Shown: positions 1-46,064 of the stretch, piece by piece | Layout of the letters: the number at the start of each line of letters is the position of its first letter | Numbering within the stretch: the stretch's first letter is position 1 | Assembly (NCBI GenBank): GCA_964359495.1 | Contig: CAYHTG010000003.1 | Location: forward strand, 1-46,064 | Length of the DNA: 46,064 nt | DNA from: an uncultured Candidatus Peribacteria bacterium | Lineage (GTDB): Bacteria > Patescibacteriota > Gracilibacteria > UBA1369 > 2-02-FULL-48-14 | Direction of reading: 5' to 3' | Notes under the pieces: generated by a model | What the model was told of the DNA's origin: nothing | Database searches by the model: none | Seen by the model: the letters and a program-made list of their open reading frames with translations, nothing else | Translations under genes and position numbers: made by a program

Positions 1-112
1 AGCAAAAGGAACAGAAAGGGTTAGTTCGAGCTTTCACGAAGGCATTTCATATAACTCGTTTCTAGACGAAAACACTTCGTATAACATACAGGGTTCTGTA
101 GGTTTTGCGAAG

Positions 113-631
113 TTGGAAGAATGCGAAAGGGAAACGAGTTGGACGAAGTGGCAAGCCAAAAGGCGACAATTCAGGAAAATTTCAGGTTTTTGTCAGGTGG
201 AAGCTGCTAGGCTTGAGTTTATGCGTGTTTACCAAACTAAGGCGGGCAAGTTGTCTGGAACGGACTTTCGTGAGGTTCGTCGGAAAGCTTTTGATATTTA
301 TCAAAAAATAAAGAAGAAGAGTAAAAGACAAACCTATGTGAGATCGGCGTACTTCAACAAGGAAAAAGTTTTCTTAACTTTGTTTTGGGCGCATCTTTTA
401 AGTAAAGAAAACTGGAGGGACCGTATGAGACGATTAAGATACTTTGGAGTCGCAATTGAGCTTCTTGAAAAAAGTAGGTTTGAACCGAAGTCGAAAGAGA
501 ATCCGAATAAGAGAAGTGAAATCTTCCATCGGTTCACTGGAATTACCAAAGATCGAGAAGTTTTTTACGTGCAGGTCAAAGAAAATAGAAAATCTGGCCA
601 AAAGTACTTCATTTCAGTCTTCCCGGGCTAA
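113..631 (+). CDS. hypothetical basic protein (172 aa) just upstream of the recombinase gene
   Basis: Longest ORF in the region, co-oriented with the tyrosine recombinase and 123 nt upstream of it. Lys/Arg-rich. No motif I can name. The tail ...REVFYVQVKENRKSGQKYFISVFP gives only a vague impression of small phage/toxin-associated nuclease-like proteins. Confidence 0.4.
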   Translation: MEECERETSWTKWQAKRRQFRKISGFCQVEAARLEFMRVYQTKAGKLSGTDFREVRRKAFDIYQKIKKKSKRQTYVRSAYFNKEKVFLTLFWAHLLSKENWRDRMRRLRYFGVAIELLEKSRFEPKSKENPNKRSEIFHRFTGITKDREVFYVQVKENRKSGQKYFISVFPG

Positions 632-754
632 AAGAAAAAGCCTTCCGCTAAGCGTAGTATATGAACTACAGGCCGAAAGCTTCTTCACCTCAATTGTAGC
701 TATGAATAAAAAAAAAGCAAATTTATAAAAAAAGTACTTCATAACCCTTAAAAC

Positions 755-1567
755 ATGAACCTTCAAGAAGCTCTGGAAAGTCTAAAACAGGAATTGAAAT
801 TGAGAAATTATAGCCCTAAAACTATCGAAGCTTATTGGGGCTGTGTGAACAGTTATATGAGAGGAGGAGGTGGTTTGGGTTCGGATGTTTCTCATGTTAA
901 AAGTTTTTTGGAGTCCAAGTTGGATGCAGGGGCGGCGCCGGAAACGGTGAATCTTTATTTGAATGCGCTAAAGTTTTTTTATAGGGAGATTTTAAAAGGT
1001 CGGAGGGAAATTGAGCTGAAATTTGCGCGACGAAATTTGCGATTGCCGGTGGTTTTAAGCAGAGAGGAAATTCAAAGGATTTTGGGCGTTATTAAAAATA
1101 AGAAACATAACGTTTTGGTTGCCTTGGCCTATGGAGCGGGACTTCGGGTTAGTGAAGTGGTGAGCCTACGCGTGAGGGATATTGATTTTGAAAGGAATAT
1201 GATTTATGTACGGGGGGGGAAAGGTGGAAAAGATCGGGTAGCTTTGTTGCCGGAAAAATTGTTGATTGAATTGAAGGGACTTGTGGAGGGTAGGAAAGGA
1301 GAAGTTTTTGTCTTTGAGAGCGAAAGAGGAGGGAAGCTTACGTCACGAACGGCTCAGAAGGTTTTTGAGGTGGCTTTGCGGCGTGCAAACCTTCAAAAGG
1401 CGGCGAGTTTCCATTCTTTGAGGCACAGTTTTGCCACGCACTGTTTAGAAAATGGAGTGGATATTCGTTATGTACAAACTCTCTTGGGGCACAACAACAT
1501 TCGTACGACTCAGCGCTACACGCAGGTGAGTGAGAATCGTCTTAGCGGGATTCAAAGCCCTTTATAA
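755..1567 (+). CDS. tyrosine recombinase / integrase, XerC/XerD-like
   Basis: N-terminal SAM-like core-binding region (ETVNLYLNALKFFY). Catalytic-domain motifs: AYGAGLRVSEVVSLRVRDI (Arg I), HSLRHSFATHCLENG (H-x-x-R), LLGHNNIRTTQRYTQV (His, Tyr nucleophile). Confidence 0.9.
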   Translation: MNLQEALESLKQELKLRNYSPKTIEAYWGCVNSYMRGGGGLGSDVSHVKSFLESKLDAGAAPETVNLYLNALKFFYREILKGRREIELKFARRNLRLPVVLSREEIQRILGVIKNKKHNVLVALAYGAGLRVSEVVSLRVRDIDFERNMIYVRGGKGGKDRVALLPEKLLIELKGLVEGRKGEVFVFESERGGKLTSRTAQKVFEVALRRANLQKAASFHSLRHSFATHCLENGVDIRYVQTLLGHNNIRTTQRYTQVSENRLSGIQSPL

Positions 1568-1596
1568 AAATGTCAAACTTCAATTCCTAATGTCTT

Positions 1597-3036
1597 ATGA
1601 TCCTTCCTCTCCTTTGTGCACTGCTATTCCTGGCTGCCGTTCTCGTGGCGGTTTTGACAGGGCTGAGTCTGCCTTCATGGGGTTTTGTGGTGACGGGGAT
1701 TTTCTTGTTTAAGCGACCGGTTTGGGCGGCGGTTTTATTTGCGATTTTGTTTGGATTTTGGCGAGTGGAATTTTATGAAATGCAAGTACCGGTGAATCCT
1801 GCGGTGGGGGAGTTTGTGAGCCTGGATGGAGTCGTTGCCGAAGAGGTGGATTTGCGAGTGGATCATCAGAAAATTACGGTTGAAACCGAGGAAGGTCGAG
1901 TGCTGGTGAAGTTGGGCTTGTATGAAGAAGTTAAGTTCGGGGACACGGTGCGAGTGGAAGGATTTTTGGAAAGGCCTTACGAAGGCGAAGAGTTTTCCTA
2001 TGGAAATTATTTGGCGCGCTATCGCACGTGGCTGGTGATGAATCGGGCGCGTGTGGAAGTGCTGGAAGAGGCGGGTTTTTCAGTGAGGGGCGCTTTGTAT
2101 GATTTCAAAAGTTTGCTTCAATGGCGCATCAATCGTTTGTATTTTGAGCCCGAAGCAAGCTTTGTTTCCGGGCTTTTATTGGGAAGTAGAAAAGGGATGC
2201 CGGAAGATTTGACACTGGCGTTTCAAAAAGTGGGACTCACGCACATTGTGGCGGTTTCCGGCTACAACATCAGTCTTGTGATTGCCGTGATTTTTACTTT
2301 GCTTTCCTTCCTTCCATTCAAACGACGTATTGCGGCTTCGGTGACGGCGGTGATTTTATTTGTGATTTTTGTGGGCGCGTCTTCGGCGGCGGTGCGGGCG
2401 GGATTTATGGGCTGCCTCACGATGTGGGGACTCTACGCGGGACGGCGGAGTCAGGCGTATTTTGCACTTCTTTGGAGCGCGGTGGGAATGACTTTATGGA
2501 ACCCATATATTTTGGTTTTTGACATTGGATTCCAACTCTCGGTGTTGTCTACGTTTGGGCTTTTGACTTTGGTGCCGATTTTGGAAGCTTGGATGCCGCA
2601 ATGGGAGAGGGGGAAATTTTTACGCGAAGCCTTTTTGCTTACACTCAGCGCACAAATCGCGACCTTCCCACTCATGGTTTTTTACTTCGGTCGGATTTCT
2701 TTGGTGGCGCCCATTGTGAATGTTTTGGTGGCTCCATTTATTCCCTTGGCGATGCTGTTTTCGGGGGCTTCCTTATTGCTGGGTTTGCCGGCGGCTTTGG
2801 TTGCAAATTTTTACTTGGAACTTATGGAAGGACTTGCTGTGGCATTTGCAAAATTGCCCTTTGCGGACACGGCTTTGAAGTTTGGTGCGACGGCTTTTGC
2901 CTTGAGTCTCGCGGTTTTTTTCGGGGGTCTTATTATTTCTTATAAATCCACACTGGCCCGAGCCTTTCAACTTCCAGGCGTGGGAGTTTTTTCCAGGGTT
3001 CGAGCCCCTCAATGCGAAAAGCGTGAGACACAATAA
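1597..3036 (+). CDS. comEC: ComEC/Rec2 family competence channel protein (competence domain only, no C-terminal metallo-beta-lactamase domain)
   Basis: Polytopic membrane protein with an N-terminal OB-like/DUF4131-type soluble loop and the signature GLTHIVAVSGYNISLV. Its last ~104 nt overlap the convergent methyltransferase gene. Confidence 0.85.
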   Translation: MILPLLCALLFLAAVLVAVLTGLSLPSWGFVVTGIFLFKRPVWAAVLFAILFGFWRVEFYEMQVPVNPAVGEFVSLDGVVAEEVDLRVDHQKITVETEEGRVLVKLGLYEEVKFGDTVRVEGFLERPYEGEEFSYGNYLARYRTWLVMNRARVEVLEEAGFSVRGALYDFKSLLQWRINRLYFEPEASFVSGLLLGSRKGMPEDLTLAFQKVGLTHIVAVSGYNISLVIAVIFTLLSFLPFKRRIAASVTAVILFVIFVGASSAAVRAGFMGCLTMWGLYAGRRSQAYFALLWSAVGMTLWNPYILVFDIGFQLSVLSTFGLLTLVPILEAWMPQWERGKFLREAFLLTLSAQIATFPLMVFYFGRISLVAPIVNVLVAPFIPLAMLFSGASLLLGLPAALVANFYLELMEGLAVAFAKLPFADTALKFGATAFALSLAVFFGGLIISYKSTLARAFQLPGVGVFSRVRAPQCEKRETQ

Positions 3037-3481
3037 GGGCGCCGGGTTTGAGTTGCGGAAGGAGGTGTAGCTTCATCCTGTTCATGGAGTGATTGAGCAA
3101 GTAGCAAAAAATCACATCGGCGTCACTGAGGTCTTTTTTCCAAAAATTTCCAAAGCGGAGCTTGGCCTTGCTACGCCAAAAAATACTGAGGAATTTCGCC
3201 CACAGCCACACCAGCGGTGAGAATTCATAACCCACGGCATCAACCTTGTAGAGCTTCGCGGCTTTGTGCACCAGTCGTCCGTCGCCACTTCCCAAGTCGT
3301 AAACCTTCATGCCGGGCTTGAGGTTCGCGGCCTTGAGCATGCGCTCCACTTGCGCCATTTCTGTCGGCACAAAAGGCGCACCGGCAATCATGGCATAGGT
3401 CGTTGGGATGAGCAGAATCGCGTAGCTGATGAGCTCGATGGTGGAGAATCGAGTAAGAATCATTGCTAAAGAAAAGTTCAC
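2933..3481 (-). CDS. class I SAM-dependent methyltransferase with N-terminal membrane anchor
   Basis: Motif I VYDLGSGDGRLVHKAA, followed by AVGYEFSP (motif II-like) and ADVIFCYL (motif III-like). Confidence 0.7.
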   Translation of the reverse strand: MNFSLAMILTRFSTIELISYAILLIPTTYAMIAGAPFVPTEMAQVERMLKAANLKPGMKVYDLGSGDGRLVHKAAKLYKVDAVGYEFSPLVWLWAKFLSIFWRSKAKLRFGNFWKKDLSDADVIFCYLLNHSMNRMKLHLLPQLKPGALIVSHAFRIEGLEPWKKLPRLEVERLGPVWIYKK

Positions 3482-3575
3482 GAGCTAAGATACAGTAAAA
3501 TCCACGCATGGAATACCTCATCTTTACGGCTTTGCTCCTTGTTGGATTTCCTTATCTTCTTAACGCCCTCCACAC

Positions 3576-3995
3576 ATGCTATTCTTCAAAAGCAAGACGC
3601 TCTCGCATCGCCAAACAGCGATGATTGGTTTTGTCCTCGCTATTATTTCTTTGCTCGTTACCGCGTTCACCGTTTTTGTTTTTCCTTTGTTCGGTGCATG
3701 GCTGAATGTGAATGGGGTGTATGACCTCGACCTCTTCTTGCTCGCGTTCTTTTTCACAGTTTTCTGTTCGCTTCAAGGGCTTTTACTTTTTGGATTTCCG
3801 CTTTACTACGCTCAGGACAAAAAGAGCCACATGTCTGGTTTTCAAATCATGATTTACACGCTCAGCTGGATGATTCTTTTGGTTTTGCTCGTGGGTGCTT
3901 TCATGGTCCCTTTGAAATCGCAAGAGTCTTTCACACTGGAAGATTTGGAATCTTTTGAGGAATCCTTACAAGTTCCTGTAGTGGACGTGGAATAG
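3576..3995 (+). CDS. hypothetical integral membrane protein
   Basis: ORF with 3-4 hydrophobic helices and an acidic tail, followed by an intrinsic terminator. The start is uncertain (an internal Met, MIGFVL..., is also possible). Confidence 0.45.
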   Translation: MLFFKSKTLSHRQTAMIGFVLAIISLLVTAFTVFVFPLFGAWLNVNGVYDLDLFLLAFFFTVFCSLQGLLLFGFPLYYAQDKKSHMSGFQIMIYTLSWMILLVLLVGAFMVPLKSQESFTLEDLESFEESLQVPVVDVE

Positions 3996-4013
3996 TCCAG
4001 GTCAAAAGAGCCT

Positions 4014-4044
4014 AAAAAAGCCGTCTCAATTGAGACTGCTTTTA
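4014..4044. terminator. bidirectional rho-independent terminator between convergent genes
   Basis: Hairpin AGCCGTCTCA-AT-TGAGACTGCT (core GTCTCA/TGAGAC perfect), flanked by an A6 run on the 5' side and a T4 run on the 3' side, so it reads as stem plus U-tract on both strands. Confidence 0.55.
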
Positions 4045-4087
4045 AAAATTGCTCTTTTTTGTAGAGCACTACGCTACGCTCCGTGTG

Positions 4088-4285
4088 TTATCCCTTCTTG
4101 AGCATAGGAAGTCCGGTGCGAGGATTTTCCGTCTTCACGTATCCTGCAGGAAGTGAATCGAGCGCATCGGCTTTTACCGTGCGAGCGAAGTAATAAATTT
4201 GTTGCTTGCGTCCTCCGCGAAGCGTAACCATCTTACCGTGAAGGTAGTAGGTTTGTCCTTTCTTGTTTTGGACTGTATATGCCAT
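4088..4285 (-). CDS. small conserved-looking hypothetical protein (65 aa)
   Basis: Clean ORF (MAYTVQNKKGQTYYLHGKMVTLRGG...) ending at the bidirectional terminator. No assignable family. Confidence 0.5.
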   Translation of the reverse strand: MAYTVQNKKGQTYYLHGKMVTLRGGRKQQIYYFARTVKADALDSLPAGYVKTENPRTGLPMLKKG

Positions 4286-4532
4286 AAACAGGTAGGGTTA
4301 GGGGGTAAACTGACCGAATTATATCAGGTTTGTACAGGTTGGGAAGGGGATCGGCTTGCAAAATCGATGGATTATTGTCCTTTTCAGATCAAATTCAGGC
4401 CGGATCCCACTACTTTTTTGAGGGTTTTTTGTTGTAACTAAGCCACTTTCACCCCAATATAAGCTCCAATCTCAAGGATTGAGATGAGTCTGCTAAGCGA
4501 GAAAGTGGCGGAAGCCACAACAATAGTAGATA

Positions 4533-4560
4533 TTGACTTCAAAAAAGCAGACCATATACT
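4533..4560 (+). promoter_or_regulatory. sigma70-type promoter candidate for tRNA-Glu
   Basis: TTGACT (4533-4538), 16-nt spacer, TATACT (4555-4560), about 54 nt upstream of the mature tRNA 5' end. Confidence 0.5.
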
Positions 4561-4613
4561 AGTCGTGCTCTTTTAGCTTAGCTCAGCTCAACTCAGGCTG
4601 TGCTGCGCACAGT

Positions 4614-4688
4614 GGTCCCATCGTCTAACGGTTAGGACAGCAGGTTTTCATCCTGTAAATCGGAGTTCGATTCTCCGTGGGATCACCA
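4614..4688 (+). tRNA. tRNA-Glu (anticodon UUC), CCA encoded
   Basis: Manual cloverleaf: acceptor GGTCCCA/TGGGATC, D arm GTCT..GGAC, anticodon stem GCAGG/CCTGT with loop TTTTCAT (anticodon TTC), T arm CGGAG-TTCGATT-CTCCG, discriminator A, then CCA. Total 75 nt. Confidence 0.93.
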
Positions 4689-4732
4689 TACTGCACGAAG
4701 TGCAGCTTACAAAAGGCGAGCTTACAAATAGA

Positions 4733-5287
4733 TCACTCGCTCACCAGCAAAACCCCGGTAACTTCTCGGTCGCCTTGATAGAAGTTTCCTAGCTTTAGAA
4801 CACGCCGGTTCTTATCGGGTTTGGAGGCGTACCAGCCGACTTGACGAGGTTCTTCAATGAGTTGACCGGGCTGTAGGAGAAACCCATTTCCATTCCCAAA
4901 CTCATTGATGGCGTGAGCAGCAGTAGGAAAGTAGTATCGGCTTGTGCCCAGATGGGCCGTTTGTTCCGGGTCGGGGCGAGGACGCATATCAAACTTTGTG
5001 AGTGCATTTTTTAAAAAGGGTGTTCGAGCTTCGTTGCCAAGGTTCATCACTCCAAAATGAGCGGCACGGAGAATATTCAGGATATAAGTCAGTTCTTCTC
5101 GGTCGACTCTAATTTCACCTTCATGGCGATGTTCATATGGACTGGCTTTTTGTGCCCAGGTTGCGTAATTCAAAATCGCTGTACGACCTGGTCCTATCAT
5201 TCCGGTGGGTTCCGGAGTCAGGTCCCATGCGAAGTCACTCAAACGCATTCTCTCGAGCAACTTTTCTGGAATTCTATCTATAGGCAT
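4733..5287 (-). CDS. hypothetical protein (184 aa)
   Basis: Long uninterrupted ORF with non-repetitive composition. No recognisable motif. Confidence 0.55.
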   Translation of the reverse strand: MPIDRIPEKLLERMRLSDFAWDLTPEPTGMIGPGRTAILNYATWAQKASPYEHRHEGEIRVDREELTYILNILRAAHFGVMNLGNEARTPFLKNALTKFDMRPRPDPEQTAHLGTSRYYFPTAAHAINEFGNGNGFLLQPGQLIEEPRQVGWYASKPDKNRRVLKLGNFYQGDREVTGVLLVSE

Positions 5288-5349
5288 TTGAGCTTTAAAA
5301 GAGAGTAGTTTAGCATAAACTGGACATTTCCTTCCAGTGAATTTATTCT

Positions 5350-5664
5350 GTGACTATGAAGGCTCTCAAAAAAGTCGCGCTTCCTTTGCTGCTCATCGGC
5401 GTTATTCTTACGCTTTATCTGATTTGGCGGATTCTGGATTTGCCGCCTGAAAGTGAGCTCATGGCCATTGCCGAGGATTACTATAATAGGTATGGCCTTC
5501 TTACGGTTTTCTTTAGTGCCATTGTGGAAGGCCTCATTTTAGTGGGCATGTATTATCCGGGCAGTTTGGTGATTTTTCCTTTTGTCCTTCACCATTGGTA
5601 CCGCTTGGAGTGTGTTTTGGGGGGGTGCTCATTTACTTCCTTGGCGAAGCCTCGCTCAGCGTGA
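5350..5664 (+). CDS. DedA/VTT-like small membrane protein, apparently truncated or frameshifted at a G7 tract
   Basis: Signal-anchor helix, then a DedA-like motif YGLLTVFFSAIVEGLILVGMYYPGSLVI. After the G7 run (5619-5625) the ORF frame becomes non-membrane-like and stops at 5664. The +1 frame continues as a plausible helix (VLIYFLGEASLSVIGLRFVLVALVLWIFF...) to a stop at 5754-5756. Confidence 0.45.
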   Translation: MTMKALKKVALPLLLIGVILTLYLIWRILDLPPESELMAIAEDYYNRYGLLTVFFSAIVEGLILVGMYYPGSLVIFPFVLHHWYRLECVLGGCSFTSLAKPRSA

Positions 5665-5803
5665 TTGGCCTTCGTTTTGTTCTTGTTGCTCTGGTGCTTT
5701 GGATTTTCTTTCGCTTGGTTTTCTCGCGATCCGCCGGCCAAACTAAGCGACTATGAAAGCCCGTTTTTTTGTGCAATAATTTTGCCGGCTCTAACCCCGC
5801 ATC

Positions 5804-6685
5804 ATGAAAATCTTTAAATTTCTGGCTCTGTTTACGCTCTTTGCCTTCTTGACCGGTTGTGGTTTTTTTAAGTCGGCGGAAGTTGGGTACCTCGATGAAT
5901 ATTCAACGGGTAGTTCCTACGAATATGATTATGATGATTTGATGGTTGAGAGTGAAAGCTCTTACACGGAGCGCAGTCTCAGCTCTGTTGTGGACGATGG
6001 TGGTTTTGTTGAAGGAGTGGAGCAAAAAATCATTCGAACGGGCGATTTGAGTTTGCATGTGGAAGATGTGCGCGAATCGGTGGAGGCCATTAGAGCTCTA
6101 GTGACGGGATGGGGAGGCGATGTGAGCGACTCCGAGGTGACGCGTTATGACACCTCCTACTACGGCTATTTAACTCTTCGTGTTCCTTCCGAGCAATTCG
6201 ACACCGCTATGCTTGCTCTCAAAGAGTTCGCCGTCTACGTGAATTCCGAATACACCAATGCTCAAAACATAACGGACACTTATATTGATATGCAGGCTCG
6301 CCTGGGAAATATGAAAGCCGAGGAGAAACAGTATTTAGATATTTTGGATCAAGCGGTGACCGTGGAGGAAATCCTTCTGGTGACCGATTATCTTTCTGCG
6401 GTTCGAGGCGAGATTGAAAGCACTGAAGCGCAACTCCAGTACTACGATTCGCAAGTGGACTATTCCACTATTAATTTAGCCCTAACCGAGGATGAAAGCA
6501 TCGCGGTGGCCAAAGAAAACTGGCGCCCGATAGGTACGATTAAAGATGCCCTCAGCGATTGGATTGTCTTCCTCCAAGGCTTCGTGGACTTTGGGATTTA
6601 CTTATTGATTTTCGGTTGGCCATTCGTACTCGTTTTGTGGGGCGTTTGGGTTTGGATTCGCAAGTGGAACAAAAAACGCAAGTAA
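5804..6685 (+). CDS. DUF4349-like lipoprotein with C-terminal membrane anchor
   Basis: Lipobox LTGC at residues 16-19. The segment KIIRTGDLSLHVEDVRESVEAIRALV, the coiled-coil middle and the C-terminal TM helix are typical of the DUF4349 family as I remember it. Confidence 0.7.
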   Translation: MKIFKFLALFTLFAFLTGCGFFKSAEVGYLDEYSTGSSYEYDYDDLMVESESSYTERSLSSVVDDGGFVEGVEQKIIRTGDLSLHVEDVRESVEAIRALVTGWGGDVSDSEVTRYDTSYYGYLTLRVPSEQFDTAMLALKEFAVYVNSEYTNAQNITDTYIDMQARLGNMKAEEKQYLDILDQAVTVEEILLVTDYLSAVRGEIESTEAQLQYYDSQVDYSTINLALTEDESIAVAKENWRPIGTIKDALSDWIVFLQGFVDFGIYLLIFGWPFVLVLWGVWVWIRKWNKKRK

Positions 6686-6692
6686 TTACTTT

Positions 6693-6789
6693 GAAACTCC
6701 ACTTTTCTTGGATCTAAGGGACGATTCTTCAGTACAGAACCAGACTTTGGTACTTCAGAATCCTCCCTTAGATCGAAAAGTGGAGTTTC
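6693..6789. repeat. palindromic hairpin element, copy A (97 nt)
   Basis: Arms GAAACTCCACTTTTC-(TTG bulge)-GATCTAAGGGA pair with TCCCTTAGATC-GAAAAGTGGAGTTTC. Inner stem GATTCTTCAGTAC/GTACTTCAGAATC pairs 11 of 13. Apical sequence CAGAACCAGACTTTGGT. Same architecture as 13685-13769. Confidence 0.75.
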
Positions 6790-7427
6790 AGACTTTCTTT
6801 GGGTTTTGTTTTTCCGGGCCACTGGCAGAGTTCGTAGAGTGGGCAGGCCCCGCATTTGGGCTTGTAGGCCGTGCAGGTTTTGCGGCCGTGAAAAATCAGT
6901 TGTAAATGAAGGCGTGACCAGTGTTCTTTGGGAATGGCTGCTTTCAGTTGGCGTTCGGTTTTGTCTCGGTTTGATCCGGAGTTGGCCAGGCCCAGGCGGT
7001 TTGCAACGCGATGGATATGCGTGTCCACAGGAAAAGCGGGCAGGCCAAACCATTGAGCTTGCACCACTTGGGCGGTTTTATTGCCTACGCCGGGCAGCGC
7101 CGTGAGACTTTCCAAGTCGGAGGGGACTTTACGGCCTTTCAGGGCTGAGGCAGAGCCAATTAGAGCTTTTGTTTTGCTATTAAAATAACCTGTGGGGCGA
7201 ATGATTTCACGCACGTTTTCTTCCCCCAAAGCAAGAATGTCTTCAGGCGTGCAAGGGCGGTCCTTCGGAAAGAGCTTGGGCGTTATGGTGTTCACGCGCG
7301 CATCCGTGCATTGAGCGGAAAGAATGGTGGAAACGAGCAGCTCAAAAGCATTGCGATGACGAAGAGAGGGCTCGGGACTAGGGAACTCCCGATCAAGGAT
7401 TACGAGCATACGTGCTTTCTTCAACAT
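6768..7427 (-). CDS. nth: endonuclease III (DNA glycosylase/AP lyase)
   Basis: HhH-GPD region LTALPGVGNKTAQVV, catalytic-region DTHIHRVANRLGL, and the C-terminal 4Fe-4S cluster loop CTAYKPKCGACPLYELC. The last 7 codons and the stop lie inside repeat copy A. Confidence 0.92.
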   Translation of the reverse strand: MLKKARMLVILDREFPSPEPSLRHRNAFELLVSTILSAQCTDARVNTITPKLFPKDRPCTPEDILALGEENVREIIRPTGYFNSKTKALIGSASALKGRKVPSDLESLTALPGVGNKTAQVVQAQWFGLPAFPVDTHIHRVANRLGLANSGSNRDKTERQLKAAIPKEHWSRLHLQLIFHGRKTCTAYKPKCGACPLYELCQWPGKTKPKESLKLHFSI

Positions 7428-7752
7428 AGGAGAATGTATTGGACTCGGCCACTTGCATCTTTCGAAGCACTTCGCTGTTGGACAAGTTTAAGAAGGACTG
7501 AGCCTCAATCACTTGTCGGTCGAGTTTTCTTAGGTCGGATTGCAGGGATTCGTGGTCGAGCTGTAATTGTTTCAATTCGTAGCCTTTTGCCGGTTTTAGG
7601 CTATTTGTATAGAGGTAGGTGGTGGTTGTGGCAATTATGAGTACGAGAAGAGTCAGGCCGAGTAGCCGAAAGGTACCACGGACTTCTTCAGATAGAGGAT
7701 GCCGTTTGCGTCTCCACTTTAAAGGACGAACTGCGTGCGTGAGGGGATCCAT
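7393..7752 (-). CDS. FtsL/DivIC-like bitopic membrane protein (hypothetical)
   Basis: Basic N-terminus, a single TM helix (LLGLTLLVLIIATTTT), then a coiled-coil-like segment (LKQLQLDHESLQSDLRKLDRQVIEA). Overlaps the nth start by 35 nt. Confidence 0.45.
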   Translation of the reverse strand: MDPLTHAVRPLKWRRKRHPLSEEVRGTFRLLGLTLLVLIIATTTTYLYTNSLKPAKGYELKQLQLDHESLQSDLRKLDRQVIEAQSFLNLSNSEVLRKMQVAESNTFSYVEESTYARNP

Positions 7753-7768
7753 CGCGTTCAGTCTAGTC

Positions 7769-8662
7769 TTACTGATTTAAAACTTCAAGTCTCACCTTAA
7801 CGATTCCTGTTGGAAGGGAGGCGATTTGCTCAAAAGCCGCGGGAGTGATGTCTATGATGTAGCCTTCGGTATAAGGTCCGCGATCGACAATGGTCACTTC
7901 TACGGTTTGAAGGGTGTCGAGACGGGTGATTCTAACAACAGTGCCAAAAGGGAGTGTCTTATGAGCGGCCATAAATCCTTCTGCATCGAGGGGAGTTCCG
8001 GAAGCGGTGTTGCGGCCATCAAAGCTGTAACCATAGTAGCTGGCTATTCCGTACTCCACTTCGCTGGTGTAAGGCTTTTGTTTAAAACGATAAATAAGAT
8101 CAGCCAGTTCGCCGCGAGTCAGGGTCTGAGCGGGTAGATAATCCTCATTTTCATCAGGAGTGAGAAGCGCGTGTAGGGTCGCATAAGCCAGGTAAACGCT
8201 ATACCAATGTTCCTCTTCCACGGTGGGCACTTGCCTATCGTTGGCCAAAATCAACATTTTTAGAGCTTCCGCACGATTGATGCTTCCTTCAGGTTTAAAG
8301 GAACCGTCCGGGTAGCCCGAAATAATACCAAGTCCCATGGCTTGCTCCAGGGACTCGCTGTACCAAGTCTCCTCGCTTGTATCAGAAAAATTTAGGGCTA
8401 CCGAGCTGACTTCCAGGCTGTCTACTTTCGTACTTGCCAAAATCATTTTTAAAGCTTCCACGCGACTCACTTCATTCGTCGGTTTAAAAGTGCCGTCTTC
8501 GTAACCGGAAACCCAGCCCGCTTGGGTCATATAAAAAATTCCATCGTAGTAGGCATGATGGTCGGGAACATCCGTGTACCACGAATCCAGAGCCCCGGAA
8601 GTGACCGCAGGAGGAGAAATGAATGAGAGTGCTAATCCGCACAGGAAGACAATTTTTTTCAT
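7769..8662 (-). CDS. secreted SLH-domain protein fused to an RlpA-like double-psi beta-barrel domain
   Basis: Signal peptide. SLH-type repeats (GWVSGYEDGTFKPTNEVSRVEALKMIL; LGIISGYPDGSFKPEGSINRAEALKMLI; TLTRGELADLIYR). C-terminal segment GIASYYGYSFDGRNTASGTPLDAEGFMAAHKTLPFGTVVRITRL...VTIVDRGPY is typical of RlpA/DPBB_1. Confidence 0.8.
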   Translation of the reverse strand: MKKIVFLCGLALSFISPPAVTSGALDSWYTDVPDHHAYYDGIFYMTQAGWVSGYEDGTFKPTNEVSRVEALKMILASTKVDSLEVSSVALNFSDTSEETWYSESLEQAMGLGIISGYPDGSFKPEGSINRAEALKMLILANDRQVPTVEEEHWYSVYLAYATLHALLTPDENEDYLPAQTLTRGELADLIYRFKQKPYTSEVEYGIASYYGYSFDGRNTASGTPLDAEGFMAAHKTLPFGTVVRITRLDTLQTVEVTIVDRGPYTEGYIIDITPAAFEQIASLPTGIVKVRLEVLNQ

Positions 8663-8699
8663 GAACAGCTCTTTTTAAGGCTCGGCTTCGCCGAGTGGG

Positions 8700-9161
8700 C
8701 TACGCTTTTGCCTGGTATTTTATCACCACTTGGCGATAATTACCCTCACCGATGCTTTCCGTTACAAGATTTTCGAAGCCTCCATTTTTAATCATGAGAT
8801 GGACCAGACGTCTAAAGTACGGGGACATTGGAGGCAAAGCGGCTTGTACCTTGGTTTCGGCCACCTCTTTCATCTTTTGTTCCGCAATCGTCAGTACGTT
8901 TTCCTCTTGGCGCTTGCGGTAGTTGTCCACATCAAAGGCTATTGTGACCTCTTCGCCGAGTTCCTTATGGAACATCACCGTAAGGATCTTTTGCATGGCC
9001 AGCAAGTTTTCACCGTGGTGACCAATGAGAAGACTGGGCTCCTCGGAAACCACATTCACGCGGTAATTTTTTTCGTCCACTTCCTCAACGTCGAGGTCTG
9101 TGAAATCGATAGAGAGTTTTACGAGAAATTCTGAAACGGTTTTTTTAATTGGCTTTTCCAT
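8700..9161 (-). CDS. jag: Jag/KhpB-type RNA-binding protein (KH + R3H)
   Basis: KH-like LLIGHHGENLLAMQKIL and R3H-like SPYFRRLVHLMI. Conserved position directly downstream of yidC. Confidence 0.85.
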   Translation of the reverse strand: MEKPIKKTVSEFLVKLSIDFTDLDVEEVDEKNYRVNVVSEEPSLLIGHHGENLLAMQKILTVMFHKELGEEVTIAFDVDNYRKRQEENVLTIAEQKMKEVAETKVQAALPPMSPYFRRLVHLMIKNGGFENLVTESIGEGNYRQVVIKYQAKA

Positions 9162-9169
9162 AAGAATTG

Positions 9170-10399
9170 TTAGCTTCGGCTTATGATACGTACTTGAACG
9201 TCGTCCTCGGATGAGGCACCCGGTGCGCCCTCCTTATTTACCACAAGTTGTTGCACGATGCCATAGAAAGTTGAGGTTCCCCAGTAGAGCCCCACGGCAG
9301 CCGGCAGTTGAGCCGTGAAGACGGCAATCATAATGGGCATCACATATTTCATCATTTTGTTGGCTGTTTCCATTTCTTTCGGGATATTGTTTTTTGGTTT
9401 ATTTTTTTTGCGCGTAGTCATTAGGTGCATTTGGAGGAATTGCAATCCTCCCACTACCAAAGGGAAAATGATAAAGTCTCGTTCCAACAGATTAAAACCA
9501 AGGAAGGCCGGATCAATATCGCTGAGTAAAAAGTCCGGTAAGAAATCGTAAATGAGTATACTGCGATCCGGTGAAAGACCTCCATTCACCACATAAAAGA
9601 GTGCAATCAAAATGGGGAATTGAATGAGGATGGGCAAACAGCTCGAAAAGGGATTCACTTTGTGGGTTTTCCACAGCAACATGGTTTCCTGGGCGAGGCG
9701 GGCTTGGTCATCGGCATATTTCTTTTTGAGTTCTTCCAGTTTGGGTTGTACTTCCTGCATGCGCATTTGCGCTTTAATCGCCTTTTGGGAAGGGACGAGT
9801 AGAATGGTTCGAATAATCAGCGTTAAAGCAATCACCGCCAGTCCCAAATAGTGCCCGGGCAGGTAAATGATGAGAGCCACGAGAACATTGAGGATAGGTT
9901 GGTAGAGGAGCAGTCTCCAAAATTTGGTCAAAACACCCGGCTCCGAAATTTCAAACTCAGGACTTTCAAAAGTTCCCGAATCAAGTACCAAAGCCACTTT
10001 ATAACGTCCGACTTCGCCAAAATAAGAATAGCTGAAGGGGAGAAGACTGATGGTTTTTTTATCTCCGGCTTCAATCTTTGTAGGACTTCCGGTACTGCAA
10101 TCCGCTTGAATTCCATCCGTCACTTGGGTGAAGTCTCCGCTGATGTAGCGATAAACGGTAAAAGCGGGGAGGAGTGTATCTCCTTCGCAGTGAACGGGTA
10201 TTTCAATAGGCGCTTCGAGGTTGTTTTGGACGGCAATTCCAATGTCTTTTCCAATCGCATACTCATTTTTGAGGGCTTCCAGACCGATGTCTCCGGAGCT
10301 CAAGGTGGGGTCTTCTTTTGAGCCATTTTGCCACAACTGGAGGGCCAAAAAAGTGGCTAGAAAGACGAAAAGGTAGGGGAAAATGTTAAACTTTTTCAT
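9170..10399 (-). CDS. yidC: membrane protein insertase YidC with a roughly 160-aa N-terminal extracytoplasmic domain
   Basis: YidC/Oxa1 core: QKAIKAQMRMQEVQPKLEELKKKY, NPFSSCLPILIQFPILIALF, LPAAVGLYWGTSTFYGIVQQ. Sits in the rnpA-yidC-jag synteny. Confidence 0.9.
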   Translation of the reverse strand: MKKFNIFPYLFVFLATFLALQLWQNGSKEDPTLSSGDIGLEALKNEYAIGKDIGIAVQNNLEAPIEIPVHCEGDTLLPAFTVYRYISGDFTQVTDGIQADCSTGSPTKIEAGDKKTISLLPFSYSYFGEVGRYKVALVLDSGTFESPEFEISEPGVLTKFWRLLLYQPILNVLVALIIYLPGHYLGLAVIALTLIIRTILLVPSQKAIKAQMRMQEVQPKLEELKKKYADDQARLAQETMLLWKTHKVNPFSSCLPILIQFPILIALFYVVNGGLSPDRSILIYDFLPDFLLSDIDPAFLGFNLLERDFIIFPLVVGGLQFLQMHLMTTRKKNKPKNNIPKEMETANKMMKYVMPIMIAVFTAQLPAAVGLYWGTSTFYGIVQQLVVNKEGAPGASSEDDVQVRIISRS

Positions 10400-10764
10400 G
10401 GGAGGTCAATTTTTAGGCTCGCCTTTGGCGAGTGGAGTAGGGAACGGAGCGCCTTTTGTATCTCGTCAAAGGAAGCATTCTGCACGGGTCTGCGTGCAAT
10501 CAGCACTATATCAGAAGGAGGAGTGTTGGGCACAAGGGCATCTTTTTCGAGAAGGCGAATGATCTCATAGGCTCGCCGTCGCATGCGGTTTCGTTTCACG
10601 GCCGATTTCTCAAGTTTTTTCCCAATGAGGACGGCGTAGCAGTTTGCAGGAAGTCCATTGGCTTTTTTTCGAAGCACAAAAAAAGAATTTGAGGTGCTGG
10701 AGCCTTTATCCAAAGCCTCACTCACGCGGGTTTTCCCTTGAATGCGTTTATTTCGTTTTAACAC
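10396..10764 (-). CDS. rnpA: ribonuclease P protein component
   Basis: [43 protein letters not shown] contains the RNR motif. The ORF-track start (10803) runs into rpmH. I place the start at the in-frame GTG at 10764, which leaves a 17-nt overlap with rpmH. The start is uncertain. Confidence 0.82.
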
Positions 10765-10900
10765 GTCGTACCTTAACGGTAAGCTGATGTCGTCCTTTTG
10801 CACGTCGTCGGTTCAGGACTTTTTGTCCATTTCGTGTGGACATGCGCTTAAGAAAGCCATGAGTTCGTGCCCGTTTTCGTCTTTTAAGTTTTCCTAACAT
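10748..10900 (-). CDS. rpmH: 50S ribosomal protein L34 (50 aa, absent from the ORF track because it is under 60 aa)
   Basis: Hand translation: [50 protein letters not shown]. It carries the L34 signature RTHGF..RM.T..G..VL..RR.KGR..LTV and sits immediately upstream of rnpA. Confidence 0.9.
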
Positions 10901-10966
10901 AGTTATTTGGAGATTTGTGTTGTTACGCTCTTACTTTTAGTGGGCACTGTCGTGCCTGGCGGGAGG

Positions 10967-10995
10967 ATTTTAGGGGTCACCTCTTCAAAAGTCAA
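10967..10995 (-). promoter_or_regulatory. sigma70-type promoter candidate for rpmH-rnpA-yidC-jag
   Basis: On the minus strand: TTGACT (10995-10990), 17-nt spacer, TAAAAT (10972-10967), about 65 nt upstream of the rpmH ATG. Confidence 0.45.
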
Positions 10996-11000
10996 TTCAT

Positions 11001-11276
11001 TTACTCGTTCCTTTTCTGAACGATTTGATTCATCCCACGTCCTAAACCTTGTGCCATATCAAGAATGGCCCCACTTGCACCGGACAAGAGGGCCATGTCC
11101 AGGCCACCGTCAAGAAAAATCTGATCTAGAACTGCTCCACCTAATGCTCCAAATATCCCTCCGCGCACAAAGTTTCTATAGGGTACTATAAGAACTCCTT
11201 CCGTCCCCAGCGCCCGAACGTGTTCCATGTCTCTCCGAGGATCGAGATGACTGAGAAAGGGTAATCTTTCTGCCAT
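11001..11276 (-). CDS. hypothetical Gly-rich small protein
   Basis: ORF with a glycine-zipper-like segment GGIFGALGGAVLD...SGASGAIL. No family assignment. Confidence 0.4.
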   Translation of the reverse strand: MAERLPFLSHLDPRRDMEHVRALGTEGVLIVPYRNFVRGGIFGALGGAVLDQIFLDGGLDMALLSGASGAILDMAQGLGRGMNQIVQKRNE

Positions 11277-11318
11277 TCGTATTGTTTATTTAAAGCAGTT
11301 ACAAGCTGCACCTGAAAG

Positions 11319-11522
11319 CTATTGGTCTTTTGTGTGTAAGCCTAAAACCTGATGAAGCCAACAGTAGGCAATGAAACTTTCGAGCAAAGCGATCCACGCG
11401 ACGACAAAAACAATCCAGTTGACCCAATCCAAACTGTATTCGGGAGCCCAGGGGCCGAGCCACCAGAAGGCTAAAAGGAATCGAAGAACTCTGTCTAACT
11501 GTCCGAGGTTATGTTTAATCAT
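11319..11522 (-). CDS. DUF2892/YgaP-like small membrane protein
   Basis: From the ATG: MIKHNLGQLDRVLRFLLAFWW....ESFIAYCWLHQVLGL. The pattern N..(D/E)R..R plus two helices and a C-terminal Cys-containing motif matches my memory of DUF2892. Confidence 0.55.
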   Translation of the reverse strand: MIKHNLGQLDRVLRFLLAFWWLGPWAPEYSLDWVNWIVFVVAWIALLESFIAYCWLHQVLGLHTKDQ

Positions 11523-11718
11523 GGCCGTTGGATAAAACAATAAAATGGGTCAACCTCATTGTACGCTTATTTTTTTTATTGGGAAATAGTTCTCTTGTTT
11601 TGTGAGCGCGTTAAGGTGCTTTACAGGATTATCCGGCTGAGGTAGAATCCGCCTCCAGAAGTGAACTTGCCAACCCGATTTGCACTCCTGTAAAGTTAAT
11701 CTAAGATCGCAATAGCCT

Positions 11719-13668
11719 ATGTATCTACAGCTTCAACAGGAATCTATTCTACTAGGACGCCGACCGGCTGGGTTCACGGAGCACTATTATACCGAGTGGG
11801 ACGATGGTCTTGGTAAAGAGAAAATCTCGCTCTTCCTCTTGATGTCGATTGGGAGCACGCAGGTGCCCGGGGCGGAAATCGGGAAAGAGGCTTTCCAGCT
11901 TTTACAGGATCATTTTTTGGATGATTTAGCTGGAGATCCTTACGATCGATTTGAGAATGCCCTTCGAGAAATCAACACCGTGGTGAGCCAAAAAGAAAAG
12001 GAACTCGACTTGAAATTTATCCCCAATATGAATGTGCTTATTGGAGTGATTCAAAAGGACATGCTTTTTTTGTCGCAACGGGGAGAGGCGCAGGGCTATT
12101 TGGTTCGTAAGCGGCACGTAAGTTCCATTACGGATGGCCTTTATGATGAAAAAAATAAAGAAGACTTGTTCCAAAATATTGCCAGTGGTGTTTTGGAGGT
12201 GGGCGACAGTACGGTTTTGGTTACGGGACCCTTGGTTCAATATGTGACTCCCAACGATCTTTCTAAAATTTTCTCCGAGCAAGCTCTTCGAGAAGCGGCC
12301 AAAGAATTGGAAGATTTGCTCCATAGTGATATTGAAGAGCAGATGAGCCTTGTTGCTTTTGAAGTTTTGGAGAAAACTGAAGAAATTGCGGCTGGAGCAG
12401 TGGCGGGCGTAGAAGTGGAGGGAGAGGAGGGGGAGGCTCCTGCTTACGCAGGAGTGGGCGATGCAGTGGAGAGAGAAAGTCGCTTCGGGAAAGGGCTCGC
12501 GGCGCTTCGTCAATTTGCAGCGCATGAAGACCGCTTTCAATTTTTTGCTAAGATTCGTGGCTGGGAGAAGAGAAAACTGCTTATGTCGATAGGAGCTTTG
12601 GTGCTTGTGCTGGTCGCGGGAGTTTTCATTTTGGAGGTGACGCTCGGCAAACAGCGCACCATTAATGAAATGCAAGAAAAACTCGAAACCGCGGAAAATA
12701 ACATTGCTCTCGCCGAAACCAAAGGTGCTTTCGATAAAGAAGAAGCCAATGTGCTTTTAAATTCGGCTGAAGATTTGGCTGTTGAGGTTATTAGTTCAGG
12801 CTATTTAGGAGGGGACGCCAGTCAAGTTTTAGATCTCATACAAGAACAACGCGATTACTTGGACAACGTTCAACACATCACCGATAATTTGAAACTGGTA
12901 GCCGATCTTAGTGGGAAACTCGCTGGAGCATCTCTCATTGGGGTACAGCCTTATGGCGATAGGATAGTGGCTTTCTCCGATCAAACGGCTTTTCAGATCC
13001 TGATCGATCAAGTGCAAGAGCCCGATACCGTGGACTCCACCGAACGCATTGTGACCGGTCGGTTCTTTGATGAATACGACAATATTATCTTCCTCACTCA
13101 GGCGGCCAAACTTATAGAATATAAGGATGGCAACAGCCAGTTCTCCGATACATCGGATGTGACTTGGCATAATGGCGTGGACGTGGCTACCTACTCGAAT
13201 AAGATCTATGTTCTCGATCCGATCTCAAATCAAATTTGGCGCTATGCACGAGGCACGGAAGCCTATGGGGCCGCTCAAGCTTACTTTTCCGGCGAAGTGG
13301 ATCTATCGAAAGCGATTTCTCTTGCCGTGGATGGGAGCATTTGGGTGCTGAGTAGCGGTGGCACGCTCTCGAAATACTTGAGCGGAGAGCTTGTGGAGTT
13401 TGTAATTAAAAAGGCTCCTTTGGAAGGGATTGTGGGAACGAGTCGTGTTTATACCGAGCTTGAGGTTAATCAAGTCTACCTCCTTGATCCTGCAAAAGAC
13501 CGTCTCTTTGTTTTTGATAAGAACTCGAAAGGCAACGACATCACCTACAACGTTCAGTATATTTTTGATGAGATTGAAGGCACCTTAGTAGACATGTTTG
13601 TCGACAAAGATCGCAACGTGATAGTGATTGCAACTACGAGTGCGGTTTATGAGCTTAGCTTTGAGTAA
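11719..13668 (+). CDS. large hypothetical bitopic protein: N-terminal PP2C-like(?) cytoplasmic domain, one TM helix, C-terminal beta-rich repeat domain
   Basis: 649-aa ORF. N-terminal third loosely PP2C/SpoIIE-like (VLIGVIQKDMLFLSQRGEAQGYLVR...STVLVTGPLVQYVTPNDL). TM helix LLMSIGALVLVLVAGVFILEV. The C-terminal ~250 aa has recurring hydrophobic-strand patterns (IYVLDP..NQIWRY; VYLLDPAKDRLFVF), suggesting a beta-propeller. Confidence 0.6.
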   Translation: MYLQLQQESILLGRRPAGFTEHYYTEWDDGLGKEKISLFLLMSIGSTQVPGAEIGKEAFQLLQDHFLDDLAGDPYDRFENALREINTVVSQKEKELDLKFIPNMNVLIGVIQKDMLFLSQRGEAQGYLVRKRHVSSITDGLYDEKNKEDLFQNIASGVLEVGDSTVLVTGPLVQYVTPNDLSKIFSEQALREAAKELEDLLHSDIEEQMSLVAFEVLEKTEEIAAGAVAGVEVEGEEGEAPAYAGVGDAVERESRFGKGLAALRQFAAHEDRFQFFAKIRGWEKRKLLMSIGALVLVLVAGVFILEVTLGKQRTINEMQEKLETAENNIALAETKGAFDKEEANVLLNSAEDLAVEVISSGYLGGDASQVLDLIQEQRDYLDNVQHITDNLKLVADLSGKLAGASLIGVQPYGDRIVAFSDQTAFQILIDQVQEPDTVDSTERIVTGRFFDEYDNIIFLTQAAKLIEYKDGNSQFSDTSDVTWHNGVDVATYSNKIYVLDPISNQIWRYARGTEAYGAAQAYFSGEVDLSKAISLAVDGSIWVLSSGGTLSKYLSGELVEFVIKKAPLEGIVGTSRVYTELEVNQVYLLDPAKDRLFVFDKNSKGNDITYNVQYIFDEIEGTLVDMFVDKDRNVIVIATTSAVYELSFE

Positions 13669-13684
13669 GGGAAACTCTGAAATG

Positions 13685-13769
13685 CTCCTTTTCTTTGGTC
13701 TAGGGGAGGCTTCTTCAACACAGAACCGGACTTTGGTGTTTCTGAACCCTCCCCTAGACCGAAAAGGAG
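13685..13769. repeat. palindromic hairpin element, copy B (85 nt core)
   Basis: CTCCTTTTC-(TTT bulge)-GGTCTAGGGGAGG pairs with CCTCCCCTAGACC-GAAAAGGAG. Apical CAGAACCGGACTTTGGT is nearly identical to copy A. Lies between the convergent 11719-13668 gene and ackA. Confidence 0.75.
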
Positions 13770-13786
13770 ATTCCTAAATTTCCATA

Positions 13787-13910
13787 AAGTGAAGGGGGAG
13801 AGGGAACTTAAAGAAAAGCACAAACAGGAAAGGAAGCGGAGGAAAAGATCATGTATCTTTTCCGGAGTGCTCCTGCTTTTCGTAAGTTCTCTCTTCCCTC
13901 TTGTTCACTT
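13787..13910. repeat. second long imperfect palindrome in the same intergenic region
   Basis: AAGTGAA...TTCACTT (outer 7 bp), GAGGGAACTTA/TAAGTTCTCTC (imperfect), GAAAAGCA/TGCTTTTC, GGAAAAGAT/ATCTTTTCC around the centre CATG (about 13850). Confidence 0.5.
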
Positions 13911-13921
13911 TCATGGGAATT

Positions 13922-15076
13922 TTAGAATTTCCTAAGATGTCGGGCCATGGCTTTTTCTTCATCGGTGGGGATGACAAAGACCTTTATTTTTGAGCCTTTT
14001 GTTGAAATGCTGACTTTGTTTCGACGGTTTGCGGTGCTGTCTAATTTAAGTCCGAAGGGTTTTAAATAATCGCAAATTTGTTGGCGAAGGTAGAAGGCGT
14101 TTTCTCCGATTCCCGCGGTGAAAACAAGGGCTTTTGGGGGGCCACCGAGGGGAATGAAGTAACTCGCGATGATCTTGGCCATTTGGTAGCTAAAAACGTC
14201 AAAAGTACGGAGGGTGCCGGGGGACTTTGGTTTTGCCCTCAGGCTGCGGACGTCTGAGCCGATTTCGGAAAGACCTTTAAAGCCGGATTCTTTTTCAAGA
14301 AGATGGTGAACGGCCTCGGGGCTTTTCTTTTTGAGAAGGTGGAAAATTATGGCCGGGTCTATGGTGCCTGAGCGAGTGCCCATAAGCGGTCCTTCCAGTG
14401 GGGTGAAACCCATGGAGGTATCGAGGGATTTTCCATTTTTTATGGCGGTGACGCTCACGCCGTTTCCTATGTGACAGGTGATGAGTGCGGTGCCTTTACT
14501 ATGGAGGATTTTTTGGGCTTCTTGAGCCACGTACTGATGACTGGTTCCGTGAAAGCCATAGCGGCGGATATGCTCCTTTTTGTAGAGCTCGTAGGGGAGA
14601 CCGTAGAGGAAAGCGCGAGGAGGAAGGCTGGCGTGAAAAGCCGTGTCAAAAATAGCCGTTTGTTTGGCGTGTGGGATTTGTTTAAGGCAAGCTTTGAGTG
14701 CCGCCAAATTGGCTGGATTGTGTGAGGGGGCAAGATCGGAAAGTTTCTCCAAATCTTTGAGGATGCGCGAAGTGATGAGGGTTGGTTTTATATATTTTTC
14801 ACCGCCATGCACCACGCGGTGCGCGACTTTTTTAATCTCTTGGATCGAGTGAATAGCGCGGTCTTGTTTAAGTCGATTGAGAGCGTAAGTAATGGCTGCT
14901 TTATGATCTTTAATTTTTATACTTGTTTTTTTCTCGCCGGTTTTTAAGTACTGTCGAAAATGACAGTGTTTTTGTCCAATGGCATCCACGTGTCCTTTGT
15001 AGAGGCGTTTCAAGTGCTCATCAAAAAGCGCAAATCGAAGGGAGGAAGAGCCGGCGTTGATTACGAGTATGGCCAT
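13922..15076 (-). CDS. ackA: acetate kinase
   Basis: N-terminal ILVINAGSSSLRFALFD, AHRVVHGG, FDTAFH, RRYGFHGTSH, ITCHIGNGVSV, GTRSGTIDP: the canonical AckA motifs. Confidence 0.93.
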   Translation of the reverse strand: MAILVINAGSSSLRFALFDEHLKRLYKGHVDAIGQKHCHFRQYLKTGEKKTSIKIKDHKAAITYALNRLKQDRAIHSIQEIKKVAHRVVHGGEKYIKPTLITSRILKDLEKLSDLAPSHNPANLAALKACLKQIPHAKQTAIFDTAFHASLPPRAFLYGLPYELYKKEHIRRYGFHGTSHQYVAQEAQKILHSKGTALITCHIGNGVSVTAIKNGKSLDTSMGFTPLEGPLMGTRSGTIDPAIIFHLLKKKSPEAVHHLLEKESGFKGLSEIGSDVRSLRAKPKSPGTLRTFDVFSYQMAKIIASYFIPLGGPPKALVFTAGIGENAFYLRQQICDYLKPFGLKLDSTANRRNKVSISTKGSKIKVFVIPTDEEKAMARHLRKF

Positions 15077-15144
15077 AAAATGGGGGCTGGATGAAATTAC
15101 TAGAATTGTAGCCGATGAGTTGCTAGAGTGAAATCTAAATTTTT

Positions 15145-15525
15145 ATGTCCAACCCCAAAACTTATACGCTTAGACCTACCGATACACATATTGTCCTTGG
15201 CCTTGAAACTGTGCGGACAGAGGGGGAGATTCGTATCAGTCACAACTGTGAGCCCGCTGTAGAAGTTATTTTGCGTTTTTGTCTCCAGCAGGGGAGAGAG
15301 GCAGTTTTGAAAGTTTTAAGTGCAGGAGTAGAAGTAGATTTTCGATACTCGGATGAACATGTGTATGATCCAGGAGGTTCCATTGACCCCACTTTGTTGC
15401 CTCCCTGTGTTGCCGTAAGATTTAATCTTGCACCACCGGCGTGGGTGGAGGTTCAAAGGACCGATGTGAACGGCAGCTCGGATATTCTCGTTGTGGCGGA
15501 TTTTCCTGGGAAGCATCCACGGTAA
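15145..15525 (+). CDS. hypothetical protein (126 aa)
   Basis: ORF of reasonable composition between ackA and the TA cassette. No motif recognised. Confidence 0.45.
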   Translation: MSNPKTYTLRPTDTHIVLGLETVRTEGEIRISHNCEPAVEVILRFCLQQGREAVLKVLSAGVEVDFRYSDEHVYDPGGSIDPTLLPPCVAVRFNLAPPAWVEVQRTDVNGSSDILVVADFPGKHPR

Positions 15526-15533
15526 ATGTTGGG

Positions 15534-15563
15534 TTGACGTGGGCGAAGAAAACGGGGTATAAT
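15534..15563 (+). promoter_or_regulatory. strong sigma70-type promoter candidate upstream of the RHH/PIN cassette
   Basis: TTGACG (15534-15539), 18-nt spacer, consensus TATAAT (15558-15563), 23 nt before the ATG at 15587. Confidence 0.55.
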
Positions 15564-15586
15564 TATGGGGTAGTAAATTTAACACT

Positions 15587-15841
15587 ATGAATACTTCTGT
15601 TTTAGAAAAAAGACGTAGGGAGAAAGTTAATTTCATGTTGGATTCCGGTCTTTTCAAAGAGATTAAAAAGTATGTACCGGATGGGGAGAGAAGCGATTTT
15701 GCAAATGTAGCTTTTCAGGAGGCTTTAATCGATTTTAAAAGAAAAAAGGCTTATGAAGAGTTAAAGAAACTAAGAAAAAAGAATAAAATTTACATTTCAA
15801 CCAAAGAAATTTTAAAAGCACGTGACTATGGAAGAAAATAG
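15587..15841 (+). CDS. ribbon-helix-helix (CopG-like) antitoxin candidate
   Basis: KVNFMLDSGLFKEIKKYVPDGERSDFANVAFQEAL fits a beta-strand/helix/helix RHH pattern. Overlaps the downstream PIN gene by 20 nt. Confidence 0.6.
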   Translation: MNTSVLEKRRREKVNFMLDSGLFKEIKKYVPDGERSDFANVAFQEALIDFKRKKAYEELKKLRKKNKIYISTKEILKARDYGRK

Positions 15842-16268
15842 AAAAATCGTCATTGTTGATGCATCAGTCATTTTGAAGTGGATGCTTCCAGAAAGAGAAG
15901 ACGTGAGGAAGGCTATCCTACTTCAGGAAGACTTTTACTCTAAGAGGCTTAGTTTTTTAGTTCCAGCTCATTTTCATGCTGAACTAGCCAATACTATTGG
16001 ACTAAAACTTCCAATGATTGCGTTCCAATTCATCCATAGAATTCTTGATAGCGAATTCCGACCTTGTCAGTTGAGTTTAGAGGTGGCACGGCTCGCCTTT
16101 AAATTCATGCAAAAATATAAAAGAATAAGCTTTTACGATGCTTTCTACCACGCCTTGGCAATTGATAGGCGAGGGACTTTTGTTACCGCAGATGAGCGAT
16201 ACTATAGAACCGTAAAAAGTGAGGGGCATATTGTTCTTTTAAGGGATTACTCTTATGAAAAAGTCTAG
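15822..16268 (+). CDS. vapC: PIN-domain ribonuclease toxin (VapC-like)
   Basis: IVIVDASVILKW (Asp1), HFHAELANT (Glu), SFYDAFYHALA (Asp), FVTADERYY (Asp): the PIN acidic quartet. Confidence 0.8.
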   Translation: MTMEENRKIVIVDASVILKWMLPEREDVRKAILLQEDFYSKRLSFLVPAHFHAELANTIGLKLPMIAFQFIHRILDSEFRPCQLSLEVARLAFKFMQKYKRISFYDAFYHALAIDRRGTFVTADERYYRTVKSEGHIVLLRDYSYEKV

Positions 16269-16470
16269 TACTCAACGAAACCAAGTCATCTCAAAAAAAG
16301 AATCTGGAATAAAGATAGTTGTAATTACTGGTGATAATTTTGAGGAAGCTTTAATTACTTATAAAAGAAAAATTGCCTTTGAAAATATTGAAAAGTTCCG
16401 TAAGAAAGTGAAACTGCGAATTTCAATGAAGGAGTTTAGAAAGCTTAGGGCTTACGGTCGGCAAGAGTGA
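16255..16470 (+). CDS. degenerate second copy of the antitoxin C-terminal region (orphan)
   Basis: Its C-terminal half (FEEALITYKRKIAFENIEKFRKKVKLRISMKEFRKLRAYGRQE) aligns with that of the 15587 product (FQEALIDFKRKKAYEELKKLRKKNKIYISTKEILKARDYGRK). The N-terminal RHH strand is not conserved. Overlaps the PIN gene by 14 nt and no toxin gene follows. Confidence 0.5.
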   Translation: MKKSSTQRNQVISKKESGIKIVVITGDNFEEALITYKRKIAFENIEKFRKKVKLRISMKEFRKLRAYGRQE

Positions 16471-16531
16471 GTAAAAGTGATTTTCATTCTTAGCGCAGAG
16501 TGTTAGGATTGTGCCAGCCCAACCCACGCCA

Positions 16532-18904
16532 ATGAACAAAACGGACCAAAAAGCACTTGCTTGGATGAAGAAGTATCTTCGTTACACGGATTACATCGGG
16601 GCGGCGCAATTGTACTTGAAGGAAAATTTTGAGTTACGAGAAAAGCTCAGGCCCGAGCATATTAAAGAGCGGATTCTGGGACACTGGGGGACGGTTCCTG
16701 GACTGAATTTTATTTATGCGAATTTGAATTATTTGGTGTGGAAACATAAATGCGAAATGCTTCTTGTGACTGGGCCCGGACACGGGGCGCCCGCTATTTT
16801 GGCGAACTTGTTTGCGGAGAAAACTTTGGGAGATTTCTACCCCGGCTTCGAGCGCGATGGGAAGGGAATGGGGCGCCTCATTCATGATTTTTCTTGGCCG
16901 CATACGGCCTTTCCCAGCCACGTGACGCCGGGTGTTCCCGGGTCTATTTTGGAAGGAGGCGAGCTTGGTTACAGTTTGGCCACCGCGTATGGGGCGGTGA
17001 TGGATAATCCAAACTTAATTGCGGTGGCCGTGGTGGGTGATGGTGAAGCGGAAACCGGCCCTATTGCCGCCGCTTGGCATAGCAACAAGTTTCTGAACCC
17101 GAAGAACTCGGGAGCGGTGCTCCCTATTGTGCATATCAACGGGTATAAAATTTCCAATCCCACTTTGTTCGGGCGTATGGATGACAAGGAACTTCGCTCG
17201 CTGTTTGTGGGTTATGGTTATGAACCGTTTATTATTGAGGCGCCAAATCTTGAAATGAAAATGCTCGTCGCCATGGAAAAGGCTTACCAAATCATTAGGT
17301 CCATTCAAAAGCGATCTCGAAAAAAGGCGGTTTTAAAGCCTAAGTGGCCGGTGATACTGCTACGCTCTCCGAAAGGGTGGAAGGGCATACAGAAATTTCA
17401 TGGTCATAGTGTGGAGGGTTCTTTTCATTCGCATGGAGTTCCCGTGGGTCATCCCAAAGACGACCCCGCAGCTTTGAAGGCCATAGAAAGTTGGCTCAAA
17501 ATTTATAAAGTTCAAGAACTCATCGATTCGAAAGGAAGACCCAAGCCCGAAGTGGTGGAGTTTGTAGTAAACGGAAAACTTCGCATTGGAATGTGTGCGC
17601 ATGCCATTGGCGGGAATTTGGTGAAAAACTTGAAATTTCCATCTTTGGAAAAGTACGCGCTCAAGTTTAAAAAGCATGGAGAAATTCATAGCGGAAGTAC
17701 CCCGGTGGGAGCGAAGTTTTTGCGCGATCTTGTGAGATTGAATCCAAAAAACTTCCGCATTTTTTGTCCGGATGAACTGGAATCCAATTTACTCGGGGCT
17801 ATTTTTGAGGCTACGGGCCGCGACTTTTTGTGGCCCCTCCAAAAAAATGATGAACATATGCAAGTGGGTGGCCGCATTGTTGAAATTCTTTCCGAGCATA
17901 GCTTGCAAGGCTGGATGATGGGTTACACCCTGACGGGCCGTTTTGGATTTTTCCCCAGCTACGAAGCTTTTCTCACCATCATTGCGAGCATGCTTGACCA
18001 ATATGCAAAATTTCTAAAGCAAAGCTTCAAAGTGAAGTGGCGTAGGCCCGTTCCTCCTCTTGTTTATTTGCTCACCAGTGTGGGCTGGAGGCAGGATCAC
18101 AACGGATACTCTCATCAAAATCCAAGTTTTGTCAGCAATATTTTGGAAAAACATGGCGAGTTCTGCCAAATCTACTACCCGCCGGACGCGAATAGCTTTT
18201 TGGTCGCGCTCGAGGAGGTTTATAAAAAACGAAATTATATTTGTGCCATTGTGGCCGGGAAACGCGACGTTCCTCAATGGCTTTCGCTCAAGGAAGCCCG
18301 AGAGCAAGCGAAAAATGGGATTGGTATTTGGGAGTGGGTGGGTGGACGCGAGGGTACAAAAGACCCTGACGTTGTTTTAGCTTCCGCCGGAGACTACATG
18401 ACTCAAGAGGCTCTTCTTGCCGTGAAACTTTGCAAAAAACTGGTACCGGAAATGAAACTTCGCTATGTGAATGTTTCCGAGCTCACCGCGCTGTGTTTGG
18501 GTGATCACGCGGAGCCGGCTCAAACTGCAGCTAGCGCTGCAGTGGAAGAGAAAAAAATGAATCAATATTTCACTAAAGATCGCCCCGTTGTTTTCAACTA
18601 CCATGGTTACACGAATGACATCGAGCAAATTCTTTGGCCCTATGTGAGTTCCAAGCGATTTAGTATTCACGGTTATGAGGAGCATGGTTCCACCACGACG
18701 CCTTTTGACCTCAAAGTGCAGAACAAAGTTGATTTTTATCATCTTGCCATGGACCTCATCACTCAAGCTTCGAAACGCAATAAATCGGTGGCCAAAAAGA
18801 AGGCTCAGCTCTTGAAATTTTTGAATGGAAAAATTGAAGAGCATCAAAAATACATTGTTGAAAATGGTGACGACCCTGCAGAGGTAAAAATACTTAAATG
18901 GTAA
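16532..18904 (+). CDS. xfp: xylulose-5-phosphate/fructose-6-phosphate phosphoketolase
   Basis: RYTDYIGAAQLYL, GHWGTVPGLNFIYANLN, GPGHGAPA, EGGELGYSL, VVGDGEAETGP, HINGYKISNPT, QDHNGYSHQNP: hallmark ThDP-dependent phosphoketolase motifs. The track start is GTG 16511. I prefer ATG 16532 (MNKTDQKAL...), so the start is uncertain. Confidence 0.93.
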   Translation: MNKTDQKALAWMKKYLRYTDYIGAAQLYLKENFELREKLRPEHIKERILGHWGTVPGLNFIYANLNYLVWKHKCEMLLVTGPGHGAPAILANLFAEKTLGDFYPGFERDGKGMGRLIHDFSWPHTAFPSHVTPGVPGSILEGGELGYSLATAYGAVMDNPNLIAVAVVGDGEAETGPIAAAWHSNKFLNPKNSGAVLPIVHINGYKISNPTLFGRMDDKELRSLFVGYGYEPFIIEAPNLEMKMLVAMEKAYQIIRSIQKRSRKKAVLKPKWPVILLRSPKGWKGIQKFHGHSVEGSFHSHGVPVGHPKDDPAALKAIESWLKIYKVQELIDSKGRPKPEVVEFVVNGKLRIGMCAHAIGGNLVKNLKFPSLEKYALKFKKHGEIHSGSTPVGAKFLRDLVRLNPKNFRIFCPDELESNLLGAIFEATGRDFLWPLQKNDEHMQVGGRIVEILSEHSLQGWMMGYTLTGRFGFFPSYEAFLTIIASMLDQYAKFLKQSFKVKWRRPVPPLVYLLTSVGWRQDHNGYSHQNPSFVSNILEKHGEFCQIYYPPDANSFLVALEEVYKKRNYICAIVAGKRDVPQWLSLKEAREQAKNGIGIWEWVGGREGTKDPDVVLASAGDYMTQEALLAVKLCKKLVPEMKLRYVNVSELTALCLGDHAEPAQTAASAAVEEKKMNQYFTKDRPVVFNYHGYTNDIEQILWPYVSSKRFSIHGYEEHGSTTTPFDLKVQNKVDFYHLAMDLITQASKRNKSVAKKKAQLLKFLNGKIEEHQKYIVENGDDPAEVKILKW

Positions 18905-20166
18905 AACATGTTGTCATTTTAGGCGCCGGTGTAGCGGGCCTTGCTTGTACTCAAAAATTATCTGCGCGCGCGCCGGAACAACTGCGCATTACTCTTGTTG
19001 ATGAAAGTGATGTGCATGTACTTAAGGCTGATCTTTATGAAGTGGCTACGGCTTTCAACAAGGAAATCACCGAGGAATGTTTGGTGCGTTTAAAAGCGAC
19101 GGTCGCTACTCCTATTGCCAGCTTGGTGGATCCTGAGCGAGTGCAGTTTATTCAGGACTCAGTGCTTCGAATCGATCCCAAAAAGAAGGTCGTTTACTTA
19201 AAGGGAGGTGCGTCAGCAAAAGGCAAAAAAATCTTTTACGATATTCTTGTTGTCGCTCTGGGGAGCGTGACGAATTTTTTCAATATTCCCGGTATTGAAA
19301 AATCAGCCTACTCTCTCAAAACTGTGCGCGATGGACTTAAATTGAACTGTGCGTTGGACCATTTGTTTTTTGAACTTTACCAAAAAAAATCTCAACGGTC
19401 GGTCCATATTACCGTTGGTGGAGGAGGTTCAACCGGAGTGGAAATTGCTTGCGAGCTTCACACCTCTCTTACAAAGTTGTGTAGGAAATACCATTATCCT
19501 CGTTCGAAAGTCCATGTGCAGCTTATCCAAAATGGAAAAGAACTCGGTGGACTCGACCTCAATGGAAGTGTGCTTATCAAGGAAAGGCTTCAAAAACTTG
19601 GGGTTTGTTTATATTGTGATTATCACATCACAAAAGTTACCCCTGAAAAAGTGGAAATTTTGGATGCTCAGAAGGTAAGAAAAACGCTTCCGAGTGAGTT
19701 GCTTATTTGGACCGCCGGGGTTCGAGTTAATCCTCTGCTCGAAAATTTAGCCGATTCAAAGTCACAAGGAGCAATCCGCGTGAATAGCAGCCTTCAATCG
19801 GTTGGGCATGACCGCATTTTTGCTGCGGGTGATAATGCTTACCTTAGCAATCCGCGCCACAGCGGCTCGCGATTCCCAATGCTCGCCAGTGTTGCCAAGT
19901 TGCAAGGAGCTTTGGTGGCTGAAAACATCATTAGAATCATTAAGTCTCGACCCTTGCTTTCGTTTAAGCCGGGCTTTGAGTGGCTTTTACTTCCTCTCGG
20001 TGGAAAATTTGGTCTCTTCAAAGCGGGCCCCGTCCTTTTTACGGGATTTTTTGCTTGGCTCATTCGACGCTTTGTTATTTTGCGTTACCACCTTTCCATC
20101 CTTCCTTTTTTTAGGGCACTTCGAAAATGGCGGCTTTCGGAAAAGTTGTTTGTAAAGAATGACTAA
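18898..20166 (+). CDS. NAD(P)/FAD-dependent oxidoreductase, type II NADH dehydrogenase-like
   Basis: Two Rossmann dinucleotide motifs (VVILGAGVAGLA; ITVGGGGSTGVE), a GD motif (IFAAGDNA) and a C-terminal amphipathic/hydrophobic tail. Its start overlaps the xfp stop (ATGGTAA). Confidence 0.8.
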   Translation: MVKHVVILGAGVAGLACTQKLSARAPEQLRITLVDESDVHVLKADLYEVATAFNKEITEECLVRLKATVATPIASLVDPERVQFIQDSVLRIDPKKKVVYLKGGASAKGKKIFYDILVVALGSVTNFFNIPGIEKSAYSLKTVRDGLKLNCALDHLFFELYQKKSQRSVHITVGGGGSTGVEIACELHTSLTKLCRKYHYPRSKVHVQLIQNGKELGGLDLNGSVLIKERLQKLGVCLYCDYHITKVTPEKVEILDAQKVRKTLPSELLIWTAGVRVNPLLENLADSKSQGAIRVNSSLQSVGHDRIFAAGDNAYLSNPRHSGSRFPMLASVAKLQGALVAENIIRIIKSRPLLSFKPGFEWLLLPLGGKFGLFKAGPVLFTGFFAWLIRRFVILRYHLSILPFFRALRKWRLSEKLFVKND

Positions 20167-21107
20167 GAACGAAAATTTAGGTTTTGGGCTTCAATGGAAG
20201 TGATGGCTGCCAAATTCACAATATCTTCCACCGTGCAGCCTCGGGATATTTCGTTCACGGGTTTTTTCAGGCCTTGTAAAATAGGTCCAATGGCTTTGGC
20301 ACCAGCTAGGCGTTCAACAAGTTTATACCCGATATTTCCCGACTCCAAATCAGGAAAAATGAGCACATTGGCGTGTCCGGCCACAGGGGAGCCGGGGTCT
20401 TTGAGTGCCCCAATTTGGTCCATGAGCGCGGCATCCACTTGCATTTCTCCCTCCACAATAAGGTCGGGACGGCGTGATTTTACAAGAGCTGCGGCTTCGC
20501 GAACTTTTTTTGCAAGTGGATGGTCGGAAGAGCCTGCCGTTGAAAAAGAAAGCATTGCAATTACCGGTTCCACTCCAAAACGCTTTGCTGTTTCGGCGCT
20601 ATCAATGGCAATATCGGCCAGAGTTTTTACGTCGGGTTCCACGTTAACGGCGCAATCGGCAAAGAGTAAAACTCCTCCATTCGCGGCATCGCTATCCACA
20701 TCCGCCGGTAAAATCATAAAAAGGAAGCCCGAAACTTTATGGAATTTTTCTTTTGTTTTAATGATTTCGAGCGCCGGCAAAATACGCTCGCGGGAAGTGG
20801 CCATGGGGCCGGCAATCATTCCATCCGCCAAGCCTTCTTGCACCATCATCGTTGCGAAGTAATGTGGATTTTGCATTTTGCTTCGAGCTTCCGCTTCGCT
20901 TGCCCCTCGAAGTGCCATAAACTTTTGCACAAAATCTTCAAAATGAGGATCTTTTACAGGATCCTCAAAAGTCAGGGGCAGCGCTAAACCTTCGTACTCT
21001 ATGATTTGAATCGCCTCGAGCACTCGAGCCTCGCTTCCTTCCGCAAAAACAAGCCGCGCCGGATTTTTCTTGGCTCGGTCCTTAATTTGGGCGAGGAAAT
21101 TTTCCAT
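20163..21107 (-). CDS. pta: phosphate acetyltransferase (short PTA_PTB type)
   Basis: ARLVFAEGSEARVLEA, HYFATMMV, ADGMIAG, SFSTAGS, ANVLIFPDLESGNIGYK, GPILQGL..PVNEISRG: canonical Pta motifs. Confidence 0.9.
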   Translation of the reverse strand: MENFLAQIKDRAKKNPARLVFAEGSEARVLEAIQIIEYEGLALPLTFEDPVKDPHFEDFVQKFMALRGASEAEARSKMQNPHYFATMMVQEGLADGMIAGPMATSRERILPALEIIKTKEKFHKVSGFLFMILPADVDSDAANGGVLLFADCAVNVEPDVKTLADIAIDSAETAKRFGVEPVIAMLSFSTAGSSDHPLAKKVREAAALVKSRRPDLIVEGEMQVDAALMDQIGALKDPGSPVAGHANVLIFPDLESGNIGYKLVERLAGAKAIGPILQGLKKPVNEISRGCTVEDIVNLAAITSIEAQNLNFRS

Positions 21108-21164
21108 AACGCGAGCGTAGCGAGCGAATTAAAAAAGACTGCCTTGAAGCGACTAAATCAAAAC

Positions 21165-21419
21165 TTACTCAGTAATTTCTTTGAGACTGTTCGTCGCTTC
21201 GCCCACTGCTTCCACGGCCTCTTCCACGTCTTCTTTAGCCTCATTCACTTGATCGATTTTTTCCTCCACGCCTTCTTTAATTTCCGTGGCTTCATTCTTT
21301 AGGTTATCTACCGCTTCCACGGTTTCATCCTTTGCTTTCAAAATATTCTCTGCACAGCCGGATGCACCCAAGGTGCTTAGGATGAGAGCGCTTACTAAAA
21401 AAGAGTGAAAAGTTTTCAT
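21165..21419 (-). CDS. small lipoprotein, acidic coiled-coil-like
   Basis: Signal peptide with lipobox LGASGC, then Glu/Lys/Val-rich helical sequence. Its start overlaps the stop of the upstream gene (ATGA). Confidence 0.5.
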   Translation of the reverse strand: MKTFHSFLVSALILSTLGASGCAENILKAKDETVEAVDNLKNEATEIKEGVEEKIDQVNEAKEDVEEAVEAVGEATNSLKEITE

Positions 21420-21754
21420 GAGAGTTTTTCTTCTTTAAAAATTCCTTCAAAATTACCGCCGAAGCCTTTCAAGAAATTATACATGTCCAGCACTTCGTTT
21501 GAACTGATGTGCTCCATTCGTGGGGCTGACCCGAGACGAATGTCGCTTCCCATGGGGACCGATTCCAGATCGCAGTTCACATGAATACAAGACGCATCTT
21601 CACAATTTGGACAAAAAGCATGAAAAAAGCTTTCATCTTGATTGATGCTTCCAATAACATCAATGGTTTCATCGGTGTATTTCCCGTTGCACACCGGGCA
21701 ACGCATGCTTCTTTTAATCTGACCGACAATAATTTTAAGTTCGTGAAAGTTCAT
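21416..21754 (-). CDS. hypothetical zinc-ribbon protein
   Basis: CPVCNGKY ... CPNCED gives two CxxC pairs. No family recognised. Confidence 0.5.
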   Translation of the reverse strand: MNFHELKIIVGQIKRSMRCPVCNGKYTDETIDVIGSINQDESFFHAFCPNCEDASCIHVNCDLESVPMGSDIRLGSAPRMEHISSNEVLDMYNFLKGFGGNFEGIFKEEKLS

Positions 21755-21815
21755 ATGGGAACAAAAAAGGACATACCCTATGATACGCCCTTTCGAAGCT
21801 CATGCCTAGACTTTT

Positions 21816-22424
21816 TTAAGCCGCTTTTTTGAGTCCTGCTTCGGGGTCCGCGGCGACGACTTTATTGTGTTCTTCTGCAACCGTTGTTGGTACTGGGCCT
21901 ATTTCTTCTCGGACTTCAATGAACAGTTGATTCAATTGGTCGCGACCCAAGGCTTTTACATTGAGCGCTTCTACCACTACTGCAAACTCAGGTTGAACAA
22001 AACTCACCAAGCTACACAGTTTGCTTACGATGCCTTCTACCTGATCAGGTGCTAAGAATTCTTGAGCGATGCTTTCATCTTCCCCTTCCCCTCCAATAAC
22101 TACCATGAGCAGTAAGCAAGCAAACACTTGTCGATCAAAACCTCCTTTCAATCCCTTTAAAAAGGAGTAGGGATTGCTGAGCATGATCAGTTGCTGGAAC
22201 AGAGAGGGGTCGCTCAGAGTTTTTCTCTTTTCAGCAGCGTCCATAGAGGCCCATTTTTCATATAAATAGTCTCTTCCAGGAGCTTTGCGCAGGCCTTCGG
22301 CGGCTAGGACCAAAGGTCCTTTCAATTGTCCACGGACCTTTTCCATGGCACCTTTATTTTTCAGAGCCTCTCTTGCAACGCTGAGTTCATCTGGGACCTC
22401 GGGGGAGTGGGCGGAGCTGGACAT
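21816..22424 (-). CDS. hypothetical protein (202 aa)
   Basis: Clean ORF downstream of gltX and co-oriented with it. No motif recognised. Confidence 0.5.
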   Translation of the reverse strand: MSSSAHSPEVPDELSVAREALKNKGAMEKVRGQLKGPLVLAAEGLRKAPGRDYLYEKWASMDAAEKRKTLSDPSLFQQLIMLSNPYSFLKGLKGGFDRQVFACLLLMVVIGGEGEDESIAQEFLAPDQVEGIVSKLCSLVSFVQPEFAVVVEALNVKALGRDQLNQLFIEVREEIGPVPTTVAEEHNKVVAADPEAGLKKAA

Positions 22425-22458
22425 AAAGTTTAGGTTAAAGCCTTAAAATAGAATAAGC

Positions 22459-23904
22459 TTATTCCTTTAACTTGTCAAGAGCCCTTTTTAGCCTCTTGAG
22501 AGTGGCTTCTTTGCCCAAAATACGAGCCATTTCAAATCCGCCGGGAGAGTACTCTTCATTGCTTAAAGCCACTCGAAGCGGCCAGAGCACTTGGCCGTTT
22601 TTTACACCCAGTTTTTCTATAACTTTCACGAGGCAAGCTTTAAGCGATTCCTCATTTTCAAAATCTTCATGGGCTTCCAGGGCGGGAAGAGAATTTTCCA
22701 GAGCCAGGATGGCCATCGCTTTGTCCACTTTCATCTTGTCGTTCAGGAAAAGCTTAGGGTCGTAATCAAGCTCGTCGAGTAGGAAAGGTTTGAGTAAGGC
22801 GGGAGCATCGGCCAGGGTTTTCATGCGAGATTGGACGGAAGTGACGCGAGCATTTTTCTGTTCGTCCCTTAACTGTGTTACAAGGCGATCTTCGTACCAA
22901 GCTTCTTTTTGGAGGTATGGAAGAATCAATTCGCCGAGTTCTTCAGGAGACTTTTTACGAATATAAGCGCCGTTGAACCAATCGAGCTTTTCGAGATTGA
23001 ATACGGCGCCACCTTTCTGAACTCGATCGAGGGAAAAACGGTCTATGAGTTCATCCATCGTAAAAATTTCCTCTTCGGTTCCCGGGTTCCAGCCGAGGAA
23101 GGCAATGAAGTTGATCATCGCCTCTTTGAGGTAGCCTTTCTTAATAAAGTCTTCAGCCGCCACGTCTCCTTGGCGCTTTGAAAGTTTGCTGCGATCTGGG
23201 TTGAGAAGCAGAGGGAGGTGAGCAAATTCCGGAGCTTGCCAGTCCAGGGCTTCGTAAAGGCAAATGTGCTTGGGCGCACTGGGGAGCCATTCTTCGCCAC
23301 GAATCACGTGAGTCACTTCCATCTCATGATCATCCACCACGTTGGCCAGATGGTAGGTTGGGAAACCGTCAGATTTAATAAGAACTTGGTCATCCACATC
23401 GTTTCCGTGAAAAGTCACCGGACCGCGAATGAGGTCCGTAAAAGTGATTTCTCTGTTGGGGATTTGTTGGCGGATGACGTAGGGCGCGCCTTTCTCGCGC
23501 AGCTCGTCGATTTCTTTTTGTGAAAGCCCCAGGCAGCGACGGTCATATTTGGGCGGGAGTTTTTTTGCTTGCTGCTCGCTGCGCATTTCCTCGAGGCGTT
23601 CGGAAGTGCAAAAGCAGGGATAAGCGGCCCCTTTCAGAATGAGCTGCTTGGCGTATTTCATGTAGATTTCTGTGCGCCGGGATTGGAAGAGGGGCTCTTC
23701 ATCCCAATGCAGGCCAAAAAATTTCAAGGTGTTTTGCAGACTTTCCACAGCTCCTTCCACGTAACGTTTTTGGTCGGTGTCTTCTATGCGCAAGGCGAAA
23801 ATTCCCTTGTGTTTTTTGGCGTATAAATAGGAGTACAGCGCTGTTCGCAGGCTTCCAATGTGGAGGTAGCCGGTGGGGGATGGGGCGAAGCGGGTTTTGA
23901 TCAT
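22459..23904 (-). CDS. gltX: glutamate--tRNA ligase
   Basis: RFAPSPTGYLHIGSLRTALY (HIGH motif), FPTYHLANVVDDH, KLSKRQG (KMSKS motif). Confidence 0.93.
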   Translation of the reverse strand: MIKTRFAPSPTGYLHIGSLRTALYSYLYAKKHKGIFALRIEDTDQKRYVEGAVESLQNTLKFFGLHWDEEPLFQSRRTEIYMKYAKQLILKGAAYPCFCTSERLEEMRSEQQAKKLPPKYDRRCLGLSQKEIDELREKGAPYVIRQQIPNREITFTDLIRGPVTFHGNDVDDQVLIKSDGFPTYHLANVVDDHEMEVTHVIRGEEWLPSAPKHICLYEALDWQAPEFAHLPLLLNPDRSKLSKRQGDVAAEDFIKKGYLKEAMINFIAFLGWNPGTEEEIFTMDELIDRFSLDRVQKGGAVFNLEKLDWFNGAYIRKKSPEELGELILPYLQKEAWYEDRLVTQLRDEQKNARVTSVQSRMKTLADAPALLKPFLLDELDYDPKLFLNDKMKVDKAMAILALENSLPALEAHEDFENEESLKACLVKVIEKLGVKNGQVLWPLRVALSNEEYSPGGFEMARILGKEATLKRLKRALDKLKE

Positions 23905-23955
23905 AGTGGCGCTATGCTAACATATATGCTAGTCTCAAGTCACTTAACTTACGCT

Positions 23956-25728
23956 ATGAAATTCAAAGCTTTCTTTCAGACTGTTTGGACTCAAACTAAG
24001 CAGGCATTTTCGCGCTATCCGCTCAGTATGATTTTGATTTTGGCAGGGTTTGCTTTGGGAGAATATATGATTTGGACCGACTTTTATGATTCTCCTTGGG
24101 AAGAAATTTTAGTGCGGCTTCAAATGACCATTTGGGTTGTCTTGCCCCTCTTTACAGCGATTCAATTGTTCCGCTTACGGAAATGGACTTTGCTTTTTGC
24201 TGCGCTTCTCGCCGCTGCTTTCTACTGGCTTCAAAGCGATGTCTACTCACAAATGACACCTCTGCGTGCCGCTTTATGGGGCTTGGCTTTTTATTCGACT
24301 TTGCTGTTTTTGCCACGTTGGAAGAAAGATCCCAATAATGGATTTTGGGTTTACGTTGAACGCTTGGCCTTTGTTATAGCATTGGCTTTACTTTGCACGC
24401 TCATTTTGACGGTGTCCTTGCAGCTCGCGCTCTTCTCAATTCGTGTTCTCTTTGAAGTGAATATTGATTGGCGTTGGGAAGAAACAATCTGGCTCTTCGG
24501 GTTTTCATTTTTCCTTCCTGTTTTCGCCCATGTGGGTTTGCCGCATCAGTATCGCGAGTTTGAATCCGTTCACGACTACCCCCATTTTGTGAAGCCCATT
24601 GCTTACTACCTTTTACTTCCAATTTCTTTTCTTTATTTTGGTATTTTGGGGGTTTATGTCGCTCAGATTTTAATCACTTGGGAATGGCCTTCCGGGCAAG
24701 TGGCTTATCCCGTTTTGTATCTTTCCATGGTGATTTTCGCCACCTATTTTCTGTCGTACCCCTGGCAAAAATCCTGGCTCAAGTGGGGCTTTGCCTTGCT
24801 GCTTCCTTTTTTGGCCGTTTACTTTATTGCGCTGTCTCAAAGAATTTCCCAGTACGGTTTAACAGAAATGCGCTATCTGGGGGTGCTGCTCGGTCTCATT
24901 CTCACCGGCCTTTGTTTTTACTACTTGCGATCAAAAGCGAAGCAACTTCAAGTCGCTTTTTTGGTGACGGCTCTCACCGCCTTTCTTTTTTCCTTCGGGC
25001 CTTGGGGGATTTTCAGCCTTTCCGTTTACAGCCAAATCGCAAGGCTTGAAATGCTGCTCACGGAAATTGGAGCTCTTAAGGATGGGACGATTCAAAAAGT
25101 GGAAGTTGATTCGGTGACCGATGCCGTAACCATTGAAATCAGTGGGATAGTGCAGTATTTGGCAGATCGGGATCGTTTGACCGATTTAGAAGAGTGGGGA
25201 ACCATTGAACTGGGAGTGAAGGATCAGCCCGACGTGGATGTTCCGACTTTTTTTATGGATCAAATTGGATTGGAGTTTAGTTATTGGGGACATTACGTTG
25301 AGGATCCTTTGTACTTCCAATACGGTGCCCAGGGGTCCCTTCTTTATGATGTTTCCGGCTACGACGTACTTTTCACTCTCGATCAAAGTTTTGATGACTA
25401 CGGTTACGCCTCAGAACCAAGTTCCTATTCATGGAATTCCGAGGAGGAAAATATGAGTGTGTCTTTAGGTGAGAGTGGTAATTTGCTCATCACTTACGAA
25501 GAGTCAGAGTTGAATTTATCTCTTCTTGATTTGCATATAAAATGGGATTCCGGCACGGAACTCGACAAGTTCAGTTTCGATCCCGAGGACCTGTCTTTGA
25601 CGGCGGAGAACAATGAAATTCGTGTGAAAGTGTACATCGAAAATATGGATGGCTCTTTTAGCAATAGTGAAGAAACCGAGCTCAGTCGGATGTATGTGCG
25701 AGGGCAGGTGCTTTTGGATGTGAAGTAA
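23956..25728 (+). CDS. polytopic membrane protein (DUF4153-like?) with a C-terminal soluble domain
   Basis: About 12 predicted helices followed by a ~200-aa hydrophilic tail. The ORF-track start (23860) would overlap the divergent gltX, so I use the ATG at 23956 (MKFKAFFQTVW...). The DUF4153 label is from memory of the architecture only. Confidence 0.55.
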   Translation: MKFKAFFQTVWTQTKQAFSRYPLSMILILAGFALGEYMIWTDFYDSPWEEILVRLQMTIWVVLPLFTAIQLFRLRKWTLLFAALLAAAFYWLQSDVYSQMTPLRAALWGLAFYSTLLFLPRWKKDPNNGFWVYVERLAFVIALALLCTLILTVSLQLALFSIRVLFEVNIDWRWEETIWLFGFSFFLPVFAHVGLPHQYREFESVHDYPHFVKPIAYYLLLPISFLYFGILGVYVAQILITWEWPSGQVAYPVLYLSMVIFATYFLSYPWQKSWLKWGFALLLPFLAVYFIALSQRISQYGLTEMRYLGVLLGLILTGLCFYYLRSKAKQLQVAFLVTALTAFLFSFGPWGIFSLSVYSQIARLEMLLTEIGALKDGTIQKVEVDSVTDAVTIEISGIVQYLADRDRLTDLEEWGTIELGVKDQPDVDVPTFFMDQIGLEFSYWGHYVEDPLYFQYGAQGSLLYDVSGYDVLFTLDQSFDDYGYASEPSSYSWNSEEENMSVSLGESGNLLITYEESELNLSLLDLHIKWDSGTELDKFSFDPEDLSLTAENNEIRVKVYIENMDGSFSNSEETELSRMYVRGQVLLDVK

Positions 25729-26021
25729 AACCTGGTATCACGTTCTGCAAGTTCAGCCTTGCCGGCTACAGGTTCAGTGACGGAAGTGGACTTAGAGAAC
25801 GCCCTACGGGGAGCCATTTTGCGGGAGTGTCAGTGGCAGATCAAGAAATGGCTATTTCTACCAATGTGTTTAATCCTTTTACATAAAATATTTTACAGAC
25901 CCGAGTTTTTTAAGTACACTCATCCCATGTTTATCTCCTTGATGGACTGCCGTTTTACAACTCACGTTCTGGCTTAAAGCCGCCATCCTCCTAATCTTAT
26001 AACACCTTTAACACCTTTAAT

Positions 26022-28700
26022 ATGAAAAAGCTTATCTCCTTACTCAGCCTGCCAATGCTGTTGGCGGTGCTACTTCCACAAGTGGCATTTGCCTATTCGG
26101 GTGTGAACCTGGCGAATGATGGGGTGGATGCTTACTATTACTGTAACAGTCTGTTCTGTCTCGCTATGAATGATACCACCGACGCAAAAGATGCCGGTAC
26201 GAATGATGTGAGCGTTCCTACGGATCTCAGCGATGCAATGTACTTTGGCTACCCTCAAATGTTTGAGGGTTTTGCCATTGACATTTATACTTCAGTGAGT
26301 GGTTACAGTTCTCTTGATCTTGGAATGGGAGAAGAAGGAAGATACGATATTGAATATTGGAATGGCTCTTCTTGGACTGAACTGGATGTAGAGGGGAATG
26401 AGAATACACTTGGTTACACGGATTATAACATTGAAGACGATTCTACAACAGGGGTCTTTGCTCTAACTTGGCAACGTCCTACCGACTGGGTGAAGTCAAC
26501 GGTTGGCAGTTCCTTTTCCATGTACTACGTACGAATGCATATTGTCGAAGAGTATTCCAGCGCCACTACCGCCACTGCTTCGCAAGTTGGAATTATTGAC
26601 TATAATTTGAAGCTTGAGGTGCTCGATGAGTTGGGTTATGCCATTGAAGGATTGGAGGAAGGGGATTTTACTCTGAGTGAAACTTCGGGTGGGGATGAGA
26701 CCATTTATTCTTTTGAAGAGCTTGGGGATGGACTCTATGGTTTTGCTGTCGACCCCTCTGCAGGCTCTGAGTACGAGCTTTCCATTGAGCCTTCCGGTTT
26801 TGTTGGAGAAGATCGCCAAGTAAGCCTGGATTTCGGCGAAACTCTCTATGATGATTTCGATATGGGATATAGCCATCTTTTGATGGCAGAGAATACAATA
26901 GGAACGGAAGTGGTCATTGAAGAGGCGACCGCCGGAGCGCCTCCGGTGGATTGTATTATTGACGGCGCAGAGGCCTACTGTGCGGTGGATATTGGTAATG
27001 ATGGTAGTGGAGCAGAGGCTTATGTGTATACGGATGGTTATGTAGCACTAACAGGGTCTATCACCAACCGAAACGCAGGGAACCTGTCTCAGGCTCAAGA
27101 AACCTATGTCTTACGCTATGGGTACATTGCAACTGTAAAAAATACGACTGGCAATTTGCTTTCTACGGCTACGGTAAAAGCCGGGGACGACCTGGATCTT
27201 ACGTGCGACTATATAGGTAGCGGCCAATACGGTTGCCCTATTTCTCTTTCTGATAGTGAGCCTTTGGTACAAATTTCTGCCACAGGTTATGACACTTCGG
27301 ACAGTGTGTTTAGTGGTGAACGTACGAGTGCAAGCTCCTCACAAGTGACCACTACCTTCCATTTGGAAGAAAGTGCCACGGAAGAACCGGATCCAACCGA
27401 TGATGGAACGGATACCGACGGAGAGGGTCTTACCGATGTAGAAGAAGCTGCCTTGGGAACGGATGAAACCGATGTAGATTCCGATAACGATGGCTTGGAG
27501 GATGACGAAGAGGTGGATCTGGGGACTGATCCTATGGATTCCGATTCCGATAGTGATGGAATTGATGATGGCGAAGAGGTAGATCTAGGAACTGACCCTA
27601 CCGATTCCGATACGGACAATGATGGGGAGAGCGATGGAGATGAAGTGGACGCCGGCACGGATCCTTTGGCAGACGAAGACGAAGTGATTGAAGAGGACAG
27701 TGACGGAGATGGATTGGATGATGATGATGAGGCTGACTTGGGAACGGATGAAACCGATGTGGATTCCGATAACGATGGTTTGGAGGATGGTGAAGAGGTA
27801 GACCTGGGGACTGATCCTATGGATTCCGATTCCGATAGTGATGGAATTGATGATGGCGAAGAGGTAGATCTAGGAACTGACCCTACCGATTCCGATACGG
27901 ACAATGATGGGGAGAGCGATGGAGATGAAGTGGACGCCGGCACGGATCCTTTGGCAGACGAAGACGAAGTGATTGAAGAGGACAGTGACGGAGATGGATT
28001 GGATGATGATGATGAGGCTGACTTGGGAACGGATGAAAACGATGTCGATACTGATGACGATGGAATTAGTGACGGGGCGGAAGTGGCTACCGATACCGAT
28101 CCACTCGACGAAGAAAATTTCCTGGCGGATGCCGAGGATTATGATGCCGATTGCAGTGACACTTTCACTGATACGGCTGGAAACTTTGCAGAAATTTCTA
28201 TTTGTATTTTGTACGATAATGACATTGTGAATGGAGCAACGGCAACTACTTATGAACCCAGTCGTGCTATCACTCGTGCTGAATTCTTAAAGATTGCTCT
28301 ACTCAATGCGGGGCTTACCGTCGTGGCTGATAGTGACGTGGACTATGATGATGTGGAATCCAGCGATTGGTACTACTCTTACATCACTTATGCTACCTCT
28401 GAAGGTTATGTGGAAGGGTATACAGATGGAATGTTCCATCCCAATGAAGAAATCAACCGTGCGGAGGCTATGATCATGATGATGCGCATCGCCGGTGTGG
28501 ATGATTACGATGTGGACGACAGTGATATCGATTTCAGTGATGTGGAATCCAGCGATTGGTACGCTTGGGCAATTGTGGAGGCCGATGAAAACGGTATCTC
28601 CGAAGGCTATAGCGATGGCACCTTTAAACCTGGCAACGACATCACTCGTGCGGAAGTTGCGGTGATCGCTCGCCGAACTTGGTATGTCTACTTTGAATAA
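26022..28700 (+). CDS. large secreted surface (S-layer-like) protein: N-terminal beta-rich region, thrombospondin type-3-like Ca-binding repeats, three C-terminal SLH domains
   Basis: Signal peptide [24 protein letters not shown]. Many D-x-D-x-D-G-x-x-D repeats ([36 protein letters not shown]). SLH motifs ([10 protein letters not shown]...[11 protein letters not shown]; [42 protein letters not shown]; [42 protein letters not shown]). Confidence 0.85.
27453..28022 (+). repeat. two near-identical tandem copies of a 285-bp (95-codon) unit inside the surface-protein gene
   Basis: CTTGGGAACGGATGAAACCGATGT... recurs at 27453, 27738 and (diverging after about 25 nt) 28023. The last ~225 nt of copies 1 and 2 look identical by eye, and the first ~60 nt carry a few substitutions (DDEE vs DGEE). 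Confidence 0.9.
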
Positions 28701-29010
28701 AGCGCCAGTATTTTCCAAACGGGAAATGACACATGAAATGGGAGAGAATGGGAGTGGGAAACATTTACGAGTTTGCAGCCAAACTGGCCGGAATGAGCAA
28801 AGAGTCTGTAGGTAAAGTAGCCACCATCGCCACCTCCGAAACAGATGGCGATTGGGCGGAAAGGATGGAAACCCTGTCTCAACCGGCCGCGCCAGCCTTT
28901 GTACAAAATTACAGAGTAAAAACCACTCTGCAGAGTGAAACTCAACCTGTAAAACCTGTAAAATACGCGAAGCGAAGCGTAACCGCTTAAAGCGGTACTA
29001 GGTTTTATTG

Positions 29011-29919
29011 TTACTTGGAAAGCTTAAGTTCCGCAAAAATTCCCCAGTGATCGGCAGAGGTTTTTGCTGTCCGTTTAAACGAAAGAGTCTCAAAACCGGC
29101 ATTGGTGAGAACGTAGTCGATGGGAAGTTGGAAGAGGAAGTTGTGGGCGTGCCAAGTGGGGATGAGCCCAAAGCCTAGGCGAGTGTCTTGAAGGCCACTG
29201 TTTGTGAGAAGTTCTTGAAAGGAGGGAGACCAAGGTGCCGAATTGAAGTCGCCCACCACTAAAGTGGGGAGGCTGCTCGATTTTACGTAACTTACAATGT
29301 CCGTAAACTGAGCATTTCTTTCGGCGGCATAGCCTTCACTGAGTGGGGCAAAAGGATGCACGGCTAGAACACGATAATTTTGGGAATCAGGAATAAATTC
29401 GAGCCCGAACTTGCCGCCTAGCGGAATTTCTTCAAAATTACCCGGAGTTTTACTGCCCACGAGAATGCCATTCACGCCGGTTTCCGCGGTGAGGTAGAGG
29501 GTTGGGTAGTCGGCTGAAAATTTGGGAAGGGCGTTTTGCCACTGCGGGCCCGCTTCATGAATCACAAAAATGTCCGGATCGTTTTGGTCGAGAAGAAACT
29601 GAATTTCTTCAAAGTTGTCGTTCGTGAAGTAGAAGTTTTGGCTGAGGATGCCGAGGGTGGGTTCTTCCGCGGCCGGTTTTGGGAAAATCTGCAAATACGG
29701 TGCGAAACTTGCAAGGTTTATGCTGAATAGGACCGCTAAAACTAAAGCGGTTTTCCAGGCTTTAAGGGGAATGGCGATAAGGATGAGAAGGGCAGTGATG
29801 AGGGCGTAGTAGACACTGTAGTGAGTAAAGAGCTCAAAGAACCACCAGGTTTTCCCGAGGATCAAAAAAAGTTGCAGGATGAGGAGTCCCGAGCATGCTA
29901 AAGTGTATAAACGTTTCAT
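29011..29919 (-). CDS. membrane-anchored endonuclease/exonuclease/phosphatase (EEP) family protein
   Basis: Three N-terminal TM helices, then EEP motifs DIFVIHEA, LAVHPFAP, VVGDFNSAPWS, PIDYVL, SADHWGIF. Confidence 0.75.
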   Translation of the reverse strand: MKRLYTLACSGLLILQLFLILGKTWWFFELFTHYSVYYALITALLILIAIPLKAWKTALVLAVLFSINLASFAPYLQIFPKPAAEEPTLGILSQNFYFTNDNFEEIQFLLDQNDPDIFVIHEAGPQWQNALPKFSADYPTLYLTAETGVNGILVGSKTPGNFEEIPLGGKFGLEFIPDSQNYRVLAVHPFAPLSEGYAAERNAQFTDIVSYVKSSSLPTLVVGDFNSAPWSPSFQELLTNSGLQDTRLGFGLIPTWHAHNFLFQLPIDYVLTNAGFETLSFKRTAKTSADHWGIFAELKLSK

Positions 29920-29969
29920 GCGGGGATACTAGCAAAAAGATGTGCGTGCGCACAAATGGTCCTTTGACC

Positions 29970-30967
29970 TTACTGTTCGTTTATTTCTTCTGGTTTCAGT
30001 TGGCTGAGTCGATTAAAAGTCATGTGAAAAATTCCGCTCGTTCGCTCGGCACCTTCTTGGTCCAGATCCAGCCTTCCTTTCGCACGTCCAATTTCAATTC
30101 CATGTGGAACAAACTCCATACCAACCACATGGACTCCTTCACGCGGTCTTCCATACATGGCTGTGGTTCCGTGGTCACCTTTAAGCGGTCCTTCGCCATC
30201 TTCCACCTTATAGCCACGGTCTTCAAAATTGCTGCGAATAACTTCAAGGACCCGAGGTGCCGCCGCCAGACCGCCGTTGGAAATCATAATCAGGTCGGGA
30301 AGGCCGGTTCTTTCTTTTAAAGAGCCGCGTGCCATCTCTTCGCCCAAAACATAAGCGCCCGCGTACCTTCCTGTGTTCAATCTTCCCGGTCGATTTAATG
30401 GGAAAGTGTGAAGACTTAAAACAATGGCTGCTCCAAAACGATTTCGGGCTTGGTTGATGGCCGCAGCGAGTGCTCTTTGGTAGGGTTCTTGAACATGAGC
30501 CCGAATTTCAGCGAATTCTTCCCGAGTGTAGGGCCTGCTTAGAATATCCTCCATTTGCGCTTCCGCCGCTCTTGAACCTCTTCAGAGGAAGCGTTTAAAT
30601 TAATTCCTGTGGCTACCGTGCCCCTCCAAATCAAGCCATGTGCATGAGCGCCTTCGGGTGACCCTTCCACGGACAGCGCATCGACTTCTTCAGATGCACG
30701 ATTCAAATCCAAAAGTACTCGCGGAAAGGTGGTCCACACGCGAGCATCGTGAACTCTTTCGTGAAAACCTGTAATGAAAGGAACGGCATGATCAACCCCA
30801 AGGTTCAGTGTTCTTTGAACGGCTTCGCTCTTGAATCGGACAACTTCCAGGATGGCTTCAGGATAATGGTCAAAATCCTTCGGGTGAGGGATGGCGCTAT
30901 GAGGCATGTCCAGGATCAAGGGACTTTCTCCGGGTTCAAAGTTCACGAAAGGGAAGCGCTGATGCAT
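29970..30967 (-). pseudogene. N-formylglutamate amidohydrolase-family (FGase, PF05013-like) gene split into two overlapping ORFs by a frameshift
   Basis: The upstream ORF (30967-30539) carries LILDMPHSAIP and PRVLLDLNR. The downstream ORF (30554-29970) carries PYQRAL..., IVLSLHTF and VVGMEFVPHGIEIGR. Together they make one FGase-like domain. The ORFs overlap by 16 nt in different frames (AAATGGAGGATATTCTAAGC). Confidence 0.65.
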
Positions 30968-31057
30968 AAAATTCTTTAAAGGTGTACGACTGTACCAGCT
31001 TAGCTTCCTTTTTTCAAGCTTTCCTGATAGGATGGGGGTCGATTAATCTGGTCAATA

Positions 31058-33307
31058 ATGGTTCGTCGTCGGATGGTTCGAAGAAGGACAACTCGAAGAA
31101 AAAAGATTCCTGCGCTCAGCTTTGAGGTGGAAAGTCACATCATGCGGGAAATTTGGGCGGTTTTGTACCTGGCGCTGGCGGCTTTGACCTGGCTTTCGCT
31201 GAATCAACAGTTGGGAGTTTTGGGAGAGCTGTGGGTCGCCGGTCTTCGGCCGGTGTTCGGAGTGGGGCTGGGGGCGGTACCTTTTGCCCTTTTACTCATG
31301 GGGGTTTCAGTGTTTTTTTCGAAGAAAATCAACTGGGGACTCGCCAGGCTCATGGGGATGTTCTTTATTACTGCTTCGCTGCTCGGGTTTGTACACATGG
31401 GTGTGCCGGAGGGCGATCTCCTTGAGATTGCCGAAAAAGGAGAAGCTGGAGGTTACATTGGTTTTGTATCGAGTTTTCTTTTTAGCGCAGCCTTTGGCCG
31501 GATTGGGGCTTATGTCCTTTTGACGGCCACTTTTTTGATTGGGATTTTACTCACCCTGCAGATTAGCTTGGGAACCATCATGCGCTTCATCACGCCGACA
31601 CCTCGAATGATGAAAAAAGTGATAGACGTGGCCACACCCGAATTTAACATCACTCATGAGAGTAGTTTGGAGGACGAGCTCAAGATTGTATCTCCCCCAC
31701 TCGCTGAAAGCGAGCGTAGAAAAGAAGAAGAGCTGTTCAGCATGACTTTAAAGGAACTTACTTTGAAGGAGATGGAAGAAAAGGCTACGCTGGAGCACGC
31801 CGAAGCGCAAGCGGAGGCGAAATTAAAAGAAGAAGAGGATGACGACGAACTCGTTGTGATCGATGACAAAGGCAAAGAAGCAGAGGAAGTGTTGTGGGCT
31901 TACCCCACGCTCGATCTGTTGGAGATTGGCAAGGACAGCATCGAAATCGATGAAAATGATCTTAAACGTAAAGCGGATCTTATTAAAACGAAGCTGGAAC
32001 AGTTTGGAATTGATGTGAGTATGCATGAGGTCCATGTGGGGCCCACGGTGGTGCAGTACACCTTGAGACCGGCGGATGGGGTGAAGCTTTCTAAAATCAC
32101 GTCGCTGAAAAACGATATTGCCTTGGCTTTGGCGGCACCGGCCGTTCGTATTGAAGCGCCCATTCCCGGAAAATCCTTGGTGGGGATTGAGATTCCGAGC
32201 GCTGTGCGGTCCACCGTCCACATGCGTGAAATGATGGAAACGGATGTCTACATCAGAGAAAGTTCAAAAATTAAAATTTCCCTTGGTCGTGATGTTTCGG
32301 GTAAATCCATGGTCGCCGACCTTGCCAAGATGCCACATCTCTTAATTGCGGGGGCCACGGGAAGCGGAAAATCAGTGGGACTCAACAGTTTCCTTCTTTC
32401 CTTTTTGTACAACAATTCTCCGAAGGAACTCAAATTCATTATGATTGACCCTAAGCAGGTGGAACTTTCCACTTACAACGGTTTGCCGCACCTTCTCACG
32501 CCCGTCATTACCGATCCCGAAAAAGCCGCAACCGCGCTGCGTTGGGCGGTGGCCGAAATGAATAGACGATATAAGGTTTGCGCGGAAGCGGGACATCGTA
32601 GTATTTACGACTATAACGCCGACAAAAAAACCGCCGAAAAAATGCCCAAAATTGTGATTGTCATCGATGAATTGGCGGACCTCATGATGCAAGCTCAAAA
32701 AGAAGTGGAGGCTTCCATTTGTCGCATTGCCCAGATGGCGCGAGCGGTGGGCATGCATCTTATTGTGGCCACGCAGCGACCTTCCGTAGACGTTATTACG
32801 GGTCTCATCAAAGCCAACATTCCCACTCGTATTGCTTTTACCGTCGCTTCCTCCGTAGATTCTCGCACTATTTTGGACACCAACGGCGCCGAAGATCTTT
32901 TGGGAAATGGAGACATGCTCTACCTCTCCGGAACCATGGCCAAGCCCGTGCGTATTCAGGGAATTTACGTTTCCTCCAAAGAAATTGAAAAGGTCACGAA
33001 TCGCCTCAAGCTCACCCACGAACCCAGCTATGTGCATGACATCACTTCCAAGGAAACGGCCAAAACTCGTGTGCAAGGGGTGCCCGACATTCCCGCCGAA
33101 TCCAAGTCGGACGAAGAGCTCGTGCAGCTGGCTGTCGAATGTTTAAAGCGGAATCGCAAAGCGGCCTCAACTTCTTCCTTGCAGCGTTATCTGCGCATTG
33201 GTTACTCCCGTGCGGCTCGCATTATTGACCTTCTTGAACAAGCCGGTGTGGTGGGCAGTGCTCAAGGCAGCAAGCCACGACAGGTTTTCTTTGGGGATGA
33301 GGACTGA
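31058..33307 (+). CDS. ftsK: DNA translocase FtsK/SpoIIIE
   Basis: Four N-terminal TM helices and an acidic linker. Motor domain with Walker A GATGSGKSVGLNS and Walker B VIVIDELADLMM, plus ATQRPSVDVITG. C-terminal winged-helix gamma domain (LQRYLRIGYSRAARIIDLLEQAGVV). Confidence 0.92.
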   Translation: MVRRRMVRRRTTRRKKIPALSFEVESHIMREIWAVLYLALAALTWLSLNQQLGVLGELWVAGLRPVFGVGLGAVPFALLLMGVSVFFSKKINWGLARLMGMFFITASLLGFVHMGVPEGDLLEIAEKGEAGGYIGFVSSFLFSAAFGRIGAYVLLTATFLIGILLTLQISLGTIMRFITPTPRMMKKVIDVATPEFNITHESSLEDELKIVSPPLAESERRKEEELFSMTLKELTLKEMEEKATLEHAEAQAEAKLKEEEDDDELVVIDDKGKEAEEVLWAYPTLDLLEIGKDSIEIDENDLKRKADLIKTKLEQFGIDVSMHEVHVGPTVVQYTLRPADGVKLSKITSLKNDIALALAAPAVRIEAPIPGKSLVGIEIPSAVRSTVHMREMMETDVYIRESSKIKISLGRDVSGKSMVADLAKMPHLLIAGATGSGKSVGLNSFLLSFLYNNSPKELKFIMIDPKQVELSTYNGLPHLLTPVITDPEKAATALRWAVAEMNRRYKVCAEAGHRSIYDYNADKKTAEKMPKIVIVIDELADLMMQAQKEVEASICRIAQMARAVGMHLIVATQRPSVDVITGLIKANIPTRIAFTVASSVDSRTILDTNGAEDLLGNGDMLYLSGTMAKPVRIQGIYVSSKEIEKVTNRLKLTHEPSYVHDITSKETAKTRVQGVPDIPAESKSDEELVQLAVECLKRNRKAASTSSLQRYLRIGYSRAARIIDLLEQAGVVGSAQGSKPRQVFFGDED

Positions 33308-33645
33308 AGACCTTGCAGTCTCACTCTTCGAGTGCTAAATTACAAATGATCCCTCCGCAAGATAGAAGAGTGAGTACACACTCGCAGGTTCCTTTCATTT
33401 ATGGGACGCACACCTGTTGAGCTATGTAGTTCTGGGGTCGGGATCTTTGAAAAGTTGACCGATAGGACGCGAATGCGGAGCATATATTTGTACCAAATTC
33501 GGCCAAAAGGCATGCCCTCACTAAAGATGATCCACGCTATAGCTGGATCTTTTTTAGTTTACGAGCCTTTATACTCGGTGACACTTTCTCAACCTGCAAA
33601 TCCCCCGCTAGCGGTGGTTTTTTCAGAGTAAAAACTGATTTCTGC

Positions 33646-33662
33646 ATAACGGAAGGCGTTAT
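33646..33662. promoter_or_regulatory. operator-like palindrome (site 0) ATAACG-GAAGG-CGTTAT
   Basis: 6-bp perfect inverted repeat sharing the TAACG/CGTTA half-sites found in the two HigA-associated promoters. Its first 8 nt (ATAACGGA) are identical to the site at 35033. Confidence 0.35.
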
Positions 33663-33665
33663 CAC

Positions 33666-33692
33666 TGTTGTTGGAGCTTCGACAGCAGGTTT
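33666..33692. repeat. 27-nt direct repeat, copy 1 (TGTTGTTGGAGCTTCGACAGCAGGTTT)
   Basis: Matches 34905-34931 at 26 of 27 positions. Both copies lie 65-95 nt upstream of a higA-type promoter. Confidence 0.6.
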
Positions 33693-33759
33693 TAACGGGT
33701 TTGGCTGATTTGGTGTTTTTGATTTATTTGAAATCTGGTCTTAGACTTTAGATCTACCC

Positions 33760-33788
33760 TTGACACTATTAACGCGACGCGTTATCAT
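33760..33788 (+). promoter_or_regulatory. higBA promoter with embedded palindromic operator
   Basis: TTGACA (33760-33765), 17-nt spacer, TATCAT (33783-33788). The spacer and -10 contain the perfect palindrome TAACGCG-A-CGCGTTA (33770-33784). The higB ATG is only 4 nt after the -10, implying a leaderless or near-leaderless mRNA. Confidence 0.55.
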
Positions 33789-33792
33789 TTGT

Positions 33793-34074
33793 ATGATCAA
33801 AAGTTTTAAAGACAAGTCCACAGAAAATTTGTTCTTCCGTGAGTTTTCAAAAAGAATCCCTGAAAATCTTTCAAGAAGAGCTCAGAAAAAACTTTATGTA
33901 CTTCATTACGCAGATCAGCTTCATGATCTGGAAGTGCCGCCCTCCAATCGTTTAGAATCGCTTCAGGGTGATCGAGAAGGTCAGTACAGTATTAGAATCA
34001 ACCTACAATGGAGAATCTGTTTCAACTGGAATCAAGGAAATGCTTATAACGTCGAAATAGTTGACTACCACTAA
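33793..34074 (+). CDS. higB: HigB toxin (RelE/ParE superfamily, plasmid-maintenance killer type)
   Basis: MIKSFKDKSTENLF...LHDLEVPPSNRLESLQGDREGQYSIRINLQWRICFNW....VEIVDYH matches the HigB family pattern closely. The ORF-track start (33760, TTG) is actually the -35 box. Confidence 0.82.
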   Translation: MIKSFKDKSTENLFFREFSKRIPENLSRRAQKKLYVLHYADQLHDLEVPPSNRLESLQGDREGQYSIRINLQWRICFNWNQGNAYNVEIVDYH

Positions 34075-34077
34075 ATT

Positions 34078-34380
34078 ATGAAAAAAAAACTTGCCCCAAT
34101 ACATCCCGGTGAGATCTTACTAGAAGAATTCTTGGAGCCTTTAGGGATTACTCAATATCGTTTGGCAAAAGACATCGGAGTGCCACCCAGGCGAATTAAT
34201 GAGATCGTTCATGGGGAAAGGAGTGTCTCAATAGATACTGCTTTACGATTGGCTCGTTACTTTAAAATGACTCCTCAATTTTGGATTAACGCCCAGTCAC
34301 ATTATGATCTTGAGCTGCAAAAAGATCTCCTCGAAGAACGTTTAGAAAAGGAAGTGAAGGTGCGTGATACAGTAGTCTAG
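34078..34380 (+). CDS. higA: HigA antitoxin (XRE-type HTH)
   Basis: IHPGEILLEEFLEPLGITQYRLAKDIGVPPRRINEIVHGERSVSIDTALRLARYF..TPQFWIN. Starts 4 nt after the higB stop. Confidence 0.85.
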   Translation: MKKKLAPIHPGEILLEEFLEPLGITQYRLAKDIGVPPRRINEIVHGERSVSIDTALRLARYFKMTPQFWINAQSHYDLELQKDLLEERLEKEVKVRDTVV

Positions 34381-34835
34381 GTTTTTTTAAGCCACGGAGA
34401 AACTACGAAGCCGAGACCTATAGCATCTACGATCATCAGAATCCAACCGAACCATAACAGCATGTTGTCGGTGATATTATTTATTGGATGTTTCAGCTGG
34501 CCTATTCGTGCTACTACCTGAAAAACATGGGCTTCTTGTATGGTGAGTTTCCCATCCGCATCAAGATCCGCGTTGTAAGCCCCGAGAAAAACCGGATCGT
34601 CGCCAGGGAGGTCCTGGTAGGGGTCCAAAATGGTTCCTGGACCAGTCTCTTCAAAAGTGCCATCGGCATTCTGAGAGTAATGATCGGTAGTGTAGATATT
34701 TTCATCGATTGCGAAGTCCATCGAAGCAGGTACTTCTATTTTGAGAGCCAGATAGCGGTCAAAAAAAGAATAGTTGCCCCAGATCATTAAAATAAAGACC
34801 AGTACGGAGAGGATCTTGCGTGGATTTTTCAGCAT
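34377..34835 (-). CDS. hypothetical bitopic/two-TM protein with an EF-hand/dockerin-like Ca-binding loop
   Basis: N- and C-terminal hydrophobic helices. The central segment DLDADGKLTIQEA resembles a D-x-D-x-D-G Ca loop. Convergent with higA, with a 4-nt overlap. Confidence 0.5.
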   Translation of the reverse strand: MLKNPRKILSVLVFILMIWGNYSFFDRYLALKIEVPASMDFAIDENIYTTDHYSQNADGTFEETGPGTILDPYQDLPGDDPVFLGAYNADLDADGKLTIQEAHVFQVVARIGQLKHPINNITDNMLLWFGWILMIVDAIGLGFVVSPWLKKT

Positions 34836-34878
34836 GGAAGCTTTTGTGAAGAGTAAAATTCAAACTGCTGAAAGACTA

Positions 34879-34887
34879 CCCCCCCCC
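34879..34887. repeat. C9 (G9 on the minus strand) homopolymer tract
   Basis: Nine consecutive C residues. On the minus strand the G9 lies between TTGACT (34899-34894) and TAGTCT (34878-34873), upstream of the 34835 start codon. Confidence 0.8.
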
Positions 34888-34904
34888 ATAAAAAGTCAAA
34901 GTTT

Positions 34905-34931
34905 TGTTGTTGGAGCTTCGACAACAGGTTT
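34905..34931. repeat. 27-nt direct repeat, copy 2 (TGTTGTTGGAGCTTCGACAACAGGTTT)
   Basis: Matches 33666-33692 at 26 of 27 positions. Confidence 0.6.
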
Positions 34932-35022
34932 ATTAAGGTCTGGCGACAAGGAAATCCTGGATTTCTTTCACTTTCTTAACCTGCAAAGCTTTGCCCGGGC
35001 ATCGATTCTTCAGGTTTGGATC

Positions 35023-35052
35023 TTGACTTTGTATAACGGATTCCGTTATATT
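35023..35052 (+). promoter_or_regulatory. promoter of the orphan higA paralogue, with its own palindromic operator
   Basis: TTGACT (35023-35028), 18-nt spacer, TATATT (35047-35052). A perfect 8-1-8 palindrome ATAACGGA-T-TCCGTTAT (35033-35049) occupies the spacer and -10. The ATG is at 35071. Confidence 0.5.
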
Positions 35053-35070
35053 TTCTACGTAACTTTAATT

Positions 35071-35376
35071 ATGGTCAGGAAATATCTCTATCCGCCCATT
35101 CATCCCGGAAAAATTCTTCTTAAAGAGTTTATTCAGTGTTTTGGACTCAATCAAAATCGTTTAGCTCAAGACATCAGCGTAGCTCCCCGTCGCATCAATG
35201 AAATTGTTTTGGGCAAACGAGGCATTACGGCCGATACGGCTTTGAGACTCGCTCGTTACTTTGGAAATTCAGCCTTTTTTTGGATGGAGCTGCAAATTCG
35301 TTACGAACTTAAAAAAGCTAAAGAACTTTTGGGAGATCGTTTGGAGAAAGAGGTGAAAGTTTACCAAGCTTTTTAA
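35071..35376 (+). CDS. higA: HigA-family antitoxin paralogue with no adjacent toxin gene
   Basis: IHPGKILLKEFIQCFGLNQNRLAQDISVAPRRINEIVLGKRGITADTALRLARYFGNSAFFWM, roughly 55% identical by eye to the 34078 product. The long ORF-track extension (34774-35070) covers the promoter and repeat and is not credible as coding. Confidence 0.8.
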   Translation: MVRKYLYPPIHPGKILLKEFIQCFGLNQNRLAQDISVAPRRINEIVLGKRGITADTALRLARYFGNSAFFWMELQIRYELKKAKELLGDRLEKEVKVYQAF

Positions 35377-38012
35377 GCCCCATGGCATTTCTTAAATTTC
35401 TTGCCGCTGCCGCAAGGGCAAGGGTCGTTGCGGCCGACGTCTTTTAGGTTGATCGTGCCTTTTTGAGTGGCGAACAGACCGGGTTCTTCGAGGTTTTGTT
35501 CGATTTGGTCTTCGTTGGTGCGTACGCGAACGGTGACCGGGATTTCCCCGTTGGGAGGAGGAGTAATAGGACCGAAGGGGACGGACGCCTGAGGCGTCTG
35601 CTGTACTAAGCGGACATTTATTTTCACATGAAAGAGACCGCGGACGGTGTTTTGGTCAATGCGAATCATGAGTTCTTCGAAGGCTTCGTAGGCCTTATTT
35701 TGGTACTCGACAAGGGGATTTCTTTGGCCGTAACCGCTGAGTGAAACGGCTTCGCGGAGATCCTTAAGTTCGTCGATGTGGCGCATCCAAAGCATGTCCA
35801 CGGTGCGGAGCATAATCACTCGTTCGGCCTTGCGCAGAATATCCGGTGAAGGGAGAGCTTTTTCTTTTTCGAGGTACTCATCGATGAGGTATTTTTTGAT
35901 GCGCTGAATGAGGCCTTCTTGGTCTAAGCCTTCCAGCGATTCGCGGGCGAGGGGCGATAGGGCATCCCGATGGAGAGCGGAGACCGATTCGAAGATTTCC
36001 TTGGTGTCGAGGGGATGTTCCAAAACGATTTTTTCCGCCTCTTGTTCAATGAGCAGGAGGGCTTCATTTTTTAGGCTATTTTTATCGCTCGACGCCGTCG
36101 AGTACTCCAAAAGGGTGCGGCGACGTTTGTAAATAATGTCTCGATGCATGTTCATTACGGAGTCGTATTCCACGAGGTGTTTGCGAATGTCGAAATTGTG
36201 GCCCTCCACTTTCTTTTGGGCGCTTTCAATGGAACGGCTGATGAAACCATTTTCAATGGGCATGTCGTCGGGGAGGCCGAGTTTTTCCATGAGTCCCTGC
36301 ATGCGTTCTCCGCCGAAAATGCGCATGAGGTCGTCTTCCATAGACACGTAAAATTGCGTAAGACCCGGGTCGCCTTGGCGTCCGCTTCGTCCACGAAGTT
36401 GGTTGTCGATGCGACGGGCCTCGTGCCGTTCGCTGCCCAGCACCACCAAACCGCCGAGGTCTGTTACGCCTGCGCCAAGCTTGATGTCCGTTCCGCGGCC
36501 CGCCATGTTCGTGGCAATGGTGACGGCGCTGCGCTGACCGGCTTTGGCAATAATTTCGGCTTCCTGCTCGTGGAATTTGGCGTTCAAAACGGTATGGGGA
36601 ATTCCCTCCGCATTAAACATTTGCGACAGCGCTTCCGACTTTTCCACGGAGATGGTTCCCACTAAAACGGGCTGCCCTTTTTCATGTAAAATCTTCACTC
36701 CGGCGGTGATTGCGGTGAATTTTCCGAGCCGATTTTTGTAAATCATGTCGGACTTATCCACGCGAATAAGCGGTCGGTGCGTGGGTATCTCCAAAACATC
36801 CAATCCATAAATCGAACGGAATTCTTCTTCTTCGGTTTTTGCCGTTCCCGTCATGCCGCCCAGTTTTTTGTAAATGCGGAAATAGTTTTGGAACGTAATG
36901 GTCGCGAGGGTTCGACTTTCTTTTTTAATGGGCAATCCTTCTTTGGCTTCAATGGCTTGATGAAGGCCCTGACCAAAACGTCGGCCCGGCATGAGGCGCC
37001 CCGTGAATTCATCCACAATCATCACTTGATTGTCCTTAATCACGTAATCCACATCCTGTTTGTAGGCGGCCTCCGCGCGAAGCGCTTGCTCAATGTGATG
37101 TACTTCCTCAAATCCGCTTTCCGTATAAATGTTGTCCACACCCAGAAGTTCTTCCATTTTTTTCACTCCTTCTTCGGAGAGCGTGACCGTGCGTTGCTTC
37201 TCATCGAGGTTGTAATGCACTTTTTCGTCGAGCAAACGTACAAGCTGCTTATATTTTTGATATTTCTCCGTGGATTCCTCGGCCGGTGCCGAAATAATGA
37301 GCGGGGTGCGCGCCTCGTCGATCAAGATGGAATCCACTTCGTCGACAATGGCAAAATTGAGTTCTCTCTGCACCAGTGCCTCGAGACTTGGAGCCATATT
37401 GTCTCTCAAATAATCGAAGCCGAATTCGTTGTTGGTTCCATAAGTGATGTCCGCACCGTAAGCCGTTTTTTTTTCTTCGTGATTTTGTCCGTGCATCACT
37501 ACGCCCGTCGTCAATCCCAAAAATCGATAGAGCCCGCCCATCCATTCGCTATCCCGTTGAGCGAGGTAGTCGTTCACTGTCACCACGTGCACTCCCTTTC
37601 CGCCGAGGGCGTTTAAATAAACCGGCAGTGTACTCACCAGCGTTTTCCCTTCTCCCGTTTTCATCTCGGCAATGCGACCTTCATGCAAGACCACGCCTCC
37701 AATCAGCTGAACGTCGAAAGGTACCATGTCCCAGGCATAGTCAAAGCCTCGGACCGGCCAATGTTTGCCTTGAAGACGGCGACAGGCATTTTTCAAAAGG
37801 GCGTAAGCTTCGGGCAAAATCGCATCGAGCTCTTCGCCTTTTTGAATGCGTTCTTTAAACTCAGCTGTTTTTTTAGAGATATCCTCATCGGATAGATTTT
37901 TCTGAAATTCCTCTTCCAGCCAGTTGATTTTCTCAACGATTTTTCCGATTCTCTTTAAGTCTTTTTTTTGAGGATCCCCCAGCAGCGTGTTTAGAAATTT
38001 TATTACAGACAT
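35373..38012 (-). CDS. secA: preprotein translocase ATPase SecA
   Basis: MSVIKFLNTLLGDPQKKDLKR..., Walker A MKTGEGKTLV, DEVDSILIDEARTPLIIS (DEAD-like), GMTGTA, TNMAGRGTDI, and the C-terminal zinc finger CPCGSGKKFKKCHG. Start placed at the ATG at 38012, not the track's TTG at 38042. Confidence 0.95.
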   Translation of the reverse strand: MSVIKFLNTLLGDPQKKDLKRIGKIVEKINWLEEEFQKNLSDEDISKKTAEFKERIQKGEELDAILPEAYALLKNACRRLQGKHWPVRGFDYAWDMVPFDVQLIGGVVLHEGRIAEMKTGEGKTLVSTLPVYLNALGGKGVHVVTVNDYLAQRDSEWMGGLYRFLGLTTGVVMHGQNHEEKKTAYGADITYGTNNEFGFDYLRDNMAPSLEALVQRELNFAIVDEVDSILIDEARTPLIISAPAEESTEKYQKYKQLVRLLDEKVHYNLDEKQRTVTLSEEGVKKMEELLGVDNIYTESGFEEVHHIEQALRAEAAYKQDVDYVIKDNQVMIVDEFTGRLMPGRRFGQGLHQAIEAKEGLPIKKESRTLATITFQNYFRIYKKLGGMTGTAKTEEEEFRSIYGLDVLEIPTHRPLIRVDKSDMIYKNRLGKFTAITAGVKILHEKGQPVLVGTISVEKSEALSQMFNAEGIPHTVLNAKFHEQEAEIIAKAGQRSAVTIATNMAGRGTDIKLGAGVTDLGGLVVLGSERHEARRIDNQLRGRSGRQGDPGLTQFYVSMEDDLMRIFGGERMQGLMEKLGLPDDMPIENGFISRSIESAQKKVEGHNFDIRKHLVEYDSVMNMHRDIIYKRRRTLLEYSTASSDKNSLKNEALLLIEQEAEKIVLEHPLDTKEIFESVSALHRDALSPLARESLEGLDQEGLIQRIKKYLIDEYLEKEKALPSPDILRKAERVIMLRTVDMLWMRHIDELKDLREAVSLSGYGQRNPLVEYQNKAYEAFEELMIRIDQNTVRGLFHVKINVRLVQQTPQASVPFGPITPPPNGEIPVTVRVRTNEDQIEQNLEEPGLFATQKGTINLKDVGRNDPCPCGSGKKFKKCHGA

Positions 38013-38152
38013 ACAAGCCGCAGCACAGCGGAGGCTAAGCAATAAAGTGAAGCTCAGGAATCCTATCTTAAATAACTCGCTACTTCAACAAGACCCCTCT
38101 TGACAAAAAATGCCAATCTGAAAACGAAATTGCACATTTTACAGGTCAAATT

Positions 38153-38314
38153 TCACTCTTGGCGGTAATTCTTCAGGTTGCGAATTATACAACAATCGTC
38201 ACGAATTTGATTCTCCTTTGTACTGAGAGTTTTCTTCTTACCTTTCAACGAAGTCCACTTGGATTTTTCAAAAGATTCGATGAGTTCCTTTTCTTGATCG
38301 TCGTAGTATTGCAT
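38153..38314 (-). CDS. small ORF (53 aa), possibly a truncated BrnA/CopG-like antitoxin remnant
   Basis: Hand translation: MQYYDDQEKELIESFEKSKWTSLKGKKKTLSTKENQIRDDCCIIRNLKNYRQE. The N-terminal (D/E)EEKELIESFE+G/S+W+S pattern recalls antitoxins that end in an RHH domain, which is missing here. Confidence 0.3.
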   Translation of the reverse strand: MQYYDDQEKELIESFEKSKWTSLKGKKKTLSTKENQIRDDCCIIRNLKNYRQE

Positions 38315-38343
38315 TTTATAGGTTTAAATAATATTTTTAAGCC

Positions 38344-39786
38344 TTAATCCGCCGCCTTTCCCTTCAGCACGACTAAGCAAGTCTTAATTAAAATCTTCAG
38401 ATCGAGCCAGGGGGACCAGTGTTTGATGTAGTAGCTGTCGAGGCGGACTTCTTCTTCGAAGTCGAGGTCGCTGCGGCCGCTGATTTGGCTGAGGCCCGTG
38501 ATGCCCGGCTTAATGGTGAGCAGAAAGTGGTGGCGACCTTCGTAATTTTCCACTTCTTCGGGAAGGTGAGGGCGAGGGCCAACCAAGCTCATGTCGCCTT
38601 TGAGGACGTTCCAAAGGTTGGGAAGTTCATCGAGACTGGTTTTGCGAAGCCAAGCACCAAAGCGGGTGATGCGGGGATCGTTCTTGATTTTTACCAGCGG
38701 ACCTTTGCGATGATTTTTCTCGGCGAGTTCGCTGTAACGGAGGTGATGAGTATTATGCTTCATACTGCGAAACTTGGAAAACTTGAATTTTTTGCCGTTT
38801 TGACCGATTCGGTAAGCGGGGCTTCCATCTTCGAGGCGTGTGAAAAAGACGGGACCGGCGGAATCCACTTTAATTCCCAGAGCGATCAATAAAAACAGAG
38901 GAGAGAGGAAGATGAGACCGATGCTGCTGAGCGCAAGGTCTTCCGTGCGCTTGTAAATGCGTCCCCAGCCGTCGAGAGGAGTGGGCTTCAAATGAATAAG
39001 CGGGTAACCTCCAATGGGTTCAATTTCCACGTTGCTGCGCTCCACTTCCAAAATATCGGGCACAAAGCGGTATTCTACTTGAGTTTCTCGGCAAAACTCT
39101 AAAATTTCGTGATCTTGCAGGCTGCTGAGATCTTGGGTGGTTTGAATCAGGCTTTCCACCTTGTGCCTTCTCACTATGCGGCGCAATTCTTTGAAAGAAC
39201 CGAGAAATTTAAGATTGGGAATGCGTTTGCTTCCTTCCGCCAGGTAACCCACCACGGAATAGTGAGGGTCTTTGAGGAGCCGTCTTGCTATGCGTTCACT
39301 GATCTTATTCGCGCCTAAAAGGAGGACGCGTCGTTGGCCGATTCCGGCATCCAAAAGGAGATGTTCGATGCTTCGAAGGAGCATACGCGCTAAAATGACT
39401 AGAAGGATTGCAAGAACAGCGCCAAAAATGAGCACCAAACGGGAGAAAAAGATTTCACGGGTGACGAAAAAGTAAGACATCACAAGTAAGATCCACACGA
39501 CCGAGTGTTTGAGCACGCTTCGTGATTCACGCAGCCCGCCCTCCGTATTTCGAAGCCGGTAGAGTCCAAAAAAAACAAAAACAGCCACGAGCATTGCGCC
39601 GAAGAGCAGGCTGAATTTGAGATAGTCTTCAACAGGGAGAAAGTTTGCCGGAATTACTTCAAATTGCTTTCCGGGGATGAAGTCGCCTTCGAGACGGAGT
39701 TTGTAACCGAGCAGAAAACCCAGCACCACCATGGCAAAATCCACGGGGATTCGGAGCAAGCCAAAGGCAATTTCGGAACGCTTCAT
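38344..39786 (-). CDS. polyprenyl-phosphate glycosyl-1-phosphate transferase (WbaP/EpsL-type bacterial sugar transferase)
   Basis: N-terminal TM helices, a central Rossmann-like region (RRVLLLGAN), and the C-terminal sugar-transferase domain ([58 protein letters not shown]). Start set at the ATG at 39786, because the track's upstream extension runs through rnpB. Confidence 0.88.
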
Positions 39787-39817
39787 GCGCCCACTATAGC
39801 AAAAAGCCTTCAGATTC

Positions 39818-39847
39818 GAAAGACACCCTCCGAAGAGAGTGTCTTTC
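39818..39847 (-). terminator. stable UUCG-tetraloop hairpin immediately 3' of rnpB
   Basis: Minus strand: GAAAGACAC-T-CTC-TTCG-GAG-G-GTGTCTTTC, with a perfect 9-bp outer stem, starting 3 nt after the P1 3' strand. A T5 run follows only after 12 nt, so this is either a 3' end/processing stem or a weak terminator. Confidence 0.4.
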
Positions 39848-40212
39848 ATGCTCCTTATAAGCCGAGTTCTGTACCCCGCCGTAGCAGGGTGGCAATCATT
39901 TCTCTGGGCCCGGCATTGCTGCTGGGCTCGTGCGGTGGGCGATTGAGGGCGCAAGGCCGCCGAATCTCAATCTCCATTCCCACCTTGCAACAGAAAGGGT
40001 TTACCGCGCCATCTCTCTCACGAGAGGGCGCCCCCTAAAGCATTATTAAGCGCTTTAGTACGGGGCGTTTCACTTTGTTCGTCTCTGTGGCACTTTCCCT
40101 ACTCTGCGTTTTTTAGGTCGCAGGGCGGTCGCCGTTAGCGACTTTCCTGCCTTGTGTTGCTCGGACTTTCCTCATCTTGCCAAACGGCAAAACGCGATTA
40201 CCAAGGAGCGTG
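39847..40212 (-). ncRNA. rnpB: RNase P RNA (bacterial type A)
   Basis: The minus strand reads GCTCCTTGG...GAGGAAAGTCCGAGC (P4/CR-I) ...CAAGGCAGG...GGGAAAGTGCCACAGAGA...GCGCGGTAAACCC...GCAAGGTGGGAA...AGAGAAATGATTGCCACC...ACAGAACTCGGCTTATAAGGAGC (CR-V plus P1 closing with the 5' GCTCCTT). This parallels the E. coli M1 RNA landmarks GAGGAAAGUCCGGGC, ACAGAGA, CGGUAAAC and ACAGAACCCGGCUUAUCGG. The ends are approximate (+/- 5 nt). Confidence 0.88.
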
Positions 40213-40260
40213 AAGACTATACAATACTTCTTTTGATTTGGCTAGAGCTTGTGAGTTGAC

Positions 40261-40560
40261 CTAATTGTTGCCAAGGACTTTCTTAACCCGGTCATGCACC
40301 AAACCGACTTGTTCAGAAGGAAGTGTTGATAGATGGCGAGCATTTGTAATTTTTCTACCTTGAGTTGTATCCAATTGGCCACTTCTCCCCAATAGTTGTC
40401 TACCCAAAGGTGTACGAGCAGCTATGAATAAAGTTCCTTGATGGTCCCTTATCCCAATCATTGCTCCGTCATCGTGTCTTCCTTCTTCAAGTTCATGTCC
40501 GGTTTCGTCCACATCAATAATAATTCCAGTTCCGTCAGGTAGTTCTTCTGGGATAGGCAT
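40261..40560 (-). CDS. hypothetical protein (99 aa)
   Basis: ORF with an acidic N-terminus. No motif recognised. Confidence 0.4.
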   Translation of the reverse strand: MPIPEELPDGTGIIIDVDETGHELEEGRHDDGAMIGIRDHQGTLFIAARTPLGRQLLGRSGQLDTTQGRKITNARHLSTLPSEQVGLVHDRVKKVLGNN

Positions 40561-40618
40561 AATTTTGGGTTAGAGGAATAGCCTTACTTTAAATGCTTAT
40601 TTGTATTACGTCAAGCTC

Positions 40619-41209
40619 CTACTTCTCTTCGCGGAGTTTTTTGAACTCACGTTGGAAGAACCGAGCGGTTTCCAGGCAGTCCTTTGCCTTTTCGTTATCT
40701 GGTTCGAGAGAAAGGGCCGATTCCAGAAGACCTATGGTTTGTTCAAATTGTCGGTCGTTCAGGTAGCAAACGGCAAGATCACACATTATGAGGGTATCTT
40801 GGGGAGCCATGGCACGAGCCCGTTCCAAAATCACGAGGCCGCGTCGGCGATCTCCGCTGTGGAAAATAGACCAACCCAAACAGCGTAAGATTTCAGGATG
40901 GTGGGGTTGTACGCGGTTGGCGGTTTCCAGGGTTTCCACCGATTTATCAAAATCTCCAAGAGAGGAGTAAAGAAAGCCCAAAAGGTAAAGGGCATTGGGA
41001 CTATTGGGGCGGATTTTGAGGGCGTGTTTGAGTGCTTTTGTGGCTCTATCGTATTCGCGGAGGCTCAAATAATTGTCGCCGATTTCTTCGTAGGCCTCCA
41101 CATACTCCATATCCATAAGAATCATCTTGTTGGCGAGCCCGATGGCTTCATCGTGCTTACCTGCAAGTTTTAGAGAATCTGCCTGCTTCAAGAGATCGTC
41201 GAGTGTCAT
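40619..41209 (-). CDS. tetratricopeptide (TPR) repeat protein
   Basis: From the ATG at 41209 (MTLDDLLKQADSLKLAGKHDEAI...), about five 34-residue TPR-like units (AYEEIGDNYLSLREYDRATKALKHALKIRPNSPNALYLLGFLYSSLGDFDKSVETLE...). Confidence 0.75.
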   Translation of the reverse strand: MTLDDLLKQADSLKLAGKHDEAIGLANKMILMDMEYVEAYEEIGDNYLSLREYDRATKALKHALKIRPNSPNALYLLGFLYSSLGDFDKSVETLETANRVQPHHPEILRCLGWSIFHSGDRRRGLVILERARAMAPQDTLIMCDLAVCYLNDRQFEQTIGLLESALSLEPDNEKAKDCLETARFFQREFKKLREEK

Positions 41210-41334
41210 TTTTTGTTTTTTTATTTTTGGGCTTCGTTGCACTACGCCCTGTCCGAAGTATCCAATCATTATAGCAAAAAATCGTCCGTCTAACAAGGAG
41301 GGAGAGCTTGGCAAAAGGGAGAGATTGTGTCGAA

Positions 41335-42180
41335 TTAATACGGATTCATTTCAGGATTCTTTTTGGCAAAGGCGATGTTGGCTGCCAGCAGGCCTTGCGG
41401 GGTGCCCGTGTCGTAGCGAGTGCCTTCCACTTCGAGTGCATAAATGGATTTACCTTCGGTGAGGAGAGTACGGAAACCGTCGATGAGGCGGATTTCTCCG
41501 TCGGGCTGACTGGCGAAACTGCGGGCCAGTGCTTCAAGAACGTCCGATGTGCAGATGTACTTTCCTATAATACCGTAGTCCGATAGGGCATCTTCGGGTT
41601 TAGGTTTTTCGATTAAGGCTCCAACTTTAATACGGCGGCCTTCTTGAGAAGCCACGGTGATTACTCCGTAAGAGCTGATGCGTTCTTTGGGTACTTTCTC
41701 CGTGCATAGAACGGGTGTTCCTGTTTCTTCGTAGACTTTTAGGAGTTGACTGAGGGCTGGTTCGGGTCCATCAATAATGTCGTCTCCAAAAAGTACTGCA
41801 AAGGGCTCATCATCCAGGAGTTCTTTAGCACAAAGCAGGGCATGACCATCCCCTTTGGCTTCATTTTGAGGAACGTAAACAAAACGGGCGGCTTTCTCGA
41901 GTTTTTGCACCTCTTCAAGAAGATCTTCTTTGCCACGGCTACGTAGTTCGTGTTCGAGCTCGTAAGAAGGGTCAAAATGTTCTTCAATGGTGCGCTTTCC
42001 AATTCCGGTGACAATAATGATCTCGTGAATACCCGAAGCGATGGCTTCTTCCACGAGGTACTGAATGACGGGCTTGTTGAGGAGGGGAAGCATGGCCTTG
42101 GGGATGACTTTGGTCATCGGCAAAAAGCGGGTTCCGAGGCCTGCCGCCAAAATAACAACTTTTTTAACAGGTTTCATCAT
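41335..42180 (-). CDS. galU: UTP--glucose-1-phosphate uridylyltransferase
   Basis: KVVILAAGLGTRFLPMTKVIPKAMLPLLNKPVIQYLVEEA, GHALLCA, VLFGDD, and EKP motifs typical of GalU. Confidence 0.9.
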   Translation of the reverse strand: MMKPVKKVVILAAGLGTRFLPMTKVIPKAMLPLLNKPVIQYLVEEAIASGIHEIIIVTGIGKRTIEEHFDPSYELEHELRSRGKEDLLEEVQKLEKAARFVYVPQNEAKGDGHALLCAKELLDDEPFAVLFGDDIIDGPEPALSQLLKVYEETGTPVLCTEKVPKERISSYGVITVASQEGRRIKVGALIEKPKPEDALSDYGIIGKYICTSDVLEALARSFASQPDGEIRLIDGFRTLLTEGKSIYALEVEGTRYDTGTPQGLLAANIAFAKKNPEMNPY

Positions 42181-42659
42181 GAACGAGTTTCTTCGGGCTC
42201 TATATGAATGATGCGAGTTTTAAAATCCTCGGTCTTCGGAATGGTGATGATGAGCATGTGCTCGTGCACGCGTGCATTGATGTTTTTTCTGTCGATGTGG
42301 TCGGGGAGCACAATGGATCGAGAGAAAGTTCCCCAAAAAAGTTCCCGTACGAGCGCTTCTTTGGCTTGAATTCCTTCGAGAGGTTTGCGCTCGCCGCGGA
42401 TGGTGAGTACGTCATCTTGAATGGCCACTTTGATTTCGGACTTCTCAACGCCCGCAATGGGGCAAATGATGATCATTTGGTCCTCGCGCTGCACAATATC
42501 CACGGAAAGTTGGCCTTCTTGTTCCACTTCTCCCGGCTTCTGGTTTTGGAGGATGCGGCGGGTACGCGAAAGGGGAGACCTTTTTTGGGTTTGGATTCCT
42601 ATTTGGGCCGGGTTGGTGGGTTTAGCGTGCCTGAGCTCGCCGATTCCAACTTGGTTCAT
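42177..42659 (-). CDS. Hsp20/alpha-crystallin family small heat-shock protein
   Basis: Alpha-crystallin domain: LSVDIVQREDQMIIICPIAGVEKSEIKVAIQDDVLTIRGERK...GTFSRSIVLPDHIDRKNINARVHEHMLIITIPK. Its stop overlaps the galU start (ATGA). Confidence 0.88.
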   Translation of the reverse strand: MNQVGIGELRHAKPTNPAQIGIQTQKRSPLSRTRRILQNQKPGEVEQEGQLSVDIVQREDQMIIICPIAGVEKSEIKVAIQDDVLTIRGERKPLEGIQAKEALVRELFWGTFSRSIVLPDHIDRKNINARVHEHMLIITIPKTEDFKTRIIHIEPEETRS

Positions 42660-42668
42660 GGCGACAGT

Positions 42669-43064
42669 TTAACGGGTTTTCGTTTTTTTATAAAGTCGAA
42701 GCAGTTGTTTGTCGAAAGTGAGGAGAGTCGCTTTGTAATCTTTGGCTAAACATAAGAGGGAAGCGTCAGTGAAAGAGATTCTACTTGGAATATGTTTAAA
42801 AAATTCAATTTCTCTTTGGACATGGTTATCTACGATATGAATGTTATTTACCGACTGCACATCTTCTAAGAAAGTTTGAGCTAAAGGTTTATCTACTCGA
42901 TAAGTAAGTATCGTGCTCACTTCTTGAATCACGCAGTAAGGGATGATCATTTCACTTCCCCCTATACTTTCAAATAAGAGAAAAGCTGCTTCTTTGGAAG
43001 AGTCATTCTTAATGTAAAGAGCGAGCAAAATACTACTATCAAGGATGTATCTATTTTGCTCCAT
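42669..43064 (-). CDS. vapC: PIN-domain ribonuclease toxin (VapC-like)
   Basis: YILDSSILLAL (Asp), VIQEVSTIL (Glu), ISFTDASLLCLA (Asp), LLTFDKQL (Asp). Confidence 0.8.
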   Translation of the reverse strand: MEQNRYILDSSILLALYIKNDSSKEAAFLLFESIGGSEMIIPYCVIQEVSTILTYRVDKPLAQTFLEDVQSVNNIHIVDNHVQREIEFFKHIPSRISFTDASLLCLAKDYKATLLTFDKQLLRLYKKTKTR

Positions 43065-43212
43065 ATAGGATTTGATCTACTCGGCTGGAAATGTTTACTT
43101 TTCTACTGCTTCCCGCTTTCTTCGCATGTTTACTTGCAAGTTCAGCAAGAGTAGGACCTTTATGGTCCTTTCTCACTCGAATCGTGTATTTTTCCAAGAA
43201 TTTAGTATTCAT
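43051..43212 (-). CDS. putative antitoxin (53 aa, absent from the ORF track), translationally coupled to the PIN gene
   Basis: Hand translation: MNTKFLEKYTIRVRKDHKGPTLAELASKHAKKAGSSRKVNISSRVDQILYGAK. Its stop TAG (43051-43053) lies 14 nt inside the PIN ORF. Size and position fit a VapB-type partner, but the fold is not identified. Confidence 0.5.
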   Translation of the reverse strand: MNTKFLEKYTIRVRKDHKGPTLAELASKHAKKAGSSRKVNISSRVDQILYGAK

Positions 43213-43324
43213 GGGACTATTATAGGCTTTTCTTTAAAAGAACCAAACATGAAGATGTTTTACTGTTGTCAGGGGTGGATGACCGTCCATTTTAGTAGCC
43301 TACTTTTTAAACGGAGGTTTCCCG

Positions 43325-46064
43325 CTACACTTCGTTATGCGTGGTAGCCGGCTTGAGTTTCTTGCCTTCAAAAATGGCAATGAAATCTTCGCGGCTAAGG
43401 GTCTCTTTCTCGATGAGAGTTTTGGCAATGCGGTCAAGTTCCTTCTTATGTTTGGTGAGGGTTTCTTTAGCGAGTTTGTGGGCATTGTTCACAAAACCTT
43501 CCACTTCTTTGTCGATTTGCGCGGCTTTTTCTTCGGAGTAGTTTTTGGTGTGGCCGTAATCCCGGCCCAGGAAGACTTCATGGCTCTTTTCACCGAAAAC
43601 GGTGGGTCCCATCAGGTTGCTCATTCCGTATTCCGTCACCATGCGGCGGGCCATGCCGGACGCGCGTTCAAGGTCATTCGAAGGACCGGTGGAAACTTGG
43701 CCGTAGATCATTTCTTCCGCTACGTAACCGCCGAGTAGGGAAGCCATTTCATGTTCGAATTTTTCGCGAGTCACGAGGTGTTTGTCTTCATCGGGCACAA
43801 ACCAAGTGGAGCCCAGGGACATTCCACGCGAGATGATGGTGATTTTTCGCAGGGGATCGCATTCGGGGAGAAGATAGCCCACAATGGCATGACCGGTTTC
43901 ATGGTAAGCGGTGACCTCTTTTTCTTTTTTCGAAAGCACATGTGATTTACGTTCGGGTCCCATTTGAACTTTTTCCACGGACATTTCAATGTCGTGCTGC
44001 TTGATTTCTTTTTGGTTCATTTTAGCGGCCAAAATGGCGGCTTCGTTCATGAGGTTTTCCAAGTCGGCTCCGGAGAAGCCCGGCGTTTGTTTGGCGATTT
44101 GCCCCAGGTCTACATTTTTGGCAAGCGGCTTATTCTTGGCATGCACTTTCAGGATTTGCTCGCGGTCGTCAATACTGGGGCTGTCCACCACCACGCGACG
44201 GTCGAAACGACCGGGACGAAGCAGGGCGGGGTCCAGAACATCAGGGCGATTAGTATTGTGTAGCAAGAGAGGAGTTTGTCCTCCAAAAAAAGCTTCTTCT
44301 TGGCAACCACAAAAGTCATAGACATAATCGTTGTATGCTTTCTTTACAATTTTGCTGATTTTGAGGCGTTTAACGGTGGGAGTCGGACGATCAGGATTGA
44401 GCGGATTTTGACTCTTCCCAAAACCCAGTCGCCATGCTTTTGTTTCAGGTAAAGGATTCCCTCCGGCAATTCTTCTACCGGCGGGTACAATCCAGCTCCA
44501 TAGGTTTGATTTATAGCCCTGCATGCGTGACAGCCAGTTTAGTTCAAGGAGTAATTGGTAACTGACCGACGTGAGTTCAATGCGGCCTCGTTTGTCTTCG
44601 TGTCCATCTCCGTAAAAATATCCGCGAAAAAATTCAATAAAGTATTCTTGAGGTGCTTCAAACAGGAAGTTTGGAAGATGTTTTTGGTGGGCTCCCTTTC
44701 CACATTGCCGGATAAAAAATTCCGCAAGAGGTTTGCAGTGGTAAACGAGATTCACGGCATGAGGAGTTTGGTGACGAATTTCATCCGGCTCCAAGCCGAA
44801 AATAGTTTGCATGAGCGTTTTCACTTCTTCTATGTAAAATGTTTCTTTTTCGTTAAAGCAAAAATCCACTTCTTTTCGAGCGTAGCCCTCTGCCGTATAG
44901 TAGCCGAGTAGTCGACACAAATCGGGGCTGACTTGTACTTCTTCAGGGAGTGAGTGTTTAAAGTAAGCTCGAGAAGCTATGCGAGGTCGTCGATCCGTGT
45001 TTTGCCATTTTGATACCGTCGTTTGAGTAACTCCAACCAGAACGCCCACTTCTTTCTGACTTAATACGTCTTGATGGGCACGCACAAAATGATATTGGGC
45101 TTCTTCCCATAAATGTTCATTATAAACGGGCAGTATACGCTGGAATTTTTGACTAAATTGGTGAGCCCGGACTTCTCGTTTAGCGGAAGTTCGATTGGCG
45201 ATGTAAGGGACTTCCACTAGATATTCGCCGATTTTGAGCTTATCCACACGTTTGGCTTGCAGTCCTTGTTGGTTACGAATAAATACCGAATGGTTGCCTG
45301 TTGTGCGAAGCAAGCCTCCTTTGTGATGGATTTCATAAATTTCGTCGACTTTATGCCGGAATACACTGCGGACTTTTTTAAAAGCACTGCCTCCAAAGAA
45401 AACTTTGGTTCGCTTTTTTGTTTTTTTACGATACTTGGGCTGAAGACCGAGAACTTCAAGGTCGGGGCATAATTTTTCCATATTTTCCTCTCCTTCTTCA
45501 TAGTATGCATCAATGACTTCGGCAATTGGTTTCAATGCGTGGGTCCCATTTTCACGAACGAGCACCGGAGTATCTCCCGTGACGCTTGCTGCCATCACAA
45601 TCACATTTGTATTGGTTTCAAAACCGTCCATTTCGGTGAGGATTTGGTTCAGGGTCTGTTCCCTTTCGTCATGTCCTCCGCCGAGTCCCGTTCCTCGTTG
45701 GCGGCCCACGGCATCAATTTCATCAATGAAGACAATGCAGGGTGCATTGCGTTTGGCTTTTTTAAAGAGATCACGCACACGGCTGGCTCCCACTCCCACA
45801 AACATTTCCACAAACTCCGATCCGCTAATAGAGAAAAAGGGAACATTCGCTTCGCCGGCCACCGCGCGAGCGAGCAGCGTTTTTCCCGTGCCCGGGGCTC
45901 CCACGAGCATCACTCCTTTGGGAATTTTGGCGCCCATCGCCGTATACTTGGTGGGATTTTTCAAGAAATCTACAATCTCCACGAGTTCTTCTTTAGCTTC
46001 TTTCACACCGGCCACATCCGCAAAGGTCGTGCGTTCCTTCTCTTTGTCGTGCAAGCGGGCTGTC
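43325..46064 (-). CDS. ftsH: ATP-dependent zinc metalloprotease FtsH, 5'-truncated by the window edge and interrupted in-frame by an intein
   Basis: Walker [19 protein letters not shown], Walker [15 protein letters not shown] region [19 protein letters not shown], and the protease motif HETGHAIVG (HEXXH). The ORF is open to position 46064 (the track's M at 46054 is an internal TTG/Leu). Confidence 0.93.
44255..45586 (-). mobile_element. intein (444 aa) with a LAGLIDADG-type homing endonuclease domain, inserted at the FtsH sensor-1 motif
   Basis: Junctions are ...VIVMAA|[10 protein letters not shown]... and ...[10 protein letters not shown]|TNRPD.... Block B RTTGNH (TxxH). LAGLIDADG-like [10 protein letters not shown] and [10 protein letters not shown]. 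Terminal HN followed by a +1 Thr. Excision restores the canonical AATNRPD. Confidence 0.88.

Follow-up and report, generated by a model that had tools for sequence, protein, structure and literature searches.

At positions 13685-13769 of the 46,064-nt stretch of DNA analysed here (the window), a long palindrome forms a hairpin that has a second copy elsewhere in the window, and some of the differences between the two copies are matched between their arms. This raises the question of what has kept the arms complementary, a structured RNA of use to the host or the propagation of a mobile palindrome. An initial annotation, made from the DNA alone, had favoured selection on the folded structure.

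Concerning the origin of the window, its YidC protein is 82% identical to that of Peregrinibacteria RIFCSPLOWO2_02_FULL_48, and the other matches are to Peregrinibacteria, Gracilibacteria and Patescibacteria. A Hainich groundwater contig (L066) encodes an identical DUF4349 protein and is 99.9% identical to the window. A cyanobacterial origin, prompted by SLH domains, was dropped, as the window contains zero copies of HIP1 (GCGATCGC) and YidC points to Peregrinibacteria.

Two copies of a long hairpin in the window

The hairpin at 13685-13769 (copy B) reads CTCCTTTTC-TTT-GGTCTAGGGGAGG...CCTCCCCTAGACC-GAAAAGGAG, and its homologue lies at 6699-6783 (copy A). A repeat finder paired 6688-6780 with 13674-13766 at 80% identity over 93 nt, and listed each copy as an inverted repeat with a 14-nt centre. 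Folding gave a single long hairpin of about 41 bp in each, 55-60% of whose pairs are A-T. In copy A it spans 6692-6790 (unstranded; inverted repeats I1 and I6), with stems of 16, 11, 6, 5 and 3 bp, a 3-nt TTG bulge and the loop CCAGAC; in copy B the fold coincides with inverted repeat I2 (13685-13769, unstranded). The predicted Delta-G on the + strand was −54.1 kcal/mol for copy A and −47.4 kcal/mol for copy B (z = −9.0 and −6.5, respectively). Dinucleotide shuffles averaged −22 and −26 kcal/mol, and 0 of 200 folded as well. The − strand of both copies folds as strongly as the + strand. The repeat finder and the folding thus bear out the hairpin and its second copy as initially annotated, and what had been said of the outer stem, the lower stem, the TTG/TTT bulge and the apical loop is correct in every detail. 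The window contains the loop motif ACAGAACCRGACTTTGGT twice, where 0.1 occurrences would be expected.

The homology extends beyond the hairpin to about 120-125 nt (13670-13789 when compared with a third copy, copy C, described below). As a whole inserted element, copy A comprises about 123 nt (6686-6808, +), as judged from a covariance model match at 6686-6797 (131 bits) and from alignment to the empty site of the closest relative, which places the insert between ...AAGTA and GTTTTTCCGGG. Copy B (13670-13795, +; model match at 13672-13783, 122 bits) starts 1-2 nt past the TAA stop of a 649-aa ORF. The copies are 123-125 nt in size, and one reading frame is open throughout the element. When the translated copies were used as queries, with the aim of finding spurious ORFs called over other copies, 0 homologues were found among 5.8 billion proteins.

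Copy A is flanked by a DUF4349 gene (5804-6685, +) and the endonuclease III gene nth (6768-7427, −), and copy B by the 649-aa ORF (11719-13668, +) and the acetate kinase gene ackA (13922-15076, −). Both pairs are convergent, and the same is true of the genes around copy C. Both copies had been described as sitting exactly between convergent genes; this is where they lie, except that nth terminates inside copy A. The right arm of copy A supplies the last ~10 codons and the TAA stop of nth (6768-6800, −), as found by comparing protein ends (Pfam HhH-GPD): the product ends with ...CQWPGKTKPKESLKLHFSI in the window versus ...CPWPGKNKY in a relative (L180).

Three other convergent pairs in the window overlap by exactly 4 nt and share their stops (CTAA at 20163-20166, CTAG at 34377-34380 and TTAA at 35373-35376). 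These sites are of the same type as the target of copy C, and all three are unoccupied. A 310-nt gap between the convergent genes for an SLH protein and an Exo_endo_phos nuclease (28701-29010) is unusually long for this DNA and moderately structured (z −2.95), and gave no match to the element model.

Several further features of the window were observed. An FtsH-like AAA protease of 909 aa (43325-46054, −) carries in its ATPase part an intein with a LAGLIDADG homing-endonuclease domain (Pfam Intein_splicing, LAGLIDADG_3). A homologue of N-formylglutamate amidohydrolase (29970-30967, −) is divided between two ORFs that overlap (30539-30967 and 29970-30554) and correspond to the N- and C-terminal halves of the profile; a frameshift, pseudogene formation or an error of assembly could account for this. 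The gene of an 892-aa surface protein with SLH and TSP3 repeats (26022-28700) includes a tandem duplication (27410-27979) of a 285-nt unit, 93% identical. Upstream of tRNA-Glu, the segment 4088-4391 is 83-87% identical to relatives (L180 8182-8478, L191 15811-16109) versus 70-75% for neighbouring genes. A 65-aa ORF (4088-4285, −) lies within it, the gene calls of the relatives at this position are 65 or 81 aa, and a conserved small protein gene may be the reason for the conservation.

A third copy in another species

A third copy was found downstream of rplA in a different species, Peregrinibacteria RIFCSPLOWO2_02_FULL_48_14, to which the host was assigned by a 100% match of its L1 protein, and which is also the source of the 82% YidC match to the window. 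Ten assemblies contain copy C, which shares 85% identity with copy B over 120 nt (window 13670-13789) and 84% with copy A over 93 nt. Its neighbours are unlike those in the window: nusG, rplK and rplA lie upstream, and a convergent ORF of 220-233 aa downstream. The genome of the window and that of the copy C host are about 75% identical in alignable, mostly coding DNA, while the elements are 80-85% identical. This higher similarity between species would also fit purifying selection for a host function. The loop, which had been called conserved, is indeed the same in A, B and C save for one R position, but a strain variant at locus C has CGGAACC in place of CCAGAC.

The loop motif ACAGAACCNGACTTTGGT was used to search for further copies. 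Among 185,579 GTDB species genomes there were 65 matches, all of them chance occurrences or the acyl-CoA dehydrogenase coding motif LTEPDFG, with no flanking arms. Metagenome contigs gave 113 matches, of which 2 were genuine (L069, L133), both at one locus, that of copy C. Loop-based scans under-sample the family, since variant loops such as CGGAACC escape the pattern. In viral contigs, patterns made of a loop-tolerant core and the terminal motif matched 35 loci, none fitting the covariance model. This model (R1), built from A, B and C, detected no copies beyond these three in the window, in about 130 kb of syntenic loci of relatives or in 80 kb around the rplA genes of relatives, and no match to it was found in 316 kb of viral contigs or in unrelated metagenome DNA totalling 637 kb. 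The copies in hand are therefore 2 in the 46 kb of the window genome and at least 1 in another species.

In the copy C host, a PIN-domain gene and an 80-aa partner, a toxin-antitoxin-like pair, lie between the genes for dUTPase and thymidylate kinase (L193 4533-5149); the pair is missing from a 94%-identical strain (L243 3984-4003).

The three loci are empty in related genomes

The initial annotation had held that compensated changes speak against a MITE. Comparison of filled and empty sites does not support this objection. At locus A the element is missing from the closest relative (L190, GCA_964365625.1), which is 78.6% identical to the window in nucleotide sequence, and also from L180-L189 and L191. 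In L190 the stop of the DUF4349 gene directly precedes the sequence equivalent to window position 6809 onward, the window being about 123 bases longer. The gap between the two genes is 16 nt in the RIFCSPLOWO2 species (L180-L189) and 36 nt in the 70%-identical L191. Locus B is empty in L191, where 17 nt separate the 649-aa ORF from ackA, compared with 253 nt in the window. Five lineages (L202/L203, L204, L240, L241 and L242) have no insert at locus C, and in these rplA overlaps or abuts the convergent gene. Related genomes thus lack the insert at each of the three loci, and the element is a mobile insertion.

The boundaries are clearest at locus C. The empty site, in L202 and L204, the two that were read, is gcgcTTTAGtc, in which TAG ends rplA and the opposite-strand TTA ends the convergent gene. 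The filled site is gcgcTTTAG-GAAACTCTGAAATTCC...CCCATGAAGAGTTTC-TTTTAGtcg, and the element has the termini GAAACTCT...AGAGTTTC. TTTAG, present once in the empty sites, is found twice around the insert and represents a target-site duplication, which leaves each gene a stop codon. The termini of copy C form a perfect 8-bp inverted repeat (GAAACTCT/AGAGTTTC) flush with the duplication, and the two features together identify a MITE-like mobile element. A target duplication is clear only at C; a 4-bp TAAG plausibly flanks copy B together with the palindrome H2 described below, and none is recognisable at A, whose ends are degenerate.

A second palindrome shares the terminal motif

Copy B is not alone in the gap before ackA. 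A second and different long palindrome, H2 (13766-13934, unstranded; predicted fold −81.6 kcal/mol on the + strand and −63.7 kcal/mol on the − strand, 66 pairs), abuts or overlaps copy B, and between them the two occupy all 253 nt that separate the 649-aa ORF from ackA. The terminal motif of the A/B/C family also delimits H2, whose right end, read as its reverse complement TTAGGAAATTCTAAAATTCC, agrees with the left end and flank of copy C at 18 of 20 positions. The right terminus of H2 contributes the stop of ackA and its last two codons, and the acetate kinase ends with ...MARHLRKF* in the window versus ...MAREIR* in L191. The interior of H2 had no other copy in any locus compared. B and H2 may be a composite or nested element pair.

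The terminal motif itself is a 17-nt pattern, GGAAAYTCTRAAATTCC, that recurs at four element ends in the window. It is found at the left end of copy B, in the right arm of copy A, at both ends of copy C and at the far end of H2. The pattern has 6 matches in the window versus 1.06 expected. The copy B left end (GGAAACTCTGAAATGCT, 13670-13686, +) has 2 mismatches, the H2 right end (GGAAATTCTAAAATTCC, 13916-13932, −), which contains the ackA stop at 13922-13924, is an exact match, and the site in the right arm of copy A (AGAAAGTCTGAAACTCC, 6782-6798, −) is degenerate, with 3 mismatches. No further convincing site turned up in 147 kb of Peregrinibacteria DNA, nor did the window or about 147 kb of related DNA yield a transposase or an autonomous element with the same termini.

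Comparison with terminators, RNA families and REP elements

A host-beneficial structured RNA, such as a bidirectional terminator, an mRNA stabiliser or a site for an RNase or other protein, whose fold was selected and so gave rise to the compensation, is the first reading to weigh. [quoted passage not shown] On the other hand, sister lineages do without the element at all three loci. An intrinsic (Rho-independent) terminator was rejected: there is no short G+C-rich stem-loop followed by a U tract, and a promoter/terminator consensus scan found no site at either window copy on either strand. A T-rich tail is present in copy A only, B and C being without one. Nor do the elements belong to an Rfam family: at the gathering threshold of Rfam 15 the window yielded only RNase P RNA and tRNA-Glu, and in E-value mode the elements matched just generic miRNA-precursor hairpins, at 14-34 bits versus thresholds of 60-230.

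REP sequences are defined as palindromic units of 20-40 bp that carry GTAG or CGTC as an unpaired tag (PMC3733652). The initial annotation had likened the hairpins to REP/BIME elements or bidirectional terminators. The resemblance to REP and MITE repeats is apt, but REP size, tags and lack of duplication do not apply, and the terminator scan was negative. None of A, B and C contains GTAG, CTAC or CGTC; GACG is found in A only. Membership in the REP/REPIN class was thus rejected, the hairpin being a single unit of about 100 nt, untagged, with a TTTAG target duplication at C.

A search for a co-occurring RAYT had further been proposed; Pfam revealed no RAYT or Y1 transposase among 44 ORFs, essentially all of those in the window, and the sole recombinase is an XerC/D-type gene (755-1567), which relatives also carry. 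An element of the REP/REPIN type, moved by a RAYT (an IS200/IS605-like tyrosine transposase) in the form of single-stranded hairpin DNA, would share with many REPs a long hairpin between convergent genes (PMC3733652, PMC3184786), and a structure-dependent transposase would account for the upkeep of the stem. Taking into account the 5-bp target duplication flanking copy C, a unit of about 125 nt rather than 20-40 nt, the missing GTAG or CGTC tag and a window devoid of Y1 transposases, we regard this origin as very improbable. To our knowledge, no target duplication has been reported for insertions of the IS200/IS605 type.

The arms of the hairpin covary

Over the 42-pair structure, eight pairs are changed at both positions between copies A and B, six of them still paired and two broken, and six further pairs are changed on one side. 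The eight double changes compare with 2.8 expected (permutation p ~1e-4). Only four compensated changes had been recognised before; the actual number is six, AGTAC/GTACT versus AACAC/GTGTT beside the loop having been overlooked. When A, B, C and two strain variants of C were considered together, 7 of the 42 pairs were double-changed. Shuffles gave 1.9±1.1 such pairs, with 0 of 500 reaching seven, and structures slid by 1-3 columns gave 0-2. The seven comprise six transition pairs and one transversion pair. These results show that the arms do not evolve independently. The covariation anticipated in the initial annotation is therefore present, but it does not by itself show selection on a host RNA, as the copies are paralogues.

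A, B and C are found at different loci in two species, and so the compensated differences among them arose in the history of the source element. Copy A was inserted after the split from the 78.6%-identical relative, yet it differs from B by 20%, which means that most of the A-B differences predate the insertion. The compensated differences among the three copies are no demonstration of selection acting on a resident RNA.

Watson-Crick pairs make up nearly all of the stem. The non-standard pairs showed no consistent strand asymmetry, with G-U and A-C cases on both strands, which counts against selection on a host RNA. This mostly Watson-Crick, strand-neutral pattern fits maintenance at the level of DNA at least as well as selection at the level of RNA.

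Mutation alone, with no selection, could also be at work: template switching or mismatch correction in a hairpin or cruciform would copy one arm onto the other, any one-arm change being either undone or matched on the opposite arm in one event. Template switching in hairpins is documented and yields multibase compensatory changes in a single step (PMC8794818). Consistent with such copying of DNA, the stem pairs are Watson-Crick bar a few mismatches and not G-U, and the adjacent pairs 47/69 and 48/68 changed together in one lineage. The process would not be efficient, since mismatches and bulges persist: A-C at 9/104 and 10/103 is common to B and C, and the 3-nt bulge is found in all copies. 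With three paralogues, moreover, mutation alone is inseparable from selection. We take it to be possible as the sole cause, though on the doubtful side.

Variation and hairpin loss at locus C

Locus C is the one at which the same locus could be compared among several strains, over a shallow time depth. Two stem changes were found there, both single and uncompensated. In one variant, a lone T>C in the right arm produces an A-C mismatch (+ strand); in the other, a lone C>T produces G-U (+ strand) and is accompanied by the loop change CCAGAC to CGGAACC. The altered loop occurs in three assemblies.

In a strain 94% identical in the flanks (L243), only 29 nt are left between the two TTTAG copies (L243 2825-2853, corresponding to the copy C site at L193 3256-3380). 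These 29 nt are the exact reverse complement of the first 17 plus the last 12 bases of copy C. This arrangement implies that the hairpin was deleted between short direct repeats and the remainder inverted between the 8-bp terminal repeats. The inversion of the remnant between 8-bp inverted repeats is a hairpin-associated type of change, and in this respect agrees with the mutational account.

Nothing indicates that the hairpin is protected where it resides, and some of the evidence points to its being dispensable. The selection on the folded structure proposed at the outset thus meets, at locus C, with uncompensated changes and with a strain that has no hairpin. With the copies being paralogous, same-locus changes uncompensated and the hairpin lost in one strain, the data do not demonstrate selection on a host RNA. 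The co-varying arms are what such an RNA would predict, but its deletion from a close strain at rplA, the uncompensated same-locus changes, the loop altered in three assemblies and, as noted above, the absence of a U tract in a simple terminator scan lead us to consider it unlikely.

Discussion

We consider it probable that each hairpin represents a copy of a palindromic, MITE-like mobile element that is non-autonomous and resides in Candidatus Peregrinibacteria, members of the CPR; this reading is founded on three loci and the related H2. The element comprises about 125 nt that end with GGAAAYTCTRAAATTCC, with almost the whole interior forming one hairpin of about 41 bp, and would generate a 4-5 bp target duplication. 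Its copies lie immediately past stop codons, where convergent genes meet or overlap. At C the stops of both genes are restored by the duplicated TTTAG, while at A, and at H2 beside B, the neighbouring gene has been extended by a few codons and now ends inside the element. The bias towards convergent junctions may reflect a preference for T/A-rich, stop-like targets (TTTAG, TAAG); alternatively, with 4-nt overlaps being common, perhaps only those insertions that regenerate stops survive.

Copies A, B and C probably descend from different source copies, and their compensated differences would record how the complementarity of the arms was upheld over the long term as the element's lineage propagated. 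A DDE transposase requires the termini only, and such an enzyme alone would leave the complementarity of the whole interior unexplained. Presumably, either folded or symmetric DNA is required for mobilisation, or one arm is corrected on the other through template switching or repair, or both. Maintenance of the hairpin is more likely to be tied to propagation of the element or to arm-to-arm templated repair than to a host RNA. From the features of the copies we can only infer the type of transposase and the effect on neighbouring transcripts. If transcribed as a 3' UTR, the hairpin would form part of each of the two convergent mRNAs and could stabilise or terminate them, an effect that would probably be incidental.

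A mobile 3'-end cassette would combine mobility with selection for the RNA fold. It would have spread, possibly between Peregrinibacteria of different continents, into overlapping convergent junctions, supplying stops and a shared insulating or terminating hairpin. We give this proposal little credence. If it were true, the identity of 80-85% in the elements versus about 75% in the genomes would reflect function rather than recent transfer, and the hairpins would serve CPR genomes that are otherwise without recognisable terminators.

Palindromic MITE- and REP-like repeats, a bias for convergent junctions and compensated stems are all already well known. The cleanest analogue of the Peregrinibacteria element is bcr1, together with the group A repeats, of the Bacillus cereus group, MITE-like, non-coding and dispersed repeats of about 100-155 nt with 5-bp direct repeats; the likeness is one of description, and sequence similarity is not expected. 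In Bacillus cereus, bcr1 is flanked by 5-bp direct repeats, its distribution is not conserved between strains, and it has a stable predicted fold with compensatory changes, structural stability being lost in some copies (PMC3184786). The element described here differs in its phylum, the CPR, in its target at stop-codon junctions (TTTAG/TAAG) and in its very low sampled copy number; for bcr1, transcription has been shown experimentally.

In MITE-type size, palindromy over the whole length, inverted termini and short target duplication, the element also resembles Correia/CREE of Neisseria, ERIC/IRU of enterobacteria and RUP of Streptococcus pneumoniae. These are intergenic repeats of about 100-150 nt, often co-transcribed as hairpin RNA, that show insertion polymorphism between strains (partly PMC3184786). 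They occur in tens to hundreds of copies per genome, in contrast to the 3-4 in hand here, and differ in termini and target; RUP at least has a proposed cognate IS, whereas we know of none for the Peregrinibacteria element. REP, BIME and REPIN sequences are likewise palindromic, extragenic and enriched at convergent junctions, and their stems, kept by paired changes, are thought to act on mRNA 3' ends (PMC3733652, PMC3184786). Their units, however, are 20-40 bp, tagged with GTAG/CGTC and linked to RAYTs, in contrast to an untagged element of about 125 nt with a target duplication and inverted termini at C. SPRITE and other terminator-like repeats differ in having a short G+C-rich stem with a T run behind it, a feature that the element lacks; the scan for terminators was null at A and B. 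A literature search found no description of MITE-like repeats in CPR bacteria, Peregrinibacteria included.

The results call for caution in the discovery of RNA motifs. The copies are paralogues of a mobile element, and processes at the level of DNA can keep arms complementary, so that covariation alone does not show a functional RNA; among paralogous palindromic repeats it is weak evidence for one. The family is common to lineages from German and Colorado aquifers, with an identity above that of their genes, and its filled, empty and remnant sites mark structural variation at the level of strains. CPR bacteria have very small, densely packed genomes. An element that lands exactly on overlapping stop codons and regenerates both shows how mobile DNA can persist in such genomes.

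Follow-up and report, generated by a model that had tools for sequence, protein, structure and literature searches.

An intein with a LAGLIDADG endonuclease at the sensor-1 position of FtsH in an uncultured Candidatus Peribacteria bacterium

The ftsH gene at the right end of the 46,064-nucleotide stretch of contig CAYHTG010000003.1 analyzed here (hereafter the window; uncultured Candidatus Peribacteria bacterium, assembly GCA_964359495.1) carries an in-frame insertion of 444 residues. This is very probably a canonical class-1 intein with a double-motif LAGLIDADG homing endonuclease (HEN), placed between the last Ala of strand β-4 and the sensor-1 Thr-Asn of FtsH. The element occupies 44255..45586 of the minus strand and was recognized with PF14890, PF14528, TIGR01445, an AlphaFold (AF2) model and Foldseek. 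An initial annotation had given the same coordinates and length exactly, with the strand unstated, and every motif that it quoted is present; a full set of intein motifs of this kind is far beyond chance. None of these results contradicts the identity of the element as an intein. It is a real mobile element, if an ordinary one, and as it is of a textbook type, new biology is unnecessary as an explanation. Its splicing and nuclease activities are predicted from conserved residues.

Translation of 44255-45586 on the plus strand is riddled with stops and the feature therefore belongs to the minus strand, on which the reverse complement gives 444 codons, zero stops and a product running SVTGDTPV...LLHN. 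These codons are part of a single open frame (43325-46063, minus strand) of 912 codons without interruption, which ends with a stop codon at 43325-43327 and continues past the right end of the window, so that the N-terminal membrane part of FtsH lies outside it; the homologous FtsH of locus L081 possesses an N-terminal transmembrane/periplasmic region. The gene including the intein (43325..46064, minus strand) matches the FtsH equivalog TIGR01241 at 746.8 bits vs a cut-off of 600, in two stretches, one either side of the intein, as well as Pfam AAA, AAA_lid_3 and Peptidase_M41. The partial N-extein (45587..46064, minus strand) comprises the AAA+ module to strand β-4, including Walker A (GAPGTGKT, 45878-45901) and Walker B (IVFIDEID, 45713-45736), and ends NVIVMAA. 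The Pfam AAA match stops at precursor residue 160, right by the junction. The C-extein (43325..44254, minus strand) starts with Thr+1 and the sensor-1/second region of homology (44198-44254), followed by the AAA lid and the M41 protease with its HETGH motif (43889-43903). Both Walker motifs are intact, as are the second region of homology and the M41 HEXXH, and no second FtsH was found within the 46-kb window. Genetic code 25, considered since the nearest relative is labeled “Gracilibacteria,” was rejected because TGA terminates two of the 24 listed ORFs (TAA 19, TAG 3).

The insertion point lies after NVIVMAA and ahead of TNRPD, one residue before the sensor-1 Asn. Ser1 is encoded by AGC (45584-45586), Asn444 by the codon at 44255-44257 and Thr+1 by ACT (44252-44254). 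Excision in silico restores MAA↓TNRPD (the arrow marks the insertion point throughout), and the spliced sequence aligns, with no gap over the junction, with solved FtsH structures, among them that of Thermotoga maritima (2CE7; E 5e-173), and with 80 intein-free orthologues. These alignments bear out the earlier statement that removal of the 444 residues recreates AATNRPD. The reconstructed 60-bp empty site is ACCAATACAAATGTGATTGTGATGGCAGCA↓ACTAATCGCCCTGATGTTCTGGACCCCGCC, and every FtsH copy seen at the AA↓TNRPD site has Thr at +1. The intein has a GC3 of 0.38, compared with 0.54-0.58 for the exteins and 0.50 ± 0.06 for the other genes of the window; the gap in composition between extein and intein may partly stem from strong extein conservation. 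Within the window, tblastn with the intein matched only itself, and Hint and HEN domains are absent from the ten longest ORFs, which include SecA, FtsK and phosphoketolase.

The splicing domain is recognized by PF14890 (Intein_splicing; 42.6 bits, cut-off 35.8) and TIGR01445 (intein_Nterm; 28.0 bits, cut-off 24.5). Residue conservation was scored across 14 homologous inteins of 26-54% identity, and in a separate 12-sequence alignment. Block A (residues 1-10; 45557..45586, minus strand) supplies the Ser1 nucleophile, and S1, T3, G4, T6 and P7 are invariant in 14/14 homologues. Block B (45278..45313, minus strand) holds RTTGNH at residues 94-99, with the TxxH motif T96-G-N-H99; H99 and S100 are invariant in the 14 homologues and T96 in the 12-sequence alignment. 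The C-terminal splicing lobe, with blocks F and G (44255..44326, minus strand), contains VYDF (residues 422-425, including Asp424) and PLLLHN, of which LLHN (441-444) ends in His443-Asn444. V422, Y423, D424, F433, H443 and N444 are again invariant in the 14 homologues, and a Cys-Gly-Cys (residues 426-428) that follows the block F Asp is kept in all aligned copies except two. In sequence, the intein is similar to PI-PkoII (3e-15) and a TFIIB mini-intein. Its AF2 model (pLDDT 86.9, pTM 0.85) is matched by Foldseek to TliVMA (3.9e-22) and PI-PkoII (1.1e-20); solved mini-inteins are matched too, and the best PDB matches are HEN-containing inteins without exception.

The endonuclease is identified by PF14528 (LAGLIDADG_3; residues 318-365, 36.5 bits, cut-off 22.5). 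The first LAGLIDADG motif, LLGYYTAEG (44879..44920, minus strand; core at residues 226-235), has Glu233 as its catalytic residue with G228 and G234 invariant, and the second (44600..44641, minus strand; core at 319-328) has Asp325 with G322 and G326 invariant. All FtsH-hosted copies retain the GDG of motif 2 and all FtsH-hosted homologues retain both acidic residues, which are missing in some distant ones. The sequence alignment with PI-PkoII covers residues 217-350, and the nuclease portion of the model, with the αββαββα fold of LAGLIDADG enzymes, has Foldseek matches to I-DmoI and WhiA. A helix-turn-helix (HTH)-like module (44999..45061, minus strand; motif at residues 184-196) separates the N-terminal splicing lobe from the endonuclease. 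Its Pfam matches, HTH_23 and HTH_3, are weak (E ~0.01, below cut-off), and in the AF2 model residues 159-195 form three helices (pLDDT 58-76). A GVSQxT(V/I)xxWQ signature in this module is kept in inteins of both FtsH sites and is missing from fungal Yme1, PriS and P0047 relatives. The earlier assignment of a full-size LAGLIDADG intein with Ser1 and Thr+1 is thereby upheld by profiles above curated cut-offs, conserved catalytic residues and a confident model; the intein and LAGLIDADG profile searches that it had proposed all gave scores above cut-off (PF14890, PF14528, TIGR01445).

How would such a precursor mature? The conserved residues suggest that the protein, ~1,060 residues when complete, would be translated whole. 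Ser1 would undergo an N-O acyl shift aided by Thr96 and His99, and the Thr+1 hydroxyl would then attack the ester to give a branched intermediate. Cyclization of Asn444, helped by His443 and Asp424, would release the intein, and an O-N shift would create a normal Ala-Thr peptide bond, so that MAATNRPD and active FtsH are regained. The ATPase of the unspliced precursor should be inactive, because β-4 and sensor-1 are kept apart. Once released, the intein is predicted to cut empty ftsH alleles at the conserved site GCN-GCN↓ACN-AAY-CGN-CC by means of its nuclease domain, probably aided by the HTH-like module, and repair of the cut allele would copy the intein in. Homing of this kind would account for the sporadic distribution of the intein.

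Empty alleles at this codon, which the initial annotation had suggested looking for in related MAGs, were found: the best 80 genomic relatives are all empty at the site, with a contiguous (M/I/L/V)AATNRPD. Among them are MAGs of Gracilibacteria, Peregrinibacteria and Peribacteria with 64-79% extein identity, and the ten loci in this identity range (L001-L010) are empty in 10/10 cases. Occupied FtsH proteins are more distant, with C-exteins 46-63% identical to that of the window. Dozens of public protein clusters, most of them from Patescibacteria, have the intein at this same codon, and 45 homologue matches have E <1e-30. L081 encodes an intact 1068-aa FtsH precursor with an intein at this codon, as does P0070; in P0094 this FtsH site is filled by a mini-intein of 181 aa that lacks a HEN. 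In L082 a frameshift interrupts a homologous intein, as a result of decay or of misassembly, and some intein copies may not be functional. Full-length identity to the nearest intein homologue is only 53%, a value of 66% is reached over a partial length, and these comparisons document no recent homing event; the nearest DNA homologue encodes a protein only ~51-53% identical, and synonymous sites are therefore saturated.

The potential novelty of the insertion site was consequently overstated by the initial annotation, with dozens of public clusters occupied and at least three FtsH sites used. These sites are the P-loop GK↓T, GVGA↓S and AA↓TN; the P-loop intein is of a different type (Cys1), and some FtsH proteins hold two inteins. 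The inteins group by insertion site in a tree, and relatives of the window intein also reside in CDC48, fungal Yme1 and archaeal RFC. An IMG/VR scan for phage or viral carriers with the intein alignment gave only distant inteins (24-32% identity). No paper on a bacterial FtsH intein was found in the literature searched, the supplements to PMC4760082 and PMC10710043 being outside its coverage. The MIJ3 phage paper was discarded as a precedent, as the FtsH-like protein and the PolB intein are separate features there.

Could the insert be something other than a working selfish element? One could regard it as an ordinary, non-splicing insertion domain peculiar to this FtsH lineage, or as a chimera created in assembly, because FtsH is outside the classical intein-host lists. 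This is extremely improbable given Hint and LAGLIDADG profiles above their cut-offs, a model that matches solved inteins at E ~1e-22, and terminal Ser, His-Asn and Thr that are exact and conserved; moreover, the same-codon, in-frame insertion recurs in independent NCBI, ENA, JGI and Logan assemblies. A decaying, splicing-dead intein would make this ftsH a pseudogene or a non-functional paralogue in a cell that relies on another FtsH. The window is only part of a genome and a second ftsH could be encoded elsewhere, and the intein of the related locus L082 carries a frameshift, both points in favor of this idea. The 912-codon frame is nevertheless unbroken and the Walker, second region of homology and HEXXH motifs are intact; with all catalytic splicing residues and both LAGLIDADG acidic residues kept, and the window free of any other FtsH, decay is a quite improbable reading.

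Retention of the intein as a conditional splicing switch, keeping FtsH inactive until temperature, redox state, substrate or some other cue triggers splicing, would make it more than selfish, and seems only slightly less improbable than decay. Insertion at sensor-1 implies an ATPase-dead precursor, the Cys-Gly-Cys at residues 426-428 is conserved, and the same argument has been published for other ATPase inteins (PMC4760082). However, the closest relatives thrive without the intein, HEN-containing, mini and empty alleles coexist as a selfish homing cycle predicts, and the nucleophiles are Ser and Thr instead of redox-sensitive Cys. A class-1 intein that splices and homes is hence the preferred account, and a role of the Cys-Gly-Cys beside block F in conditional splicing is a more speculative suggestion that might apply in addition.

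The closest counterparts of the window intein are deposited but unpublished same-codon FtsH inteins of Patescibacteria, e.g., P0070 (1065 aa), L081/P0005 (GCA_049322615.1), P0001, P0003, P0004 and P0006. They share the FtsH host, the AA↓TNRPD site, the Hint, HTH-like and LAGLIDADG architecture and Ser1/Thr+1, have a full-length identity of 50-54%, and form a single clade with the window intein. They differ in belonging to other CPR lineages, with exteins only 46-63% identical. Such proteins are often mis-annotated as “AAA family ATPase, partial” or “LAGLIDADG family homing endonuclease.” Inteins at the GVGA↓S(R/K)VR site of FtsH/Yme1 (P0014, P0019, P0020, P0073-P0079; fungal Yme1 P0038, P0041, P0084) belong to the same lineage, with 33-42% identity and the SVTGDTP...LLHN blocks, and the bacterial copies share the HTH-like module. 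In contrast to the window intein, they are inserted between Walker A and Walker B and have Ser at +1. The two fungal Yme1 inteins examined (P0041 and P0084) have degenerate LAGLIDADG motifs, and P0041 is also without the HTH.

A further group occupies the homologous position of the AAA+ fold, xxA↓TN(R/I)P, in CDC48/VCP and other AAA+ proteins (P0071, P0024, P0034, P0042; P0036, P0037, P0082, P0083). The P0071 intein is 48% identical to that of the window over 431 residues, whereas the hosts here are the CDC48 D1 domain or uncharacterized AAA+ proteins; PMC10710043 mentions CDC48 inteins at orthologous sites in prokaryotes. The solved archaeal HEN-inteins TliVMA (7QSU/7QSS), PI-PkoII (2CW7), PhoVMA (7QST) and PI-PfuI (1DQ3), and also PI-SceI (1VDE), have the same two-lobed Hint fold with an inserted double LAGLIDADG (Foldseek E 4e-22 to 4e-11, TM-score <=0.74). 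Their identity is only 10-18%, their hosts are V-ATPase, DNA polymerase and ribonucleotide reductase, and their accessory DNA-binding parts are unlike the HTH-like module of the window intein.

The sole FtsH-type host found in the intein literature searched is the “FtsH-like” chloroplast protein of Pleodorina starrii (Green et al., 2018, PMC5784728). Its intein also has a HEN, but starts with Cys1, ends ...WTGN and, judged by eye, shares none of the blocks of the window intein; it is a near copy of the chloroplast RNA polymerase intein of the same alga, and the host is a COG0464 protein. Archaeal LonB and RFC-S inteins (Novikova et al., 2016, PMC4760082) are likewise in AAA+ ATPase modules, including that of an ATP-dependent protease. 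The RFC-S inteins inserted at LELNA↓SDERG belong to the lineage only distantly (24-29% identity to the window intein), and the LonB and RFC-S inteins differ in host, in site and in domain of life.

Taken together, these relationships tentatively suggest an undescribed intein lineage specialized on classical AAA+ modules, marked by SVTGDTP...LLHN and often an HTH. By recognizing the near-invariant DNA that codes for sensor-1 or GVGA-SRVR, its members may have passed from one paralogous host to another and from one domain of life to another, the hosts being FtsH of CPR bacteria (two sites), archaeal-type CDC48, further AAA+ proteins and the mitochondrial Yme1 of fungi; some FtsH proteins have gained two inteins. 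The Ser1/Thr+1 intein with its cysteine-free junction, from a mesophilic bacterium, and its 181-aa mini relatives could be of use in protein engineering. FtsH deserves an entry in the catalog of intein hosts. Annotation pipelines split such genes into a “partial AAA ATPase” and a “LAGLIDADG endonuclease,” so a reduced CPR genome can seem to be without FtsH. The lineage shared by FtsH, CDC48 and fungal Yme1 would also provide a tidy case for homing-endonuclease jumps between paralogous targets.

The 444-residue insert in FtsH (44255-45586, minus strand) had been interpreted in the initial annotation as a full-size LAGLIDADG intein splitting the sensor-1 motif; both the finding and its interpretation are real and correct, and every motif quoted in support was found at its place. 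The plus strand is unreadable on translation and the minus strand gives 444 sense codons, all contained in one open frame (43325-46063, minus strand). This frame runs past the right edge of the window, so it is the data, and not the gene, that lack the N-terminal membrane part of FtsH. The N-extein ends in NVIVMAA and the C-extein opens with the Thr+1 of TNRPD. The precursor scores 746.8 bits against the NCBIfam FtsH equivalog TIGR01241 (cut-off 600) in two stretches, one on each side of the insert, and Pfam recognizes AAA (stopping at residue 160), AAA_lid_3 and Peptidase_M41. Removal of the 444 residues yields a spliced extein of 468 residues that aligns gap-free over the junction with Thermotoga maritima FtsH (2CE7; E 5e-173), as it does with the E. 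coli, Thermus and Aquifex FtsH structures. It retains the Walker A and Walker B motifs, the second region of homology and the HEXXH zinc site in intact form. Sensor-1 we take to be the Asn of ATNRPD, as in classical AAA proteins (E. coli FtsH N301), which places the intein one residue upstream of it, at the end of strand beta-4.

The insert itself is recognized by the Pfam profiles Intein_splicing (42.6 bits, gathering 35.8) and LAGLIDADG_3 (36.5 bits, gathering 22.5) and by NCBIfam intein_Nterm (28.0, cut-off 24.5), with partial matches to NCBIfam models of intein-containing archaeal Tes, RpoA'', PolII and RNR; a phmmer search of the PDB brings up PI-PkoII (3e-15) and the TFIIB mini-intein of M. 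jannaschii. Across 14 aligned homologous inteins (26-54% identity), the columns that never vary are the catalytic ones, among them S1, T3, G4, T6 and P7 in block A, H99 (with T96) in block B, V422-Y423-D424 in block F and H443-N444 in block G. Nor do the glycines of either LAGLIDADG motif vary, and the nuclease catalytic acidic residues E233 and D325 are both kept. An AlphaFold2 model built from this alignment is confident (mean pLDDT 86.9, pTM 0.85), and every one of its top PDB matches is an intein that contains a nuclease: TliVMA (3.9e-22), PI-PkoII (1.1e-20), PhoVMA, PI-PfuI and PI-SceI. Its Hint lobes match mini-inteins and its nuclease part matches I-DmoI and WhiA. Three helices at residues about 159-195, including the 12-residue HTH-like segment, are modeled at lower confidence (58-76) and give weak Pfam HTH matches below cut-off (E about 0.01). 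In the alignment this module is kept in bacterial FtsH inteins and missing from several distant relatives; it may have an accessory role in DNA binding. A Cys-Gly-Cys motif (residues 426-428; 44303-44311, minus strand) lies two residues past the block F Asp and occurs in every aligned copy except the primase PriS (P0046) and P0047 relatives, with only the first Cys in two copies from the GVGA|S site.

Taken with standard class-1 chemistry, the conserved residues suggest a splicing route. An N-O acyl shift at Ser1 would be followed by transesterification by Thr+1, cyclization of Asn444 and an O-N shift to give native FtsH, and the freed intein would then serve as a homing endonuclease against ftsH alleles that lack it.

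A scan with the spliced extein, taking one genome per GTDB species, found 593 relatives, and in the best 80 of these AATNRPD is contiguous, without an intein, in 80/80. Closest by extein are Candidatus Gracilibacteria at 79% identity, followed by MAGs of Patescibacteria, Peribacteria and Peregrinibacteria at 64-74%, which puts the window in the same part of the candidate phyla radiation. In the window TGA serves as a stop, so the genetic code is standard. The intein, searched against 5.8 billion proteins, returned 66 clusters, most of them Patescibacteria FtsH fragments with the window's junctions, AA|SVTG(D/E)TP...LLHN|TNRPD, and 1.84 billion representatives, searched exhaustively without a profile, yielded 45 matches below 1e-30 and 625 below 1e-10. 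Full-length intein-bearing FtsH is seen in P0070 (1065 aa) and in a 1068-aa ORF of the related locus L081 (GCA_049322615.1). The C-exteins of intein-bearing hosts are only 46-63% identical to the window's, and thus farther from it than the empty relatives. One public protein, P0094, carries a nuclease-less mini-intein of 181 residues at the identical codon, and a second related locus, L082, has a frameshift within its intein; the alleles thus range from full-size through mini and possibly decaying to empty, which is what the homing cycle predicts. Nuclease-less mini-inteins of this lineage (181-216 residues; P0094, P0093, P0098, P0101, P0102) occur at both sensor-1 and GVGA|S and, as compact Ser1 inteins, are candidates for engineering. 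At 0.38, the GC3 of the window's intein falls about two standard deviations short of the window's other genes (0.50 +/- 0.06); its own exteins lie much higher, at 0.54-0.58.

The lineage defined by SVTGDTP...LLHN extends well beyond this site. It occupies a second FtsH site, GVGA|SRVRDLF (P0014, P0019, P0020, P0073-P0079), and the equivalent site of fungal mitochondrial Yme1 in Kickxellomycotina (P0038, P0041), with an unnamed Yme1-like protein (P0084) sharing the fungal junction, GVGA|SKVRSLF. Yme1 is the nuclear-encoded mitochondrial i-AAA protease, and the kickxellomycete hosts are Dipsacomyces (P0038) and Coemansia (P0041). The nuclease motifs are degenerate in P0041 and P0084, the two copies examined, and the Yme1 inteins hint at transfer between bacteria and eukaryotes. 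CDC48 carries a member at its sensor-1 site (P0071, 48% identical to the window's intein), as do other AAA+ proteins (P0036, P0037, P0082, P0083), and further hosts are the archaeal RFC small subunit, PriS and a secretion ATPase. In a neighbor-joining tree the inteins cluster by insertion site, the window's intein falling within the FtsH sensor-1 clade with the GVGA|S clade as its sister. The FtsH P-loop (GK|T) carries an intein of another type, with Cys1, and some FtsH proteins (P0067, P0068, P0069, P0072; up to 1499 aa) have two inteins each, in combinations drawn from GK|T, GVGA|S and sensor-1. Viral contigs yielded distant relatives only.

Directly downstream of ftsH is a PIN-domain gene (42669-43064, minus strand; PF01850, 52 bits) of very low GC (0.356; GC3 0.33), its start overlapped by a 53-aa ORF (43051-43212, minus strand). 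Together (42669-43212) they look like a VapBC-type toxin-antitoxin cassette that, like the intein, is compositionally foreign. Elsewhere in the window, an N-formylglutamate amidohydrolase homolog (FGase, PF05013; 29970-30967, minus strand) is broken by a frameshift into two overlapping ORFs (30539-30967 and 29970-30554); it is a pseudogene, or else the assembly is at fault. An 892-aa protein (26022-28700, plus strand) with bacterial TSP3 repeats and three C-terminal S-layer-homology domains is probably a cell-surface or S-layer protein, and a 649-aa ORF (11719-13668, plus strand) matches no Pfam family at E <= 1e-5. A fermentative module (13922-21107) comprises acetate kinase (13922-15076), phosphoketolase XFP (16511-18904), a pyridine-nucleotide disulphide oxidoreductase (18898-20166) and phosphotransacetylase (20163-21107).

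Full-text literature searches, with two of the papers below covered by their main text, turned up no account of an FtsH intein in bacteria. The 2016 prokaryotic survey lists LonB and RFC-S and never names FtsH in its main text (PMC4760082). The 2018 eukaryotic survey has one chloroplast "FtsH-like" intein, from Pleodorina starrii, but this has Cys1, nearly duplicates the RNA-polymerase intein of the same alga (PMC5784728) and shows no visible resemblance to the window's. CDC48 inteins with prokaryotic counterparts at orthologous sites are noted in an Anaeramoeba study (PMC10710043). The window's intein belongs to a well-known kind. Many close analogs are already deposited, their annotation poor and apparently none of them published. 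Recorded gene models cope badly with ftsH genes that hold an intein: in L081 (5038-8244) the call starts inside the intein despite the intact 1068-aa ORF and NCBI names the product "LAGLIDADG family homing endonuclease", and in L082 (6001-9229) the frameshift inside the intein breaks the gene into two. What the analysis chiefly adds is a view of an intein lineage that targets AAA+ proteins, with at least three sites in FtsH, and of the annotation problem that results.
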